Of a DNA stretch of 64,000 bases, positions 1 to 64,000 are shown piece after piece; the first letter of the stretch is position 1, and the number at the start of each line of letters is the position of its first letter. The notes under the pieces are model-generated. The model did no database searches. It was not told the origin of the DNA and saw nothing but the letters and a program-made list of their open reading frames with translations. The DNA is from a bacterium. GTDB lineage: Bacteria; UBA8248. The stretch spans positions 2,272,001-2,336,000 of the forward strand of contig OZ244799.1 in the NCBI GenBank assembly GCA_965219955.1, read 5' to 3'. A program made the translations under genes and the position numbers.

Positions 1-157
1 ACGCCACGGCCTCGCGTTCCATGGCCCGCAACCCTGGAAAAACATTAACGGCTTTTGCGCTCGACCGCAAGATTCGGCTTCCCGCGCATATTAAGGCTTC
101 AGCACGACTTTCAGGATTCTCCGGCCAGATGCGGGGCAGAGAACAACCGAACAACAG

Positions 158-183
158 AAAACCCCCGGCCCGGAGGACGGGGG
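158..183 (-). terminator. Rho-independent terminator after cassette gene A
   Basis: CCCCCG/CGGGGG stem followed by a T-tract on the minus strand; near-identical copy at 671-697. Confidence 0.6.
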
Positions 184-208
184 CCGAATAGCTGCCGGAA
201 AGCGGGAG

Positions 209-478
209 TTACTTCGCCGTCCGCTCGATGAGCGTCTTAAGCGCGGTCATCGACTCCTCGTGTTTTTTCATGTTTTCCTCATGATTTTTCATGACCTCCT
301 CATGCCGTATCGAGCTCTCCCTCATGATCTCCTCATGCCGCCTCTCGCTCTGTCTTTCCCTCAATTCGGAGGCACGGCTCATCTGCTTCAGGCCCATCAG
401 GATGAGGACGCATTGCGCGAGGCCGATGAGGGACTGCACCGCGTAGAACCCGAGCGTCGCAATTTGAAACGTCGTCAC
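209..478 (-). CDS. Small membrane-anchored hypothetical protein with HEExM heptad repeats (cassette copy A)
   Basis: 89 aa ORF with GTG start after a purine-rich SD-like stretch; N-terminal hydrophobic helix; RHEEIM/RHEEVM/NHEENM/KHEESM repeats; paralog at 722-1003. Confidence 0.75.
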   Translation of the reverse strand: MTTFQIATLGFYAVQSLIGLAQCVLILMGLKQMSRASELRERQSERRHEEIMRESSIRHEEVMKNHEENMKKHEESMTALKTLIERTAK

Positions 479-670
479 TTTTCTCTCCTCTCGGGTCTTT
501 GATTTTCACCCTGCGAACGCCACGGCCTCGCGTTCCATGGCCCGCAATCCTGGAAAAACATTAACGGCTTTTGCGCCCGACCGCAAGATTCGGATTCCCG
601 CGACTCAAGACCTGAGCACCACCTTGAGATTCCCAAAACAGATGATGGGGAGAGAACAACCGAACAACAG

Positions 671-697
671 AAAACCCCCGGCCCGGAGGACGGGGGT
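671..697 (-). terminator. Rho-independent terminator after cassette gene B
   Basis: ACCCCCG/CGGGGGT stem plus T-tract on the minus strand. Confidence 0.6.
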
Positions 698-721
698 GGA
701 GTAGCCGGCGGGAAGTAGAAG

Positions 722-1003
722 TTACTTCCCTGTCCGCTCGATAATCGCCTTGAGCGCGGTCATCGACTCCTCATGTTTTTTCATGTTTTCCTCATGATTT
801 TTCATAGTCTCTTCGTGCCGCCTCGCACCCTCCCTCATGACTTCCTCGTGCCGTCTCGCGCCCTCTCTTTCTCGAAACTCCGAGGCGCGCTCCATCTGCT
901 TCAAGCCTTTCCATATCAGGAAACATTGAACGCTCCCGACCGAGAGAGCGATTGCGCTCTGAATGCCCAATGCCACCAGCGTCGCGATTTGAAAAGTCGT
1001 CAC
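722..1003 (-). CDS. Small membrane-anchored hypothetical protein with HEExM heptad repeats (cassette copy B)
   Basis: 93 aa; same MTTFQIATL start and HEESMTALK end as 209-478. Confidence 0.75.
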   Translation of the reverse strand: MTTFQIATLVALGIQSAIALSVGSVQCFLIWKGLKQMERASEFREREGARRHEEVMREGARRHEETMKNHEENMKKHEESMTALKAIIERTGK

Positions 1004-1138
1004 TTCTTTCTCCTTGCGAGTCCACTATTGACGAATCGAACAACCTCGTGGACCCAGAGCGCCCTGCCCTGCGTTGTCCGCTATTTCAGGCAATATACTA
1101 GTGCCTTTCGCACTCACTCGCAAGATTCGGGCTTGCGC

Positions 1139-2173
1139 TCAGGGCTTGAGCACCACCTTGAGGGACTCCCCCGCTTCGGCGGCGAGGCGGAAGCCCTCCT
1201 GCGCCTGCGCGAGCGGAAGCCTGTGGGTGATCATCTCCTCGACACCGATGCGGCCGGCGCGGATGAGCGCGAGCGCTTCTTCCAGATCGAGCGGGGCCGC
1301 GCCGTAGGTGGTGGTGATGGCGATCTGCTCGCTCCAGATGCGGTTCAGGTCGATTTCAGGGCGGTAGCCGGGCGGCGTGGGGGCGAAAAGCTGCAGGACG
1401 CCGCAGGTAGCTGTGCACGCGAGGGCCGTCTTAAGAGCCTCGGGCGCGCCCGCGCACAGGACGACGCGGTCCGCCAGGCGGCCCTCGTTCGCCTCCCGCA
1501 AGGCCTCCGCCATATTTTCGCATGGGGAAAGCACGCGCGCCCCGAAGCGCTCGGCGGCTTTGAGGCGATAAGGATGGACGTCTGCCGCGAAAACGGCGCC
1601 CGCTCCCAGGAGGCGCGCCGCCTGCACGTGCAGCAGTCCCGACATACCGCTTCCCACCACGAAGACGGAGAGACCCGGCGTCATACGAAAGCGCCGCCAG
1701 CCGCGCAGGACGCAGCCTAAAGGCTCGACGAACACGCCCGCATCGTCGGACACCGCATCGGGCAGATGGAACGTCCCCCGCTCCACGTTGACGGCGGGCA
1801 GACGGATGAACTCGGCGAAGCCGCCCGGGTCGAAATTCGTAGCTTTCAGCATCTCACACGCCGTGTGTTCGCCACGCAGACACAGCGCGCAGCGGTTGCA
1901 CGGAACGTGATGGGTGACGCAGACGCGGTCGCCTACTCGAAAACCCTCCACGCCCTCGCCTACTTCCGCGACGACGCCCGTCACCTCATGGCCCAGCACG
2001 CGCGGCGCGCTCTTCACCCGGTACCACTCCATGACGTCGCTTCCGCAGATGCCGCTCGCACGCGTCTCGACCAAAAGCTCGCCCGCTCCCGCGCGGGGCT
2101 TCTCCATCGCCTCGATCCGCACGTCGTCGTTTCGGTAATACACCGCCGCCCGTATGGTTTCCGCCATTTTCAT
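1139..2173 (-). CDS. Zn-dependent (MDR) alcohol/polyol dehydrogenase
   Basis: GICGSD, GHE, C-x2-C-x2-C-x7-C structural Zn site, GSGMSG Rossmann motif. Confidence 0.92.
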   Translation of the reverse strand: MKMAETIRAAVYYRNDDVRIEAMEKPRAGAGELLVETRASGICGSDVMEWYRVKSAPRVLGHEVTGVVAEVGEGVEGFRVGDRVCVTHHVPCNRCALCLRGEHTACEMLKATNFDPGGFAEFIRLPAVNVERGTFHLPDAVSDDAGVFVEPLGCVLRGWRRFRMTPGLSVFVVGSGMSGLLHVQAARLLGAGAVFAADVHPYRLKAAERFGARVLSPCENMAEALREANEGRLADRVVLCAGAPEALKTALACTATCGVLQLFAPTPPGYRPEIDLNRIWSEQIAITTTYGAAPLDLEEALALIRAGRIGVEEMITHRLPLAQAQEGFRLAAEAGESLKVVLKP

Positions 2174-2201
2174 ACTTCCTGCGTCGCGAGCCGAAACTCC
2201 A

Positions 2202-3098
2202 TCATACGCGGGCTTCCGCGCTCAAATCGGTGAACATCTCATAGGCCGCATCGGGGCTTAAATCCTCATGCACGACGGCGCGCACCGCCCGGATCATGGC
2301 GGCCGGATGCGCGCTCTGGAAGATGTTCCGGCCCATGTCCACGCCCGCTGCGCCCTCGTCCATGGCCCGGCGGCAGAACGCGAGCGCCTCGCGCTCGGGC
2401 ACCTTCTTGCCGCCCGCGATGACGATGGGCGCGAAACAACCGCGCACCACCCGCTCGAAGCCCTCGCAGTAATACGTCTTCACCACGTCCGCCCCGTGTT
2501 CGGCCGCGATGCGCGTCGCAAGCCCCAGATAGCGCGCGTCGCGCGTCATCTCCTTGCCCACCGCGGTGATGCCCAAAACGATCAGGCCCTCCCGGCGCCC
2601 CTCATCGCTCATTCTCGCCAGGTTCAGGATGGATTCTTTCTGGTAGCGCGCGCCCACGTAGACCGAAACCGATACGCCCGCCACGCCCAGGCGCGCCGCC
2701 TCCGCCGCCGAGACGGTGATGGACTCGTTCGAGAGTTCTCGGTTCACGATTTCATCGGCGATTCGCTCTCTCAGCGCCTCGTGCGCCGCTTCATCTTCCA
2801 TCCCCGCCGAGCGGATGCCGAGTTCACGCTCGAGTTCCACCGGATCGGAATAGACGATGGCGTTTCCGCCAGACGCCCGGAGGATTACGGGCGTCTTGCT
2901 TTCGGGCGGCATGCAGCGCAGGAAGACGCCCTTCGTGGGACTCACCGCGTCGCACCAGGGCAAAAGGGGTTCGATGGTCTTCGCGGGCTCTTCCAACCCC
3001 GAGGTCGGCCCCTGGAAATAGCCGTGGTCCACCGCCAGCATGACGATGCGCCCCGTCTTCTCGTTCATGATTTTCATATGGCTAGACATTTTCCTCAT
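2202..3098 (-). CDS. lsrF: LsrF-like class I aldolase/thiolase
   Basis: MLAVDHGYFQGPT, RIAAEHGADVVKTYY, IAGGKK, GVDMGRNIFQ. Confidence 0.85.
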   Translation of the reverse strand: MRKMSSHMKIMNEKTGRIVMLAVDHGYFQGPTSGLEEPAKTIEPLLPWCDAVSPTKGVFLRCMPPESKTPVILRASGGNAIVYSDPVELERELGIRSAGMEDEAAHEALRERIADEIVNRELSNESITVSAAEAARLGVAGVSVSVYVGARYQKESILNLARMSDEGRREGLIVLGITAVGKEMTRDARYLGLATRIAAEHGADVVKTYYCEGFERVVRGCFAPIVIAGGKKVPEREALAFCRRAMDEGAAGVDMGRNIFQSAHPAAMIRAVRAVVHEDLSPDAAYEMFTDLSAEARV

Positions 3099-3172
3099 TC
3101 TCCGGCAGTAGCCCGGGACGAGCCGCGTTTGGGAGTACGCAGGAGACGAGAATGGCCTCACGAGCAAACATT

Positions 3173-4153
3173 CTATGAATTCTCCGGCGGGAGCGGCGGG
3201 CCGCCCTTGTAGAAGGCGCGCGCCATGATTTGGTTTCTCGCCGTAAACTCCTCATCCCCGGTGTCTTCGGCCACCGCGCGCTTCAGGATGTTGAACTTCG
3301 CGTCCATGTCGTCCGCATAGTGCAGCAGGAGCGCCTCCGCCGACATGGGAACCTTCACCGTGCCCCAGTCGGGCTGGCCCTGGTGCGAGAGGATGAGGTG
3401 CTCCAGATGCAGCAGAAAATCCCCGGGCAGCGCGTCTCCTTCCTGGAACACACCCTCGCGCTCCGCCCAATCGCGGGCGATGTCGCGCCCCAGCACGATG
3501 TGGCCGAGGAGGCGGCCGGCGGGCGTGTAGTGCGTGGCACCCTCGGTGGAGAGTTCCTCCAGCTTGCCGATGTCGTGCAGGAGCGCGCCCGCGACGAGCA
3601 GGTCTTTCGAGACGTCGTATTTATCCGCGAGATACAGGCACGTTTTCGTGACCGACAGGGTGTGCTCCAGCAGGCCGCCCAGATAGGGATGGTGGATGCG
3701 CTGGGCGGCGGGCCACTCGCGGAATTTTTCTTCATAGGCGTCGAGGATGGCGGTGAGGTACGCCGCTACGAGCGGGTGGCAGCCGCCCGCGATGCGCTTC
3801 GCCTCCTCCCACATGACGTCGATGTCATAGGGCGTGCGCTGCACGCAGTCCTCGGGTCTGAAGCCGCTCTCATAGTCCTGCTCGTTCACCCGGCGGACGC
3901 GCTCCACCCGAAGCTGCATTCGGCCCTGGTAGTTCTCCGCCATGGCCCGCACCTTGATGAAATCGCCCGCCTCGATCGCGCCCTGCACCTGCGTCGCGGG
4001 CTCCCAGACCTTGGCGGGAACCTCGCCCGTGGCGTCTTCCAGCGTCAGATCGAGATACGCCCGGCCCGCGCGGCTCTGGCGCGCCTCGTATTCCCTGATT
4101 TTGAAGAAAGCATCGAACCGCTCGCCCTCTTTCAGCGTCGCTATATCGGTCAC
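3173..4153 (-). CDS. OB-fold plus HD-domain 3'-5' exoribonuclease, YhaM family
   Basis: N-terminal OB-like region; HH-x3-GGLLEH, LLHDIGK, ILSH, HYADDMDAK. Confidence 0.88.
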   Translation of the reverse strand: MTDIATLKEGERFDAFFKIREYEARQSRAGRAYLDLTLEDATGEVPAKVWEPATQVQGAIEAGDFIKVRAMAENYQGRMQLRVERVRRVNEQDYESGFRPEDCVQRTPYDIDVMWEEAKRIAGGCHPLVAAYLTAILDAYEEKFREWPAAQRIHHPYLGGLLEHTLSVTKTCLYLADKYDVSKDLLVAGALLHDIGKLEELSTEGATHYTPAGRLLGHIVLGRDIARDWAEREGVFQEGDALPGDFLLHLEHLILSHQGQPDWGTVKVPMSAEALLLHYADDMDAKFNILKRAVAEDTGDEEFTARNQIMARAFYKGGPPLPPENS

Positions 4154-4320
4154 GAACCTGCGCTCCCAAACGAGAAATACGACCTCACCAGGTAATATGG
4201 ATCACGATTCGTCATTGTAGGGGCAAGGGGGGGTCAGTCGCAATGAAAGGCTTTCATAAGGGCGGGAGGCGGAGGAAACAGGTTTCCCGCAGCCTTTTCA
4301 TGGGTCAAATCAGGCAGCGT

Positions 4321-5820
4321 GGGGATTGTTGAAAAAGCCCCCCTGACAAGGGGGGGGTAAGAGCGATGCCCTCCACGAGGTTTTTTTCACCGGCCTCATG
4401 TAGGGGCGGTTCGCGATAGCTGAACGAGAAGCTCAGGCGGAAGTCTGTTCGTCACCACCCGGCTTTCGGGCGAGCATGAAATACAGAGTCGTCGAGATGC
4501 CCTTCCTTCCCCCCTCGACAGTGGCATCGGCGCCGACGTTGAAGATATCGCTCACGCGGCGACTGCCCCGGGCGGAGAGGCGGAGGAACTCCAGGATGCC
4601 GAGCACCTGGTTCGTCACACGACGTCCGAGCGGGGAACGCGCCATCGCTCGAATCGAGAACCCTTTTGATTCGAGCGGTGAGTACCAGGGCGTTTCCGGG
4701 TCCCCCTCCAGCGCGCGGTCGTTCGTCTCCAGGAGTTCGAAGCCGGCTGCCACCATGCTCGCGCAGCACTCTTCCGCCGTGATCAGATCTGGAATACCGT
4801 AGCCGAGCTGGATGCCGTGCTTGATTCGCCGATGTTCTTCGTTACCGGGATCGTAGCGATCGGTCATCACGCATTCATCGGCCACCAAAAGACCGCCGGG
4901 CTTCAGGACCCGAAACAACTCCGTGAAGACACGCGTCCGGTCGGGAGCATGGCAGGTCGACCCGATAGCGTAGATCCGATCATAGGTGGCATCGCCTGCC
5001 GGCAGGTCCATGAAGTCGGCCACCATCACCTCGCACTGCTTCGAGAGACCCGCTGCCTCGTTGTAACGCCGGGCCTTTTCGACCTGTTCGGGGACGACGT
5101 TGGCCCCGACGATCCGCGCTCCGGAGTAGCGCGCGATTTCGCGCATGGGCCCCCCGACCCCGCAACCGACATCGAAGACCAGCATCCCCGGCTTCAGCCC
5201 CAAGCGGTCGGAGACGTACCGTTCGTGCCGCCGGATCGCGTCGGCGAACGCCTCGCCCTTCTCGAAGGGACACATGTGGTGCGACCGTCCCCAGGCGATC
5301 TCGTACAGGCCGGCGCCCAGGGCATAGTGGCACCTGGCCAGAGTAACGTAGTTCTGCTTTCGGGCGGACACGGCCTCATCGTCGTTCTTCATGAAGAGGT
5401 CGATGTACAATTCGATCTTTTCGGATTTACTGACGTTGTCCGGCAGGTGTGACGATCGCGTCATGGCATTCATTACACTCGATAGAATATGCCTGTTTAC
5501 TGTGTTTGGTGAGGTCTTGAACTTCGGGAGCGACCCGATTATCGGGTCAACCCGCAGACTATGTCGCAACGAATATGTTGGCTGTGACAATGAAATTTGT
5601 CAAGGAAAATGGATTCCGTCGAACCCTCCCGCCTTGGTCGGCTCCGACACCGGAATGACGGCGGGGCAGTTCGTCTCAACCGATGAGGAAGGGTTTGCTG
5701 CAAACGAGGAAAACATCGGCGCGCAAGCGCGCCTACTCGGGATGAGGAAGGTATTACGGGCATGGGCGGCGAATGCGCCACAGGCCATACCCCCTTGAGG
5801 ACAGCTTTTTCAACAACCCC
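4321..5820. mobile_element. IR-bounded transposase-less element carrying a sterol methyltransferase gene
   Basis: GGGATTGTTGAAAAAGC (4322-4338) and GCTTTTTCAACAACCCC (5804-5820) form a 16/17 inverted repeat of the same family as four other elements. Confidence 0.5.
4433..5473 (-). CDS. Sterol C-24 methyltransferase-like SAM methyltransferase (divergent copy)
   Basis: YEIAWGRSHH (region I-like), DVGCGVGGPMREIA, STCHAP, RVLKPGG, PWY C-terminal domain; start uncertain (5473, 5464 or 5590). Confidence 0.8.
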   Translation of the reverse strand: MNAMTRSSHLPDNVSKSEKIELYIDLFMKNDDEAVSARKQNYVTLARCHYALGAGLYEIAWGRSHHMCPFEKGEAFADAIRRHERYVSDRLGLKPGMLVFDVGCGVGGPMREIARYSGARIVGANVVPEQVEKARRYNEAAGLSKQCEVMVADFMDLPAGDATYDRIYAIGSTCHAPDRTRVFTELFRVLKPGGLLVADECVMTDRYDPGNEEHRRIKHGIQLGYGIPDLITAEECCASMVAAGFELLETNDRALEGDPETPWYSPLESKGFSIRAMARSPLGRRVTNQVLGILEFLRLSARGSRRVSDIFNVGADATVEGGRKGISTTLYFMLARKPGGDEQTSA

Positions 5821-5921
5821 TCCCCGGTCGGAATTCATCCCCATAAGCCGCGTCGCCCCGCTCCCTGTGCTATAAGGAAGCATCGGCGAAATTTTTGTCC
5901 TGATACTCATGGAGAAGACGC

Positions 5922-6608
5922 ATGGCAATCCTAAAAGCGCGGCCGCAGGAGGTGGAGATCGACCTGTCCCGCACCGCTTTCATCGTGGTCGACATGCAGA
6001 ACGCTTATGCGAAGAAGGGCGGAATGCTCGATTTGGGAACGGGCATCGACGAGGCCCGCACGAACCCCGTCATCGATGCCAACGGGCGCCTGCTTGATGC
6101 GGCGCGCGCGGCGGGCGTGAAGGTCATCTATCTCCAGTTCGGCTACAAGCCCGACTTGAGCGACGCCGGCGGACCGCAGTCGCCCAACGTCCGCAAGCAG
6201 ATGGCCATCCGGATGATCAAGGAACGCCCCGCGGACCGCGACAAGCTCATCATCGAGGGAACGTGGGGGTGGGAGATCATCGACGAGCTCAAGCCCGGGC
6301 CGGACGACCTGGTGGTGAAGAAGGCCCGCTACAGCGGTTTTGCGGGAACGACGCTGGAAAACCAGTTGAACGGCCTCGACATCCGGCACATCCTCTTCAC
6401 CGGCGTGGCCACGAACGTCTGCGTGGAGAGCACGGCGCGCGAGGCCTATTTCCGCGAGTTCTGGCCGATTCTCGTCGAGGACGCGATGGATCACACGGGA
6501 CCCGACTTCACCCGCGAGGCGACGCTCTACAACTTCGAATCGAAATTCGGCTGGGTGACGCAAACCGACGACGTTCTGGACATGCTGGAGCGCAACCAGG
6601 CCTCGTAG
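5922..6608 (+). CDS. Isochorismatase-family cysteine hydrolase (RutB-like)
   Basis: VVDMQNAY, K-x-RYSGF, GVATNVCVEST. Confidence 0.88.
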   Translation: MAILKARPQEVEIDLSRTAFIVVDMQNAYAKKGGMLDLGTGIDEARTNPVIDANGRLLDAARAAGVKVIYLQFGYKPDLSDAGGPQSPNVRKQMAIRMIKERPADRDKLIIEGTWGWEIIDELKPGPDDLVVKKARYSGFAGTTLENQLNGLDIRHILFTGVATNVCVESTAREAYFREFWPILVEDAMDHTGPDFTREATLYNFESKFGWVTQTDDVLDMLERNQAS

Positions 6609-7132
6609 GGGTTGTTGAAAGAGTCATCCTCGGTCGGAATTCAACCCTACCTGCGCAACTGCAGACTTAACTCCTGAACAGCATTATCCACAGACGAGAG
6701 AGAAGAGAATCACTCCCCCCTTGAGGGTCTGGCTTCCCGAGGGGAAAGCCAGACGAAGAAGCCGACCGTTTTTTGCGAAGGCTGATGCGGTGGGGGGTGA
6801 ATCGCGTTTTATCGCCATCCGAATTATCCCCCCACCGAATCGCTTTCGGGCTTGCGCCCTTAGCTCTTCGACTCCCCCTCAAGGGGGGAGTTGATCCCTT
6901 CTCTACTCGGTTGGCTTTGACCCTCAGGGGGGTAAGGGGGGTTGCCTTTATCCTCCGGCAAGGGTCTGCTGAAAAAGCCCACTATGCGTCCGGTCGGCGG
7001 CGCGATGACCTGTAGGGACAGGCCTCTGTGCCTGTCCTGCCTTTCGTGGTTGTCCTTCGTGAGGACAGGCACGGAGGCCTGTCCCTACGGCGAACAATCT
7101 CGAAGGTCGGATAGGACTTTTTCAACAGCCCC
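6608..7132. mobile_element. MITE-like IR-bounded element filled with REP doublets
   Basis: GGGGTTGTTGAAAGAGTC ... GACTTTTTCAACAGCCCC; internal inverted pairs at about 6713/6890 and 7012/7088. Confidence 0.6.
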
Positions 7133-7174
7133 CACAGCACGAGAAATTTCGAGTGGACCGGGCGCGGCGCGGAT

Positions 7175-7786
7175 TCAGTTTTGCTTGGGGATGCCCTTGA
7201 AGGCGTGCTCACCCCAGAGGTTCTTGAGCCTCTTGTCGCGGCCGCACGAGAAGCGGTAGTAGCGGTAGCGGAACGAGTTGTTCTGGTAATAGTTCTGGTG
7301 ATAATACTCGGCGGGGTAGAACGTGGCGGCGGTGAGGATCGGGGTGACGATCGGTTTGCCCAGAGCCTTTTGCGCCGCCTTCTTGGAGGCCTCTGCCGCC
7401 TTGCGCTGCTTTTCGTTCAGGGCGAAGACGGCGGTGCGGTAGGAATCGCCCCGGTCGCAGAACTGGCCGCCGTCATCGGTCGGGTCGACCGAATGCCAGA
7501 AAACGCTGAGCAGCGCCTCGTAGCTGACCTTCGCCGGGTCGTAGGTGATCTCCACCGCCTCGTAATGCCCCGTGTCGCCGTACGTGACTTCCTTGTAGGT
7601 CGGGTTCTTCGTCTTGCCGCCGGTATAGCCCGAAGTCGTCGAGACCACGCCCGGCACCTTGTCGAAATCAGACTCCACGCACCAGAAGCAGCCGCCGGCG
7701 AAGATCGCCTTTTCGAGCTTCTGCGCGCTCGCGGCGTGTGCGAAGAGTATAAGCGACGCGGCGAGCGTCAAAATGATCCATTTCAT
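7175..7786 (-). CDS. msrA: Peptide-methionine (S)-S-oxide reductase, exported
   Basis: FAGGCFWC, GYTGG, GQFCDRG, AEYYHQNYY; N-terminal signal peptide. Confidence 0.95.
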   Translation of the reverse strand: MKWIILTLAASLILFAHAASAQKLEKAIFAGGCFWCVESDFDKVPGVVSTTSGYTGGKTKNPTYKEVTYGDTGHYEAVEITYDPAKVSYEALLSVFWHSVDPTDDGGQFCDRGDSYRTAVFALNEKQRKAAEASKKAAQKALGKPIVTPILTAATFYPAEYYHQNYYQNNSFRYRYYRFSCGRDKRLKNLWGEHAFKGIPKQN

Positions 7787-8023
7787 GATTCGTCTCCAAT
7801 GTTACGGGTCGGCGGCCTGTACTTTCGCGGTCGGTGTACGTGACGAACTGACGGGCGCGCCTGCGCTGATCCGCTCGCCCACCGTCAACCCGATGATGCC
7901 CACAGGTTGACCGGATTCGCAAGCGTTTTTTTTGATGACGGAATCCGGGCCTGGATGAAAGTCCGCATTAGTGTCCGGCGAGAGCAAGCGCAGCAACGAT
8001 TCGCGGCAATTTCGCTGTCTGCA

Positions 8024-8242
8024 TCACTCCTTCTTTCGGGGGCCTCGCTCGCGCGGGTCGCGCTCGGTGCGCATTCCATGAATTGCGCCCGATCCGGCGC
8101 TGCCTTTGTTCGCTGCGGCAGCTTCGGCTGTTTCTTTCGCCCGCCTGCGCGCGCGTTTGGCCGCACGGCGCATCGCGATCTCTGCACCAGCAAAATCAGG
8201 GTCTCGGGGCTTTTGCGTCGAATTCCGCTTCCTTGATTTCAT
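8024..8242 (-). CDS. Small basic hypothetical protein, possible antitoxin partner
   Basis: 72 aa ORF whose ATG overlaps the stop of the upstream ATPase (ATGA). Confidence 0.45.
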   Translation of the reverse strand: MKSRKRNSTQKPRDPDFAGAEIAMRRAAKRARRRAKETAEAAAANKGSAGSGAIHGMRTERDPRERGPRKKE

Positions 8243-8790
8243 CCCCTCTCCTCTTCCTTCAACAACTCCGGTTCAACACCTGCATTATCATACAAAGCCC
8301 ACCCGTCGACCAAGCCCCGATAGATTCGCTCGAAGTTGCGCCGGCCGGCGTCGAATCGCCTGCGAATCACTTCCTCGGGCACGTCGTGGCCTCCTTCGAG
8401 AACGCGCTGCGCGACGCGCGTGATCGCCACCTCGGGCGTCGGCAGTTGCAGGAAGAACAGCTTCACCCGGTAGTTCTGCTCCCGCCAGCGTGGAATATGG
8501 CGCGCATAATTCCGCCCGCTCAACGTCGTCTCGAAGGCGAAACTTTCTCCCCTAAGAACGTGTTCACAGATTTGCTCCAACATCCGCCTGCCGGACTGAA
8601 AACCGACCAGATGAGGATCGGAAGGGTCCAAGCCCGCCGCGATGTCGTCGGCGTTGATGAAAAGCGGGCAGTCCGCCTCGTTCGGCAGAAATTCCGTGGC
8701 GAACGTCGTCTTGCCCGCGCCGTTCGGCCCGGCGATGATGAATATCCGCTTCTCGCTCGCATCGGCCAATGCCGGCCTGCTCCTTTGCAA
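8239..8790 (-). CDS. Zeta-toxin-like / AAA P-loop ATPase
   Basis: IIAGPNGAGKTT Walker A, FINAD, FAFETTLSG, RV-x2-GGHDVP, YDN. Confidence 0.85.
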   Translation of the reverse strand: MQRSRPALADASEKRIFIIAGPNGAGKTTFATEFLPNEADCPLFINADDIAAGLDPSDPHLVGFQSGRRMLEQICEHVLRGESFAFETTLSGRNYARHIPRWREQNYRVKLFFLQLPTPEVAITRVAQRVLEGGHDVPEEVIRRRFDAGRRNFERIYRGLVDGWALYDNAGVEPELLKEEERG

Positions 8791-8973
8791 GTATCTCCAT
8801 ACTCCGCGTCAATTTCCTAAACTCATTGTCCCCGCGCCCCGCCCTGCACGCAAGGCCGGGCCGAAGCGCACCGCATCGCCCTGTGATATAAACAAGTTCC
8901 TGTGACGCGGATATTTCCATTGGAACGCGAGGGATTCCTAGGCTGTCCCCGATAAGACACGAACGAGGCGACG

Positions 8974-9456
8974 ATGAAAAAAACGACTCTCTTTCTGTGC
9001 GCGCTCGTCCTGATGACGCTCCCGTACGCGCCCGCGCCGGCCCGGGGGGCCGATCCTCCAAGACGCCTCAAGGCGCGCGTCACCAAGGTCTACGACGGGG
9101 CGAGCTTTCAACTCGGCGGCGGGCTGCGCTCTGCCCTGATCGGCGTGTCCGCGCCCGCTGCCGGCGCGCCGGGCGCGGAACAGGCGCATGCGTACCTGAA
9201 ACGCCTCATCGAGAACCGGACGGTGACTCTCGAAATCGACGAAAAACCCGTGGACGCTTCGGGACAGACGCTTTATTACGTCTTCCTCGAAGAAGGCGGC
9301 CTCGTGAACGCCCTCGTGGTGCTGCGGGGCCTGGGCCGCGCCCTCGTGAAACACCCCAACGTGCGCTACCGCAAGGAGCTGATAGAAGCCGAAAACCTCG
9401 CCAGGCGATACCGCCGCGGCGTGTGGGGCGACGAGCGCGACCCGATAGACAGGTAA
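8974..9456 (+). CDS. Secreted thermonuclease (SNase-like) family protein
   Basis: Signal peptide; VTKVYDG, LIGVSAP, VN-x4-RGLG, C-terminal RRGVW; catalytic positions look degenerate. Confidence 0.75.
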   Translation: MKKTTLFLCALVLMTLPYAPAPARGADPPRRLKARVTKVYDGASFQLGGGLRSALIGVSAPAAGAPGAEQAHAYLKRLIENRTVTLEIDEKPVDASGQTLYYVFLEEGGLVNALVVLRGLGRALVKHPNVRYRKELIEAENLARRYRRGVWGDERDPIDR

Positions 9457-9543
9457 TTTCATACTGGCAGACCCGGTAGTGATGTTGGAGCCCTCGCAGC
9501 CCGCTTCATGCGGGCGGAGGCGGTTGAGCAATCGAATCCGCAG

Positions 9544-10011
9544 GGGGTTGTTGAAAAAGTCCCTTATGCGTCTCCCAGCAACCGCCAACTCCTCATTCCT
9601 CACCCTGAGTAGCCGCCGAAGAGCCTGTCCTGAGCTTGTCGAAGGGCGGCGTATCGAAGGGCGAGGGAAGTCGAATGCCTCGCGCCGGGCGAGAACAAAC
9701 GCTCATTCATCAATCGCGTTTGACCTTCGATATGCGGCTCCGCCGCTACTCAGGATGAGGAAGATGGGGGCGGAGCCTGTCCCGAGCGAAGTCGAGGGGC
9801 CGCTACTCAGGATGAGGCGGTGTGGTTTTGGTTCGTCATTCCGGCGAAAGCCGGAATCCATTTGCGGATGCGGGTGAGTACACAGCGGTGTTTCATTCCC
9901 CCCGATGCGCGGGAACCCTGACGAAAGGCAAAAGGCGTAAAAATGGATTCCGGCTTCCGCCGGAATGACGGCGGTGGTCAATTCCGAGCGATGAGGATTT
10001 TCAGCAGCCCC
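9544..10011. mobile_element. MITE-like IR-bounded element with REP doublets
   Basis: GGGGTTGTTGAAAAAGTCC ... GGATTTTCAGCAGCCCC; GTCATTCCGGCGAAAGCCGGAATCCA at 9835-9860 with inverted copy at 9944-9969; CCTGAGTAGC-type pair at about 9600-9757. Confidence 0.6.
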
Positions 10012-10048
10012 GCATCAGTCGCGATTGGCCCCCATCATCCCCTGTGGA

Positions 10049-11050
10049 TTATCCCGGTTTGCGCGCCTTGTGGTAGTACATCGGCGTAAATATCCCCAGA
10101 CGCCCCGCCGCCACGAGGCTGTCGGCCGCAATGTTCAAAACTTCCTGTACCGCAAGCGACCCGGTGGGCACCGCGCGCACGCCTTCGAGGACGCGCAGCG
10201 CCGCCGTGGTGATTTTCCGGCCAAGCCGCGTTCTCGGCAGACCCCTCAGCGTCAGGCCGCCCCCCTCCAGCGACCGGTACCACGGCGTCCGCGGGTCGGC
10301 GTCCGGGGCGCGGTCGCGCGCCTCGATGTGTTCGAAACCAGCCGCCCGCAAGCCCTCGTTGACGTCTGAGAAGGAGGCGATTCCCGGCAGCGCATTGCCG
10401 AATTCGATACGCTGCATGACTTCTCGATGCGCCGGGTTTTCGCCGTCATACGCAGGAGTCACGCACCAGTCGTAGCCCGCGAAGACAGCCCCCGGCCGCA
10501 ATACCCGGAATATCTCGGCATAGGCGTCCGTCTTGTCCGGCGCATGAGCCAGGGCCTCGACATGGTAGGCCGCGTCGAAGCTCCCCTCTTCCGCCGGAAT
10601 GTTCATGAAATCGCCGTGCAAAACGCTGCACAGATTCTCCAGGCCGGCTTCTTTGTTGTACGCGGCGCACTTCTCGACCTGGTACGCGCTGATGTTGAGG
10701 CCGACGATCGACGCGCCGAACTTCCTGGCGAGCGAGCGTTGGGGGCCGCCTACGCCGCAGCCGACGTCCAGCACCTTCATGCCCGGCCCCAGGCCGATTC
10801 CCTCGCCCAGAAAATACTGATGCGCGGCGAGGGCTTCCTCGAAGGACGCGCCGCGCACCCCGGGCGCGAAGTGAAACGACTGGCCCCATCCGTACTCGTA
10901 AAAGTCGGTGATCAGATCGTAGAACGTATTGATCATGGCGGCGTATTCTTCCTTGCCGCGCTCCTGGCTGCTGCGGAACTTCGAGAGCGTTTCGGCCATC
11001 TCCTCCGGCGGAATCGCCCTGGAAATGGGATTATGAAAGTCAGCCGCCAT
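10049..11050 (-). CDS. Sterol C-24 methyltransferase (SMT/ERG6-like)
   Basis: FYDLITDFYEYGWGQSFHFAP, LDVGCGVGGP, EALAHAP, YDW, IEFGNALP, GIFTPMY. Confidence 0.9.
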   Translation of the reverse strand: MAADFHNPISRAIPPEEMAETLSKFRSSQERGKEEYAAMINTFYDLITDFYEYGWGQSFHFAPGVRGASFEEALAAHQYFLGEGIGLGPGMKVLDVGCGVGGPQRSLARKFGASIVGLNISAYQVEKCAAYNKEAGLENLCSVLHGDFMNIPAEEGSFDAAYHVEALAHAPDKTDAYAEIFRVLRPGAVFAGYDWCVTPAYDGENPAHREVMQRIEFGNALPGIASFSDVNEGLRAAGFEHIEARDRAPDADPRTPWYRSLEGGGLTLRGLPRTRLGRKITTAALRVLEGVRAVPTGSLAVQEVLNIAADSLVAAGRLGIFTPMYYHKARKPG

Positions 11051-12095
11051 TGCCGGTCTCCCTGTCCGGGTCATCCGCGGGGCCTTCAGGGTAGAACTGC
11101 CGGTACCACTCGCGCATCCTGCCCAGGGGGCCCTCGCCCGCAACCCCCGAAGGGCGTTGCCGGTAAATTTTATTTTTCCAGATATCCACGTCCTGCCGCC
11201 ATTGCGAGATCCAGTTCCCGACCACGTAGGAAATCAGAATCCGCGGAATTTTCCGGGCGGCGAACCACCGGAAGGATACCCGTTGCCTGAGCGCCTCGAG
11301 GGGGGTGTGCGTCTGGAACATCGTGATTTCGCCGATTTTCGGTATTTCGAATTCGAACTTCACGATACTGCCGGGACCGAGAAAGGTGATCAGCGCCCGC
11401 GCTCTCGTCTTCTCGTACACCCGGCCCCTTATCTCGAGCGCCGGGTCGTCCTGGAAATAGGCGACGTGCTCAAGCGTGTCATCGAGAAACCACGAAGGCT
11501 CGTGGATAATTCTTATCCAGGGCAATTGTATGTTGGTCCAGGGGATGCGCATTGTGCCGTGGAGCTCTGAAAAATGATGAAAGTCGACGCTGTTCTCGGC
11601 GAATTCGATGATGTGCATGTCCACTTCGCCCGCGTCGTAGCGGCCGCGGTAGACGAGCTCGCGCTCGTCGATCTTCGGCTCCTGCGGCAGCCGGTACGGC
11701 GCCTGAGCACCCTGGCGCGCCGAGTGGTAAATCATCACCATGCCGTAGTAGTCGATCGCCTCCCAATGCCGGTGGACGAGAGGCCGGTCTTTGGCGTGGG
11801 GCGGGTCGCATACTCTGCCGTCGCCGTCCAGCTGCCAGCCGTGAAACGGACATTGCAGCCGGTCCCCCTTTACCTCGCCGTGGGCCAGGTTGGCGCCCAG
11901 GTGCGGGCAGAATGCGTCCACGGCCGCAATCCGGCCGCTCGTCTTGCTGCGAAAAAGGGCGATCTGCTCCCCCACGCACTGAACGTGCTTCGCTTCTCCC
12001 GCCTTGATTTCCCCCGACGCCGCCACCCTGTACCAGCCGTCCGGATAAGGCGGCGGGTAGGTGCGTTCCCGGTAGCGCGTGAGAGCATCGGACAT
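11040..12095 (-). CDS. Rieske non-heme iron oxygenase, Neverland/DAF-36 (cholesterol 7-desaturase) or KshA-like
   Basis: PPPYPDGWY, CPHLGANL...CPFHGW, EN-x2-D-x2-H-x4-H iron motif, QDVDIWKNKIY, WYRQFY. Confidence 0.85.
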   Translation of the reverse strand: MSDALTRYRERTYPPPYPDGWYRVAASGEIKAGEAKHVQCVGEQIALFRSKTSGRIAAVDAFCPHLGANLAHGEVKGDRLQCPFHGWQLDGDGRVCDPPHAKDRPLVHRHWEAIDYYGMVMIYHSARQGAQAPYRLPQEPKIDERELVYRGRYDAGEVDMHIIEFAENSVDFHHFSELHGTMRIPWTNIQLPWIRIIHEPSWFLDDTLEHVAYFQDDPALEIRGRVYEKTRARALITFLGPGSIVKFEFEIPKIGEITMFQTHTPLEALRQRVSFRWFAARKIPRILISYVVGNWISQWRQDVDIWKNKIYRQRPSGVAGEGPLGRMREWYRQFYPEGPADDPDRETGNGG

Positions 12096-12288
12096 GAAAG
12101 GGCACCCATTTCGCCAAAAAATCGAAAAAAAATCGCCAATTCAACGGATTTCCGGCGCATATTATAGGCCAGCAGCGGTTTGCGCCAGAGAAAAATCGTC
12201 GGGGAAGATGTGGATCGGCTTCTGGCGCCAATGAAAACACCGCTATCCGACCAAATGCGTTTCCGGATCCCGCAATCCCTCCCTCGTC

Positions 12289-12675
12289 GGGGGTGTTGAG
12301 AAAGTCCCTCGAAGAGGAAGTGACGCCTGCGCCTCCGCCCGGTTTCGGGTTTTGGCCGTCATTCCGGCGAAAGCCGGAATCCATTTTCGCCTTTGCCTTT
12401 TCGCCTCTTCGCCCGGACGTTTTTACGCCTGGGCGGGGAGGATCGGAATCGAACACAAAAGCAAAAGGCGAATTCTCTGGATTCTGCATCCGGACGCCGC
12501 GCAACAACAAGGTCGTGGCCACCCCGCCCGGTAAAAAGTCAAAATGGATTCCGGCTTTCGCCGGAATGACGGCTTCGTGGTGAACCGCATCAGCAGTCTC
12601 CGTAACAACGCCCGAATCCGGGCGCACACGAAACGCATCGTCAATTCCAACCGAGAAGATTTTTCAACACCCCCC
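12289..12675. mobile_element. MITE-like IR-bounded element with a REP doublet
   Basis: GGGGGTGTTGAGAAAGTC ... GATTTTTCAACACCCCCC; REP at 12358-12383 with inverted copy at 12545-12570. Confidence 0.6.
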
Positions 12676-12960
12676 TTCGGTCGGGATTGACATCAGATTG
12701 ACATTCAAAACCCCTAAACCCCCACTCTCCGAATGGGCCACATCCGTCTCTCACCAGGCTGCTCCTTGCTCAATCGATCCCGAAGTGTCAGGGTGAGAGG
12801 CGATACGGCCCCATCGTTCAGCGCGGGGCGAGACCGGCAGGGAACGTCCGAAAAACACCGGTTTCTGCGAGGGCGTACACGGGCGCTGTCCCGCTATGCC
12901 TGGCCGCGCGGGCGAGCGGCGCGGGGATGCGGGACCGGAGGGGTATTCAGGGAGGCGGCC

Positions 12961-13755
12961 ATGGCGGGCTTCGAGGAGGTTTCGATCGACAAACTGTTCC
13001 GCATCGACGGCGACAGCGCGCTGGTCACCGGGGCGGGCGGCGGGCTGGGACGAATCGCCGCGCTCGCGCTTGCCGGCGCGGGGGCGCATGTCGCGGTCAC
13101 CGATATCGATGCGGCGGCGGCCGAGCGGGTGACGGCGGAGATCAGGGACGCCGGCGGGGTCGCCGAGTCCTGGCGGCTCGATGTCGCCGACCGCAAGCGC
13201 ATCGACGCCGTGATCGACCAGGCGGCCGAGCGGTTCGGCGGGCTTCACATCCTGATCAACAACGCCGGCATCATCCGGCCCGGGCCGGCCGAGTCGCTTC
13301 CCGACGAGGACTGGGACGAGGTGGTCGAGGTCAACATGACCGCCCCGTTCGTCTGCGCGCGCCGGGCGGCGAAGCACATGCTGGCCCGGGGGGAGGGGCG
13401 AATCGTCTCGATCGCCTCGATCATGGGGTTCCGGGCGAACGCGATGGTTCCCCACATCCCCTACCAGGCGACCAAGGGGGCGCTCGTCAACATGACCCGC
13501 TCGCTCGCCGTCGAATGGGCGGGCCGGGGGGTCCGGGTGAACGCCATCGCGCCGACCTTCTTCTACACCGAACTCGGCGCCGACCTGCGCCGGCGCCGGC
13601 CCGAGCTCGTGGACGAGATCGAGGCGCGCACGCCGCTCGGCCGGCTCGGCGAGCCCGGGGAAATCGCCGGCGGCATCCTCTACCTCGCGAGCCCCGCCTC
13701 CTCGATGGTGACCGGCCACACGCTCGCGATCGACGGCGGCTGGCTCTCGACCTAG
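12961..13755 (+). CDS. SDR family NAD(P)-dependent oxidoreductase
   Basis: TGAGGGLG, NNAGI, YQATK, VNAIAP, DGG; GGAGG SD before ATG 12961. Confidence 0.92.
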   Translation: MAGFEEVSIDKLFRIDGDSALVTGAGGGLGRIAALALAGAGAHVAVTDIDAAAAERVTAEIRDAGGVAESWRLDVADRKRIDAVIDQAAERFGGLHILINNAGIIRPGPAESLPDEDWDEVVEVNMTAPFVCARRAAKHMLARGEGRIVSIASIMGFRANAMVPHIPYQATKGALVNMTRSLAVEWAGRGVRVNAIAPTFFYTELGADLRRRRPELVDEIEARTPLGRLGEPGEIAGGILYLASPASSMVTGHTLAIDGGWLST

Positions 13756-13976
13756 CCTCCTGATTCAGGAGTTTTCATTCAACTCTCTCCCGGACGCCGA
13801 GTGTCATTCGGCGGAAGCGTTCGATGGCGGCCTCAAGCTCCGCGCTGAAGCGACGGTGGCCAGGGCCGAATCCCGGTGGATTCCGGGTATAGAGGGGTGA
13901 CGGGGGTGTAGGGTTTTGCAGCGGCGTCGAGCTTCCTGAGGAAGAGAAGCTCGAAAGTGTCCGCCCGCGCCGGGCA

Positions 13977-14159
13977 TTACGGCGATGGGGAATCGTCGGG
14001 TATGGCGGCGACGCGGCGCGAGGGACGGCGGACGTATTCGGAACCGGATGCGTCCTGCATGGTCCGAATGTCCCGGAAAATCTCCGCCACGTCGTAACCG
14101 AAGCGCGCCGCGCGCGCATCCCGCACAGCCCGCACCTCGGCGATTATGGAGTCATCCAT
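13977..14159 (-). CDS. Small hypothetical protein (MDDSIIAEVRAVRD...), resembles short partners found after PIN genes
   Basis: 60 aa ORF overlapping the stop of the upstream peptide; family resemblance from memory only. Confidence 0.45.
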   Translation of the reverse strand: MDDSIIAEVRAVRDARAARFGYDVAEIFRDIRTMQDASGSEYVRRPSRRVAAIPDDSPSP

Positions 14160-14286
14160 TCGCCCGCTTCTTGGGTGGAGGAGCCGGAGGCGGTTTGGGT
14201 TTGGCGAAATTCCTGGGCTTGGACGATACGCCGTCCCCAACCCGAACCAGGCGTTTCGAGGGCGGTGGTATCGGTTCTTTGGCCAT
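14152..14286 (-). CDS. 44 aa Pro/Lys-rich peptide (MAKEPIPPPSKR...KPKPPPAPPPKK)
   Basis: Hand-translated, below the ORF track cutoff; GGAGGAG SD upstream of ATG. Confidence 0.45.
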   Translation of the reverse strand: MAKEPIPPPSKRLVRVGDGVSSKPRNFAKPKPPPAPPPKKRANG

Positions 14287-14834
14287 CGTTTACTCCTCCG
14301 TTTCTTCATCGGGCGAAGCATTCACAAACTCCCCTATTTCGAGTGCGCCTACTATTTCACCGGATGCCCAGTTCATACGCTATATATCCTCATAACTCGA
14401 CCAATGCGGCCTGGTGATCCTCGCCTGACGACCGAAAATGTATGAACCCCAAGCCCACCAGGGCGCAATAGTCTGGAAACCATATGCTTCCATGCCGGTC
14501 AGCGAACATCGGATCGCAACATACCCGAAGAGAAGCAGGACTCCCGTTGATACGCAAAGGAGGAATCCCGGCGCGAGTCTCTCGATGCTTTGCATCGTCG
14601 GTTTTCTTTGTGGGGTCTGGAGTGGAGCCTCGTGGAGTAGGTAATCCTATCATTTTCCTGGCGCGGCTCCAATCCGCCGCGTCGCATCGGGAGAGATACA
14701 ACCCGCAGGGGCGTCGGACTTCCCGAGGAAGAGAAATTCAACCGTGGCCGCCCGCGCCTGTGCGACAAGGGACAACCACGGGGCCTATCTGCGAAACCGC
14801 TCCCTGCTCAGGGCGGTGATTTTCGCCTTTGTTC

Positions 14835-15030
14835 GTCATTCCGGCGAATGCCGGAATCCAGAACGGATGAGAAGGGAAAGGCGGCGGCGTGATGATCCCG
14901 TAGGGGCGGCTCGCGAGCCGCCCTGTAATCCGAAGCGCATTCTCATCCGCAGGGAATGGCCTCCGCGCCGTCCCGCCCCTCCCCCGGCGTCGTCTCAGAT
15001 GTAGGGGACGCATACATGCGTCCCTCTCGA
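14835..15030. repeat. Cluster of REP-like palindromes
   Basis: GTCATTCCGGCGAATGCCGGAATCCA (14835), GTAGGGGCGGCTCGCGAGCCGCCC (14900), GTAGGGGACGCATACATGCGTCCC (15001). Confidence 0.75.
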
Positions 15031-15214
15031 TCCCAAAACGCCCAAACAATCCCACTTCTTGATCGTGAATGTTCTTACCGGACACGACGAGACGGATTTG
15101 AGACGGGAGGAGGCGTTTCTGGGGGTGAGGGGGTTTGTGTGATTGGGGTATGGGGTTGGTATTCTCCATTTTTTGGCGTAATCTTTCCGGAAATCTCGTA
15201 CCGAGAGGACTCAT

Positions 15215-16711
15215 ATGTTCAGATGGTTTAAAGGTGGAGGCGGAAGGCCTGAGCCACCGCCGCCTGGTCAAGTTTTCCCGGAAATAGATGTGGATCGCAT
15301 CGCCGCCGTTCTCCGCCTCGAAAGGGAGGGGAACAAGCGGGGAGAGAAAAACCAGCCAGCATCCGACGAAGTGAATTTAGACCTGATCGAGCAGGAAATC
15401 GTCGATCACGTTGCTGAATTTCGTCACATGGGCATCAACAACTTCCAGGAACATTCCCAAGTGTATTCCGACCGCATCGCGCGGGCCGCCGGAATATCAA
15501 CGAACATTCAAACCGCCGTGGGCGACGCGGAAACCAATTTCATGGCGGAGATCAACACATGGAACGGCATCCTCGCGAACGAACGAAGCGATCGCCAACT
15601 CGTCGGCGAAGAGTTCGAAGACTTCCGCAATGAAAATCGGCTCAGGCGGACGGCGCACGAGGGTGGAGGACTTCTTCAATGGTTCGTCGTGTCGTTGCTC
15701 ATCCTTGTTGTAGAGTCGGTGCTGAACGGCGTATTTTTCGCCAATGCTCATACACTTGGTTTGCTTGGCGGCGTTTCCACCGCCATCGTAATTTCGATCT
15801 CCAATATCATCGTTGCGGCTATCGTGGCCTGGACAAGCCGAAATTTCAATCATCGCCGCTTTGGCCGGAAACTCATCGGCGCGCTCGCATTTCTGTGCGG
15901 CGTGGCCTTCGTGCCAGTCTTTAACCTTTTCGTGGCGCATTTCCGAAATGCCGCAGAAGCCGGAAAACCTTGGGGCGAAGCCGCAGGTCACGCGATTCAA
16001 AGAATCCAGTCGAATCCACTCGGGTTGGAGAGTATTGATGCGTGGATCCTCGGTATGGTCGGGATATTGGCGGCGATAGTCGCTGGCTGGAAGACTTACT
16101 ACTCGGGTGATCCCTATCCCGGCTACGGGCGTGTATGGAGAAAAATGCGCAATGCGCGGGATGCCTATGCCCAGAGGAACGAAGACGCGATCAGCACTGT
16201 AATAGAGAAGAGAGACGAAGCGGTGGACGCTCTTCAATTGGCGAGTGAGAACGCCAAGGCGCAGATTGCGGAAGCCGTAAGCGCGTCTAATGAAATGGCC
16301 TCGCTTCGCGGTCAACTCCGTTCATTTCTGGAGCAATGTAATCAAAAGGTGAACCTGTTGTTGACCATTTATCGGAATGCCAACCAAGAAAAACGAACAA
16401 CGCCGACTCCAGTACATTTTCCCGAGGACTTTTATTTCGAGCCGCACAAAACCGAGCAACCGCCAGCGAGTCAAAACCCGGCGGATGCTACGGCGATACA
16501 GCAACTCGACAAAGTCATCGCCGAGGCGATTGACCGCATCTATGTGGCTTGCAAGAAAGCTATTGAATCTTTCAAGTTGCCTGATGACATTGAATCCAGC
16601 ACGCTTGCGGTCAAGCCCGAGAGTATCCCATCCGGCGGAGGGACCGAGACGGACGACGGCGCGGCACCGCATCACATTGCGCCTTCGCCCGGCGGCAGGA
16701 CTTCGGTTTGA
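15215..16711 (+). CDS. Multi-pass membrane protein with flanking coiled-coil regions (operon gene 1)
   Basis: 498 aa; about 4 hydrophobic helices centrally; DPYPGYG motif; GAGG SD. Confidence 0.8.
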   Translation: MFRWFKGGGGRPEPPPPGQVFPEIDVDRIAAVLRLEREGNKRGEKNQPASDEVNLDLIEQEIVDHVAEFRHMGINNFQEHSQVYSDRIARAAGISTNIQTAVGDAETNFMAEINTWNGILANERSDRQLVGEEFEDFRNENRLRRTAHEGGGLLQWFVVSLLILVVESVLNGVFFANAHTLGLLGGVSTAIVISISNIIVAAIVAWTSRNFNHRRFGRKLIGALAFLCGVAFVPVFNLFVAHFRNAAEAGKPWGEAAGHAIQRIQSNPLGLESIDAWILGMVGILAAIVAGWKTYYSGDPYPGYGRVWRKMRNARDAYAQRNEDAISTVIEKRDEAVDALQLASENAKAQIAEAVSASNEMASLRGQLRSFLEQCNQKVNLLLTIYRNANQEKRTTPTPVHFPEDFYFEPHKTEQPPASQNPADATAIQQLDKVIAEAIDRIYVACKKAIESFKLPDDIESSTLAVKPESIPSGGGTETDDGAAPHHIAPSPGGRTSV

Positions 16712-17535
16712 TGGCCCGCCGTGGCGCTTCGCGCCGAAGGCGTACTCGCAGGAGGACTGGGGGCACAATCCGTTCATTGATAGGATATTTGTTCATCGGA
16801 TTATTGGTTGTCTTAGGTCTTGGCGTCTTGATAGCAGTCTCGTGGCTGAAACCGCCCGAATACAACGAAACGACGCTGTGTCCGAAAACGGGTCCAGGAG
16901 CGGGGCTCGTCATCCTGCTCGACCTGACGGATCGCATCGGTTCTACTCAGCATACACGGTTGCGTAGCATCCTCGAAAAAGAAGTTGCTGAGGCGCGCCG
17001 GAACACGCTTATCGCCGTAGGCGCCGTCAATCCTGATCCCGGCAAGTGGGGCGTAGACTTCGCGCTCTGCAAGCCACAGGAAGGGAGTGCGGCAAACAAA
17101 CTGTATGAGAACCCTCGTCTTGTCGCCGAAAAATATGAAAAGGATTTCCGGCAGCCGTTCGCAGTCAATCTCGAAAAAATGCTGAAAGCCGAGCTTGCCG
17201 ACCGTTCTCCGATCATGGAGTCACTCCAAGCTGTGCTCGCCGCAACGCCCGGTTTCTTGGATGCTGAATATCCCCGTCGCGTGATTATCGTCTCGGATCT
17301 TTTGCAGCATAGTGCGGTTTTTAGCTTCTATAGAAGGGACACGTGGCGGAAATTTCAGCGCTCGCGCGACTTCGCGCGCCTTGCGCGCACTCTTCGAGGG
17401 GTAGATGTGCAAATTTTGCGGTTGCCGCGCCCCAAAGCGAAGATAGATCCCGCAGAAGTGGGAGATTTCTGGGCGAACTATTTCGATCAGGCGGGCGCGC
17501 GCAGTGTTCGCAGCCGGATGCTCGGCGACTTGTGA
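16711..17535 (+). CDS. Membrane-anchored vWA-like protein (operon gene 2)
   Basis: Basic N-terminus plus one TM; LVILLDLTD, SPIMESL, VIIVSDLLQHS resemble MIDAS-bearing strands; TGATG coupling to gene 1. Confidence 0.65.
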   Translation: MARRGASRRRRTRRRTGGTIRSLIGYLFIGLLVVLGLGVLIAVSWLKPPEYNETTLCPKTGPGAGLVILLDLTDRIGSTQHTRLRSILEKEVAEARRNTLIAVGAVNPDPGKWGVDFALCKPQEGSAANKLYENPRLVAEKYEKDFRQPFAVNLEKMLKAELADRSPIMESLQAVLAATPGFLDAEYPRRVIIVSDLLQHSAVFSFYRRDTWRKFQRSRDFARLARTLRGVDVQILRLPRPKAKIDPAEVGDFWANYFDQAGARSVRSRMLGDL

Positions 17536-17542
17536 GTTCTTG

Positions 17543-18595
17543 ATGGCGGCCAAGACAAACCACATATACGACGTGACGCGTTCCGAAATGATGGACAAAT
17601 GGACACTTGCCTTCGCCTTCCTTCTGGGTACAGGCGGGACCTTTATTCTGAAGTATTACGAGACGGATCCTTTTCTGGTTGTGCTTTGGTCGGCGTTCAT
17701 TCTCCTAGCCTACGCGGCCGCCGCACGGTGGGTCGGACGGTATCGAATCGAAATGGAGACCATCGGAGACAATTGTTATTACCTTGGTTTCGTACTCACG
17801 CTCGTAAGCCTAGCGAGTACGCTTTATCTGCTTGTACGTGCCGAGGCGCAAACTGAAGTCATCCGCGATGTGATATCCGGTTTTGGGGTTGCGCTTACTT
17901 CAACCATCCTCGGGATCATCCTACGGGTTCTCCATATACGCATGAGTCCCGACATGGCTTCCTTAGACCGTCAAACCCGGGTAGAGCTTCACGCCGCAGT
18001 ACGGAACTTCAGGACGAATCTTTCGGCGAGCCTTCGTGAACTGAAACATTTCTCCGTAGAGACCGCACAAATGCTTTCCGAACAGCGTGATGCAATCCGT
18101 GGGGCGTCTAAGGAGGCCATAGAAGCACAGAAACAAATACTGACGGTAAGTGTTGAGGAGCAGATGAGAATCATGAGCAACACGATAGCCGCAGCGACCG
18201 ATGAAGCCACGCAAGCTATTTCGGGTGCAGTTTCCAACTCGGCAGCCGCTTCACAGGAGAAACTCCTCGCTCGCGTCTCCGAAATGCGCGAGGCCGTCTA
18301 TGACCTTGCCCACAAGGAGTCCGAAGCTCTCAAGACGCTCGTGGAGGATTCAACGGGAATCTCTAGTGAGAGCGGGAAAATACAAACTGCACTCATAGAA
18401 CTCGTAGATCGCCTTGAAGCAGTGTCGGCAAGCCTCGACGCGGCGGCCAAGCATGTTTCGCATGAACTTGAACCGGCTGCGATTAACATCGCAAATACGG
18501 TTGTCGATGCGGCTAATTCAACCCGCGAATTGGCAGTGGAATTGAAGAACGCACGAAGGGGAAACGGCTTCTGGGGCCGGTGGCGTTCCCGTTGA
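17543..18595 (+). CDS. MotA/TolQ/ExbB- or ZorA-like channel protein with long helical tail (operon gene 3)
   Basis: YYLGFVLTL...SGFGVALTSTILG helix pair followed by about 200 aa Ala/Glu-rich coiled coil. Confidence 0.65.
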   Translation: MAAKTNHIYDVTRSEMMDKWTLAFAFLLGTGGTFILKYYETDPFLVVLWSAFILLAYAAAARWVGRYRIEMETIGDNCYYLGFVLTLVSLASTLYLLVRAEAQTEVIRDVISGFGVALTSTILGIILRVLHIRMSPDMASLDRQTRVELHAAVRNFRTNLSASLRELKHFSVETAQMLSEQRDAIRGASKEAIEAQKQILTVSVEEQMRIMSNTIAAATDEATQAISGAVSNSAAASQEKLLARVSEMREAVYDLAHKESEALKTLVEDSTGISSESGKIQTALIELVDRLEAVSASLDAAAKHVSHELEPAAINIANTVVDAANSTRELAVELKNARRGNGFWGRWRSR

Positions 18596-18610
18596 CGAAG
18601 GAATCACGAT

Positions 18611-20062
18611 TTGGTGCAAAATCCGTACTCTGGTTTTACGTCGGCCCACTATCGTCGCGGGACGGTCATGGGCTTGACAGTCGCCGAAGCCTTCATGCTC
18701 GTGGCTTTCGTGTTGCTGATGCTGCTCGTGTTCTGGCGTCAGGAGATTGATGATGAGTACAAAGAGGCGCGTGAATTGACCGAGCGTCTTTCGCCCGAAG
18801 AACAAATGGCCATAGCAGATGCAAAAGATAAGGGTGAGTTGCGGGTACTGCTAATCGATCTCCGCAAGAAAGACATCGATATATCGAAGACAACCAAGGC
18901 GCTTCTCTCGGGTGCGGTTCCGGTTCAGCCTGCCCAACTTAATCAATTGAAATCCCGCGCCCGTCTTGTTGACGAAACGGAAATCCGCCGCCTCGCCGAG
19001 GCAGCGGCGGTTCTGCCACCGGAGCACAAAAGAACGCTCTCCAACTTGGTCTCGCTCTCCGAAGCCGGGGAATTGGTCGAAAAAGTAGCGGCACTTCAAG
19101 ACGTGCTTCAAAAACGAAGTGTTGATGAGATCGCAGACGCGCTCGCATTAAAGGACGCCGCCAAGCCGAACGATGAAGATATCTTAGAGTCACGGAAGAA
19201 GCGAGATTCGCAACTTCGCCGTATCGTCGAAGCCTCGGTGCGTTTGCCACTGGAGCAGAGGAAGAAGATCGCCGATATGGTCGAACGTGCTGAAGCCGGA
19301 GAGTTGGTTGAGAAGGTCGCAGCACTTCAAGATGTGCTTCGAGATAAGAGCGCTGATGAGATATCGAAAGCGCTCGATTTGAGGGAGCATCTGGACCCCA
19401 AGGGTACGACAAGCAACGAAGGATTAAAAAAAATGATTCGAAACCTGCGCGCACAAGCTGCGCGGGTCCGGGATCGACTCGTCAAAGAAGAACGTGCGCG
19501 AGAACAGCTTGTCACCGATCTGAAAACCAAACTCGGCGCTCAAATTGCCGAAGTTGGCGGGCGTATCGAAACCACGGGTAAAATCGTAGTGCCCGATAAG
19601 GTGCTCTTCACCAAGGGCGAGGCCGAAATCCGTTCTCAGTTGGCGAGCTTTCTAAGAGATTTTTGCCCGCACTGGCTTGCTACGCTGAGGAAGTCTGAAA
19701 CGAAAGCCGATATCGGCGAAATTCGGATTGAAGGCCATTCCTCTTCGGAGTGGATCAGCGCGGATACGCCGCAGAAGGCTTGGGTATTGAATCTCGACTT
19801 ATCGCAGCGCCGTGCGCAGGCTGTGCTTGAACGGTGCCTGAGCCTCGTCGCCGGTAGCGCACTTGGAGACTGGGCTCGCAAGAAACTCACGGCGGTCGGT
19901 TACTCCTCCTCGCGGCCTGTAATCGCAAATGGTGGTGAAGACCTGCGGCTGTCGCGGCGCGTTGTTTTCGGCGCGGAACCCAGCCGTGAAAAGTTACTCA
20001 GGGAGATTGGCGGCGACGTCAAAGCCTCGCCAGCGCGAGTTCCTAACGCAGCACGCCCATAA
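18611..20062 (+). CDS. MotB/ZorB-like protein with C-terminal OmpA-like domain (operon gene 4)
   Basis: N-terminal TM; IRIEGHSS, LNLDLSQRRAQAV, GYSSSRP, SRRVVF. Confidence 0.8.
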   Translation: MVQNPYSGFTSAHYRRGTVMGLTVAEAFMLVAFVLLMLLVFWRQEIDDEYKEARELTERLSPEEQMAIADAKDKGELRVLLIDLRKKDIDISKTTKALLSGAVPVQPAQLNQLKSRARLVDETEIRRLAEAAAVLPPEHKRTLSNLVSLSEAGELVEKVAALQDVLQKRSVDEIADALALKDAAKPNDEDILESRKKRDSQLRRIVEASVRLPLEQRKKIADMVERAEAGELVEKVAALQDVLRDKSADEISKALDLREHLDPKGTTSNEGLKKMIRNLRAQAARVRDRLVKEERAREQLVTDLKTKLGAQIAEVGGRIETTGKIVVPDKVLFTKGEAEIRSQLASFLRDFCPHWLATLRKSETKADIGEIRIEGHSSSEWISADTPQKAWVLNLDLSQRRAQAVLERCLSLVAGSALGDWARKKLTAVGYSSSRPVIANGGEDLRLSRRVVFGAEPSREKLLREIGGDVKASPARVPNAARP

Positions 20063-20086
20063 GGGCGGCTCGCGAGCCGCCCCTAC
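20062..20086. repeat. REP palindrome, exact inverted copy of 14900-14924
   Basis: AGGGCGGCTCGCGAGCCGCCCCTAC. Confidence 0.8.
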
Positions 20087-20565
20087 AAAATCACACCCCT
20101 CATCCCACGATTTTGCCTCGCATTTGCCCGCATTTGCCGTTCTGCCTGACATCACGAAACCCGCTATCGTGCGCTCGGCGCGGGGAAGTGGTTTGTTCCT
20201 CGGCGAATTGACGCGCAGGGAGAGAAGGCTTTCTGATGGAATTAGGTCAAGGGGTGGGAATGAAGGCTTTGAACACACCCTCTCCTGCCGCGTTCGACAC
20301 TCCCTCATCGCTCGAGTCAACCACCGCGAAGAAAAGAGTTGCGCTCATAGATGCAAGGATAGCGATGGAAATGAAAATAATGATATTTTCGATAAAATTG
20401 GATAAATTCACGATGTTTTTCGATAAATTCCTGAAAATTGTTTCTTATGTAACTGGTTGTAATACAAAGAATTGCCTTCAAACCCGGCGCAATACACCCG
20501 GATTCGGCGGCAAAAAAGTTTTTCAGGCTTCCACGCATTTCCCCGCAACAGCCCGCATTTGCGCG

Positions 20566-21357
20566 CTATGCGCCGCCGGCCTCTATCTCTCCTTTGGGCG
20601 CGTCACCCCCGTCCGGCTGCCTGTCCACGAAGGGCTTGAGCAGGTCGAGCGGCAAGGGGAAGACGATGGTCGAGTTGTTCTCGGTGGCGACTTCCGAGAG
20701 CGTCTGCAGGAAGCGGAGCTGGAGCGCGCCCGGGGCCGTGGCGATGGTGGCGGCGGCCTCTGCCAGCCGCTCGCTCGCCTGGTATTCGCCCTCCGCGTGG
20801 ATGACCTTGGCGCGGCGCTCGCGCTCGGCCTCGGCCTGGCGGGCGATGGCGCGCTGCATCTCGCCGGGAAGGTCCACGTGCTTGAGCTCCACGTTGGTGA
20901 CCTTGATGCCCCAAGGGTCGGTGGCGTGATCGAGAAGCTCCTGGAGCTGGGTGTTGATCTTCTCGCGCTCGGAGAGCAGATCGTCCAAATCCATCTGGCC
21001 GAGCACGCTCCGGAGCGTCGTCTGGCTCAACTGGCCCGTGGCGTAGAGGAAATCCTCCACCTCGATGATCGCGCGCTCGGGCGTCAGTACGCGGAAGTAG
21101 ACCACGGCGTTCACCTTCACCGACACGTTGTCCTTCGTGACGATGTCCTGCGGGGGCACGTCCATCGTCACCAGCCGCAGGCCCACGCGGGTCATGCGGT
21201 CGATCACCGGAAGCACGATAATGAGGCCGGGCCCTTTCGTGGAGTGGAACCGGCCCAGCCGGAAGATGACGCCGCGCTCGTATTCGTTCAGCACGCGGAT
21301 GGCGCTCGCCAGGAACAGCAAGATGATGATGGCGGCGATGATCAAGCTCCAATTCAT
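20566..21357 (-). CDS. SPFH/stomatin (slipin) family protein
   Basis: [38 protein letters not shown]. Confidence 0.95.
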
Positions 21358-22722
21358 TTATCCACCCTCCTTCTCGACGCGGAGTCTGAGGCCCTCCACA
21401 GAGACCACGCGGACTTTGTCCCCGACTTCCAGGGGTTCGCCCGAGTCCGCCATCCATATCTCGCCGTGCACCCGAACCTGGGCCGGCGACCCTTCCCCGG
21501 ATAATGCGCTCACGACGCCGGACTGGTCGAGCATTCCCTCCGAACCCGAGACCGGCCGCACCCGCTGGGCGCGAAAGCCCATTCCCACGAGCCAGACGAA
21601 GAAAAAGGCCGTTCCGGCGACCGCGGGCAGGATCACCTTCAGGCTGATTTGCAGGTAGGGGTCCGGCGAATCGATGAGCATGACCGAGCCGAGCGTCATG
21701 GCGATGATTCCGCCGATGGTCAGACCCCCGTAGCTGACCACCTGGATCTCCAGGAGAAACATGATGACGGCAAGTCCCATCAAGAGAAGCCCCACGTAGT
21801 TCACCGGCAGGACCTTGAGCGCATACAGCGCCAGGAGCAGGCTGATGGCCCCCACCACGCCGGGCAGGATGGAGCCTGGATTCGAAAGCTCGAAGAACAG
21901 CCCGTACATCCCCAGAAGCATCAGGATGTAGGCGATGTTGGGGTCGCTCAAGAGGGTGAGCACTTTCTGGCGCCAGCTTCGCTCGAGCACGATTTGCGCG
22001 GCGCCCCTGGTCGAGAGGGTGACGGTGTCGCCGCTCGCGAGTTTTATCTTTTTCCCGTCGACCGCCAGCAGAAGGGAGCGCACGTCCGCCGCCACCAGGT
22101 CGATGACCTTTTGCTTCAGGGCTTCGGCCTCATCCACGGATATCGCCTCGCGGACCGCGCTCTCCGCCCATTCGATGTTGCGCCCGGTGCGCGAGGCCAC
22201 CGCCCGCGCGAAGGCAGCCACGTCGTTCATCGCCTTTTTGCGCATATCGCCCTGAATCTGCTTCCCCCCGCCCGATACGGGCGAAGCGGCGCCGATGTTC
22301 GTGCCCGGCGCCATGGCGGCGATGTGGGCCGACATGGTGATGAACGTGCCGGCGGAGGCGGCCCGCGCCCCTCCCGGAGCGACGTATACCGCCACGGGAA
22401 CGCCCGCGCCGAAAATCGCCTTCACGATGTCGCGCGTGCTGGTAACCAGACCGCCGGGGGTATCGAGGCGAACAACGAGAAGCTGCGCCCCCCTCCTGGA
22501 AGCTTCTTCGATGCCGAACGTGATGTACTCCGAAGTGCCGGGCGATATGGCGTCCGCCACGTCCAGCACGACGACGGGAGGCGTCTTCTGCGCGGCGGTG
22601 GCATGGTAGATGGTCAGCATCGCACCGACCGTCACCAGAGCGAGCAGAACCGCCAAATGGATTCGTTTGTAAAGCTTCCTTCGCATCCCATACCTCAAAA
22701 GCGGCTGGAACATTGGGCGCAT
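21358..22722 (-). CDS. nfeD: NfeD membrane-bound serine protease
   Basis: LDTPGG, ARAASAG, APGTNIGAA, TM region, C-terminal OB (VHGEIW); adjacent to SPFH gene. Confidence 0.92.
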   Translation of the reverse strand: MRPMFQPLLRYGMRRKLYKRIHLAVLLALVTVGAMLTIYHATAAQKTPPVVVLDVADAISPGTSEYITFGIEEASRRGAQLLVVRLDTPGGLVTSTRDIVKAIFGAGVPVAVYVAPGGARAASAGTFITMSAHIAAMAPGTNIGAASPVSGGGKQIQGDMRKKAMNDVAAFARAVASRTGRNIEWAESAVREAISVDEAEALKQKVIDLVAADVRSLLLAVDGKKIKLASGDTVTLSTRGAAQIVLERSWRQKVLTLLSDPNIAYILMLLGMYGLFFELSNPGSILPGVVGAISLLLALYALKVLPVNYVGLLLMGLAVIMFLLEIQVVSYGGLTIGGIIAMTLGSVMLIDSPDPYLQISLKVILPAVAGTAFFFVWLVGMGFRAQRVRPVSGSEGMLDQSGVVSALSGEGSPAQVRVHGEIWMADSGEPLEVGDKVRVVSVEGLRLRVEKEGG

Positions 22723-22767
22723 CTTAACACAAAGTGGTACGTTGGTATCGCCCCATGCACCAGGCCG

Positions 22768-24105
22768 TTATTCATCCAATTCGAGCAACACCTCATCCAG
22801 GATGCCGACGGCCGTATCGACCTGGGCCTCGTCGATAATTAGGGGAGGCAAAAACGCGAGGACGTTCCCGTGGTGTCCACCCGGATAGATGAGAAGGCCC
22901 TTTTTCAAGGCCATGTCACTCGCCTTCTTGGCGACGCTCAAGGGTTCGCGCGTCGCCCGGTCGGAAACCAACTCGGCCGCTATCATCAACCCGCGCCCGC
23001 GAACCTCGCCGACGATGGAATGGCGCTCCGACAGCTCCTCCAGCCTTCTCAGGAAATAAGAACCCATCTCCAGGGAGCGTTCGGAGAGGTTCTCCTCTTC
23101 ATACACCTCGATGGAAGCCAGGCCGGCGGCGCACGCCATGACGTTTCCGGCGTAGGTGCTGCTCTCGGTTCCGGGATTCGAAGCATCCGCGATTTCTTTT
23201 TTCGCAACGCAGGCGGCAAGAGGCAATCCGCCCGAAATCGATTTTCCCATCACGACCAGATCGGGTTCGACCTCTTCATACTGGTAGGCGAACATCTTTC
23301 CCGTGCGGCAAAACCCGCTCATCACCTCATCGATGATGAGCAATACTCCGTGACGGTCACATACCTCGCGAAGCTCCTTCAAAAACCCGATGGGCGCCGG
23401 AATCATGCCGCCGTTTCCCTGAACCGGCTCGATGATGACGGCCGCCACATCGCCCCAGCCGCTCACGGGATTCTCGAGAAATTCATTGATGTAGCGAATC
23501 GTCCCCTCGGCGCATTTCTCCGGGCCATCACCGAAGGGGTTACGATAGGGGTATGGATAGGGAACGTGATGAACCCCCGGAACGAGCGTCCCGAGTCCTT
23601 CGCGCTGGTTTTTCCTGCCCATCAGGGCCACGGCCCCCAGGGTTCTGCCGTGGAACGCGCCCGTGAAGGCGACGATCTCATCGCGCCCCGTCGCCCGGCG
23701 GGCCATCTTGAGAGCGATCTCGGCCGCTTCGCTGCCCGAGGTGCCGAGGATCATGCTCTTAGGAGTTGCACCCGAATGCAGGGAGAGGACTTTATCCAGA
23801 AATTCGTTCCGCACCTTCGAGCCCAGCGACATGGCCTGATGGACCTGCTCCGCTTGTCTCTGCATCGCCGAGACGACTTTGGGATGGCAATGACCCGCGT
23901 TCAGGGATCCGAAACCGGCGACGAAATCCAGAAACAAATTGCCGTCGACGTCTTCGATCACCGCCCCTCGCGCGCGCTCGACCACGACGGTTTCGGGGCT
24001 CATCCCGAAGCTGAGGGCGGCGCGGCTCTCCGCTTTCCTGAGACGTTCAAGTTCCTTGCGGGTTTCGGGTCCTGGATGGGGAACAACAAATTTCGGCGCT
24101 TCCAA
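22768..24105 (-). CDS. Class III PLP aminotransferase (GabT-like)
   Basis: SGSEA, AFHGRT, EPVQGNGG, DEVMSGFCRTG, GKSISGG. Confidence 0.92.
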   Translation of the reverse strand: MEAPKFVVPHPGPETRKELERLRKAESRAALSFGMSPETVVVERARGAVIEDVDGNLFLDFVAGFGSLNAGHCHPKVVSAMQRQAEQVHQAMSLGSKVRNEFLDKVLSLHSGATPKSMILGTSGSEAAEIALKMARRATGRDEIVAFTGAFHGRTLGAVALMGRKNQREGLGTLVPGVHHVPYPYPYRNPFGDGPEKCAEGTIRYINEFLENPVSGWGDVAAVIIEPVQGNGGMIPAPIGFLKELREVCDRHGVLLIIDEVMSGFCRTGKMFAYQYEEVEPDLVVMGKSISGGLPLAACVAKKEIADASNPGTESSTYAGNVMACAAGLASIEVYEEENLSERSLEMGSYFLRRLEELSERHSIVGEVRGRGLMIAAELVSDRATREPLSVAKKASDMALKKGLLIYPGGHHGNVLAFLPPLIIDEAQVDTAVGILDEVLLELDE

Positions 24106-24265
24106 AGCAAACCCTCCTCGTTATTCACCAATATCTCTACCATATTCTGAAAGGCATTAGGAACGGTTCAAAAAATGCACTCGTAACGCGTGTCTTTCAA
24201 CTGTGATTGTTATAAGATGCAGCCCAAATGAAAGCCACCCACACCGAAGAAATATAGAGGCGCCC

Positions 24266-25519
24266 GTGAGCACAAACGCTTCCCCGAAGAAAATATATTA
24301 CGGCTGGTACATTCTGGCCGGTTGTTTCTCCATGATGTTTTTGGGTCTGGCGACCAGAAATTCATTCGGTCTTTTCTTGAAACCGATGATTGCGGATTTC
24401 AACATCAGCCGCGCTTCCTTGTCTCTCCCCTTTTCTCTTTGCCTGATTCTCTACGGCGCGTCACAACCATTGGGCGGGCTCATGATGCGCCGCTGGGACC
24501 CCAAAACGGTCATCATCTGGGGCTCGGCGTTGACGACCATCGCCATGCTGGGAATCTACTATGTCGACTCCCTGTGGGGCGTCTATCTGTTTTTCGGCAT
24601 TTTGCTGGGAATAGGAGGAATCGGCAACAGCGTGACCGCCTTCACCCCCCTGGTGTCGAACTGGTTCCCGGACAGGCGGGGGCTGGGCATGTCCATCATC
24701 AGCGCAGGCTCGAGCATGGGCCAGCTCATTTTGCTTCCCGTCTTCGCGTATATGATCGGCTATCTGGACTGGAGAATGACCTCGTTCGTCATCGGCGTCA
24801 TTTTCGTGTTCACCCTGATGCCCATATCGATCCTCCTCATCAAAAACGCGCCCACGTCCAGGGACGTCCCCCCGAGCGCGCCCACGTCCGGCAACGGCGT
24901 CAAGATGGTCGTCCCCTACGATGTACACTGGGTGCAGTGCCTTCCAAAGATGCCGTTCGTCCTCCTGCTCACGAGCTTTTTCACCTGCGGCTTCACCGTA
25001 ACGGTCGTCTCCGTCCACTGGGTGCCGTTTGCGACGGACGTAGGCTTTTCCGCGGCCGTCGCGGCCACGTCCTTCGCCCTGGGCGGCGGACTCAACACCG
25101 TGGGCGTTCTGGCCGTCGGTCCGCTTTCGGACAAAATCGGACGGAAAATCCCCTTGAGCCTGATCTACGCCTTCCGGGGGCTCGGGTTCATCCTTTTTAT
25201 CTTCTTCAAGAACGATTTCACCGTATGGGCCACGCCGATGATGATCGGCCTCTCCTGGATCGCGACCGTCCCGCTCACCTCGGCGTTGACGGGGGATTTC
25301 TTCGGCTCCAGGAACGTGGCGATTCTCTTCGGGCTCATCACGTTCAGCCACCAGCTCGGCTCGGGCCTGAGCGCCTGGCTGAGCGGATACATCTATGACG
25401 TGACGGGCAGCTACAACCTCGCATTCGCACTGGCGGCCTACCTTTGTCTCCAGGCGGCCGTGCTCGTCTCTTTCATCAACGAAAGAGAAGTCCGCGTCCC
25501 GCAAGTGGCCACGACGTAG
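24266..25519 (+). CDS. MFS transporter
   Basis: About 12 hydrophobic helices; WFPDRRG, G-x-LSDKIGRK. Confidence 0.9.
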   Translation: MSTNASPKKIYYGWYILAGCFSMMFLGLATRNSFGLFLKPMIADFNISRASLSLPFSLCLILYGASQPLGGLMMRRWDPKTVIIWGSALTTIAMLGIYYVDSLWGVYLFFGILLGIGGIGNSVTAFTPLVSNWFPDRRGLGMSIISAGSSMGQLILLPVFAYMIGYLDWRMTSFVIGVIFVFTLMPISILLIKNAPTSRDVPPSAPTSGNGVKMVVPYDVHWVQCLPKMPFVLLLTSFFTCGFTVTVVSVHWVPFATDVGFSAAVAATSFALGGGLNTVGVLAVGPLSDKIGRKIPLSLIYAFRGLGFILFIFFKNDFTVWATPMMIGLSWIATVPLTSALTGDFFGSRNVAILFGLITFSHQLGSGLSAWLSGYIYDVTGSYNLAFALAAYLCLQAAVLVSFINEREVRVPQVATT

Positions 25520-25651
25520 CACGGAATGAATGGAGTCCGAAAACCCCACACCGTGAAATGAACGTGCGAATTTGCCACCAGGAGAAGCCTTTGCAATAAT
25601 TCTTGCTCTTTCGGGCGAGGCCGGGCTTCGCCGTTTACTTTTGGTGAAGAG

Positions 25652-26995
25652 ATGGACTGCAACTGCTGGTTCCAATGCATAAACCCTGAATGCGAGGCGA
25701 CATACTCCATTTTCGACTCCATTTATCGGTGCCGTGAATGTGAGAGCCTCCTCGACGTCACCCACGATCTGGAAACCCTGCGCATGCGAAGCGCGTCGGA
25801 GTGGCGTCATCTGTTCGACGATCGCTACCAGCGCAATATTTGGCCGTACGGCAGCGGCGTTTGGGGCAAGAAAGAGTGGGTCTGCCCGCTGATAGACGAT
25901 GAGAACATCATCTCGTTCTACGAAGGGGGGACGAACCTTTTCTGGGCGAACCGTCTGGGTCGAGAACTCGGAATCGGTGAATTGTGGATCAAGCAATGCG
26001 GAAACAGCCACACCGGCTCTTTCAAGGACCTCGGCATGACGGTTCTCGTCTCCGCCGCGCAGCAGATGATAGCCGACGGGAAAAAACTTCGCGCCGTCGC
26101 CTGCGCATCGACGGGCGATACCTCCGCCGCATTGGCCGCGTACGCCGCGGCGGCCGATATCCCCGCCATCGTTTTTCTGCCGCGAGAAAAGGTTTCGATG
26201 GCGCAGCTCATTCAACCCATCACGAACGGCGCCGTGGTGCTCGCCATCGACACGGATTTCGACGGTTGCATGCGGATCGTGAAACAAGTGTGCGAGGAGC
26301 AGGGAATATACCTCGCCAACAGTATGAATTCGCTTCGGATCGAGGGGCAGAAAACCATCAGCATAGAACTCGTTCAGCAGTTCGACTGGGAGGTTCCCGA
26401 CCTCATCATCATTCCAGGCGGAAACCTGGGAAACGTGAGCGCGCTGGGCAAGGGTTTCATGCAGATGCGAGATTTGGGTCTTATCGACAAACTGCCCCGC
26501 ATCGTCTGCGCCCAGACGGAAAAGGCCAATCCCCTGTACAGAAGTTTCATGACCGGGTTCCGGGAATTCCAACCCATAGAGGCCGAACCGACGCTGGCGA
26601 CGGCCATCCAAATCGGGAATCCGGTGAGTATCGAAAGGGCCATCAGTACCCTGAAAGCATTCGAGGGTTCCGTGGAGCAGGCGAGCGAGGAAGAATTAGC
26701 GAACGCCGCCGCCCGCGCGGACAGAACCGGAATGTACAACTGCCCACAGACCGGCGTGGCATTGGCTGCTCTCGAAAAAATCATCGCGCGCGGAGAAATC
26801 AACCCTCAAGACCGGGTGGTCGTCATCTCTACGGCTCATGGGCTGAAGTTCACCGAATTCAAGGTCAATTATCACCAAAAAGCGATTCCGGGCATCGACA
26901 GCCGATTCGCCAACACTCCCATCGAACTTCCTGAAGACATCAACATGGTTCAAGATGCCATTGAGAAGAAACTCGGCGCATTGTCCGTAGGGTAG
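25652..26995 (+). CDS. thrC: Threonine synthase
   Basis: [44 protein letters not shown]. Confidence 0.95.
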
Positions 26996-27028
26996 CGTCC
27001 GTTCGGTTTTCATTGTTTCGCTCTACTC

Positions 27029-28204
27029 ATGAAACAGGAGATGAGTTCATTGTCGAAAAACATGAGAAGAGACGAGCGAAAACAGGCGAAAAAGTCGCTC
27101 GCGCCGCCTATCTTCCAGACTGCGACGTTCACCTTCGACAACCCGGACGAGCTGGAAGCCTTCCACAGCGGCGAGGCGGACGCGTTTTTCTATACGCGAT
27201 ACGGAAACCCGACGAACGAAGCCGCCGAACGCAGGCTGGCCCTCATGGAGGGCGCGGAAGCCTCTCTACTCTACGCCAGCGGCATGGCGGCCGTCTCCTC
27301 GGTATTTCTCTCGCTCCTGGCTCCGAAGGCGCGAATCGTCATCCCCCAGGAGAGCTATAGACATACGAGGGACATCGCAGAGGGTCTCCTCAACCGCTAC
27401 GGTGTATGCGTCGATATTCTGGCGGAAAATACGGCGGAATCCCTGGAAGCCCTGACGGACGGGACGGTACGCGTGCTGTTCGCGGAAATTCCCTCCAACC
27501 CCACGCTCCGCATACCGGATATCGAGAGAATGGCCGAATGGGCCAGGCAAAGAAGAGCCAGGTTTATCGTTGATTCGACCATCGCAACTCCCGCTCTGTT
27601 TCGTCCGCTGGAGCACGGGGCCGATTTGGCAATTCAAAGCGCAACGAAATACATCGGCGGGCACAACGATGTCGTGGCGGGCGTGGTTTCAGGGAGCTTG
27701 AACATCATCGACGCCCTGCGCGAACAACAAGCACTACTGGGTTCGATTCTCGGGCCTCAAGATGCGTTCCTCGTGGAGCGGGGACTCAAAACGCTCGAAT
27801 TGCGCGTTCAGCGCATCAGCGCCACGGCTCTCCAACTGGCCGAATTTCTCGAGGGCCACCCCAGGGTCTCCCGCGTTCACTACCCCGGCCTCGAGTCCCA
27901 CCCGGATCATCAGCGAGCCGTCCAGTATATGTCCGCGTTCGGCGGGATAGTCAGCTTTGAGCTTAATGGCAACGACGGAAGAGCCGACGAGTTGGTGAAC
28001 GCCCTTCAAATTCCTGTGCTCGCCCCGGGCTTCGGCGGCACGGAGAGCCAAGTGGAGCATCACGTAAAAATGGCGTATGCGGACATCGGGATAGAAGGCG
28101 CCGAGAACCGGGGCATTTCCGCAGGGTTGATTCGATATTCCGTGGGACTCGAAGATTTTGAGGTTTTACGAGATGACCTCAGCGAGGGACTCAAGAAACT
28201 ATAG
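27029..28204 (+). CDS. Cys/Met metabolism PLP enzyme (cystathionine gamma-synthase-like)
   Basis: YTRYGNPT, SGMAA, SATKYIGGHND, IRYSVGLED. Confidence 0.9.
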   Translation: MKQEMSSLSKNMRRDERKQAKKSLAPPIFQTATFTFDNPDELEAFHSGEADAFFYTRYGNPTNEAAERRLALMEGAEASLLYASGMAAVSSVFLSLLAPKARIVIPQESYRHTRDIAEGLLNRYGVCVDILAENTAESLEALTDGTVRVLFAEIPSNPTLRIPDIERMAEWARQRRARFIVDSTIATPALFRPLEHGADLAIQSATKYIGGHNDVVAGVVSGSLNIIDALREQQALLGSILGPQDAFLVERGLKTLELRVQRISATALQLAEFLEGHPRVSRVHYPGLESHPDHQRAVQYMSAFGGIVSFELNGNDGRADELVNALQIPVLAPGFGGTESQVEHHVKMAYADIGIEGAENRGISAGLIRYSVGLEDFEVLRDDLSEGLKKL

Positions 28205-28206
28205 CA

Positions 28207-28836
28207 TCAACTTTTGCCGCCTTTGTGGTTCGGAGCCTGTTCCGTGAGCCAGCGTGTGCGCACCCACATTCTCTTTCCTTCCCAGCGACCGGATTTCACC
28301 TCCACCCGGGTGAAACCACGCTGATCGCCGGAAATAACGGATACACGCGTTCCGGGCTTGAGTTGGAAGGGATATCGAGAGCCGCGCGGCTTGTCATAGC
28401 CTCCCGCATAACTCAGAAACAGCCCCCGGTATGTACGGCGGATATATCTGGTGCCCGCGCGCATTTCGCTTTGATTGGCAGCCTTTGCCGTGGATTCTTT
28501 CTTGTGTTCCGGCTTTGGAGAAACCATCGCCTGAGCGGGCTTCGCCTTTAATCCCTTCACCGCTTTCTCGACATTCGATACCGTATCACGAAGCTGCAGT
28601 TTGAACTCGTTCAACGACTTGCCATGATTCGCCAAAATTTGCGTGTGCGCAAGAAGCTGGCTGCGGATCGCACTGACTTCCTTTTGGCTTTGCTCCTTGT
28701 CCTCCTGGTAATCAGTTTGCATCACCACGAAGCTGCAACCAGATAACACAGCCATCAGACCGCAAATAAACACCATGCGTAATTTGAGATGCCTCTCGCC
28801 CAGTGATTTGATCGTTCGACCAAGCCTCCGATTCAT
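28207..28836 (-). CDS. Putative lipoprotein with coiled coil and C-terminal SH3-like region
   Basis: LSGC lipobox after a hydrophobic stretch; C-terminal beta-rich segment ending WVRTRWL; start uncertain. Confidence 0.6.
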   Translation of the reverse strand: MNRRLGRTIKSLGERHLKLRMVFICGLMAVLSGCSFVVMQTDYQEDKEQSQKEVSAIRSQLLAHTQILANHGKSLNEFKLQLRDTVSNVEKAVKGLKAKPAQAMVSPKPEHKKESTAKAANQSEMRAGTRYIRRTYRGLFLSYAGGYDKPRGSRYPFQLKPGTRVSVISGDQRGFTRVEVKSGRWEGKRMWVRTRWLTEQAPNHKGGKS

Positions 28837-29666
28837 ACCGGATACCATCCCTCGATAGGTGGCATCACGACCAGTTCGCTGTTCAGCTCGACAACTCCAG
28901 TATATCCTCTGGCAATTGATTCAGCCAATTCTTTTTCTTCATCGCTATTGACACGCCCATGCAAGAATAGCTGCCCTGGTTCGAGACACTCTACGACAAT
29001 GCCACTCGCATCGATTCGCTCATCCGTCATGATCATCGCTTTGATTTTCTGCGCAAAAGCCAGATTCTGGAGCTTTTGAGATTCTGATGGCTCAGATTGT
29101 GAAAATTTTCCGCTTTGCAATATGTTCACCAGTAAACTTACAGACATGTCTTCATTGAACAACCCGGTATTCAATGTGATATCAAAGTGACTCGGTTCTC
29201 CCCATCGGACATCAAAGAAATGCCGCGTATACGCCATTCTTTCATCATCGTTATGGCGTATGAACTGCTCCGCCATTGATGGCGTAATCCCCTCGTTCTT
29301 CACCAGTGTTCGTTGGCGATAATCCCGGGGCGCCACGATGCGCGCCCGAAATATTCCCTCGATTCCCTCCAGGAGTATATGAGAGCCACGGCCCAATATG
29401 ACGAAATTATTTTTCAAAGCCGATTCATATACGATGGCGCGCATGATATCGAGATATACGAGTTGCCTGTCCCGGAAAAAACGATCTATCAAACCGGGCT
29501 TCCTCTCATCCACCTGCTCGAGTTCGTCTCGAACATAACCATACGATTGTGCGGCATCCGCAAATCCATCATTATCCAAAAGGGTCCATCCCAATTCTGC
29601 AGCAACTTTCTTCCCAATAGCATCACCACCGCTACCAAGCTCTCTTGAGATTGTCAGAATACCCAT
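28833..29666 (-). CDS. Cytidylate kinase-like protein fused to a BON domain
   Basis: TISRELGSGG, VILGRG, D-x2-R; C-terminal LHGRV...A..IA...GV. Confidence 0.85.
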   Translation of the reverse strand: MGILTISRELGSGGDAIGKKVAAELGWTLLDNDGFADAAQSYGYVRDELEQVDERKPGLIDRFFRDRQLVYLDIMRAIVYESALKNNFVILGRGSHILLEGIEGIFRARIVAPRDYRQRTLVKNEGITPSMAEQFIRHNDDERMAYTRHFFDVRWGEPSHFDITLNTGLFNEDMSVSLLVNILQSGKFSQSEPSESQKLQNLAFAQKIKAMIMTDERIDASGIVVECLEPGQLFLHGRVNSDEEKELAESIARGYTGVVELNSELVVMPPIEGWYPV

Positions 29667-29853
29667 TGTTCAGTCCTCCAAACTAAGAGTGGCGACACTA
29701 ACGGGGCGGGATGAATCACGCTTCCCCTTCCCTTCCTGTCATTTACTTGCGCTCATGGCATACAACACTTTCATTCACGCCGAAGAAGTGCTCAATTGCT
29801 CAAAACCATCAAGGCATGGCAGATACAAACATCCATCCGAACGTTTCCGGCAA

Positions 29854-31596
29854 TCATTTGCGGCTCGCTCTCTTGAATTTTTCCAATTGTAGACGAAAAT
29901 AGCGATTTCCAGGCTCTAATTCAATCGCCCTTTGAATGAGCGGGAGCGCCTTCACCGATTCTCCGTTGCGATAATACAACTCCGCCAAGGTATCGAGATA
30001 CGCCGGCGTATCGGGCTGAATTTCCAGCGAGCGCTTTGAAAGTTTAATGCCGTGCTCCAAACTGTCTTTATCCCTCCTGTGAAACCATGCCAAACGATTC
30101 AATGCCGGTGCTGAATTCTTGTCGATTTCGAGCACCTGCATGAACATCTTCTTCGACTCTTTCGGTTGCTTGTTTTCCCAAAGAAAAACACCAAGTTCCA
30201 CCAAAACGCGGGACGAGCGGGGGTGCTTCTCCAACAAGTCCAGAAGTATTTTGTGAGCGATCTTTTTCCGTTTCCTCGACTTATGAAGATTTGCGATGCG
30301 AATTTTCATCTCGATGTCGTTCAAGTCCAGTCGGCCCGCCTTTTCATAGAGTGCGATCGCATCTTTGTCCCGGTTTTGAGATTCCAAAAGAGCGCCCAAG
30401 CGTATATAACCATCCAGCCAGTCGGGCGACAACGAAACGACTTTTTCATAAGCACGAATTGCTTCGTTCCTTCGGTTCATTTGAACCAGAGCGGCGCCCA
30501 GCCAGAAATGGAACCTCGCATTGTCCGGTGTTTTTTCGATGGCGCCTCTCAGCAGGTTGACAGCCCTCGCCGGATCCTTGCCGGATATGAAACGCTCCGC
30601 ATTAATTAAAACCTGGATCGGGTCCAATGTCTCTTTCGCAGGCGCGGCCAATTCAGGCTGAACCGCTCTGACACGCGATTCAACAATTTGGAGACGTCTT
30701 TTCAAGACGATGTCCTCGGGTTCACGCAGATAAGCTTCTCTGAACATTTCCACCGCTTTGGGAAACTGCCCGTTTTGAACATACAAATCGCCAAGTAAAA
30801 TCATGCCTTCTATATGCCCCGGAGTGCGTTGGAGCAAAGATTGTATTTCACGTATGGCCTCCCGGGAATGATTTTGCTGCGCCAGAATTTTCGCCAAGCG
30901 GTACCTGGCCACACTCTGGCGGCTCCCCTTTAATTTCAACGCTTTTCTCAGACTGGTTACGGCTTTATCGAACTCACCTTTACTTTCATAGCGAGCCGCC
31001 TCTGCCATATATCTTCTTTGTTGTTCTTCGAGCCTGAGTTTCGGGTTTTTCGGCTCGCCGGACTGCAGCCACTCACCAACCCTCGCTTCCCAAACGGCAT
31101 CGAGGCGCTTCCAGATAGTGCGAAAATAATCCGGAGATTCACGAGAAATCGCCGTGGAGGCAAAACCAGCAGCCAAAAACAGCACCAACACAGCTGCAAT
31201 CTGAAGGCGCCTTTTCGAAATCCACGGTTTAGTCGCAGGAGTCGGAACGGCGCCGGGCATCATCATTCTGCCCTCGAACTTTGCTTCCGGATCAATATGT
31301 ATTTTGGGGGCCTTCACATTGCCTTGGTGATAGCATCCGGCATTTAATTCAACGCGATTTTCCACACATATACAGCCTGTCGTATGGCCGTGATTCACCA
31401 GTTCTTTCGTGTGGATATCACCCTCGGCCCTTCCCGTCTCGGCAATCTCCAGGTGCCCATCACCACGGATCTCTCCTTTGAACTCGCCTTGCACGAGAAC
31501 ATTGCCCGCGAAATGCAGCGAGCCTTCCAAGCGCACATTCACACCTATGAAAGAGAGATTCGACCGAGGACCCGAATAGAGGCGTTGTTGTTGCAT
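29854..31596 (-). CDS. Bactofilin-domain plus TM plus TPR-repeat protein
   Basis: N-terminal polymer-forming beta-helix pattern (LEGSL, FKGEI, AEGDI, FEGR); one TM; many TPRs ending YLDTLAELYY. Confidence 0.8.
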   Translation of the reverse strand: MQQQRLYSGPRSNLSFIGVNVRLEGSLHFAGNVLVQGEFKGEIRGDGHLEIAETGRAEGDIHTKELVNHGHTTGCICVENRVELNAGCYHQGNVKAPKIHIDPEAKFEGRMMMPGAVPTPATKPWISKRRLQIAAVLVLFLAAGFASTAISRESPDYFRTIWKRLDAVWEARVGEWLQSGEPKNPKLRLEEQQRRYMAEAARYESKGEFDKAVTSLRKALKLKGSRQSVARYRLAKILAQQNHSREAIREIQSLLQRTPGHIEGMILLGDLYVQNGQFPKAVEMFREAYLREPEDIVLKRRLQIVESRVRAVQPELAAPAKETLDPIQVLINAERFISGKDPARAVNLLRGAIEKTPDNARFHFWLGAALVQMNRRNEAIRAYEKVVSLSPDWLDGYIRLGALLESQNRDKDAIALYEKAGRLDLNDIEMKIRIANLHKSRKRKKIAHKILLDLLEKHPRSSRVLVELGVFLWENKQPKESKKMFMQVLEIDKNSAPALNRLAWFHRRDKDSLEHGIKLSKRSLEIQPDTPAYLDTLAELYYRNGESVKALPLIQRAIELEPGNRYFRLQLEKFKRASRK

Positions 31597-31856
31597 GGAT
31601 CCTTCTCATGAAATTGTGAATGACAAATTTTCAATCACACAACAACGAAGCAATATATTACCAAAATGTCGAAAAGTTGCACCAACTGATTTTTGCCGAC
31701 AAACCCGGGGTCCGCCACCACAGGAAATCTGAAATATCCCGGCTTCATCGATCATTGGAAATGCCGTGGGCTGAGCCCGCCGCCGCAGGCGCGACATGGA
31801 GCGAAAAGAAGAGGAGTGAAACCGATGATGTAGTGATGAAAAGACTTCCCGAAAAA

Positions 31857-32687
31857 CTATTGTGCGCTGAGACGTCCAGAATCTATCGCCTGCAGGGAGA
31901 TGAGAAGAGGATGAAGCTCTTCGATGTCCATCATGTTGGGCCCATCGGATAATGCCTCATCCGGCATGGGGTGGCATTCAAGAAAAAAAGCATCGACACC
32001 CACGCCCGCCGCGGCGCGGGCGAGGTGAGGAACCATGCTTCTATCCCCTCCCGAGCAATCCCCGAGTCCGCCCGGCGACTGAACGCTGTGCGTCGCATCG
32101 AAAACGACGGGATATCCCGATTCGCGCATCTTCACGAGCGAACGCATGTCGGATACCAGATTATGGTAGCCGAAACTGGTCCCTCTTTCGGTAAGAAGTA
32201 TCTGCCGGCAACCCGCTTCCTCGAGCTTTGCTACGACGTTTTTCATGTCCTCGGGCGCCATGAACTGCCCTTTTTTCACGTTTACGGGCTTTCCCGTTCT
32301 CCCCGCGGCATCGAGGAGGTCCGTCTGGCGGCACAAGAAGGCGGGAATCTGAACCGCATCCAGCACCTGCGCCGCGCGTTTGGCCTCCTCGGGACTATGG
32401 ACGTCCGACATCACGGGAAGACCGGTTTCGCGTCTTACCATATCGAGTATGCGCAAGCCCTTATCGATGCCGGGGCCACGCGGAGACTTGCCCGAGCTGC
32501 GATTCGCCTTGTCATACGAGGCCTTGAATACACCTCCGATACCGCATTTTTCAGTCGCTTCCCTTACTTTTTCAGCACATTTTCTGGTCAATTCTTCGCT
32601 TTCGATCACACAAGGTCCTGCGATGACGCATATCGCCCCCTGCTCTCCGAAGGCCACATCACCGATTCTTACTATTTTTTCCGCCAT
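31857..32687 (-). CDS. kdsA: KDO 8-phosphate synthase
   Basis: IAGPCVIE, KASYDKANRSS, QIPAFLCRQTDL, KKGQF, DATHSVQ. Confidence 0.97.
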   Translation of the reverse strand: MAEKIVRIGDVAFGEQGAICVIAGPCVIESEELTRKCAEKVREATEKCGIGGVFKASYDKANRSSGKSPRGPGIDKGLRILDMVRRETGLPVMSDVHSPEEAKRAAQVLDAVQIPAFLCRQTDLLDAAGRTGKPVNVKKGQFMAPEDMKNVVAKLEEAGCRQILLTERGTSFGYHNLVSDMRSLVKMRESGYPVVFDATHSVQSPGGLGDCSGGDRSMVPHLARAAAGVGVDAFFLECHPMPDEALSDGPNMMDIEELHPLLISLQAIDSGRLSAQ

Positions 32688-32736
32688 TGTTATCTTTTCC
32701 AGATTTCATGCCGTATGAACGGCATGAGAGGACGCA

Positions 32737-35168
<2,432 letters not shown>

Positions 35169-35180
35169 CCATGACGCCGT

Positions 35181-36569
35181 CTAATACGCATTTTTGTTTA
35201 TCAGTCCCTTCCAGAGGGTGAGCCATAAGATCTTGATGTCAAAACCCAAGGACCAGTTCTCGATATAGTGTAAATCGAATTCGATTCTTTTTTCTATCGA
35301 CGTGTTTCCGCGCCATCCATTCACCTGCGCCCAGCCCGTTATTCCGGATTTCATCTTGTGACGCAGCATGTAATCGGGAACGGACGCGCGGAATTTCTCC
35401 ACGAAAACCGGACGCTCGGGCCTTGGACCCACGAGGCTCATTTCACCGCGCAACACGTTGAACAACTGCGGCAACTCATCGAGACTCGTCTTTCTGAGGA
35501 AAGCGCCGAAACGGGTGCGCCGCTCATCCTTGTCCATCGTCCAGACCGCGCCTGATTCCGCTTCCGCATCCACCTTCATGGAGCGAAACTTGTACATGCG
35601 AAACCGCACGCCGTCCAGGCCCATTCTCTCCTGGTGATACAAAACGGGACCCCGGCTCGTCCATTTCACGACGAGCGAGATAGCTATCATGAGCGGTCCA
35701 AGAACGAGCAACGCCAGGGCTCCCAGAGAATAATCCACCACCACCTTCATCCACCGATTCCAGCCCAGAAGAGGCGTTTGCGACAACAGGATCACAGGCA
35801 AACCATCGAGATCCTCAATCCCGGCGTTCAGCCGCATGTGATCGATAATATCGGGCACCAGGCGGACGTCAACGCTCGAGTCCGCCAGAGCGCTCAGCAA
35901 TTCCTCCTGCGCGGCGTACGAATTCGGGGGAAGCGCCACGTAGACTTCATGGATTCTCTCTCGCGCCACGACTTCGCGCACCTCGCCCAGTTTCCCGAGC
36001 ACGGGCGTGCCCTCTTCGCCATCTGCTTCGCAGAGGTGTCCCACAACCTGAAAACCAAGATTTCGATACGTCTCCAGATGAGCGGCGATTCTTCGGGCGA
36101 GAGGCGTTGTTCCCGCGATGAGAATGCGTCGCATATCCATGCCACGCCGTCTCAACCGCCGAATGATGGACCAAACCAAACGCCGAGCCGAGAAAAGAAA
36201 AACAGGCGCCAGACACATGAAAACAACGATCAATAAACGGCTGTAGCTTTGTCTGCGATAGAAAAACGTGAAGAAAGTGAACAACAGAATTGTCCAGGCC
36301 AACGTGCTCGTGAGGCGAATGACTTCTCGGGTGCTATTGAGTCCGGCCCGGTAATGATACAAACGCGACATACCAGATGCGATAAGCCAAATGAGCAGTA
36401 TCACGAAAAGTGAAACGAAATAAACACTGAAATCGGGATACCCGAAAGAAACGGGAATTATCTCCACGACGAAACGCAGCCAATACGCTGCGAACCAGGC
36501 TGAAATCAGCGCTATTGCATCACCACAAAAGAGAAATAACGCATTCAATTGGCCGTATTTGCGCAACAC
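35181..36569 (-). CDS. Undecaprenyl-phosphate glucose phosphotransferase (WcaJ-like)
   Basis: N-terminal TMs; KFRSM, SLDELPQL, SLVGPRPE, GITGWAQVNG. Confidence 0.93.
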   Translation of the reverse strand: MLRKYGQLNALFLFCGDAIALISAWFAAYWLRFVVEIIPVSFGYPDFSVYFVSLFVILLIWLIASGMSRLYHYRAGLNSTREVIRLTSTLAWTILLFTFFTFFYRRQSYSRLLIVVFMCLAPVFLFSARRLVWSIIRRLRRRGMDMRRILIAGTTPLARRIAAHLETYRNLGFQVVGHLCEADGEEGTPVLGKLGEVREVVARERIHEVYVALPPNSYAAQEELLSALADSSVDVRLVPDIIDHMRLNAGIEDLDGLPVILLSQTPLLGWNRWMKVVVDYSLGALALLVLGPLMIAISLVVKWTSRGPVLYHQERMGLDGVRFRMYKFRSMKVDAEAESGAVWTMDKDERRTRFGAFLRKTSLDELPQLFNVLRGEMSLVGPRPERPVFVEKFRASVPDYMLRHKMKSGITGWAQVNGWRGNTSIEKRIEFDLHYIENWSLGFDIKILWLTLWKGLINKNAY

Positions 36570-36652
36570 GACATGATGTTCCTTGTCGGGTCCGGCCTGA
36601 AATCCCTCGTGGAAGGCTCTTTCGGATAGCCTTCTTCTAGCGGTATTGCTCC

Positions 36653-37846
36653 TTATTTTTCATCCAGATTTTCAAGACGCTCGCGGTGATTCAGCCAACT
36701 TTGCCAAAATCGCTCCCTCGCCGCTTCCTTGAAATTCTCGCGAGCGAATCGCTCCGCCTGTCTGCGCGAGGCCTCAGGGGAGAACCGTTTTTCCATTTTC
36801 TCGAAAGCCACGACGGCATCTTCGATATGCGTCGGCTCAGAACGGGAGAAAAACATTCCCGTAGGCTCCGCTTCCCCATCCCCCGCACCATCCCAGGGGA
36901 TGAAGCCCTGCGGCGCTTCATATTCATCCGCATTCACGCTCACGACAGTCTCGAGTGCGCCGCCCGCGCCCAGGGCGATAACCGGCCGACCGCATGCCTG
37001 CGCCTCGAGCGGGGTGATGCCGAAGTCCTCCTCTCCCGGCAGGATGAAGGCGCGGCAACCGGCGTAAAGCTCGCGGATGGTTTCATCATCCTGATGGCCC
37101 AGGAACTCCACGTTCGGTTTTCCCAACGCCCGGACGCGCTCGAAATCCTGACCCTCTCCAACCACCTTGAGCGGACGGCCCAGCCGCCCGAACGCCTCGA
37201 CCGCCGCATCGACGCGCTTGTATGGCGCGAACGCCGTGACCATGAGGTAATAATCCGAGACGCGCTCGTTTCGGGAGCGGTAGAACCCGGTATCCACCGG
37301 CGGGTAGAGCACCTCCGCCTGCCTGCCGTAATAGCGGCGTATGCGGTCCGCCACCGTATGGCTGTTGGCGATAAAATCATGCACTCCCTTGTTGGCCTCG
37401 TTGTCCCACCTTCTCAGGTACTCGACGAGGCGGGGAAAGAACCATCTGGCCGCGCCACCCAAGCACGAGAGATAATCCTCATACCCGCTCCAGGCGTAGC
37501 GCATCGGCGTATGGCAATAGCTGAGATGATACGTCTCATAACTTCCCCTCGCTCCTTTAGCGACGCAATGCGAACTGGAGAGGATGAAATCGTACTCTCC
37601 GAGCGAGAACATCCGCACGGCCGTCGGCATGAGGGGCAGCATGTAGCGATAGCGGCGCCCGGCGCCGGGAATCCGCTGCAAGGGGCTGGCATGGATGCGA
37701 TGACGCTCGATGGTGTCCGATACCGAACCCGGAATGTGAAACAGCGTGAAGATATCCGCCTCCGGGTATATCTCGCAAAACACCTCGAGGCATTTCTCCC
37801 CGCCTCTCATGCCCGTGAGCCAGTCGTGCACGATCGCTACCCGCAT
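36653..37846 (-). CDS. GT4 glycosyltransferase
   Basis: VAIVHDWL, GGEK, CHTPMRY, EDFGITPLEAQACG. Confidence 0.92.
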   Translation of the reverse strand: MRVAIVHDWLTGMRGGEKCLEVFCEIYPEADIFTLFHIPGSVSDTIERHRIHASPLQRIPGAGRRYRYMLPLMPTAVRMFSLGEYDFILSSSHCVAKGARGSYETYHLSYCHTPMRYAWSGYEDYLSCLGGAARWFFPRLVEYLRRWDNEANKGVHDFIANSHTVADRIRRYYGRQAEVLYPPVDTGFYRSRNERVSDYYLMVTAFAPYKRVDAAVEAFGRLGRPLKVVGEGQDFERVRALGKPNVEFLGHQDDETIRELYAGCRAFILPGEEDFGITPLEAQACGRPVIALGAGGALETVVSVNADEYEAPQGFIPWDGAGDGEAEPTGMFFSRSEPTHIEDAVVAFEKMEKRFSPEASRRQAERFARENFKEAARERFWQSWLNHRERLENLDEK

Positions 37847-37862
37847 GTCTGCTCCTGAGGTC

Positions 37863-38993
37863 TCACCGTCTGGAGACGGATGGTGTAGCGGAAATCCGGC
37901 CGGGCGAACACGAAAGGGCGTCACGGTAGGCGCGCAGCGTTTCGGCGGCGAGTTTTTCCCAATGAAAAAAGCGCGCCCGCTCTTTCGACTTTTCAGCAAG
38001 GGCGTCTCTGAGCTCCGGCTCCCTCAAGATGCGCAGCATGGCGTTTCGCAAGGCATCCTTATCTCCCCGGGGAACGATGAGGCCGGCATCGCCGACCACC
38101 TCGGGCAGGGCCGCCGCGTCCGAAACAATCGGCGGCACACCGCACGCCATGGCCTCCAGGGGAGGATAGCCGAAACCCTCGTAATGGGAGGGGAATACCA
38201 GCGCCCGCGCGGGCCGATAGATGCCGGGGAGCGCTTCCTGAGGCATCTGCCCCAGAAACACCACCTCCTCACCCAGCTTCAAAAAGCGCAAAACGCCATC
38301 AAGACTCTCCCGCTCACCCGTCATGACGAGGCGAACTCCATTCGCCTCCTTCCTCAAATCCGCAAAGGCATCGAGCAAAAGCTGAATGTTCTTGTGGCGT
38401 TTGTGGTTTCCCACGTACAGGAAATAAGGCGCATCGCCGATCTTTTCCAGAGCTTCGGGCCTGGGCGCGCGCCCCTCCTCCCAGCCGGGCGGCAGGGCGT
38501 TGTGCGTGACGCGTATCTTTTCCTCCGCGACGCCCACGTGCTCCACGATATCTTTTTTCGTGTGTTCGGAAACGGCGAGAACAACACGCGCCCGACGCGC
38601 CGTTCTCGCAATCATCCATTTGGAGACGCGCCAATGCAGTGGCGAGGGACAAAGCGCCGGAAATAACTGATGGATCAAATCATGAACAGTCGCCACCATG
38701 GGCGTCTTGCCGAAAAAAGGCGTGAAATAATGCGGATGGTGGATCAGGTCCAGGCGCGCGCGCCCCAAGAGCCGGGGCAGCCTCACCTGCTCGGTGAGCG
38801 AATACGGAGGCGCCGCACAAACCACTCGACTGAAGTTACTACCCAGACCTGTGCAGTAATCCATATCCTTTTCATGCAGGAACACGACGTATTCCACATC
38901 GTCATCGCGCCTGTCCAGCCCGGCGAGCAAGCTTCTTAAATAGGTGCCGATGCCGCCCATCGATATCATCCGGGCGTCAACGCCTATACGCAT
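37863..38993 (-). CDS. GT4 glycosyltransferase
   Basis: GIGTY, TVHDL, HKN, EGFGYPPLEAMACG. Confidence 0.92.
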   Translation of the reverse strand: MRIGVDARMISMGGIGTYLRSLLAGLDRRDDDVEYVVFLHEKDMDYCTGLGSNFSRVVCAAPPYSLTEQVRLPRLLGRARLDLIHHPHYFTPFFGKTPMVATVHDLIHQLFPALCPSPLHWRVSKWMIARTARRARVVLAVSEHTKKDIVEHVGVAEEKIRVTHNALPPGWEEGRAPRPEALEKIGDAPYFLYVGNHKRHKNIQLLLDAFADLRKEANGVRLVMTGERESLDGVLRFLKLGEEVVFLGQMPQEALPGIYRPARALVFPSHYEGFGYPPLEAMACGVPPIVSDAAALPEVVGDAGLIVPRGDKDALRNAMLRILREPELRDALAEKSKERARFFHWEKLAAETLRAYRDALSCSPGRISATPSVSRR

Positions 38994-40291
38994 CTCTTCA
39001 CCGCCTCGTAGACGCGCTCGAGTTCCTGGTTCTCTTTGTCCTTGTGAGTATCGCCTATGGATGAGGGACTTTTTCGCAACACCAACACATTCGGGCCACG
39101 CGGCCCCCATACGCTCGGCTCGGCCGGGCCCTGGAAGATGCAAATCACGGGAAGGCCGAGCGCCGCGGCGATATGGGTGGGACCCGAGTCGTTGCCGATG
39201 AACAAGCGGCAGGCCTTCATCACCCCCATGAGCGAACGGAGATGCTGAACCTTCTCGCACATGTCAATAATCGTGCCCCGGACGCGGACACCCTTCATGG
39301 ATTTGAGCGTCTCATCGACGACCTGCCGATCATCCGGCCCGCCCAGCAACAGGACCCGAGCGGGAAGAGTCGAGACGACCCGGCTGATCAACTCCCCATA
39401 GAGTTTCGGGCTCCATATCCTTTCCCTTCCTCCGGCGCCCGGGTGAATTCCGATGAATGAGCCTGAGGTGTCCTCCGTCAGGGAGGCGATGCACGCTCGC
39501 CCCTCGGCAAGCTCTTCTTCCGAAAGCGTCAGAGCGGGATTTTTCGTCTCGAACGGACCCAGCCCCGCATGTTCGAGCATATCCAGATTAAATTCCACCT
39601 GATGGCGTTTTGGGAATTCCTCGGCCTCCACGTCCAGCCCGAAGCCGAACCCCCTGATTCCGCGCCCCACCAGATAGCGCACTCCCGCAAGCCTGGCTGC
39701 GATAATCGATTGAAAATCGCCCGCAAAATCCACCGCCAGATCGTAGGATCCGCCGATTTCCTCGGCTCTCAACCTAAGCAACCGCCTCAGGCGATTCATC
39801 GAGAGAAAACCGAATTTCTTCCTCTTCGACCTGTCGCGCCAGGACGCGTTGAATACGAGGAAATCCACTCCGCCCAATTCTTCGTCCATATTCCAGAACA
39901 AGGAGCGGGCAGATGAGCGAATGAGGAGGTCGATTTGCGCCTCCGGCAGGCTCGCGCGAAGGGCATGGATGGCGGGCAGCGTGCAGACGACGTCGCCGAT
40001 ATGGTCGGGGCGCATCAAGAGAACGCGGCGAATGGCCTGGGGCTGTTCCCTCGTCTTGCGAAAAAAGGTCTCCCCCAGCAGGTCGACCGCGCGAAACGCC
40101 CATCGCGCCGGAAATCTCTTATAGTGATAGCCGCGCTCGAATACGGAAAGTTTGCGGCCCCGCTCCGGCCCGAGCGCCTCTCTCAACGAGGGCGTAGCGG
40201 ATTTGGGAGGCACACGCAGGCGAGCCTCATCGAAAAAACTCGCCGCATCATCGGGTGATTCGCGCATTCCTACTTTTTCCCACCTGTTCAT
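38984..40291 (-). CDS. GT9 (heptosyltransferase-like) glycosyltransferase
   Basis: HIGDVV, IHPGA, IGNDSGPTHIAAA. Confidence 0.9.
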   Translation of the reverse strand: MNRWEKVGMRESPDDAASFFDEARLRVPPKSATPSLREALGPERGRKLSVFERGYHYKRFPARWAFRAVDLLGETFFRKTREQPQAIRRVLLMRPDHIGDVVCTLPAIHALRASLPEAQIDLLIRSSARSLFWNMDEELGGVDFLVFNASWRDRSKRKKFGFLSMNRLRRLLRLRAEEIGGSYDLAVDFAGDFQSIIAARLAGVRYLVGRGIRGFGFGLDVEAEEFPKRHQVEFNLDMLEHAGLGPFETKNPALTLSEEELAEGRACIASLTEDTSGSFIGIHPGAGGRERIWSPKLYGELISRVVSTLPARVLLLGGPDDRQVVDETLKSMKGVRVRGTIIDMCEKVQHLRSLMGVMKACRLFIGNDSGPTHIAAALGLPVICIFQGPAEPSVWGPRGPNVLVLRKSPSSIGDTHKDKENQELERVYEAVKRCV

Positions 40292-40425
40292 GTTGCGCTC
40301 TCAAAATGTTCGACTTCGCAGCTAATACAGAATATAGCGCGCTTCGCCCTTTGGCGGAAATTCCCCTCTCCAATTACAGGAAATATACAACGCCATCCGC
40401 TCCACCACGTCCATGCGCTATCCGC

Positions 40426-41541
40426 TCAAGACCGCAAGATATCCTCATAAAGACGATGCGCCTTATCCGCCAGCACATCCCAGGTGAATTCCTCTAACAC
40501 TCTTTTGCGGCCCGCATCCGCCAGCCGCTTGCACTCACCGGGTTCGTTTTTCAGCTTCTGGAGGATATTTCGGAGAGTCTCCACGCTATCTTCCGGGAAT
40601 ACGAATCCCTCCGTTCCAATGACGTGCGTGATTTCACCCGTGGCCGCTCCAACGGGAACCACGCCGCAGGCCAGCGCCTCGATCAGCACCCGGCCGAACT
40701 GCTCCCTCCAGTGCGCGGTCGTTCTTGACGGCAGCGCCAGCGCATGCCAGCCACGCAAACAGCCGGGCACGTCGGCGTTATCGACCCGGCCCAGGAATTC
40801 CACCCGTTCCCCGATCCCGAGGGACCGCGCCTGCCGCTCGAGCGTTGCGCGCTCGGCTCCATCCCCCACGATCTGCGCTCTCCACTCCCCCGAAAGGCCG
40901 GCAAGCGCTCTCAGGAGAACGTCTACTCCTTTCGAATAAACGAGCCTCCCGAGGTACCCGACGCAGAAAACATCGCCGCGCTCACCCGGTCTTGGGGGAC
41001 GGAAAAGCTGGGGGTCCAGCCCGAACTGGGGCAGCGTTCGCACTTTTTCGGGGGGCGCGCCGAGACGCAACAGCCTCTCCCGGGCGGTACGGGCAAAGAC
41101 CAAAAGCGCATCCGCGCGGCGAAAAGCTTGTTTTTCGATAACGCGGGAACGCCAGGGGAGAGCGATATCGAAATTCTCCGAGTTGTTGACCATGAGCTTC
41201 GGTCGCGTCTTCAACACGGACAAGTAAAGCATCACCTGCGCCGCGACGAAGCTGTAGGATTCCTCCTCCATGTGGACGATATCGGGCCGCGCTTCCTTCA
41301 GCGCCTTCCATAGTCCACTGCCGTAGACGTGTCCGCCCACCCTGCCGTTGAAAACGAGAAAGCCGGTGAAAATCCGGTAGCCGTCCTCTATGCCCTCACG
41401 GCAGGTGAGCAACCGCGCGCCTTCTTTCCACGCCGCAGGCGCGAGCAGAGAAACTTCCAGGCCGGGCCGCCGGGCGAGCGCGGCGAGTTTCTCCCGATAA
41501 ACCGGCGACGCGCAGAAACGGGAAATGACCAAAACGCGCAT
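40426..41541 (-). CDS. GT4 glycosyltransferase
   Basis: GRL-x2-SKG, EQFGRVLIEALACG. Confidence 0.9.
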   Translation of the reverse strand: MRVLVISRFCASPVYREKLAALARRPGLEVSLLAPAAWKEGARLLTCREGIEDGYRIFTGFLVFNGRVGGHVYGSGLWKALKEARPDIVHMEEESYSFVAAQVMLYLSVLKTRPKLMVNNSENFDIALPWRSRVIEKQAFRRADALLVFARTARERLLRLGAPPEKVRTLPQFGLDPQLFRPPRPGERGDVFCVGYLGRLVYSKGVDVLLRALAGLSGEWRAQIVGDGAERATLERQARSLGIGERVEFLGRVDNADVPGCLRGWHALALPSRTTAHWREQFGRVLIEALACGVVPVGAATGEITHVIGTEGFVFPEDSVETLRNILQKLKNEPGECKRLADAGRKRVLEEFTWDVLADKAHRLYEDILRS

Positions 41542-41793
41542 GATGACCCACTCGTGTCTATAGCGCATGCCTCGCGTCATGCCCGTTTTCCAACTGCTAT
41601 ATTTCGGAAACCCTGGAATTTCCGTTCGCTCTCATTCCAGAAAACTGGTGGGTCCTGTGAGCGCAGATATTCCAGTAAAGCGGCCTCTCAGGAAAAGCGC
41701 AAGACGCATGCGGCATCTTTCAGGCAGTCAAGACTCCCACCCACGATGGTTGAAGCGTTCCATAGGCCGAGCCCGCCTTTCCATCTATCCTCG

Positions 41794-42567
41794 CTACACG
41801 CGCACAAAAACGCCTTCAACGACCCCGCTGAACCAACAGACGGGAGGAATCTTGGAGAGCCAGGCCTCGGCCCCAAGCCATATATGCGGATGCGCTCCCA
41901 GCAATTGCCTGAATCTATCCGGCAAAGGGGTGAAATTCCTGGGCAGAATATTCGAGTACCAAGTCTCGACCGCTTCGAACCCGAACGTGGAGAGGAGTCG
42001 ACACATTTTTTCCATGGAATAGAGCCGCTCGTGATCGCTCGCGCGGAAGACGTTTCTCGCCATGAACTCCGCATAGCTCCATTCGTTGGGAAGCATCATC
42101 ACGATGAGCAACCCCTCGGGGCGCAAGATGCGCCGAATTTCCGTGAGCGAGCCGCTTTCGTCTTCCACGTGCTCCAGAACGCCGCAGGACAAAACGACGT
42201 CGAACGACTCGTCCTCGAAGGGAAGCCGTACGGGGTCTTCGCCGTAAACGACATTCAGGTTCTGCTCGCGCAGAAAGGAGTTCCAGGGAGAGGGTTCTTC
42301 CGCCTCGATGGTATAGGAAATGACTTCGAAACCCCGGTTTCTCAAAAGATAAGACATTTGCCCGTAGCCGCATCCCCAATCCAGCAGCCTGCCGCCACCA
42401 GGATTCAGGTGTTTCACGGTATCCGCTTTGCGCAGGTAATTGGCGCGACCCAGCGGCGTGCTGAGGTGATAGAGACCGGCGCAGCCTTCGGCCAGCGAAC
42501 GCTCGACGGCGCGGGCGAGGGCCGCCATCTCTTCGGACTCGGCTCGAGGAGAGCGTTTTATCGGCAT
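41794..42567 (-). CDS. Class I SAM-dependent methyltransferase
   Basis: LDWGCGYG, LPF-x3-SFD, VLEHV, RILRPEG. Confidence 0.88.
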   Translation of the reverse strand: MPIKRSPRAESEEMAALARAVERSLAEGCAGLYHLSTPLGRANYLRKADTVKHLNPGGGRLLDWGCGYGQMSYLLRNRGFEVISYTIEAEEPSPWNSFLREQNLNVVYGEDPVRLPFEDESFDVVLSCGVLEHVEDESGSLTEIRRILRPEGLLIVMMLPNEWSYAEFMARNVFRASDHERLYSMEKMCRLLSTFGFEAVETWYSNILPRNFTPLPDRFRQLLGAHPHIWLGAEAWLSKIPPVCWFSGVVEGVFVRV

Positions 42568-42710
42568 GGAATATGAACCTTGTGTTTCTCGTGGAGGCAA
42601 GACCTACTCTAACCCCGGGATCACGCGGAACACAAGGCTCGCTTGACACGGGGCCGGTGGTGGGAGAACTTCCGAATAACTTGCTCTCCACTTACTCGAG
42701 GGATAACGCC

Positions 42711-43577
42711 ATGAACGATCGTGGTGCGCGCCTCCGGGCGCTTCTGGAAGAGAACCGGCCCGTGCTCGCTCCCGCCTGCATCGACGCCTTCAGCGCGCGC
42801 ATGGTGGAGCAGGCGGGGTTCGAGGTGAACTATCTGACGGGCAACGGCGCATCGGCGGCGCTCCTCGGCAAGCCCGACGTGGGCTTCATGACGCTGCGCG
42901 AGGTGGCCGACGTTTGCCGGAACGTCGTTCAGGCGACTTCGATTCCCCTCATCGCGGACGCCGACACCGGCTACGGCAACGCCGTGAACATGATCCGCAC
43001 CGTCCGCGAACTCGAATCGGCGGGCGTCGCCTGCATCCAGATCGAGGATCAGGTGACCCCCAAAAAGTGCGGCTTCCTGCCCGGCTCGATCCCCGTCATC
43101 TCGCTGGAAGAACAGCTCGGCAAGCTGAAAGCGGCTCTCGATGCTCGGGAGAGCGAGGATTTCCTCATCCTCGCCCGCACGGACGCCGCCGCCGACCATG
43201 GGCTGGACGAGGCGATCCGCCGGGCGGTCGCCTATAAGGAGGCGGGAGCCGACCTCACCTTTATCGAGGTGGAAGGCACCGAGGAGGAACTGAGACAAAT
43301 CGGAGCCGAGGTTCCCCCGCCCCACGTCACCACGCTGGATGAATCGAGGCGCGAGGCGGCCCTCAGCGTGGATGAACTCGGCGAACTCGGTTTCGGCGTC
43401 ATCATCTACCCGGGCATCGTGCGCTGCACGTACCTGAAAGCGGTGAACGACGTGCTGCGCATCTTGAAGGAAGAAGGCTCCACGCGCTCGGCGCGCGAGA
43501 TGATGGCCACTTTTCAGGAATACAACGACGCCCTGGGCATCTCGGAAATCCAGACGTGGGAGCGCGAATACCTCTAG
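42711..43577 (+). CDS. Isocitrate lyase/PEP mutase family enzyme (PrpB-like)
   Basis: DADTGYG, IEDQ-x2-PKKCG, ARTDA. Confidence 0.9.
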   Translation: MNDRGARLRALLEENRPVLAPACIDAFSARMVEQAGFEVNYLTGNGASAALLGKPDVGFMTLREVADVCRNVVQATSIPLIADADTGYGNAVNMIRTVRELESAGVACIQIEDQVTPKKCGFLPGSIPVISLEEQLGKLKAALDARESEDFLILARTDAAADHGLDEAIRRAVAYKEAGADLTFIEVEGTEEELRQIGAEVPPPHVTTLDESRREAALSVDELGELGFGVIIYPGIVRCTYLKAVNDVLRILKEEGSTRSAREMMATFQEYNDALGISEIQTWEREYL

Positions 43578-43608
43578 TACCCCACCGGCGTCTTGCAAGG
43601 AGCGGAAC

Positions 43609-43908
43609 ATGATCACCGTAGGGATGTATTACGAAGTGCTGCCGGGCAAGGAGAAAGAGTTCGAGGAGAAATTCGAGGCCGTGGCCGGCGCCCTCGAAGG
43701 ACAGGCCGGCCACGTGCAGAGCCTTCTGTATCAGCAGGTGAAAAATCCCAATTCCTACACCATCCTCTCGGAGTGGGAGGCGCAGGAAGACTTCATGGCC
43801 TTCATCAGGAGCGATGCCTTTCGCGCCGTCACGGACTGGGGAAAGGCGGAGATCCTGGCGGGCCGGCCTCGCCACAAGCTCTATGGCCGCGAGGGCGACC
43901 TCCACTAG
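43609..43908 (+). CDS. ABM (antibiotic biosynthesis monooxygenase) family protein
   Basis: 99 aa; V-x-PGKE-x-EFE, SEW, ferredoxin-like pattern; AGGAG SD. Confidence 0.8.
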   Translation: MITVGMYYEVLPGKEKEFEEKFEAVAGALEGQAGHVQSLLYQQVKNPNSYTILSEWEAQEDFMAFIRSDAFRAVTDWGKAEILAGRPRHKLYGREGDLH

Positions 43909-43919
43909 AGGGAAACTGA

Positions 43920-44798
43920 ATGCCGGATATGCTCCCCTGCCCGCCGCCCGATCCCCAGCCCAGAGCGCCCTGCTTCGAGCTACCCTCCGGCGCCTGGGAT
44001 ACCCACGGACACATCTTCGGTCCCGAGAGCAAGTACGCCTACTCCCCCCGAAGGGGCTACACGCCTCCCGACGCCTCACTCGATGCGTACGAAACCCTCC
44101 ACCGCACGCTCGGCGTGGCGCGCGGCGTCCTCACCCAGCCGAGCGTCTACGGGATCGACAACACCGCCATGCTCGACGCCATGGCCCGCTCCGGCGGGCG
44201 GCTTATGGGCGTGGCCTCCGTGGGCAGGGAGGTGAGCGAGGCGGAGTTGACGCGCCTTCACGAGGCGGGCGTTCGCGGCCTGCGCATCAACCTGGCGGAC
44301 AAGGGCGGGAATCCCTTCGATTCGTTCGCGGACGTTCAGGCGATGGGCGAGCGCATCGTGGACATGGGCTGGCACCTGGAGTTTCTGATCCACGTGCATG
44401 AGTTCCAAGCTCTCAGGAAAACCTTCTCCGCCCTGCCCGTCCACAGCGTTTTCGGGCACATGGGCTACGTCCCGGCGGGCGAGGGTTTAGGCCCACTCCA
44501 GGAATTCATGGGCTTGCTCAAAGAGGGCAGAACCTGGGTGAAGCTCACTGGCACATACCGCATCACGGGCCTGAAGCAGACCCCCTACTCGGACGTCGAC
44601 CCCATCGCCCGCGCTCTCATCGAAGCGGCGCCCGAGCGCGTCATCTGGGGCACGGACTGGCCGCATCCCGTCTGCAAGATTCCGATGCCCAACGACGGCG
44701 ACTTGCTGGATCAACTGCTCGACTGGGCGCCGGATGAGAGCGTCCGGGAAAAAATACTCGTGGAAAATCCCCTGAAACTGCTCGGGATCGAAAGATAG
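43920..44798 (+). CDS. Amidohydrolase, 2-pyrone-4,6-dicarboxylate lactonase (LigI)-like
   Basis: DTHGHIFG, QPSVYG-x-DN, GVRGLR, WGTDWPH. Confidence 0.88.
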   Translation: MPDMLPCPPPDPQPRAPCFELPSGAWDTHGHIFGPESKYAYSPRRGYTPPDASLDAYETLHRTLGVARGVLTQPSVYGIDNTAMLDAMARSGGRLMGVASVGREVSEAELTRLHEAGVRGLRINLADKGGNPFDSFADVQAMGERIVDMGWHLEFLIHVHEFQALRKTFSALPVHSVFGHMGYVPAGEGLGPLQEFMGLLKEGRTWVKLTGTYRITGLKQTPYSDVDPIARALIEAAPERVIWGTDWPHPVCKIPMPNDGDLLDQLLDWAPDESVREKILVENPLKLLGIER

Positions 44799-44807
44799 GA
44801 GAGAAAC

Positions 44808-45713
44808 ATGGCGCGCAAGGCAACGAAAAAAATCGCATTCCTGGGTCTGGGCCGCATGGGCGGATTGATGACGAAGCACCAGGTCGACGCCGGCTTCCCG
44901 GTCACGGGCTACGATCCCTCGGCGAAAGCCATCGCTACTGCGAAGAAAAACGGCGCCAAAACCGCCAGAACCGTCGCGGCGGCGGTGAAGGGCGCCGACG
45001 TGGTTTGCAGTTCGCTTCCCTCGCCCGCCGTTGTGAGGGACGTCTACCTCGGCCCCAGGGGCGTGCTCGAGACGGCGCGGCGCGGCGCCGTCTGCTTTGA
45101 GCTTTCGACCAGCACCGTCAGCCTGGCGAAGGAGATCGGGGAGGCGGCGAAGAAAAAGGGAATCGCCTTTCTGGACGCTCCCGTCAGCGGGAGCATTCCG
45201 CACCTGGAGCGCAAGGAAGTGGCCGCCATCGTGGGCGGAGACCAGACCGCGCTCAAGGAACACCGCGACGTGCTCGACGCCTTCAGCAAGTCGGTCACCT
45301 ATATGGGGAAATCCGGCAACGGCCTGATCATGAAACTGGTGACGAACCACATCCTGAACATCCACCACTCCGGCATGGCCGAGGGTCTCGCCTTCGGGAT
45401 GAAGGCGGGGCTGACGGCTCCCAAGATGATGAAATTCTTACAAGGCAGCGTGATCCCCCTGTTGATACATTACAAGGGCACCACGATGGCGGCGCGTGAT
45501 TATTCCGACGTCATCGCGAACCTGGGGATCAGCTTCAAGGATTTGGGACTCAGCATCAACGAGGCGAACGACTTGGGCGCCCCCGTACCCCTGGGCGCCG
45601 CCGCGCGGCAGCAATACACCTCCGCCATGGCGCTCGGCCTCGAAGATGCGGACTTCAACGCGGTTTTCGAGTCGTTCCTGAACGCCATGGGAACGAGGCC
45701 GAAGAGAAAATAA
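44808..45713 (+). CDS. Beta-hydroxyacid (3-hydroxyisobutyrate-type) dehydrogenase, copy 1
   Basis: GLGRMG, LDAPVSG, G-x3-KLVTN, KDL. Confidence 0.9.
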   Translation: MARKATKKIAFLGLGRMGGLMTKHQVDAGFPVTGYDPSAKAIATAKKNGAKTARTVAAAVKGADVVCSSLPSPAVVRDVYLGPRGVLETARRGAVCFELSTSTVSLAKEIGEAAKKKGIAFLDAPVSGSIPHLERKEVAAIVGGDQTALKEHRDVLDAFSKSVTYMGKSGNGLIMKLVTNHILNIHHSGMAEGLAFGMKAGLTAPKMMKFLQGSVIPLLIHYKGTTMAARDYSDVIANLGISFKDLGLSINEANDLGAPVPLGAAARQQYTSAMALGLEDADFNAVFESFLNAMGTRPKRK

Positions 45714-45842
45714 TTTTACAGGGGCAAACGGATGTACATGCTTGCATCGGAGACGCCTGTCCTGATTTTGGAGGGATGCCTCAAGTCGGTTTCATGGTGT
45801 GGGCATTAAGCATGGCAGATGAAATTTCAGGATTTTGAAGAT

Positions 45843-46757
45843 ATGGCGCGCAAGGCAACGAAAAAAATCGCGTTCCTGGGCCTTGGCCGAATGGGCGGGT
45901 TGATGGCGAAACACCTGGTTGATGCGGGCTTCGACGTCACCGGCTACGACCCCGTGCCAAGGGCTGCCTCCGCCGCGAAGAAAAACGGCGCCAAAACCGC
46001 GAAAACCGTCGCGGCGGCCGTCAAGGGCGCTGACGTGGTTTGCAGTTCGCTCCCCAAGACCGACATCGTGAGAGACGTCTACCTGGGCAAAGGCGGCGCG
46101 CTCAAGACCATGCGGCGCGGCGCGGTATGCTTCGAGCTTTCGACGAGCAGCGTCGTCCTCGCAAAAGAGATCGCCGCAGAAGCCAGGAAGAAGAGAATCG
46201 CGTTTCTGGACGCTCCCGTGCTCGGAAGCGTTCCGCACCTGGAGCAAAAGGGAGTCTCCGCCATCGTGGGCGGAGACGAGGCTGCGCTCAAGGAACACCG
46301 TGACGTGCTCGACGCCTTCAGCAAGTCGGTCACATACATGGGGAAATCCGGAAACGGCCTGCTCATGAAGCTGGTATCGAACCACATCGTCTTCATCCAG
46401 CACGCCGGCATGGCCGAGGGACTCGCATTCGGGGTGAAGGCGGGACTCACGGCCCGGAAAATGATGAAATTCCTGCAAGGGAGCGTGATTCCGGACCTGA
46501 TCCACTACAAAGGCCCGGAGATGGCGGCGCGCGATTATTCCAATGTCATAGGGAACCTGGGACTCAGCTACAAGGACATGGGAATCAGCATGAACGAAGC
46601 GAACGATCTGGGCGTTCCCGTTCCCATTGGCGCCGCCGCGCGGCAGCAGCATACCTCCGCCATGGCGCTCGGGTTCGAACACGCGGACTTGAACGCCGTT
46701 TTCGAGGCTTTCCTGAACGCCGCGGGAATGAAGCCGCAGAAAAAATCATTTTCATAG
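45843..46757 (+). CDS. Beta-hydroxyacid dehydrogenase, copy 2
   Basis: Close paralog of 44808-45713. Confidence 0.9.
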   Translation: MARKATKKIAFLGLGRMGGLMAKHLVDAGFDVTGYDPVPRAASAAKKNGAKTAKTVAAAVKGADVVCSSLPKTDIVRDVYLGKGGALKTMRRGAVCFELSTSSVVLAKEIAAEARKKRIAFLDAPVLGSVPHLEQKGVSAIVGGDEAALKEHRDVLDAFSKSVTYMGKSGNGLLMKLVSNHIVFIQHAGMAEGLAFGVKAGLTARKMMKFLQGSVIPDLIHYKGPEMAARDYSNVIGNLGLSYKDMGISMNEANDLGVPVPIGAAARQQHTSAMALGFEHADLNAVFEAFLNAAGMKPQKKSFS

Positions 46758-46893
46758 GGGCAGGCAAATACCCCACACGAGACGGGGGGCGCCTCTCCTG
46801 ATTTCATGAGGGATGGGCCTGTCCCCTCCCAGTCCATTGGCTCGCAAGCATGGACACTCAGCAATGGCGCATTACATTTAGGAGTGATTAGAA

Positions 46894-47772
46894 ATGGCGA
46901 AAGTGGTTGCTTTTCTGGGCCTCGGCAACATGGGCTCGGGCATGTCGGAAAATCTGGTGAAGGCGGGCTTCGAGGTTCGTGGCTTCGACCCCGTCCCCGC
47001 CGCACGCGAGCGGGCGGCATCGGCCGGCCTTACCGTCTTCGAGACGGCGGCGGAAGCCGCCACGGGGGCCGAGGTCATCTGCAGTTCGGTGCCCGAAGTC
47101 GAGCACGCGAGAGAAGCATATCTGGGAGAGACCGGCGCGCTCACGACGGCTACGGAAGGCGCGGTCTGTTTCGACCTGTCCACCCTCACGGTCGAGGGGA
47201 GCCAGGAGTTGGCGGCGGAAGCGGAAAAACAAGGCGTCCGGTTTCTGGATACCCCCGTGAGCGGGAGCGTGCCCCACGCGAGGGCGGGCACCCTCGCCAT
47301 CATGGCGGGGGGCGATGAGGCCTCGCTCGAAGCCCACCGCGACGTTCTGGAGGCCTTCAGCGCCTCGATCCACTACTTCGGCGCGAACGGCGCGGGCCTC
47401 CAGATGAAGCTGGTGACGAACCACATCTTCTCGATTCACATCTCCGCCATCGCCGAGGCGCTCACCATGGGGACGAAGGGAGGCCTCGACCCCGAACTGA
47501 TGGTCGAGTTCCTGAAAGCGAGCGTCATCCCCAAAATCCTCGAATACAAGGCCTCGCCCATGATCGCCAAGGACTACACGCCCACCTTCACGGTGAACCT
47601 GATGCTCAAGGATCTGCGCATCATCGCGGCGATGGCCGACGGCGTCGGGACGCCGATTCCGCTGGGCACGATGGCGCGGCAGGTCTACATGGGCGCAGCG
47701 GCCCTGGGCCACGGCGACGCGGACCAGAACGCCATTCTGGAGTTTTTCGAAAAAGGCGCGGGGATGGATTAG
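46894..47772 (+). CDS. Beta-hydroxyacid dehydrogenase, copy 3
   Basis: GLGNMG, DTPVSG, KLVTN, KDL. Confidence 0.9.
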   Translation: MAKVVAFLGLGNMGSGMSENLVKAGFEVRGFDPVPAARERAASAGLTVFETAAEAATGAEVICSSVPEVEHAREAYLGETGALTTATEGAVCFDLSTLTVEGSQELAAEAEKQGVRFLDTPVSGSVPHARAGTLAIMAGGDEASLEAHRDVLEAFSASIHYFGANGAGLQMKLVTNHIFSIHISAIAEALTMGTKGGLDPELMVEFLKASVIPKILEYKASPMIAKDYTPTFTVNLMLKDLRIIAAMADGVGTPIPLGTMARQVYMGAAALGHGDADQNAILEFFEKGAGMD

Positions 47773-47780
47773 CGCGAAGA

Positions 47781-48098
47781 GGGGTTGTTGAAAAAGCCCG
47801 ATGCGGCGCAACCCCCCTCCTCGTCCTGCGTGGCCCGCCGCTCCGCCTCACCCTGAGTAGCGGCGAAGCCGCTTATCGAAGGGCGAAATTCGCGCCCGCT
47901 GCAGAGATGCGCCCCTCCATCCTTCGATACGGCGCTTGCGCGCCTACTCAGGATGAGGTTTTGTGGCCGCCCGCATCGGATATGTTCATCCCCGTGACTA
48001 CGCTTCGCAGGGACAGACACGGGGACCTCGGACAGGCACGGGGCCTGTCCGCTACAAACCCTCTACTTGCAGGAGCTTGGGCGGACTTTTTCAACAAC
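47781..48098. mobile_element. MITE-like IR-bounded element with REP doublet
   Basis: GGGGTTGTTGAAAAAGCCC ... GGACTTTTTCAACAAC; CCTGAGTAG...TATCGAAGG inverted pair at about 47850-47956. Confidence 0.55.
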
Positions 48099-48357
48099 GA
48101 AGAGTGAGCGTTTGTCGTGCTGTTGATTCCACAAGCTGTCGTGGGCGCGTCTCTTGCGGCATGGCGCTTGGCGCTTTTTTCCGGATAATGACTCGATTTC
48201 GATGTTTCAAGAATCAGGCTTGCTATTCTTGAGTAAATTAGTTTAGTATTCGAAAGAATTGCGGGGCGGGCACTGCGCGCTCTGAAGTGCCGATAACTTA
48301 CGATTATCTATCCCATATCCCTTTTCAGCGAACGCTGGGAGCAAAGGAGATCAAGAA

Positions 48358-49557
48358 ATGTCGAAAACAGGACGGGACCTGCTCGAGGACGCGCGGGGCG
48401 ATGTTCCTGAGATCACGGCGGAGGAAGTGAAGTACGCCGTCGATACCGGCGCCGAGGTGGCGCTCATTGACGTGCGCGAACCGGATGAGTTCCGGGGCGG
48501 CTACCTGCCGGGTGCGGAGCACGTGAGCCGCGGATTCCTGGAACTCAAGATCGAGCAGGTCGTCCCCGACAGAAAGACGCCCATCGTCGCCTATTGCGCG
48601 GGCGGCGTGCGCTCGCTGCTCGCGGGCCAGGTGCTCCAGTCCATGGGTTATCAGAACGTGAAATCCATGGCGGGCGGTTACGGCAAGTGGAAGGATCTCG
48701 GTTTTCCCGTCCAGGTGGACAAGCAAATGAGCGCCGAGCAGCTGAACCGCTACAGCCGCCACTTCTTGCTCTCCCAGATCGGGGAAAAAGGCCAGGCCAA
48801 ACTCCTGGACGCCAAGGTCGTCCTGATAGGCGCGGGCGGGCTGGGTTCTCCCACCGGGCTGTATCTGACGGCCATGGGCGTGGGCAACATCGGCATCGTG
48901 GATATGGACGTCGTGGACATGAGCAACCTGCAGCGCCAGATCGTCCACACGAACGATCGCGTGGGCACCTCCAAGGTCGAGAGCGCGGCCGCCACCTTCA
49001 CCGCGCTGAACCCCGACGTGAACGTCATCGCGCACGAAGATAGAATCAACCGCGACAACGCGCTCGATATCCTGAAAGACTACGACGTCATCGTGAACGG
49101 GGCGGACAATTTCCCGACCCGCTACCTCGTGAACGACGCGGCTGTCTTTCTCGGAAAGCCCATCGTCGACGCCTCTATCTTCAAGTTCGAGGGCCAGGCC
49201 ACCGTCTACCATCCCGCCAAGGGCGGCCCCTGCTACCGCTGCCTCTATCCCGAACCGCCGCCGCCCGGCATGGTGCCCTCCTGCCAGGACGCGGGCGTGC
49301 TCGGCGCGCTTTGCGGCACGATGGGCTCCATCCAGGCGACGGAGACGGCCAAGCTCATCGTGGGCTTCGGCGAACCGCTTATCGGCAAACTCCTGATGTA
49401 CGACGCGCTCAAATCGCAGTTCAGGACGCTCAAGATCAGGCGCGACCCCGCCTGCCCGGTGTGCGGAGACAGCCCCTCCATCACCGAGCTCATCGACTAC
49501 GAGTTCTTCTGCGGCCTCACCGAAGCCCCCGCTACGGCCTCCGTCAACGGGGGCTGA
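48358..49557 (+). CDS. moeB: Rhodanese plus MoeB/ThiF adenylyltransferase
   Basis: N-terminal DVRE and YCAGGVRS; RYSRH, GAGGLG, SNLQRQ, CYRCL, CPVC. Confidence 0.9.
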   Translation: MSKTGRDLLEDARGDVPEITAEEVKYAVDTGAEVALIDVREPDEFRGGYLPGAEHVSRGFLELKIEQVVPDRKTPIVAYCAGGVRSLLAGQVLQSMGYQNVKSMAGGYGKWKDLGFPVQVDKQMSAEQLNRYSRHFLLSQIGEKGQAKLLDAKVVLIGAGGLGSPTGLYLTAMGVGNIGIVDMDVVDMSNLQRQIVHTNDRVGTSKVESAAATFTALNPDVNVIAHEDRINRDNALDILKDYDVIVNGADNFPTRYLVNDAAVFLGKPIVDASIFKFEGQATVYHPAKGGPCYRCLYPEPPPPGMVPSCQDAGVLGALCGTMGSIQATETAKLIVGFGEPLIGKLLMYDALKSQFRTLKIRRDPACPVCGDSPSITELIDYEFFCGLTEAPATASVNGG

Positions 49558-49616
49558 TGGGAGAGAAGCGGGCAAGGAAGCGGACGTGGTGAACTAACAA
49601 AACCCAGCAAAAAGAC

Positions 49617-49646
49617 ACCCCCGGGGCATGAGCCTCGGGGGTTTTT
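49617..49646 (+). terminator. Rho-independent terminator after moeB
   Basis: ACCCCCGGGGC-ATGA-GCCTCGGGGGT then TTTT. Confidence 0.75.
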
Positions 49647-49676
49647 CGCTTTTCACATAAATTCAAAATATTTTGC

Positions 49677-49705
49677 TTGACAATAATAATTATTTGACTC
49701 ATAGT
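49677..49705 (+). promoter_or_regulatory. Sigma70-type promoter of the retron locus
   Basis: TTGACA-17 nt-CATAGT with AT-rich upstream sequence. Confidence 0.55.
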
Positions 49706-49763
49706 TAGAAATATTGCAGCAGGGTGATTCGCCCTGTATGTTCTTTGACAATCCATCTTCGAG

Positions 49764-50113
49764 TTTGGTGTTTAGACTTCTATCCGACACCTCTCCAAGC
49801 ATTCGGCTTTTCTGGATGCTTGTGCTTGAAATTTAGGCTATGCCTAAAATCCAGTGTGAAAATTCCGGCACTGTGATTTCCCATCTATGCAGCGAATCCA
49901 AGACCTTAGGTTTCCTATTTACAGAAGCATCGGGCATTGGGTTATCGGTCACTCACAAAATGAAAAATGTATGGAGAGGGCGTTCGCACTATTAATGAAC
50001 ATTATAGGCGAACTAGCGAATGAGGGGGTCTTACGGTAGATCCCGCCAGTTTCTAATCAGAAACAAACAAAGGACAAAGGAGGTGATTAGATGAAGAAAA
50101 TTTAAACACCAAA
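49764..50113 (+). ncRNA. Putative retron msr-msd non-coding RNA
   Basis: 11-bp arms TTTGGTGTTTA (49764-49774) and TAAACACCAAA (50103-50113); G49775 in TTAG context; several internal hairpins; upstream of a retron-type RT. Confidence 0.65.
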
Positions 50114-50152
50114 ATCTCCGCCCGACAACTTTATCCATAGGAGAAAAAATAA

Positions 50153-50464
50153 ATGGATAAAATCGGTAACTCGAAGGTGGGCCTTGAGAGGGCCGTAAAA
50201 GATGTTATCAAAGTCGCTTATAAGCTACTTCGGCAACAAAACGACCCTCTTATGGCGGGGACTTCAAAGGTAGTTCGTTGTCGTCTCAAGCAGCTTGAGC
50301 GTCAGTTGCAAAAAAAGCGAACGAATCCATTTCCCAAAAAAGAACTGGATAAAATCGCTAGAGAAGCAACTGACACGATAAGCTATCTTATGAAGTCCCT
50401 CATTCGTTACTTATTTTCCGCAATTTACAATTGCGAGTTATTGAAAGCATGGAAAACAAATTAG
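50153..50464 (+). CDS. Small basic helical protein, candidate retron effector
   Basis: 103 aa; AGGAG SD; overlaps the HTH gene. Confidence 0.65.
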   Translation: MDKIGNSKVGLERAVKDVIKVAYKLLRQQNDPLMAGTSKVVRCRLKQLERQLQKKRTNPFPKKELDKIAREATDTISYLMKSLIRYLFSAIYNCELLKAWKTN

Positions 50465-50754
50465 GCAACACACTAAAAGTAATTAGAGTAGCTGCAGGTA
50501 TAAACCAGTCCGCTATGGCAAAAAAGCTGGAGATTACCCAAAACTATTTGTCTTTGGTCGAAAACAATCACAAAGAACCGAGCTTATCATTCTTGAAAAA
50601 GTTTGCCTCTAGTTTCGATATTCCTCTTGGGTATTTTTTATGGCTAGCCTTAGACAAGCAAGAAAATATGGAGGAAAAAGAATTGCGTGACAAGATGGAA
50701 ATACTTCTCAAAGAAATACTAATAGGCAGAAGAAGTGAAAATGTTACAGGATAA
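50449..50754 (+). CDS. XRE/Cro-family HTH protein
   Basis: LKVIR-x3-GINQ-x2-MA-x2-LEITQNYLSLVENN-x-KEPS. Confidence 0.9.
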   Translation: MENKLGNTLKVIRVAAGINQSAMAKKLEITQNYLSLVENNHKEPSLSFLKKFASSFDIPLGYFLWLALDKQENMEEKELRDKMEILLKEILIGRRSENVTG

Positions 50755-51688
50755 ACAGCCTAATCTAAAATCATCCTGGAATTTACGGACTTTGAAAGAT
50801 TTGTCACGCCTTCTAGGTGTAAAAGAAGAAATCATAAACGAGATTTCGAACTCAGCACACTTGATGTACCGGTCGCGAGAAGAACCAAAGAAATCTGGAG
50901 GAGCAAGACCAATAGATGTCCCTGGCAATAGATTAAAATGGATACAATCGACGATTAACAAGCGTTTATTGCAAAGGACCCTCGTCCATAAATCTGCAAT
51001 GGGTGGTATTCGAGGCAAACGATTAAAAGACAATGCTCAAAAACACGTTGGGAAAAATTTAGTTGCCAAATTCGATTTAGAAAATTACTTTTCGAATATT
51101 TCTCATCAGCAAGTCTACGATCGATTTTGCTCCATTGGATGCTCCCCTGATGTGGCTAGGGTTCTCACCAAACTAACAACATATAAAGGAAGAGTTCCAC
51201 AAGGAGCACCCACAAGTACTATGCTTGCGAATTTAGTAGCTGCATTTGCAAGAGACTGCAATAGTTTCAATGCAAGAATTGTTTCACTGGCTAAAAAGCG
51301 TCGTGCAACCGCTACTACTTGGGTTGACGATGTAACAATGTCAGGCCCGCGTAATATTCAAAAAGAAGCCAATACTTTCGAGAAAATTGCTAGGCAAAGT
51401 GGCTTCATACCAAACACTGATAAAAATGAATTCATAGGTAACAACCAACAACAATTCGTCACTGGAGCAGTTGTCAATCAAAAAGTAAGCGCCTCAAAAA
51501 AATACAGGAAAGCAATACGCGCGGAACTCCATCAACTCAAAGTTCATGGCCCAAGAAATATTTGTAAAGAGCCGATCAAAAAAATAAAGGAGCAGCTTCG
51601 GGGCAAAATTGCACACATAGACAACTTAAACCCCGAGCATGGTGAAAAACTTCTAAAAGAATTCAGCGCTATCGACTGGGACTCTTAA
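50741..51688 (+). CDS. Retron-type reverse transcriptase
   Basis: KKSGGAR-x-I, LKWIQ, NAQKH (region X NAxxH), FDLENYF, PQGAPTS, WVDD, VTG (region Y). Confidence 0.93.
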   Translation: MLQDKQPNLKSSWNLRTLKDLSRLLGVKEEIINEISNSAHLMYRSREEPKKSGGARPIDVPGNRLKWIQSTINKRLLQRTLVHKSAMGGIRGKRLKDNAQKHVGKNLVAKFDLENYFSNISHQQVYDRFCSIGCSPDVARVLTKLTTYKGRVPQGAPTSTMLANLVAAFARDCNSFNARIVSLAKKRRATATTWVDDVTMSGPRNIQKEANTFEKIARQSGFIPNTDKNEFIGNNQQQFVTGAVVNQKVSASKKYRKAIRAELHQLKVHGPRNICKEPIKKIKEQLRGKIAHIDNLNPEHGEKLLKEFSAIDWDS

Positions 51689-51711
51689 AAGTCACCAACC
51701 ATAAGACTGAA

Positions 51712-52068
51712 CTACCCAATCTCCTCAAGCTCCGCCGCATCCATCACGGGCCGAATGGGGTAGCCGCCCCGCAGGAATTCGGCGAGAAAACCCAGGTGTT
51801 CGGCGAGGGCTGACATGTGCGCGGCGGCGTAGCGCGAGGAGAGCGCGTCGGCTTTCCGCGCCAGGGCTTCGCGGGCGTCCGCGGCGGGGTCATCCTGTGC
51901 GGCGAGGGCGTTATAGGCGTCGAGCAGGGCGCGCACGTCTTCGTGCTCCCCTGCATAGCCTGTATTCAGCGCATAGGGGCTTCGTAAGATCAAATGGACG
52001 GGGTTTTGCGTGTTCGAGGACTGATCGAGCATGCAGCGGCTGCGCCTTTGGTCGTAGTTTTCGGGCAT
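51712..52068 (-). CDS. Hypothetical protein
   Basis: 118 aa ORF with GAGG SD, directly downstream of the MBL gene. Confidence 0.55.
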   Translation of the reverse strand: MPENYDQRRSRCMLDQSSNTQNPVHLILRSPYALNTGYAGEHEDVRALLDAYNALAAQDDPAADAREALARKADALSSRYAAAHMSALAEHLGFLAEFLRGGYPIRPVMDAAELEEIG

Positions 52069-52078
52069 GGCGTCCTCT

Positions 52079-52981
52079 TCAACCTCCCCTTGCGTCGTGG
52101 AGCGATATCCCCTGCTCGCCCCTCCCCTTGAACTCGTTGTAGAGCTTCATCACGGCCTGTTCGACGCGGTCGGGCTTCATCCACTCGGCATAAATCCCTA
52201 AGGGAATCTCGCGCGCGGCGCGTCTGGCGGGGATTCCCTCCTTGAAACGCTTTCGCGCCTCCCGGCGCACGAGCCGAAGGTAGCCCAGGGTTTTCTCGAG
52301 TGCACTCTTGTCCCCCGGCGGCCCGTGGCCCGGAACGACCGTCTCGACGGGGAAGGTTTTGAGTATCTTCTCCGCGACCCGTATCCACCCGCCGACGTGG
52401 GCGTCGAAGGTGGCGGGCGTGACGTAGTGAAAGCAGATGTCACCGGTGAAGAGAACACGCTCTTCGGGCAGATAGACGACCGTGTCGCCTTTCGAATGCG
52501 CGTGGCCCAGGTGGTGGAGTTCCACGACGCGCTTGCCCAGGCGGAGCGTCATGCCCCCCTCGTAGATGACGTCGGGAAAGCGCTGTTTGAGCCTTTTGAG
52601 TTCCGAGGCATATTCGGGGTTCACGCCCCGGTAGTGCGCGAGGTCGAGGCCCGTTTCCACCATCCGCTCGCGCATGTAGCGGTGTGCGATGACGGGGATA
52701 TCGTTATCGAACCAGATGAGGCCCAAGGTGTGATCCGCATGGTGGTGGGTGCAGACGACCTTGCGCACCGGCTTTCTGGTCGCTTTGAGGATGGCCTCCT
52801 GAAAGGCCTGCGTCATGGGGCGCACGTAGAGCGCGTCGACGACGAGCGCCTCATCGTCCCCCACGATGAGGCCTGCGTTCGAGACGTTCAGCCCGCCCGC
52901 CTGGATGTAGGCGTAGACGCCCGGGGCCATGCGCTGAAGCCCCGTCTTCCAGCTTGTGGGCACTTTCCGGGTTCCAGCCAT
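52079..52981 (-). CDS. MBL-fold metallo-hydrolase (cyclase-like)
   Basis: SNAG, THHHADH, AHSKGD, FTGD, VPGHG. Confidence 0.9.
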   Translation of the reverse strand: MAGTRKVPTSWKTGLQRMAPGVYAYIQAGGLNVSNAGLIVGDDEALVVDALYVRPMTQAFQEAILKATRKPVRKVVCTHHHADHTLGLIWFDNDIPVIAHRYMRERMVETGLDLAHYRGVNPEYASELKRLKQRFPDVIYEGGMTLRLGKRVVELHHLGHAHSKGDTVVYLPEERVLFTGDICFHYVTPATFDAHVGGWIRVAEKILKTFPVETVVPGHGPPGDKSALEKTLGYLRLVRREARKRFKEGIPARRAAREIPLGIYAEWMKPDRVEQAVMKLYNEFKGRGEQGISLHDARGG

Positions 52982-53106
52982 GCGCACCTCCTTTTCAGGC
53001 GCATCATTCTACACGATGGGAGCGATTGACCGCACGCCGCCTTACGGGCGACATTGGCCCCGAATTCAAAGCCGGGGTTTCAGCCGTTCACGCAAAGGGG
53101 GAGCAA

Positions 53107-53517
53107 ATGCAATTATCATTCGATCACGTGCACATTATTTGCAAGGACTTGGAGGGGATGGCCGCCTTTTTCGAGAAGATATTCGGCGGCGAGGTCATCT
53201 ACCGCGAGGAGAATTTCCACGGCGCGCCCAACGCCGTCGTGCGGGTCGGTGAAGCGAGGCTTTTCTTGAGAGGCGTGCGCCCGGGCGAGCGCATCGGGGA
53301 GAACCACGAGGACGCCGTGATGGGCCTCGACCACTTCTCCTTCGCCGTGGACGATATCCACGGACTCGCGGCGCAAATGAAGGCGGCGGGCGCGGACTTC
53401 ATCCGCGACCCCTCCCCCTCGGGCATGGGCGGCAGGACGACAGCCTATATCAGAGGCCCCGAGGACGTGCGGATCGAGCTTTCCGAGCGCGCGGGAGAGA
53501 CCTACGGCGGCGGTTGA
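53107..53517 (+). CDS. VOC/glyoxalase family protein
   Basis: FDHVHI, LDHFSFAVDD, GPEDVRIEL. Confidence 0.88.
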   Translation: MQLSFDHVHIICKDLEGMAAFFEKIFGGEVIYREENFHGAPNAVVRVGEARLFLRGVRPGERIGENHEDAVMGLDHFSFAVDDIHGLAAQMKAAGADFIRDPSPSGMGGRTTAYIRGPEDVRIELSERAGETYGGG

Positions 53518-53542
53518 AGCGCAGCTCAAGTCAAACAAAAAT

Positions 53543-53571
53543 AAACCCCCGGGCGTCAAACCCGGGGGTTT
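53543..53571. terminator. Probable bidirectional terminator between convergent genes
   Basis: AAACCCCCGGG / CCCGGGGGTTT 11-bp stem. Confidence 0.7.
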
Positions 53572-53591
53572 CATGTTCCGATGCGCAGGAG

Positions 53592-54737
53592 TTATTTGTG
53601 GTCGTAGCGGGCGGGCAGGCCGTTTCCGTTGAACTCGACCTGATCGCTCGCGCGCAGGTCGCCCGCGATGAATTCCTCGATCATCAGGCTCGCGACGGAA
53701 TCGGGCACCTGAACCGGGGGGTGCTTCATCAGATAGGCGCTCACCGGGTAGAGCGGCCCCGCCTCGCCCCGGTCGCGCGCGATGCGCGCCAGGCGAATCG
53801 CGTCGATGACGACGCCGCCCGAGTTGGGGGAATCCTCCACCGAGAGGCGCGCCTCGATCTCGAGCGGCACGCCTCCGAAGCCCTCCGCCTCGATCCGCAG
53901 GAAGCAGATCTTGTTGTCGTCCTGCCAGGGCACGTAATCGGACGGACCGATGTGGATGTCGTCCGAGTCCAGGGGTTCGGGCAACTGGCTCTGTACGGCG
54001 TCCGTTTTCGAGATTTTCTTGGACTTCAGGCGCGAGCGCTCCAGCATGTTCAGGAAATCGGTGTTTCCGCCCGTGTTCAACTGGTAGGTGCGCTTGAGCT
54101 TCACGCCCCTGTCCACGCACAGCCTGGCGAGCGTGCGGTGCAGGATGGTGGCGCCGAGCTGGGCCTTCACGTCGTCACCCACCACGGGTATTCCCGCATC
54201 GGTAAAGCGGCCCGCCCATTCGGGGTCCGAGACGATGAAGACCGGCATGCAGTTGATGAAGGAAACGCCCGCCGCGAGTGCGGCTTCCGCGTAGTGGCGC
54301 GCCGCCTGCTCGGAGCCCACGGGCATGAAGTTCAACAGAATTTCAGCACCACTCTCGCGAAGCTCCGCCGCCACGTCGCAGGGTTCGGCCTCGGCGGGCA
54401 GAAAAGAGCGATCCGAAGCGTATTCCGCCATGTGGGACGCCACGCCGTCGAGGATGGGGCCCATCCGCACGTTCACGCCGTAATCGGGCAGGTTCTCCCA
54501 GATGGTCTTCGTGCAGTTGGGCCTGGCGAAGGCCGCGGCGTGGAGCGGCTGGCCCACCTTGCGGACGTCGATGTCGAAAGCCGCTACGACCTCGATATCC
54601 TCCGGACCGTAGCCGCCCAGATCCCGGTGCATGAGGCCAAGCTCTTCCTCGGGATGGTGGCGGTAGTACTCGATGCCCTGTAGCAGGGAACTCGCGCAGT
54701 TCCCCACACCGGCGATGGCGATGCGAATCGGCGACAT
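53592..54737 (-). CDS. ino1: Inositol-3-phosphate synthase
   Basis: GVGNCASS, GDDVKAQLGAT, YQLNTGGNTDF, EDSPNSGG. Confidence 0.95.
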   Translation of the reverse strand: MSPIRIAIAGVGNCASSLLQGIEYYRHHPEEELGLMHRDLGGYGPEDIEVVAAFDIDVRKVGQPLHAAAFARPNCTKTIWENLPDYGVNVRMGPILDGVASHMAEYASDRSFLPAEAEPCDVAAELRESGAEILLNFMPVGSEQAARHYAEAALAAGVSFINCMPVFIVSDPEWAGRFTDAGIPVVGDDVKAQLGATILHRTLARLCVDRGVKLKRTYQLNTGGNTDFLNMLERSRLKSKKISKTDAVQSQLPEPLDSDDIHIGPSDYVPWQDDNKICFLRIEAEGFGGVPLEIEARLSVEDSPNSGGVVIDAIRLARIARDRGEAGPLYPVSAYLMKHPPVQVPDSVASLMIEEFIAGDLRASDQVEFNGNGLPARYDHK

Positions 54738-54967
54738 GTATGTGTTTCCTTTCCTGCCTTTGCAGTCGCTGGGGCCTCAGATGACGGATCCCAAATCGAG
54801 CCCATGCGTCAGGATTCCCGCCGTCGGCCACGCGCGTGCGGATTCAAATTCAGGTCAATCGATGCGAACGCTTACGTCCACAGAAAGGCGACTATATCCC
54901 AAAAATCACATTTTCTCCAAGAGGAGGAGAGAAAATGATTCCAGAGGGCCTCGGGCGGGATACGCGG

Positions 54968-55966
<999 letters not shown>

Positions 55967-56074
55967 GGATAACCTCCGGATTGCGGACTAAGCCGAGCAG
56001 AACAGGTTAAAAGATAGGCGATTATAAGGACTCCGGATTCGGGTTGTCCAGTCGAATGCGCAGATTCCCGCAAA

Positions 56075-56716
56075 TCATCCGCCGGAAAGCGCCTCCTGAC
56101 CATGCGGACAGCCTTTCAGGATCGGACAATCCGCGCACAGGGGCTTTCTCGCCGAGCAGCAGTTTCTCCCGTGATGGATCAGGAGCAACGTGACGCGGCC
56201 CCACCATTTTTTTGGCACGGCCTCCAGAAGCTGAAATTCGGCCTTCACCGGGTCGCGCGTCGATATCCAGCCCAGCCGGTTCCCGGTGCGCAGAACGTGC
56301 GTGTCGACGGCGATGGCGGGTTGGCCGAAGACCTCGTTCAGGACGACGTTGGCCGTCTTGCGCCCCACGCCGGGAAGGGTCACCAGATGCTCCATCTCGC
56401 CCGGCACCTCACCGCCGAACTCCTCCACGAGGCGCCGGCAGCACGCGCGGATGGATTTCGCCTTCTGGCGGTAGAAGCCGCATGAGTGAATCAGATCTTC
56501 CAGCTCAGCCGGCTCGGCCTTCGCATACGAGGCGGCGTCGGGATAGCGGGCGAAAAGAGCGGGGGTCACCATGTTCACCCGCTCGTCGGTGCACTGGGCG
56601 GAGAGCATCGTCGCCACGAGGAGTTCGAGCGGGTTCCGGTAGTCGAGCGCGCAGCGCGCGTCGGGATAGGTCTGCTCCAGAATGCGCAGAAGACGCGCTG
56701 GCGTGGATGCGGGCAT
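56075..56716 (-). CDS. nth: Endonuclease III
   Basis: LSAQCTD, LPGVGRKTAN, VDTHV, C-x6-C-x2-C-x5-C. Confidence 0.96.
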   Translation of the reverse strand: MPASTPARLLRILEQTYPDARCALDYRNPLELLVATMLSAQCTDERVNMVTPALFARYPDAASYAKAEPAELEDLIHSCGFYRQKAKSIRACCRRLVEEFGGEVPGEMEHLVTLPGVGRKTANVVLNEVFGQPAIAVDTHVLRTGNRLGWISTRDPVKAEFQLLEAVPKKWWGRVTLLLIHHGRNCCSARKPLCADCPILKGCPHGQEALSGG

Positions 56717-56807
56717 CGGGCTTCCTTTTCATGAGCGGTGATTCGGACTAGAATAGCGAACCTGATTCATATCGCCTAACAGCGTCAAGACAAAGGAGAG
56801 CGAACCG

Positions 56808-57047
56808 ATGGCCGACCCCAAAGTGGCCCAGAAAGCACCCTATATCTATAAACCGGAAAAAGACGAGAAAGTCGCCTGGTGCGCGTGCGGCCTGAGCCAA
56901 ACGCAGCCATTTTGCGACGGCTCGCACAAGGGTTCGGAGTTCCGCCCCATCGTCCTCGACGTTCAGGCGGGCAAGACGTGCGCCTTTTGCGGCTGCAAGC
57001 AGACGGGCAAGGCGCCCATGTGCGACGGCACGCACTCCATGATATAG
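56808..57047 (+). CDS. Tandem CDGSH iron-sulfur protein
   Basis: WCACG...PFCDGSH and FCGCK...PMCDGTH. Confidence 0.93.
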   Translation: MADPKVAQKAPYIYKPEKDEKVAWCACGLSQTQPFCDGSHKGSEFRPIVLDVQAGKTCAFCGCKQTGKAPMCDGTHSMI

Positions 57048-57077
57048 GGGTGAGGTTCTAAAGCAGACGATGAACAC

Positions 57078-57153
57078 GCGCGTGTAGCTCAGAGGATAGA
57101 GCGCCTGCCTCCGGAGCAGGAAGTCGCAGGTTCGACTCCTGCCACGCGCACCA
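57078..57153 (+). tRNA. tRNA-Arg(CCG)
   Basis: GCGCGTG/CACGCGC acceptor stem, CCTGC-CTCCGGA-GCAGG anticodon arm, GTTCGA T-loop, encoded CCA. Confidence 0.97.
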
Positions 57154-57313
57154 GGAATCGTGAACCCACAAGTGCCGGAGACCAGCCTCTCCGGCGTTTG
57201 TTTTACGGGAGTGCTCCCCGGCCCGCCGCTCCCTGTAATCAATCTCCCCCTTGACCCCCGTTGCCCATGCGGATAGGTTGACTTCCAAGCATCCAACGAG
57301 CGGAGAGGTTCCG

Positions 57314-58207
57314 GTGTTCGGCGAATACATCGACAGCCACAATCACATGCACGCCCTGAACTGGGACGAATGGGAACTGCTCGGCACGACGGGCATGCGC
57401 GCGGCGGTGCTCTCCTGCGGCAACCCCCATCTCTACCGCGAGGTGTGGGAGGAAGCGCCGGGTTACGACGACATCATGCGCTTCTGGGAGGGCCCCATCG
57501 ACATGGCCCGGGCTCTCGAGGCGCAGCACTTCATCCAGATCAGCTGCGCGGTCGGGATCAGCTCGATGACGCGGGTGACCGACTGGGAGAAGCTACTCGA
57601 GGAGATGCCCGGCTTTCTCGAAGACGAAAGCGTCGTCGCCCTGGGCGAGATCGGCCTCGACCCCACGCAGTATTTCTCCCTCACCTGGCCGATGGAAGAG
57701 CAGGCCGCGTGCCTCGAAGCGCAGGCGGAACTTGCGAAAAAGTACGACAAGCCCATCATCCTCCATACGCCGACGCCCAAGAAGAGCAAGGATTTTCTCG
57801 GCAACGTCGCCGTGCAGGCGGACGTGCCGCCCGAGCAGATCCGGCTCCACTACATGCAAAAAGACCTGGAAATCATCCGCAAGACCGGCTTCGATGAAGC
57901 CCGGGTCGCCGTCGATCACACCGACGCCACGACGGTCGAGCACATCCACGAACACACGCGCGCCATGTGCGCCATCAGCATCGGCAGCGCGCTCAGGCCG
58001 CTCCAGCCCGCGCAGGTCATCGAGTGGGTGGAGAGGTTCGGGCCGGACCGGATCATGCTGAACTCCGACCACCTGGGCTACCGGCCCATCGACATCCTCT
58101 CGGTTCCCAAGACGCTGCGCGCCATGCGAAACGCAGGGCTGTCGGATGAGGCGATCCGCAAGGTGTCTTTCGAGAACGCGAGAAAGTTCTACAACCTCAC
58201 CCTGTAA
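57314..58207 (+). CDS. TatD-family metal-dependent hydrolase
   Basis: IDSHNH, ALGEIGLD, IILHTP, VDH, LNSD, ENARKFY. Confidence 0.85.
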   Translation: MFGEYIDSHNHMHALNWDEWELLGTTGMRAAVLSCGNPHLYREVWEEAPGYDDIMRFWEGPIDMARALEAQHFIQISCAVGISSMTRVTDWEKLLEEMPGFLEDESVVALGEIGLDPTQYFSLTWPMEEQAACLEAQAELAKKYDKPIILHTPTPKKSKDFLGNVAVQADVPPEQIRLHYMQKDLEIIRKTGFDEARVAVDHTDATTVEHIHEHTRAMCAISIGSALRPLQPAQVIEWVERFGPDRIMLNSDHLGYRPIDILSVPKTLRAMRNAGLSDEAIRKVSFENARKFYNLTL

Positions 58208-58216
58208 GGACACACG

Positions 58217-59248
58217 ATGAACGAAACGCAGGACCCCTTCGAGTATTTCTTCGAGATGCCCTGGTCGGACGGGCTGCCCGTGGTGACGCCCACGCCCGAG
58301 CGCCTCGCCCGGATGCTGGCCGGCACGAGCCGGGACGCCGGCGAAGTTCTGGGAGACATCCCCCCCTCGCTGAACACGGCGACGGTGGAGAGCGTCGCTC
58401 TCCACGCGCTGATGGCGGGCTGCAAACCCGAATACCTGCCCGTGGTGCTGGGAGCTATCGAGGCCATGCTTATCGAGCGCTTCAACCTCGTGGGCATTCA
58501 GGCCACCATGTTCACCGGCGGTCCCCTGCTGATACTGAACGGCCCCTATGCCAAGGAGATCGGCGTCCACGGCGGTTCGGGGTGCTTCGGCCCCGGCTTT
58601 CGCGCGAACGCCGCCATCGGCCGGGCGATAAGACTCATCATGATGAACCTGGGCGGCGGCATCCCGGGCGTATCGGACATGAGCACCTTCGGCAGTCCTT
58701 CCAAATTCACCTACTGCGTCCGCGAGAACGAGGAGCAAAGCCCCTGGGCGCCGATGCCGGGCGATTTCGGTTTCGGGAAGGATGAGAACGTACTCACCGT
58801 CTGCAACGCCGAGGCGCCGCGCATGGCGATGGACGACGTGAGCGCCAAACCGGAAGGCGTCCTCACCACGCTCTCGAACACCATGTGCGCGATGGGCGCC
58901 ACGACGGCCTACACGCAGACGAACTGGGTGATCGTCGTCGCTCCCGATCACGCCGACATCCTGGCGAGAGGGGGCCTCAGCCGCGCGGACGTGAAGCGAG
59001 AACTCTTCGAGCGTGCGAGAATGCCCGTGGGCATCCTGAAAAAAGGCGGGCGCTACCGGGGTCCCGAGCTCTCGCGCTGGCCGGACTGGGTGGACCACGA
59101 CGACGATGATTCCCTCGCCCCCATGGTGCACGAGCCCGAAGACATCCTGCTCATCGTCGCGGGCGGCATCCCCGGCCCGTCCTGCCTCGTCATACCCGGC
59201 TGGAACACTTCGAGCCAGGCCATCACGCAGGCCTACCGCACGGATTGA
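58217..59248 (+). CDS. Conserved hypothetical protein (WSDGLPVV family)
   Basis: 343 aa with host-like codon pattern; WSDGLPVV-x-PT, MAGCKPEYLPVV, RANAAIGRA; function unknown. Confidence 0.75.
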   Translation: MNETQDPFEYFFEMPWSDGLPVVTPTPERLARMLAGTSRDAGEVLGDIPPSLNTATVESVALHALMAGCKPEYLPVVLGAIEAMLIERFNLVGIQATMFTGGPLLILNGPYAKEIGVHGGSGCFGPGFRANAAIGRAIRLIMMNLGGGIPGVSDMSTFGSPSKFTYCVRENEEQSPWAPMPGDFGFGKDENVLTVCNAEAPRMAMDDVSAKPEGVLTTLSNTMCAMGATTAYTQTNWVIVVAPDHADILARGGLSRADVKRELFERARMPVGILKKGGRYRGPELSRWPDWVDHDDDDSLAPMVHEPEDILLIVAGGIPGPSCLVIPGWNTSSQAITQAYRTD

Positions 59249-59281
59249 GGGGGGCATTCTTTCATCGAACGAGAATGGCCC

Positions 59282-59450
59282 GTAGGGGCGGACCTGCGTG
59301 TCCGCCCGCTTTTTCTCCGTAAGGGCCGTTCACGAACGGCCCCTATTTTTCGCGGACTTGATATCCGTCATTCCTCTGTCAATTCCGATTTATGGGAGAT
59401 TGCCCGGAGGTGGATAAAAATACCGGGCGGACACGCAGGTCCGCCCCTAC
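59282..59450. repeat. REP doublet (REPIN-like)
   Basis: GTAGGGGCGGACCTGCGTGTCCGCCC with inverted copy at about 59425-59450, plus an internal palindrome. Confidence 0.8.
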
Positions 59451-59648
59451 AAAACAAGCGCTCATCCAGGCCGAACACAGAGGTTCGCCCTTGCCCAAAT
59501 ACCCTTCTCGATTCCCTCCTCCATCTGGATCACGGAGCGCAAGGCGGCTATAATCGCCGCGTTCACCGATAAGACAATCAAATTTCGATGGCGGCTGCCT
59601 GCGCCGCCTGCACTCAAACATCTTCGATGAGCCGAGGAGAAAGACCGA

Positions 59649-61403
59649 ATGAGCGATTACAAGACCGAAGACAGAGACGGAATGCGCATCGACTGGGACG
59701 TCCCCATCCCCATGGAAGACGGGGTCGTCCTGCGCTGCGACGTCTACCGCCCCCAGGACGATGCGGGAAAATACCCCGTTATCCTGACGTATGGACCGTA
59801 TGGAAAATACCTCCACTTCGAGGACCTGTACGAGACCTGCTGGACGCGCATGGTCGAGCAACACCCCGACGTGCCGGCAGGCTCCACCAACAAGTACCAG
59901 AACTGGGAGGTCGTGGACCCCGAGAAATGGGTACCGGACGGCTACGTCTGCATACGGGTGGACTCGCGCGGCGCGGGCCGCTCGCCGGGCGTCATCGACA
60001 TCTGGTCGGCGCGCGAGGCGCAGGACTTGTACGAGTGCATCGAGTGGGCGGCGTTGCAGTCCTGGAGCACGGGCAAGATCGGGCTGAACGGCATCTCGTA
60101 TTACGGCATGAACCAGTGGCAGGTGGGCGGAATGCAGCCGCCCCACCTCGCCGCCATGTGCGTCTGGGAGGGCGCGGCCGATTTCTACCGGGAGATGGCC
60201 CACCACGGCGGCATCTTCTGCAACGGCTTCGCACGCAACTGGTCCGAGATGCAGGTCTACACCGTCCAGCACGGCCTCGGCACGCGCGGCTTCAAGAGCC
60301 GCTTCACGGGCGACTGGGTCTCCGGCCCCATCACGCTCACCGAGGAGGAACTCGGCGCCAACCGCCGGGACTTCGGCGAGGATTGCTTCTCCCACAAGCT
60401 CGACACCGACGAATACTGGCAGTCGCGGATGCCCGATTTCAGCAAGATTCAGGCGCCGCTCCTCTCTACCGCCAACTGGGGCGGGCAGGGTCTCCACCCG
60501 CGCGGGAACTTCGAGGGCTACCTGGAAGCCGGCTGCGAGGAGAAATGGCTCGAAGTCCACGGCATCGAACACTGGACGGAGTTCTACACCGACTACGGCG
60601 TCAACATGCAGAAGAAATTTTTCGGCCATTACCTGAAAGGCGAGGACACCGGCTGGCTCGACCAGCCCAAGGTGCTGCTCCAGGTGCGCCACCCCGGCGA
60701 GCGCTTCGTCGAGCGGCACGAGAACGAATGGCCGCTGGCGCGGACGCAATGGACGAAATACTACCTGAACGCGAACACTCACTCGCTAGAAAATGCCCCC
60801 GTAGCCGATGCGGCGACGGCGACCTACGCGGGCTTCAGCGAGGGCGTCACCTTCACCACGCCGCCCATTTCGGAAGAAACCGAAGTCACAGGCCCCATCG
60901 CGGCCAAGCTCTTCGTGTCGTCGGAGACGAAGGATGCGGACTTATTTCTAGTCGTGCGCGTCTTCACGCCGGACCTGGAAGAAGTCGTCTTCCAGGGCGC
61001 GCTCGATCCGCACACCCCCATCGCGCAGGGCTGGCTGAGAGCCTCGCACCGAAAACTGGACCCCGAGAAGTCCCTGCCCTACAGGCCGTATCACACGCAT
61101 GATGAGGAACAGCCCCTGACACCGGGCGAGGTCTACGAGCTGGACATCGAGGTCTGGCCGACCTGCATCGTCATCCCCGAGGGCTACCGGGTCGCCTTCA
61201 CGGTGCGCGGCAAGGACTACGTCTACCCCGGCGGGTCGGGCGGCGGCCTCTCCAACATGAAGAACGAGTTCACCGGTTGCGGGTGCTTCATACACAACGA
61301 CCCGAAGGACAGGCCGCCCGAGGTGTTCGGTAAGAACGTGACGCTCCATTGCGGCGGCGAGCACGAGTCCTACGTGATGCTGCCGGTGATTCCCGATAAA
61401 TAG
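59649..61403 (+). CDS. CocE/NonD family alpha/beta hydrolase, copy 1
   Basis: DVYRP, DSRGAGRSPG, GISYYG nucleophile elbow, GWLRASHR. Confidence 0.93.
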   Translation: MSDYKTEDRDGMRIDWDVPIPMEDGVVLRCDVYRPQDDAGKYPVILTYGPYGKYLHFEDLYETCWTRMVEQHPDVPAGSTNKYQNWEVVDPEKWVPDGYVCIRVDSRGAGRSPGVIDIWSAREAQDLYECIEWAALQSWSTGKIGLNGISYYGMNQWQVGGMQPPHLAAMCVWEGAADFYREMAHHGGIFCNGFARNWSEMQVYTVQHGLGTRGFKSRFTGDWVSGPITLTEEELGANRRDFGEDCFSHKLDTDEYWQSRMPDFSKIQAPLLSTANWGGQGLHPRGNFEGYLEAGCEEKWLEVHGIEHWTEFYTDYGVNMQKKFFGHYLKGEDTGWLDQPKVLLQVRHPGERFVERHENEWPLARTQWTKYYLNANTHSLENAPVADAATATYAGFSEGVTFTTPPISEETEVTGPIAAKLFVSSETKDADLFLVVRVFTPDLEEVVFQGALDPHTPIAQGWLRASHRKLDPEKSLPYRPYHTHDEEQPLTPGEVYELDIEVWPTCIVIPEGYRVAFTVRGKDYVYPGGSGGGLSNMKNEFTGCGCFIHNDPKDRPPEVFGKNVTLHCGGEHESYVMLPVIPDK

Positions 61404-61444
61404 GCGCGGAAGATGAAACTTCCCACTGACGAGATGAGGTGAAC

Positions 61445-63214
61445 ATGAGCGACATCGACCTGAGCACGGACCCTCAATACCGAACCGAGAAGCGTGACGG
61501 CTTCCTCATCGAATGGGACGTCCCCATCCGGATGGAAGACGGCCTGGTGCTGCGGGCGAACGTCTACCGGCCCGATGACGACGGCGAATACCCGGTCATC
61601 CTGAGCTACGGCCCCTACGCGAAGGACCTGGCCTGGCAGGATGGCTACGAGACGGCGTGGGAGCTTTTCGCCACCGGACATCCCGACGCCATCGCCGGCT
61701 CCTCGAACATCCACCAGAGCTGGGAGGTCGTGGACCCCGAGAAATGGGTGCCCGACGGCTACATCTGCGTGCGCGTGGACTCGCGCGGCGCGGGCCGCTC
61801 ACCGGGCTATATCGACCACTTCTCTCCGCGCGAGACGAAGGATTTCGCCATCTGCATCGAATGGGCGGGCGAACAGCCCTGGTGCAACGGCAAGGTGGGC
61901 CTCACGGGCATATCGTATTACGCCATCAACCAGTGGCACGTGGCGGGCCTCCAACCCAAGTATCTCGAAGCCATGTGCGTCTGGGAGGGCGCGGCCGATT
62001 TCTACCGCGACATGAGCCACCAGGGCGGCATCCTCACCACGTTCCTCGCCAACTGGTACGACATGCAGGTGAAGTCCGTGCAGCACGGCCTGGGCGAGAA
62101 CGGCCCCAAGAGCCGCGTCCACGGCGGACTCGTCTGTGGCCCCGACACCCTGAGCGAGGAGGAAATGGAGAAAAACCGCTCGGACTACGGGGGCGACATC
62201 CTGGAGCGTCCGCTGGACGGCGAGTGGTATCAGGATCGCTCCGCCCACTGGGACAAGATAAAAACACCCTTCATCTCGGCGGCGAGCTGGGGCGGACAGG
62301 GTCTCCACCCCAGGGGGAACTACGAGGGCTTCATGCGGGCGGCGTCCACGGAGAAATGGCTCGAAGTCCACGGCTTCGAACACTGGACGGAGTTCTACAC
62401 CCCCTACGGGGAGAAGCTCCAGAAGCAGTTCTTCGGCCATTATCTCAAGGGCGAGGACACCGGCTGGATGGAGAAGCCGCCCGTCATGCTCAAGGTGCGC
62501 CACGTCGGCGAGAAATTCGTCGAGCGCGGCGAGAACGAATGGCCCCTCGCGCGGACGAAGTGGACGAAGTTCTATCTGAACCCCGAATACATGAGCCTCG
62601 ACGCCGCGCCCATCGTTCGGGATCAGACCATCACCTACGGGGGATTCAGCGACGGCGTGACGTTCATGCTGCCACCGTTTGACAAGGAGACGGAGATCAC
62701 CGGCCCCATGGCTTCGAAACTCTTCGTCTCATCCGAAACCCAGGATGCAGACTTATTCCTGGTCCTGCGCCTGTTCACGCCCGACATGAAGGAGATCACC
62801 TTCCAGGGAACGCTCGACCCGAACACGCCCATCGCGCAGGGCTGGCTGAGAGCCTCGCAGCGAAAGCTCGTGCCCGAACTCTCGACGGAGTGGAAGCCCT
62901 ACCAGGCGCATGACGAGAAGCAATACCTGAACCCCGGCGAGATTTACGAACTCGACATCGAGGTCTGGCCCACCTGCATCGTGGTGCCCCCCGGCTACCG
63001 GCTGGCACTCAGCGTGCGCGGGAAGGACTATGAATACAGCTGCGCCACCACGCACAAGCTCTCGAACATGAAGAACGTGTTCAGGGGCTGCGGGCCGTTC
63101 CTGCACGACGACCCCACGGACAGGCCCGAGGAGATTTTCGGCAAGAACGTGACGCTCCACTGCGGACCCGAGCAGGCCTCCTACATCATGCTGCCCGTGG
63201 TGCCGGAGAAGTAG
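61445..63214 (+). CDS. CocE/NonD family hydrolase, copy 2
   Basis: Same motifs (GISYYA); tandem paralog. Confidence 0.93.
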   Translation: MSDIDLSTDPQYRTEKRDGFLIEWDVPIRMEDGLVLRANVYRPDDDGEYPVILSYGPYAKDLAWQDGYETAWELFATGHPDAIAGSSNIHQSWEVVDPEKWVPDGYICVRVDSRGAGRSPGYIDHFSPRETKDFAICIEWAGEQPWCNGKVGLTGISYYAINQWHVAGLQPKYLEAMCVWEGAADFYRDMSHQGGILTTFLANWYDMQVKSVQHGLGENGPKSRVHGGLVCGPDTLSEEEMEKNRSDYGGDILERPLDGEWYQDRSAHWDKIKTPFISAASWGGQGLHPRGNYEGFMRAASTEKWLEVHGFEHWTEFYTPYGEKLQKQFFGHYLKGEDTGWMEKPPVMLKVRHVGEKFVERGENEWPLARTKWTKFYLNPEYMSLDAAPIVRDQTITYGGFSDGVTFMLPPFDKETEITGPMASKLFVSSETQDADLFLVLRLFTPDMKEITFQGTLDPNTPIAQGWLRASQRKLVPELSTEWKPYQAHDEKQYLNPGEIYELDIEVWPTCIVVPPGYRLALSVRGKDYEYSCATTHKLSNMKNVFRGCGPFLHDDPTDRPEEIFGKNVTLHCGPEQASYIMLPVVPEK

Positions 63215-63432
63215 GAGCCGTTCGCGAACGGCCTCTACGGATTTTGACGAAGGGGCAGAAGGGGGCAAGTCCGCAAGGTTTCATTTTGATGCAATGCCGT
63301 TCTTGTAGGGACAGGCCCCCGTGCCTGTCCGACGGGGGACAACCACAGGAGGGTTGTCCCTACGCTGCGCTCGTTTCGGCAATCGGTAGGGTTTGCGGGT
63401 TTTGTAGGGGCGGTTCGCGAACCGCCCCTACG
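63211..63432. repeat. Cluster of GTAG-type REP palindromes
   Basis: GTAGGAGCCGTTCGCGAACGGCCTCTAC, GTAGGGACAGGCCCCCGTGCCTGTCC, GTAGGGGCGGTTCGCGAACCGCCCCTAC. Confidence 0.75.
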
Positions 63433-63441
63433 GGAGGTTAA

Positions 63442-64000
63442 CCCGGATATTTCACCGACAAATGGCATGGGGCCTCTGAATGTCGGATAATGTGAGTTGT
63501 CTCAATAACTTACACCCGTCCGACAGAGAGGCCCCATGGATACGCATTGTACACCGGAACAACTTCACTTTCACCCCCACGGAAGACGCGAGGTCATCGC
63601 CCGATTCGACGGCGGACGGATCACGTCGGACGCCGGCGGGGTGCTGCTTCGCGAGACGGATCTCCGCCTGGGTCTGATGGCTCGTCTGGCGCGGTGTTTT
63701 CGTGATTGCCGCAAGCCCGGCAGCGTGGAGCACCCGGTGCGCTCGCTGGCGGCGCAGCGGGTGTACGCGCTGGCGCTGGGCTACGAGGACCTGAACGACC
63801 ACGAGGATTTGCGCCGCGACAGGTTGCTGGCGCTGCTGGTGGGCAAGCGGGACCTGACGGGAGCCGGGCGGGTTCGCCTTCGGGACCGCGGCTCTCCGCT
63901 GGCCGCATCGAGTACGCTGAACCGCCTGGAGTTGGGCGGCGCCGAGGCGGCGACGGATCGCTACAAGCGCATCGCTGCGGACTTCGAGGCGATGGACCGC
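63442..64000 (+). mobile_element. IS1380-family element (left part); transposase starts at 63536 and runs off the window
   Basis: Hand translation MDTHCTPEQLHF...FDGGRITSDAGGVLL...QRVYALALGYEDLNDH..LR.D...LA..STLNRLE; putative left end CCCGGATATTTCAC after TTAA. Confidence 0.88.

What the first reader, a model, noticed from the sequence alone, without database searches (positions are those of the whole stretch)
49677..51688. Complete retron locus: long structured leader, small protein, HTH, RT
Seen: a sharply AT-rich 2 kb island between the moeB terminator and a convergent host gene, with a promoter, about 450 nt of leader and three overlapping ORFs. The RT has NAxxH and VTG. Established: these motifs mark retron RTs, and the HTH-associated architecture matches type VI retrons, which are little characterised. 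Inference: an anti-phage retron in which the 103 aa protein, which I cannot assign to any family, is the toxic effector. No integrase is adjacent.
Basis: partly seen in the sequence, partly recalled or inferred. Interest (0 to 1): 0.8.

Follow-up and report, generated by a model that had tools for sequence, protein, structure and literature searches.

The report
Type VI retron with small-protein toxin
A 2 kb foreign island carries a complete Type VI retron (structured RNA leader, small helical protein, HTH protein, reverse transcriptase), a kind of anti-phage system whose design was worked out in 2025-2026 preprints, so this is a new and divergent member, not a new kind.

Summary
Window 49648-51718 is a 40% GC island in a 63% GC genome. 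Nine congeners join the same two flanks directly, so its ends are precisely set. It holds a promoter, a 440-nt leader and three overlapping genes: SP (103 aa), HTH (101 aa) and RT (315-317 aa).

The HTH matches PADLOC's Type VI model over its full length. The RT has NAQKH and VTG and groups with four Type VI anchors. The SP hits no family library but is a real family, found only in metagenomes. It stood upstream of an HTH and an RT in 4 of 4 loci examined, and it models as a three-helix bundle.

The SP-HTH-RT plus hybrid-RNA design is already described for Retron-Vpa2 and Retron-Sen3, so the kind is known.

New here:
- the SP family;
- an RT subclade with W[VI]DD in place of Y[AV]DD;
- a conserved pairing between a leader segment and the SP codons for KSLIRY;
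- a host from a small uncultured phylum.

RT-DNA, toxicity and defence are untested. Verdict: new member of a known kind, moderate interest.

The parts
49648..51718 (+). Whole inserted island (about 2.07 kb, GC about 0.40) between the MoeB/MoeZ-like gene's terminator and the stop codon of a convergent 118-aa gene
   Evidence: Composition. Empty sites in 9 of 10 congener loci lacking it join window 49645-49647 to 51718-51734. No target-site duplication was seen.
49677..49705 (+). Promoter-like site TTGACA-N17-CATAGT; transcription start inferred near 49712-49713
   Evidence: 10 of 12 consensus matches. The -10 block ATAGTTAG is invariant in all 4 related loci and a TTGACA lies 17 nt upstream in L020. 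The start site is inferred, not shown.
49719..49737 (+). Conserved 5' stem-loop (CAGGG-loop-CCCUG), followed by the conserved UCUUUGA
   Evidence: the stem is kept in 4 of 4 loci. [quoted passage not shown]
49753..49779 (+). 5' inverted repeat; pairs with 50098-50116 and with 50168-50180 (SP codons 6-10)
   Evidence: The best partner lies just after the SP start in 3 of 4 loci. Shuffles as good: 1/100, 4/100, 20/100. In L020 the best partner is elsewhere (78/100).
49857..50024 (+). Variable core of the leader; candidate template (msd) for reverse transcription
   Evidence: Relatives in public runs are about 89-93% identical elsewhere. They carry unalignable sequence of equal length at 49857-49931 (X13, X14) or replaced sequence at 49864-50024 (X5). 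The region aligns poorly among the 4 loci. The msd assignment is inference.
50013..50032 (+). Leader segment A (CUAGCGAAUGAGGGGGUC...), complementary to segment D inside the SP gene
   Evidence: the best site for A in the SP gene is D in 4 of 4 loci (-17.7 to -24.3 kcal/mol). Shuffled genes do as well in 2, 1, 5 and 7 of 200. L020 shows two-sided compensatory changes.
50079..50105 (+). Conserved Shine-Dalgarno-like GGAGGUGA (50079-50086) followed by a 4-codon mini-ORF (50091-50105, MKKI*)
   Evidence: The AAGGAGGUGA-like block is kept in 4 of 4 loci (AAAGAAGGGAGGUG in L020). The mini-ORF is kept only in L001 (MKIT*). Its role is unknown.
50130..50161 (+). Hairpin that buries the SP start codon (UUUAUCCAU / AUGGAUAAA) with AGGAG (50139-50143) in its loop
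   Evidence: 9 bp, 100% complementary. Present in the MFE folds. An 8-bp equivalent is in L001; L022 and L020 bury the initiation region in other ways.
50153..50464 (+). SP: 103-aa basic protein (pI 10.05), modelled as a three-helix bundle; presumed toxin
   Evidence: No Pfam, PADLOC or NCBIfam family. 4 close and about 20 distant relatives. AF2 gives H5-28, H32-57, H62-102 with pLDDT 79. It stood upstream of an HTH and an RT in 4 of 4 loci.
50391..50412 (+). Segment D inside the SP gene (codons for KSLIRY, the most conserved SP motif), the partner of leader segment A
50449..50754 (+). HTH: 101-aa Cro/C1-type protein of the Type VI kind; overlaps the SP end by 16 nt
   Evidence: PADLOC HTH_VI 2.1e-25, Pfam HTH_3 1.1e-11. 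It is the only full-length HTH_VI match in the genome: 86 bits, against 43 or less for 6 others that match only the HTH core. 44% identical to the HTH of a Riemerella plasmid Type VI locus.
50735..51688 (+). Retron RT (317 aa from GTG 50735, 315 aa from ATG 50741); NAQKH 51032-51046, FDLENYF 51071-51091, WVDD 51320-51331, VTG 51458-51466

Best explanation
This is a Type VI retron, an abortive-infection anti-phage system. It was acquired as a 2.07 kb integrase-less island. One promoter drives a long structured 'hybrid RNA' that holds both the RT template and the SP gene, followed by the overlapping HTH and RT genes. By analogy with Retron-Vpa2, the RT, the HTH and the RNA form a complex. The SP start site is buried in RNA structure, so little SP is made. 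The HTH restrains reverse transcription, and possibly also neutralises SP directly, as in Retron-Sen3. Phage functions that disturb host DNA-end processing or recombination let RT-DNA accumulate. The RNA is then remodelled, SP is translated, and the small basic helical protein stops the infected cell. Shown here: the anatomy, the family assignments, the insertion, the predicted RNA structure and its conservation. Inferred: RT-DNA synthesis, SP toxicity, the trigger and the defence itself.
For: The HTH is Type VI-specific over its full length and is the only such match in the genome. The RT matches retron models at 1e-68 to 1e-38 and has NAxxH, VTG and both catalytic Asp motifs. In a 112-row tree the RT's 33-row clade (SH-aLRT 96) sits in a 73-row group (SH-aLRT 92). 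That group holds all 4 Type VI anchors and excludes the III-A and II-A anchors. The SP models as a three-helix bundle, the fold Mestre 2020 and the Sen3 preprint report for Type VI SPs (passage). The gene order SP, HTH, RT was seen in 4 of 4 distinct loci that carry this SP family. The leader plus SP gene folds with z = -10.6, and the start codon lies in a 9-bp hairpin. The leader-to-gene pairing A:D hits the homologous site in 4 of 4 loci, with compensatory changes. Synonymous codon differences between the window and L001 are fewer in SP (16 of 102 codons) than in HTH (36 of 101) or RT (67 of 315), as expected if the SP gene is also under RNA constraint. An RNA-library contig of a relative about 89% identical spans 49769-51706 in one piece.
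Against: No experiment bears on this locus. PADLOC's best RT model is RT_III-A (228.8 bits), slightly above RT_VI (220.5), and members of this RT clade have no clear best type. The tree had no Type IV or V references, was a quick search, and was rooted at the midpoint. The SP is longer (103 aa) than described SPs (55, 75-79 aa) and showed no sequence likeness to the one reference SP tested. The catalytic YxDD reads WVDD, whose activity is unproven. No msr/msd, a1/a2 pair or branching G could be assigned, and Rfam found nothing. The long-range A:D fold is 9-17 kcal/mol worse than the local fold. The B:C pairing is no better than chance. The RNA-library contig does not prove transcription, because DNA can be present in such libraries.
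Confidence: 0.8

Rival explanations
1. Same Type VI retron, but working like Retron-Sen3 rather than Retron-Vpa2. SP is made all the time and is held in check protein-to-protein by the HTH antitoxin. RT-DNA is constitutive, and the trigger (for example loss of RecBCD activity) acts after translation.
For: The Sen3 preprint shows this mode within Type VI. Here the SP and HTH genes overlap by 16 nt, which suits coupled translation of a toxin-antitoxin pair. The AGGAG of SP lies in a hairpin loop, not in a stem.
Against: The start codon is fully paired in the window and in L001. The initiation region is structured in all 4 loci. The leader-to-gene pairing is conserved. All three point to control at the RNA level. 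HTH-SP binding could not be tested because the complex predictor was unavailable.
Confidence: 0.3
2. The 103-aa protein is not the toxin. It could be an RNA- or DNA-binding accessory or chaperone of the RT-RNA complex, with the effector lying elsewhere or the system serving another purpose than defence.
For: The protein is strongly basic (pI 10.05, 23 K+R). It has no likeness to any toxin family or to the reference Type VI SP.
Against: The island holds no other gene. Position, size class, helical fold and a C-terminal hydrophobic helix (KSLIRYLFSAIY) match the SP toxins shown to be toxic in two systems.
Confidence: 0.1
3. A decaying or inactive relic: the W-for-Y change in the catalytic motif has killed polymerase activity, and the island is merely carried along.
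For: WVDD replaces the canonical Y[AV]DD. The island is in only 2 of 23 genomes of the genus. In L020 the RT frame ends after 191 aa, 29 nt from the contig end.
Against: W is kept in 31 of the 32 nearest RT clusters over 45-100% identity, with both Asp, NAxxH and (V/I)TG kept; this is conservation, not decay. All three frames are intact in the window, L001 and L022. A Riemerella Type VI RT has F at this position, so aromatic substitutions occur within the type.
Confidence: 0.05

Closest known systems
Retron-Vpa2 (Vibrio parahaemolyticus; Type VI, 'Large' lineage), bioRxiv 10.1101/2025.10.22.683967
   Same: Gene order SP, HTH, RT behind a long structured RNA that contains the SP gene ('hyRNA'). 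The SP start site is buried in stem-loops. The SP is small and helical with a hydrophobic C-terminal helix. The HTH is of the Type VI kind.
   Different: Here the SP is 103 aa against 55 aa. The leader plus SP RNA is about 750 nt against about 470 nt. The RT reads WVDD, not YADD. The long-range pairing ends inside the SP gene (KSLIRY codons). No sequence comparison with Vpa2 was possible because its sequences were not at hand.
Retron-Sen3 and the cl2075 lineage (Salmonella enterica), bioRxiv 10.64898/2026.04.27.721009
   Same: SP-HTH-RT order. [quoted passage not shown] A variable internal segment in the ncRNA. A long-range pairing that ties the ncRNA to the SP region. Signs of RNA-structure constraint on the SP gene.
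   Different: In Sen3 the 3' arm (IR2) lies after the SP stop codon; here it lies within the gene. The Sen3 SP is 79 aa and its RT reads YVDD. The hosts are Beta- and Gammaproteobacteria, whereas this host belongs to a phylum with only 51 species genomes in the collection.
Type VI retron as defined by Mestre et al. 2020 (PMC7736814): clade 3 RT + cluster 2_1 Cro/C1 HTH (91-110 aa) +/- small three-helix SP (75-79 aa)
   Same: HTH of 101 aa that matches the Type VI model. Retron RT with NAxxH and VTG. Three-helix SP upstream.
   Different: The SP is larger and belongs to a family seen only in metagenomic data: 10 of 10 members looked up had no accession number. In 2020 no ncRNA was recognised for the type.
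Unstudied Type VI-like locus on Riemerella anatipestifer plasmid NZ_CP073240.1 (73-aa protein, 98-aa HTH, 287-aa RT)
   Same: Same three-gene order with overlaps. HTH 44% identical over 82 aa. RT 29% identical.
   Different: Its SP is unrelated in sequence (hhalign probability 0.3%). Its RT reads FIDD. It sits on a plasmid among IS elements.

Membership tests
Retron reverse transcriptases | Region X NAxxH motif and region Y VTG triplet, with the RT catalytic Asp residues | tested here: met
   NAQKH aa 100-104, VTG aa 242-244, FDLENYF and WVDD present. The motif definitions come from passages of PMC7736814. The Tyr of YxDD is Trp.
Retron reverse transcriptases | Sequence closer to retron RTs than to other bacterial RT classes | tested here: met
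   The 25 PADLOC RT models shown (of 50 that matched) are all retron models, at 2.3e-68 to 8.5e-38. NCBIfam gives retron St85 8e-48, group II intron maturase 1.5e-8 and Drt2 1.8e-4.
Type VI retron | RT belongs to the Type VI RT lineage (Mestre clade 3) | tested here: inconclusive
   RT_VI scores 220.5 bits, but RT_III-A scores 228.8. The nearest RTs outside the clade are RT_VI-best. The tree groups the RT with 4 of 4 Type VI anchors (SH-aLRT 92) and apart from the III-A and II-A anchors. There were no Type IV or V references, the root was at the midpoint, and the search was quick.
Type VI retron | Cro/C1-type HTH protein of cluster 2_1 (91-110 aa) just upstream of, or overlapping, the RT | tested here: met
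   101 aa. PADLOC HTH_VI 2.1e-25 over profile positions 1-88 of 92, next best RmrA at 4.9e-8. It overlaps the RT start by 14-20 nt. It is the only full-length match in the genome.
Type VI retron | Small helical accessory protein (SP) upstream of the HTH, belonging to a known SP cluster (cl2075, cl2760, cl3272, cl3897) or to the mixed 'Large' set | tested here: inconclusive
   Position and the three-helix model fit. No sequence likeness to the single reference SP available. The cluster sequences are in supplements that were closed, so cluster membership could not be tested.
Type VI retron | Structured ncRNA/hyRNA upstream that extends over the SP gene and buries the SP initiation region | tested here: met
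   Prediction only: z = -5.6 and -10.6; start-codon hairpin; conserved 5' stem-loop and A:D pairing in 4 of 4 loci.
Type VI retron | RT-dependent single-stranded DNA made from the ncRNA | not testable with these tools
   Needs the bench. No msr/msd could be assigned, and Rfam gave no hit.
Type VI retron | SP toxicity, neutralisation by HTH and/or RNA, and anti-phage defence | not testable with these tools
   Needs the bench. The complex predictor was unavailable.

The most novel reading that the evidence does not exclude
The W[VI]DD RT clade with its roughly 100-aa SP family is a separate, so far undescribed Type VI sub-lineage of uncultured bacteria. In it the RNA switch is built differently: a leader segment (A, 50013-50032) that lies in the likely RT template pairs with the SP codons for the protein's most conserved motif (D, 50391-50412). 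Copying segment A into DNA, with loss or occlusion of the template RNA, would then be the event that frees the SP message. That would give a concrete, testable physical link between reverse transcription and toxin translation, which the Vpa2 work left open.
Probability: 0.15. Interest if true: 0.6.

Novelty: new member of a known kind. Interest (0 to 1): 0.35.

Why it matters
Type VI retrons invert the usual retron logic, and only two have been studied, with conflicting mechanisms. This locus adds a third, very divergent example. It has a different SP family, an RT with Trp in the catalytic YxDD motif, and a host from a small uncultured phylum. Its clean 2.07 kb boundaries make it easy to clone whole. 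The conserved pairing between the leader and the SP codons for KSLIRY offers specific compensatory mutants for testing how the RNA controls the toxin. It does not open a new category, because the architecture and the toxin role of the small protein are already in print.

Tried and rejected
Rfam at E <= 1 over 49000-52500 gave only a chance lncRNA match.

Foldseek of the SP model against the PDB gave no match at E <= 0.001, only generic helical bundles.

A viral-contig scan with an alignment of 12 RTs returned 7 loci, all at 32% identity or less, so no close relative sits in phage contigs.

The B:C leader-to-gene pairing that RNAalifold suggested is no better than chance. The best site was C in only 2 of 4 loci, and shuffles did as well in 76, 22, 147 and 22 of 200. 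I dropped the four-segment switch and kept only A:D.

Forcing A:D plus B:C costs 9-17 kcal/mol against the local fold in all 4 loci, so the long-range form is not the ground state.

Short direct repeats between the leader (49944-49981) and the SP start region (50145-50193) looked like the 7-nt repeats proposed for Vpa2. They are not kept in the closest relative, L001, and I treat them as chance.

PADLOC typing of the RT alone does not settle the type.

HTH_VI at E <= 1e-5 also matches 13 of 14 control genomes through the generic HTH core, so only the full-length match counts.

HTH-SP binding: no verdict, because the job failed and the tool then closed.

The depth of the RNA-library contig cannot be read as an expression level.

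I did not try to name the organism.

Supplements of the two preprints (SP cluster sequences, RT tree) were closed. They could show that this SP or RT clade is already listed in the 'Large' lineage. Searches for prior mention: 'type VI retron' (4 papers) and 'retron' + 'WVDD' (0 papers).
Full report
THE OBSERVATION. The window drops from about 63% to about 40% GC between 49600 and 51700. Three overlapping + strand ORFs fill the right two thirds of that stretch: 50153-50464 (103 aa), 50431/50449-50754 and 50735/50741-51688. Upstream lies a ThiF+rhodanese (MoeB/MoeZ-like) gene with a terminator at 49617-49642. A TTGACA-N17-CATAGT promoter-like site follows at 49677-49705. Downstream, a 118-aa gene and a metallo-beta-lactamase-fold gene converge on the island.

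THE ISLAND'S ENDS. I searched the genus with the 3' part of the MoeB-like gene and found it in 22 of 23 genomes. Ten of the fetched loci come from congeners without the island. In nine of them the sequence left of window 49645-49647 runs, after 7-22 nt, into the sequence right of 51718-51734. The tenth (L012) matched only the left flank. The insert is therefore about 49648-51718 (2.07 kb). It sits between the terminator's T-run and the stop codon of the convergent gene. I saw no target duplication, and no integrase lies in or beside it. A close copy (RT 84% identical) lies at the same site in one other species, G020 = L001. That makes 2 of 23 genomes of the genus with the island. The SP profile found a third, more distant copy in another genus of the family, so 3 of 51 genomes of the phylum carry it.

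THE PROTEINS.
- The middle protein matches PADLOC's HTH_VI model at 2.1e-25 over positions 1-88 of 92; the next best model is RmrA at 4.9e-8. In the whole genome it is the only full-length match. Six other hits cover only the generic HTH core at 43 bits or less, and the model also 'rings' in 13 of 14 control genomes at that loose level.
- The RT matches retron RT models at 2.3e-68 downward. It carries NAQKH, FDLENYF, PQGAPTS, WVDD and VTG.
- PADLOC does not type the RT cleanly: RT_III-A scores 228.8 bits and RT_VI 220.5.
- Among 120 RT homologs, the 32 nearest clusters (45-100% identity) form a clade, and 31 of them have W where RTs normally have the Y of YxDD; P0060 has Y.
- Members of that clade have no clear best PADLOC type. 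The next-nearest RTs (P0061, P0065) and a Woykebacteria RT (P0107) are RT_VI-best. True III-A and II-A RTs score 304-441 bits on their own models.
- In a quick maximum-likelihood tree of 112 rows, the clade (33 rows, SH-aLRT 96) sits in a 73-row group (SH-aLRT 92) with all four Type VI anchors. The III-A and II-A anchors lie outside. The tree has no Type IV or V references and is rooted at the midpoint, so I rate RT-lineage membership as likely, not proven.

THE SMALL PROTEIN. It hits nothing in Pfam, PADLOC or NCBIfam. It is nevertheless a real protein family. It has 4 relatives at 77-88% identity. A profile search of 1.84 billion representatives gave 22 hits at E <= 1e-3: 21 are proteins of 81-137 aa, and one is a 594-aa protein matched in 7 short stretches, which I discount. 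The shared motifs are LERS..EMIKA, DPLxAGTxK, RLxQLEKQL and KSLIRYL. Ten of ten members looked up come only from metagenomic sources and carry no accession number. In every locus where I could see context, the SP gene is followed by a Type VI-like HTH gene and a W[VI]DD-clade RT gene. Those loci are the window, L001, L020 and L022 (L021 is a near-identical copy of L022), so the count is 4 of 4. In L020 the RT frame stops after 191 aa, 29 nt from the contig end. AlphaFold2 with the 24-row alignment gives three helices (5-28, 32-57, 62-102) with pLDDT 79 and pTM 0.57. The protein is basic (pI 10.05), with its hydrophobic peak at KSLIRYLFSAIY. A three-helix bundle with a hydrophobic C-terminal helix is what the literature reports for Type VI SPs.

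THE RNA. From the inferred start (about 49713) the leader is 440 nt, and 435-498 nt in the three other loci. It folds far better than shuffles: z = -5.6 for the leader and z = -10.6 with the SP gene. Features kept in all four loci are the -10 block, a 5' stem-loop (CAGGG/CCCUG, 49719-49737), a UCUUUGA block and an AAGGAGGUGA-like block. The SP start codon is buried in a perfect 9-bp hairpin in the window and an 8-bp one in L001; the initiation region is also structured in L022 and L020. A 5' inverted repeat (49753-49779) pairs just after the SP start in 3 of 4 loci, with mixed statistical support. The best-supported long-range contact is leader segment A (50013-50032) with segment D (50391-50412), which encodes KSLIRY. 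D is the best site for A in 4 of 4 loci. Shuffled genes match the energy in only 2, 1, 5 and 7 of 200 trials. In L020 two positions changed on both sides, together with I>V and R>S in the protein. The companion B:C pairing is not supported. The long-range form costs 9-17 kcal/mol more than the local fold, so it would be an alternative state. Between the window and L001, synonymous codon changes are rarer in SP (16 of 102 codons) than in HTH (36 of 101) or RT (67 of 315). The numbers are small, but they fit an RNA constraint on the SP gene.

PUBLIC READS. Relatives about 89-93% identical occur in runs labelled sponge metagenome. One contig from an RNA library covers 49769-51706 in a single piece, which is compatible with one transcript but proves nothing. 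The leader core is replaced or unalignable in these relatives (49857-49931; 49864-50024; 50060-50171) while the rest stays conserved. A hypervariable core inside conserved stems is what retron templates (msd) look like. This is my basis, by inference only, for placing the template there.

WHAT IS KNOWN.
- Mestre et al. 2020 defined Type VI as clade 3 RTs with a 91-110 aa Cro/C1 HTH and, in some, 75-79 aa three-helix proteins (passages).
- Zhang et al. 2025 (sections 7-10 read) showed for Retron-Vpa2 that the SP is the toxin. It is encoded within a roughly 470-nt hybrid RNA that also holds the RT template. Its RBS and start codon sit in stem-loops. The HTH restrains reverse transcription, and phage-induced msDNA is needed for SP translation.
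- Garcia-Rodriguez et al. 2026 (abstract and sections 25, 27-29, 33) showed for Retron-Sen3 a constitutive SP neutralised by the HTH, constitutive ssDNA, RecBCD inhibition as the trigger, a conserved 5' stem-loop, a variable internal segment and a long-range pairing around the SP gene. They resolved five RT sublineages, including a mixed 'Large' one with unclustered SPs.
- The present locus fits this design point by point, so the kind is known.

WHAT DIFFERS. The SP family is new to the libraries and unrelated in sequence to the SP of a Riemerella plasmid Type VI locus that I fetched as a reference; the HTHs of the two loci are 44% identical and the RTs 29%. The RT clade has W[VI]DD, whereas Vpa2 has YADD, Sen3 YVDD and Riemerella FIDD. 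A search for 'retron' with 'WVDD' found no paper. The 3' arm of the long-range pairing lies inside the SP gene. The host belongs to a phylum with only 51 species genomes in the collection. Because supplements were closed, I cannot exclude that this clade is already among the 'Large' lineage entries.

VERDICT. This is a complete, apparently intact Type VI retron. I put 0.8 on that identity and on the SP-toxin abortive-infection logic. I lean towards RNA-level control of SP, as in Vpa2, over purely protein-level control, as in Sen3. All functional steps are inferred. It is a new member of a known kind, with interest 0.35. Tools that were closed or unavailable: the search of earlier findings, complex prediction, the look-up of encoding contigs and paper supplements.

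Noticed in passing
window 50079-50105: A perfect Shine-Dalgarno-like GGAGGUGA is followed 4 nt later by a 4-codon ORF (MKKI*). L001 keeps an equivalent (MKIT*). L022 and L020 keep the SD-like block but have no ATG. It could be a decoy ribosome site or part of the switch.
   Followed up: partly
window 51712-51720 versus L007-L017: The convergent 118-aa gene ends ...EEIG* in the window and ...EEVG* in the other island-bearing genome (G020), but ...EEIS* in genomes with an empty site. The insertion seems to have replaced its last codons.
   Followed up: partly
L001 4952-5030: The copy in the other species carries about 75 extra AT-rich bases between the RT stop and the host gene. These are absent from the window.
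   Followed up: no
L004 (G001) and L005 (G006): Two other genomes of the genus encode a different RT, 29% identical to this one (E 1e-19 to 1e-18), at unrelated places.
   Followed up: no
L037 2218-3629 (Riemerella anatipestifer plasmid NZ_CP073240.1): An unannotated Type VI-like retron (73-aa hypothetical protein, HTH, 'reverse transcriptase family protein' reading FIDD) sits among IS elements beside a floR gene.
   Followed up: partly
window 49669-49684 and 49737-49752: A 16-nt direct repeat (81% identical) places one CTTGACAAT-like copy over the -35 box and one about 25-40 nt into the transcript. The downstream copy's CTTTGA core is kept in all 4 loci. It may be an operator for the HTH.
   Followed up: no
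window 50153-50464 versus L001 3419-3739: Synonymous codon differences are about half as frequent in SP as in HTH (16 of 102 codons against 36 of 101).
   Followed up: partly

What the first reader, a model, noticed from the sequence alone, without database searches (positions are those of the whole stretch)
50052..50105. Near-perfect Shine-Dalgarno driving a four-codon ORF (MKKI*) inside the retron RNA
Seen: AAGGAGGTGAT (50077-50087), an 11-nt complement of the canonical 16S 3' end, precedes ATG AAG AAA ATT TAA (50091-50105). The stop codon is the first three bases of the 3' arm. An 8-bp stem (50052-50059 with 50084-50091) partly masks the site. Inference: a ribosome loaded here would compete with a1/a2 pairing and RT priming, while reverse transcription would cover or destroy the site. 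This could be a translation-sensing switch or a ribosome-standby relay for the effector gene 47 nt downstream. I know of no described retron uORF like this.
Basis: partly seen in the sequence, partly recalled or inferred. Interest (0 to 1): 0.72.

Follow-up and report, generated by a model that had tools for sequence, protein, structure and literature searches.

The report
Conserved ribosome-site mimic in retron RNA
The strong ribosome-binding look-alike is a real, highly conserved piece of a Type VI retron's regulatory RNA, but the four-codon reading frame behind it occurs only in the closest relatives and is probably a by-product.

Summary
The sequence facts are right. AAGGAGGTGAT lies at 50077-87, ATG AAG AAA ATT TAA at 50091-105, and the TAA opens the 3' inverted repeat.

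The locus is a Type VI retron with the order small protein (SP), HTH, RT. PADLOC gives HTH_VI 2e-25 and RT_VI 6.5e-66. It sits in a low-GC island.

The SD-like block is not chance. GGAGGTGA is invariant in 8 of 8 loci of this SP family (RT identity down to 45%), and it is the longest invariant run in the RNA alignment.

In 6 of 8 loci a second copy of the block is the SP toxin's own RBS.

A start codon at working distance followed by the mini-ORF is found only in the window, in L001, and in two near-identical metagenome contigs. The peptide varies: MKKI, MKKT, MKIT. The AUG is base-paired.

Best reading: the block is one half of a direct-repeat riboregulator of the kind proposed for Retron-Vpa2, and the mini-ORF is incidental.

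A translated switch is not excluded.

The parts
49677..49705 (+). Promoter-like site, TTGACA-17-CATAGT.
   Evidence: scores it 10 of 12. The same TTGAC..TATAGTTAGA context stands before the RNA in L001-L006 and L093. Function is not shown.
49719..49748 (+). Conserved 5' stem-loop (GCAGGGTG-ATT-CGCCCTGT) followed by TCTTTGA.
Evidence: [quoted passage not shown]
49754..49764 (+). 5' strand of a long-range helix (P1) that pairs with SP codons 6-9 (50169-50179).
   Evidence: The helix is predicted in 8 of 8 loci, with both strands changed between loci (CAUCUUCGAGU/ACUCGAAGGUG here, GUUUUUGGAGA/UCUCCAAAAAC in L004).
49764..49776 (+). a1, the 5' arm of the inverted repeat, followed by G49775.
   Evidence: pair probabilities 0.94-1.0 for the core. 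G49775 is A in contig X5, so it is a doubtful branch point.
49777..49787 (+). 5' strand of a lineage-specific helix extension that pairs with the AUG and first codons of the mini-ORF. It ends with G49786, the better conserved candidate branching G.
   Evidence: L001 has CAUCUG opposite CAGAUG. There is no counterpart in L002-L006, where the a2 arm follows the SD block directly or after a few bases.
49788..49794 (+). Pyrimidine tract CACCUCU (16S-like 'anti-SD') that pairs with the SD-like block.
   Evidence: One search gives pair probabilities 0.83-1.0. An equivalent tract pairs with the block in 8 of 8 loci. The tract varies (CUCACCUCC, CUCACCCCUC, CUUACCCCCC and others) while the block does not.
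50049..50064 (+).
   Evidence: One search gives probability 0.99. The X5/X9 change at 50056 falls in its loop.
50076..50087 (+). SD-like block AAAGGAGGTGAT ('repeat 1'), a 12-nt complement of the organism's 16S 3' end.
   Evidence: AGGAGGTGA is invariant in 7 of 7 aligned loci and GGAGGTGA in 8 of 8.
50091..50105 (+). Four-codon ORF, ATG AAG AAA ATT TAA.
   Evidence: It is also present as ATG AAA ATA ACT TAA in L001 and with ATT>ACT in X5, X9 and X8. It is absent in L002-L006 and L093.
50101..50113 (+). a2, the 3' arm of the inverted repeat.
50130..50161 (+). Hairpin that holds the SP start codon in its stem (TTTATCCAT/ATGGATAAA) and the SP's own weak SD, AGGAG 50139-43 ('repeat 2', decayed), in its loop.
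   Evidence: pair probabilities 0.79-0.98. The SD:16S duplex is -7.3 kcal/mol.
50153..50464 (+). SP, 103 aa, the candidate small toxic effector.
   Evidence: No Pfam or PADLOC family matches it. Homologues lie in the same position in L001-L006 and L093. Toxicity is inferred from Vpa2 and Sen3, not tested.
50449..50754 (+). Cro/C1-type HTH protein.
   Evidence: Pfam HTH_3 1.1e-11 and PADLOC HTH_VI 2.1e-25.
50735..51688 (+). Retron reverse transcriptase. Its catalytic box reads WVDD.
   Evidence: RVT_1 4.3e-15. PADLOC RT_III-A 2.3e-68 and RT_VI 6.5e-66.

Best explanation
The 54-nt stretch is the 3' strand of the long basal helix of a Type VI retron 'hybrid RNA', a single transcript that carries both the reverse-transcription template and the coding sequence of the small toxic protein SP.

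The Shine-Dalgarno look-alike is a conserved cis-element of that RNA, not the RBS of a gene.
- It is held in a duplex with a 16S-like pyrimidine tract that lies just 3' of the candidate branching G.
- By canonical retron geometry it lies within the first 1-25 template nucleotides. Its cDNA copy would therefore give the msDNA a 16S-like anti-SD 5' end.
- In relatives a second copy of the same block is the toxin's own RBS.

I therefore read the block as 'repeat 1' of a direct-repeat riboregulator that links reverse transcription to toxin translation. This is the kind of device proposed, but not yet dissected, for Retron-Vpa2. Whether the link represses or releases translation is open.

The four-codon ORF sits in a helix extension peculiar to the window's sublineage and is most likely a by-product. 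In the resting RNA its AUG is base-paired, and opening the site costs about 17 kcal/mol.

What is shown: the conservation, the predicted pairings and the repeat. What is inferred: the template start, the msDNA 5' end and the regulatory role.
For: Locus identity. PADLOC gives HTH_VI 2.1e-25 and RT_VI 6.5e-66, and the gene order is SP-HTH-RT. The island has GC 0.40 against 0.61 for the genome.

Structure. The 371-nt RNA folds at -118.6 kcal/mol (z -5.2, 0 of 100 shuffles as good). The 741-nt RNA folds at -247.8 (z -11.8, 0 of 20). In both folds 50079-50118 pairs with 49761-49794.

Conservation.
- AGGAGGTGA forms 9 consecutive invariant columns in 7 of 7 aligned loci. That is the longest invariant run in 638 columns.
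- GGAGGTGA is also present in L093, making 8 of 8 loci, at RT identity 45-84%.

Pairing partner.
- In 8 of 8 MFE folds the block pairs with the 5' tract (P paired 0.61-1.0).
- The tract varies and leaves A-C mismatches in L002, L003 and L005, while the block never changes. The block is therefore constrained beyond pairing.

Second copy.
- It serves as the SP RBS in 6 of 8 loci (L002-L006 and L093).
- It is the only msd/riboregulator direct repeat of 7 nt or more shared by L002-L006 (5 of 5).

Literature.
- For Vpa2 the authors describe conserved 7-nt direct repeats. One lies at the msDNA 5' end and one in the riboregulator, and the msDNA 5' end is needed for SP translation (Discussion read).
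- For Sen3 relatives the SP RBS is described as sequestered in the basal stem (section read).

The mini-ORF looks incidental.
- It is found in 2 of 8 loci plus X5/X9.
- The peptide varies between them.
- Its segment differs at 5 of 17 positions between the window and L001 (my count), against 22% for the whole RNA.
- The AUG is paired (probability 0.91-0.98), and opening 50076-50105 costs 17 kcal/mol.
Against: - In the window and L001, the two loci under study, the second repeat has decayed to AGGAG and AGGA. Yet repeat 1 stays perfect, so the repeat logic alone does not explain its invariance here.
- Vpa2's repeats are described as lying in loops and as distinct from the RBS. Here repeat 1 is paired in 8 of 8 folds, and repeat 2 is the RBS itself.
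- An anti-SD msDNA end pairing with the RBS would be expected to block SP translation, not release it. That is the opposite of the Vpa2 result.
- An ATG at the ideal 7-nt spacing appears exactly in the sublineage whose SP SD has weakened. ATG, TAA and the 4-codon length survive in three diverged sequences. This fits a gain of function.
- The branch point, template start and msDNA have not been observed. All structures are thermodynamic predictions on 8 related, non-independent sequences.
- I could not see Fig S4 of the Vpa2 preprint because supplements are closed. I therefore cannot say whether its 7-nt repeat is this motif.
Confidence: 0.55

Rival explanations
1. The mini-ORF is a translated minigene. 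A ribosome that loads at 50077-93 and stops at 50103-05 melts the a1/a2 helix. Ribosome availability would then gate RT priming, or open the RNA for SP translation 47 nt downstream.
For: - The 12-nt block is a perfect 16S complement (-20.3 kcal/mol) with 7-nt spacing.
- The stop codon lies inside a2.
- ATG, TAA and the 4-codon length are kept in L001 and X5/X9 despite 1-5 substitutions inside the ORF.
- The ORF appears in the sublineage where the SP's own SD is weakest.
- A two-codon minigene that raises toxin translation in cis is documented for axe-txe (abstract read).
Against: - There is no ATG, GTG or TTG 3-11 nt after the block in the other 6 of 8 loci.
- The block and the AUG are paired with probability 0.83-1.0, and opening them costs 17 kcal/mol.
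- The 5' partner strand is transcribed about 300 nt earlier, so the site should be masked as soon as it is made (inference).
- The peptide is not conserved.
- By my arithmetic, keeping 6 bases at about 25% divergence has a chance probability near 0.2. TAA and AUG are also held by pairing.
- 84 of 1,346 GGAGG+ATG sites in this genome carry ORFs of 6 codons or fewer.
Confidence: 0.15
2. The block is a ribosome standby or decoy site in all members, with or without a start codon. 30S subunits would dock on it when the basal helix opens, for instance during priming, and would then be handed to the SP RBS or kept from it.
For: - The block's sequence, and not merely its pairing, is invariant in 8 of 8 loci. 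It matches the 16S tail over 8-12 nt.
- It stays perfect where repeat 2 has decayed.
- Standby sites upstream of structured toxin RBSs are known for tisB. This is recalled and was not checked here.
Against: - Standby sites are single-stranded, whereas this one is paired in 8 of 8 folds.
- The block lies 59-89 nt from the SP start.
- There are no expression or binding data.
Confidence: 0.12
3. This is an origin story rather than a function. SD + ATG + MKKI is a decayed duplicate of the SP start (SD + ATG + MDKI). It was left behind when the RBS, once buried in the basal stem, was duplicated downstream.
For: - ATGAAGAAAATT and ATGGATAAAATC share 9 of 12 bases (my count).
- SP N-termini in relatives begin MK, ME or VK.
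- L009 has a single SD paired to its 5' arm, while its relative L010 has two copies.
- In L093 and L002 the SP frame is open back to the block.
- In Sen3 relatives the SP RBS lies in the basal stem.
Against: - The region is A-rich, so a 9-of-12 match is weak evidence.
- L001's mini-ORF resembles its SP start less.
- No similarity beyond the SD is seen between the two copies in L002-L006.
Confidence: 0.1
4. The block is only the complement of a pyrimidine tract needed for the helix. Its likeness to an SD is coincidental.
For: It is always paired in the folds.
Against: - The pyrimidine strand varies and tolerates mismatches, while the purine strand is invariant.
- A second copy is the SP RBS in 6 of 8 loci.
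- The exact 11-mer has 6 copies in 4.28 Mb.
Confidence: 0.04

Closest known systems
Retron-Vpa2 hybrid RNA and its proposed direct-repeat riboregulator (Zhang et al., bioRxiv 10.1101/2025.10.22.683967; abstract, sections 7-10 and found passages read)
   Same: - SP-HTH-RT operon.
- One structured transcript carries the msr-msd and the SP coding sequence.
- The SP start is sequestered in a stem-loop.
- Long-range inverted repeats tie the arms together.
- A short direct repeat stands near the msDNA 5' end and again before SP.
   Different: - Here the repeat is the SD sequence itself, 8-11 nt and complementary to 16S.
- Repeat 1 is predicted paired, not in a loop.
- Repeat 2 is the RBS in relatives and has decayed in the window.
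- A start codon and a 4-codon ORF follow repeat 1 in this sublineage.
- The SP family is different: no homologue beyond 8 loci and 5 database proteins.
- Nothing has been tested experimentally.
Retron-Sen3 / cl2075 Type VI retrons (Garcia-Rodriguez et al., bioRxiv 10.64898/2026.04.27.721009; abstract and sections 25, 27-29 read)
   Same: [quoted passage not shown]
- An SD-type sequence lies in the basal stem.
- Long-range pairing reaches into or around the SP coding sequence.
- The SP coding sequence is under RNA-structure constraint.
   Different: - In Sen3 the sequestered SD is the SP's own RBS. Here the basal-stem SD is a separate upstream copy, and the SP has another.
- Membership of the window's SP in cl2075, cl2760, cl3272, cl3897 or 'Large' could not be tested because no cluster sequences were in hand.
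axe-txe minigene mg2 (Kedzierska & Potrykus 2021, PMC8708949; abstract and outline read)
   Same: A very short ORF with its own RBS lies upstream of a toxin gene in the same transcript. It is reported to act in cis on toxin translation and to depend on distance and frame.
   Different: - That ORF has two codons and is experimentally translated.
- It lies within an antitoxin gene of a type II TA operon, not in a reverse-transcription template.
- Here translation is unproven and the site is buried.
Ribosome standby site of tisB, and lambda bar minigenes
   Same: - tisB: an upstream ribosome-contact site serves a structured toxin RBS.
- bar: very short ORFs behind strong SDs can sequester peptidyl-tRNA.
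   Different: - Standby sites are single-stranded.
- bar toxicity needs limiting peptidyl-tRNA hydrolase.
- Neither involves a retron.

Membership tests
Type VI retron (SP-HTH-RT) | Retron-type reverse transcriptase | tested here: met
   RVT_1 4.3e-15. There are 48 PADLOC retron RT models with hits, the best at 2.3e-68. The catalytic box is WVDD.
Type VI retron (SP-HTH-RT) | RT belongs to the Type VI clade rather than another type | tested here: inconclusive
   RT_III-A scores 228.8 bits against 220.5 bits for RT_VI. No tree was built.
Type VI retron (SP-HTH-RT) | Cro/C1-type HTH gene just upstream of, or overlapping, the RT gene | tested here: met
   PADLOC HTH_VI 2.1e-25 and Pfam HTH_3 1.1e-11. 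The ORFs overlap at 50735-50754.
Type VI retron (SP-HTH-RT) | Small accessory protein gene upstream of the HTH gene | tested here: met
   A 103-aa ORF at 50153-50464 overlaps the HTH start. It is conserved in the same position in L001-L006 and L093. Toxicity and cluster identity were not tested.
Type VI retron (SP-HTH-RT) | Structured upstream RNA with a 5' stem-loop and terminal inverted repeats, continuous with the SP coding sequence | tested here: met
   z -5.2 and -11.8. The same three stacked long-range helices are predicted in 8 of 8 loci. The only hint of transcription is a 2,130-nt contig in an RNA-seq library. No Rfam family matched: 7 matches, all below gathering score.
Type VI retron (SP-HTH-RT) | RT-dependent ssDNA (msDNA) and phage defence | not testable with these tools
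   This needs expression and msDNA sequencing.
Vpa2-type direct-repeat riboregulator | Two copies of a short motif, one at the template's 3' end (msDNA 5' end) and one just before SP | tested here: inconclusive
   It is met in 6 of 8 loci, with 6-11 nt shared. In the window only AGGAG (5 nt) remains of copy 2, and in L001 only AGGA. The template start is inferred.
Vpa2-type direct-repeat riboregulator | Repeats lie in loops | tested here: not met
   Copy 1 is paired in 8 of 8 MFE folds. In the window copy 2 is in a hairpin loop (P paired 0.04).
Translated regulatory uORF / minigene | SD and start codon at working distance, with an in-frame stop | tested here: met
   7-nt spacing, ATG, 4 codons, TAA.
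Translated regulatory uORF / minigene | ORF conserved among homologues | tested here: not met
   It is present in 2 of 8 loci plus near-identical X5/X9. It is absent in L002-L006 and L093.
Translated regulatory uORF / minigene | Ribosome access or evidence of translation | tested here: inconclusive
   The site is predicted buried (P 0.83-1.0; 17 kcal/mol to open). There are no ribosome data.
Ribosome standby site | Single-stranded docking region upstream of a structured RBS | tested here: not met
   The block is paired in all folds. The feature definition is recalled.

The most novel reading that the evidence does not exclude
The invariant 16S-complementary block would be a working interface with the translation apparatus.
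- Its cDNA copy would give the msDNA a 5' end that mimics the 16S anti-SD tail. That end could mask the toxin's RBS, or other SD sequences.
- The identical RNA tract beside the branching G would be released when the template is copied.
- In the window's sublineage the RNA copy would have gained a start codon and become a translated four-codon minigene. Ribosome loading and RT priming would then exclude each other, making this a retron that reads the cell's translational state.
Probability: 0.15. Interest if true: 0.8.

Novelty: new variant of a known kind. Interest (0 to 1): 0.45.

Why it matters
Type VI retrons are the one retron group in which msDNA has been reported to switch toxin translation on (Vpa2). 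In a second member control is post-translational (Sen3). The RNA elements responsible have not been defined.

This lineage offers an unusually legible case:
- an invariant 8-12-nt 16S complement at the start of the template;
- a 16S-like tract next to the likely branch point;
- in most members, the same block again as the toxin's RBS.

That gives a direct hypothesis, testable by mutation, for how reverse transcription and translation talk to each other.

It also gives a natural pair of variants to compare, one with a mini-ORF and a decayed second repeat and one without. If the block is only structural, the finding is an ordinary new member of Type VI.

Tried and rejected
It has probability 0.0 in the ensemble. 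It is broken by 50056 A>T in X5/X9 with no listed compensation, and L001 does not keep it. Rejected.

Mini-ORF as the broken start of SP. It lies in another frame, and the SP frame is closed by TAA 50150-52. Rejected for the SP frame.

Rfam search. There were 7 matches, all far below gathering score, and none was a retron family.

Searches for more close relatives.
- Genome contigs gave 1 locus out of 72 pattern hits.
- 61 related genomes gave 2, including the window's own.
- 51 genomes of the class gave 3, including the window's own.
- Viral contigs gave 7 loci at 21-32% RT identity, none of this family. A motif scan there found 0.
- Plasmids searched by tblastn with SP gave no match.

Limits.
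- Run X6 gave nothing when laid.
- For X8, 28 of its 40 substitutions were not listed, so its SD and ATG state is unknown apart from 50101 T>C.
- X9 is nearly the same sequence as X5 and is not independent.

Other Type VI-like loci with an HTH before the RT (13 loci; 11 of them viewed, i.e. all but L018 and L032).
- They carry other SP families.
- Only L010 shows the two-copy SD arrangement.

Covariation statistics. I did not compute them with the count of structure pairs. MAFFT misaligned the 5' tract, and the RNA exceeds the 400-column limit for a covariance model. I report per-locus helices instead.

Search for another conserved 7-nt direct repeat that might equal Vpa2's. None is shared across loci apart from the SD block. 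The preprint's Fig S4 is in closed supplements.

Literature search. It was badly framed (any 2 of 6 terms) and returned unrelated uORF papers. Searches repeated it properly. Their hits were unrelated: the listed titles concern immunology, cancer and crop editing, none bacterial retrons.

Tools not used: protein structure, complex prediction, the atlas and the representative-protein search. They would not bear on the RNA question.

Full report
OBSERVATION

- AAGGAGGTGAT lies at 50077-87.
- ATG AAG AAA ATT TAA lies at 50091-105.
- The TAA opens an 11-nt perfect inverted repeat, 50103-13 against 49764-74.
- The next gene starts 47 nt after the stop.
- 50052-59 and 50084-91 are perfectly complementary.

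The organism's own 16S gene ends GGATCACCTCCTTTCT.
- 50076-87 is therefore a 12-nt perfect complement.
- The predicted duplex is -20.3 kcal/mol. The median for the 20 nt before the first ATG of 2,497 long ORFs is -5.9, and 7 of those ORFs reach -17 or lower.
- The exact 11-mer occurs once in the window and 6 times in the 4.28-Mb genome.

The motif is real and extreme. A short ORF behind GGAGG is not unusual in itself: 84 of 1,346 GGAGG+ATG sites in this genome have an ORF of 6 codons or fewer.

WHAT THE LOCUS IS

Three ORFs lie downstream.
- A 103-aa ORF with no Pfam or PADLOC family (50153-50464).
- A Cro/C1 HTH (Pfam HTH_3 1.1e-11; PADLOC HTH_VI 2.1e-25).
- A retron RT (RVT_1 4.3e-15; PADLOC RT_III-A 2.3e-68 and RT_VI 6.5e-66).

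This is the SP-HTH-RT layout of Type VI retrons, described in two preprints.
- Retron-Vpa2: I read the abstract, sections 7-10 and found passages.
- Retron-Sen3: I read the abstract and sections 25 and 27-29.

The block of about 2 kb has GC about 0.40 in a 0.61 genome. It lies between a ThiF/rhodanese gene and a convergent metallo-beta-lactamase-fold gene. A promoter-like TTGACA-17-CATAGT (10 of 12) stands at 49677-705.

STRUCTURE

- The 371-nt RNA folds at -118.6 kcal/mol (z -5.2; 0 of 100 shuffles as good). The 741-nt RNA including SP folds at -247.8 (z -11.8; 0 of 20).
- The whole of 50079-50118 (SD block, mini-ORF and a2) is the 3' strand of a helix of roughly 36 bp whose 5' strand is 49761-49794.
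- Pair probabilities are 0.83-1.0 for GGAGGUG with CACCUCU (49788-94), 0.91-0.98 for the AUG, and 0.94-1.0 for the a1/a2 core.
A 5-bp hairpin, 50049-53 with 50060-64, takes its place at probability 0.99.
- Forcing 50076-50105 open costs 17 kcal/mol.
- The SP start codon sits in a 9-bp hairpin (50130-38 with 50153-61). A modest SD, AGGAG, lies in the loop (P paired 0.04; duplex -7.3 kcal/mol).
- A further helix joins 49754-64 to SP codons 6-9.

RELATIVES

DNA for seven other loci of the same SP family was obtained.
- L001 has an RT 84% identical and the same chromosomal neighbours.
- L002-L006 come from metagenome contigs. Their RTs are 45-50% identical and their SPs 36-45% identical.
- L093 comes from another genus of the same family. 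Its RT N-terminus is 51% identical over 168 aa.

The family is rare.
- 5 database proteins, including the window's own, match SP.
- 2 of 61 related genomes and 3 of 51 genomes of the class hold it, the window's own included in both counts.
- Nothing was found in plasmids, and nothing close in viral contigs.

Three contigs from public runs were laid on the window.
- The contigs are 92-96% identical to the window.
- X5 is DNA and X8 comes from an RNA-seq library; both are labelled sponge metagenome. X9's library kind and source label are coded.
- X9 is nearly the same sequence as X5.

THE SD-LIKE BLOCK IS THE MOST CONSERVED ELEMENT OF THE RNA

- In the 7-sequence alignment AGGAGGTGA (50078-86) forms 9 consecutive invariant columns. 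That is the longest invariant run among 638 columns; the next is TCTTTGA with 7.
- L093 keeps GGAGGTGA, so the core is invariant in 8 of 8 loci.
- In all 8 MFE folds the block pairs with a pyrimidine tract 60-77 nt from the 5' stem-loop (P paired 0.61-1.0).
- That tract varies: CACCUCU, CGCCUCU, CUCACCUCC, CUCACCUUC, CUCACCCCUC, CUCACCCCCC, CUUACCCCCC. It leaves an A-C mismatch in three loci, yet the block never changes. Pairing alone therefore does not explain the conservation.
- A G stands 0-1 nt 5' of the tract in 7 of 8 loci. In L004 and L006 it is a single bulged G between two helices. This G is a better candidate for the branching G than G49775, which is A in X5.
- By the usual retron geometry, the block then lies within the first 1-25 template nucleotides, whichever G is used. 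This is established knowledge, not tested here.

A SECOND COPY

- In L002-L006 and L093 a second copy lies 59-89 nt downstream and is the SP's RBS. It reads AAAGGAGGTGAT, AGGAGGTGAA, AAGGAGGT or GGAGGT.
- It is the only direct repeat of 7 nt or more between the template part and the pre-SP part that L002-L006 share (5 of 5).
- In the window and L001 this second copy has decayed to AGGAG and AGGA.

The Vpa2 authors describe conserved 7-nt direct repeats, one at the msDNA 5' end and one in a 'riboregulator' before SP. They show that the msDNA 5' end is needed for SP translation. I could not see their Fig S4 because supplements are closed, so I cannot say whether the motif is the same.

THE MINI-ORF IS NOT CONSERVED

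- An ATG 7 nt after GGAGG with 4 codons occurs in the window and in L001 (ATG AAA ATA ACT TAA).
- In X5 and X9 the only changes in 50052-50118 are 50056 A>T, 50073 G>A and 50101 T>C, which turns ATT into ACT. All 38 of X5's substitutions are listed.
- X8 shows 50101 T>C, but 28 of its 40 substitutions were not listed.
- In the other six loci: L004 and L006 have no start codon 3-14 nt after the block. L002 and L003 have only CTG. L005 has an ATG at 13 nt (9 codons). L093 has a GTG at 12 nt in frame with SP.
- The ORF sits in a helix extension, 49777-87 paired with 50086-100, that L002-L006 lack. In them a2 follows the block directly or after a few bases.
- Both strands of this extension differ between the window, L001 and X5.
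- The 17-nt 3' segment differs at 5 positions between the window and L001 (my count), against 22% for the whole RNA. The ORF region is therefore no better conserved than its surroundings.
- ATG and TAA are both held by pairing.

MECHANISM

My best reading (about 0.55) has two parts.
- The block is repeat 1 of a direct-repeat riboregulator that couples reverse transcription to SP translation.
- In the resting RNA the block closes the priming helix with a 16S-like tract.

Once copied, it would yield two strands that leave the branch G with the same anti-SD sequence, the msr RNA and the msDNA 5' end. Both could pair with repeat 2.

Points against this reading:
- The direction of the effect is open. 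Masking the RBS would repress, whereas Vpa2's msDNA activates.
- The repeats are not in loops.
- The second repeat has decayed in the very locus under study while the first stays perfect.

A standby or decoy role for the block in all members (about 0.12) and a relic of a duplicated SP start (about 0.1; ATGAAGAAAATT against ATGGATAAAATC, 9 of 12) are further options.

COMPARISON AND NOVELTY

- The locus meets the positional and family tests for a Type VI retron. The RT's clade is not settled by PADLOC scores, and msDNA is untested.
- As a regulatory uORF it fails the conservation test.
- As a Vpa2-type riboregulator it meets the two-copy test in relatives and fails the 'loops' test.
- No paper in the searched library links retrons with uORFs or minigenes, or with an SD inside the msd.

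I rate it a new variant of a known kind, with interest 0.45. The mini-ORF is probably ordinary. The invariant 16S-complementary block, together with its 16S-like partner and its duplicate at the toxin RBS, is a concrete, untested handle on an open question in Type VI retron biology.

LIMITS

- All structures are predictions.
- The eight loci are related and few.
- One tool (search of earlier findings) and the supplements were closed.
- The contigs of several closer and intermediate relatives could not be fetched.

Noticed in passing
window 49600-51700: The retron is a block of about 2 kb at GC about 0.40 in a 0.61 genome. It sits between a ThiF/rhodanese gene and a convergent MBL-fold gene. 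The same insertion site is used in genome G020 (L001). Only 1 of the 22 other species of the genus searched carries it.
   Followed up: partly
window 51305-51316 (RT residues around 191-198): The RT catalytic box reads T-W-V-D-D. The 29-sequence RT alignment has W[IV]DD, not the YADD quoted for Vpa2.
   Followed up: no
window 49769-50480 versus run X8: A 2,130-nt contig from an RNA-seq library labelled sponge metagenome carries a relative about 92% identical. One end of the contig lies at 49769, just inside a1, and it runs on through SP. A 75-nt stretch (49857-49931) is replaced by diverged sequence of the same length. Contigs cannot show transcript ends.
   Followed up: no
L005 652-708: Here the SD block is followed by an ATG at 13 nt. 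It opens a 9-codon ORF whose TAA lies just upstream of the second SD copy.
   Followed up: partly
L093 (minus strand), L002: The SP reading frame is open back to the first SD block, with a GTG at 12 nt in L093 and a CTG at 8 nt in L002. A longer SP isoform is conceivable there.
   Followed up: no
L009 versus L010: These are two related, more distant Type VI-like loci (RT about 32% identical to the window). L009 has a single SD paired to a 5' CUCCUUUC tract. L010 has two GGAGGTGA copies about 95 nt apart, plus a 5' UUCACCUCC. This hints that the two-copy layout arose by duplication more than once.
   Followed up: partly
window 49719-49748: The conserved 5' stem-loop followed by a U-rich stretch is also scored as terminator-like. 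The TCTTTGA after it is invariant in 7 of 7 loci, and similar words follow the stem-loop in other Type VI-like loci.
   Followed up: no
window 50014-50047 and loci L002-L006: A conserved UAACGA(A/G)U word, followed by a GC-rich hairpin and GCCGCC, precedes the SD block in all loci. Other Type VI-like loci carry AACGGTT-like words in the same region, twice in L031. This might be the 7-nt repeat of the Vpa2 preprint, but I could not check.
   Followed up: no
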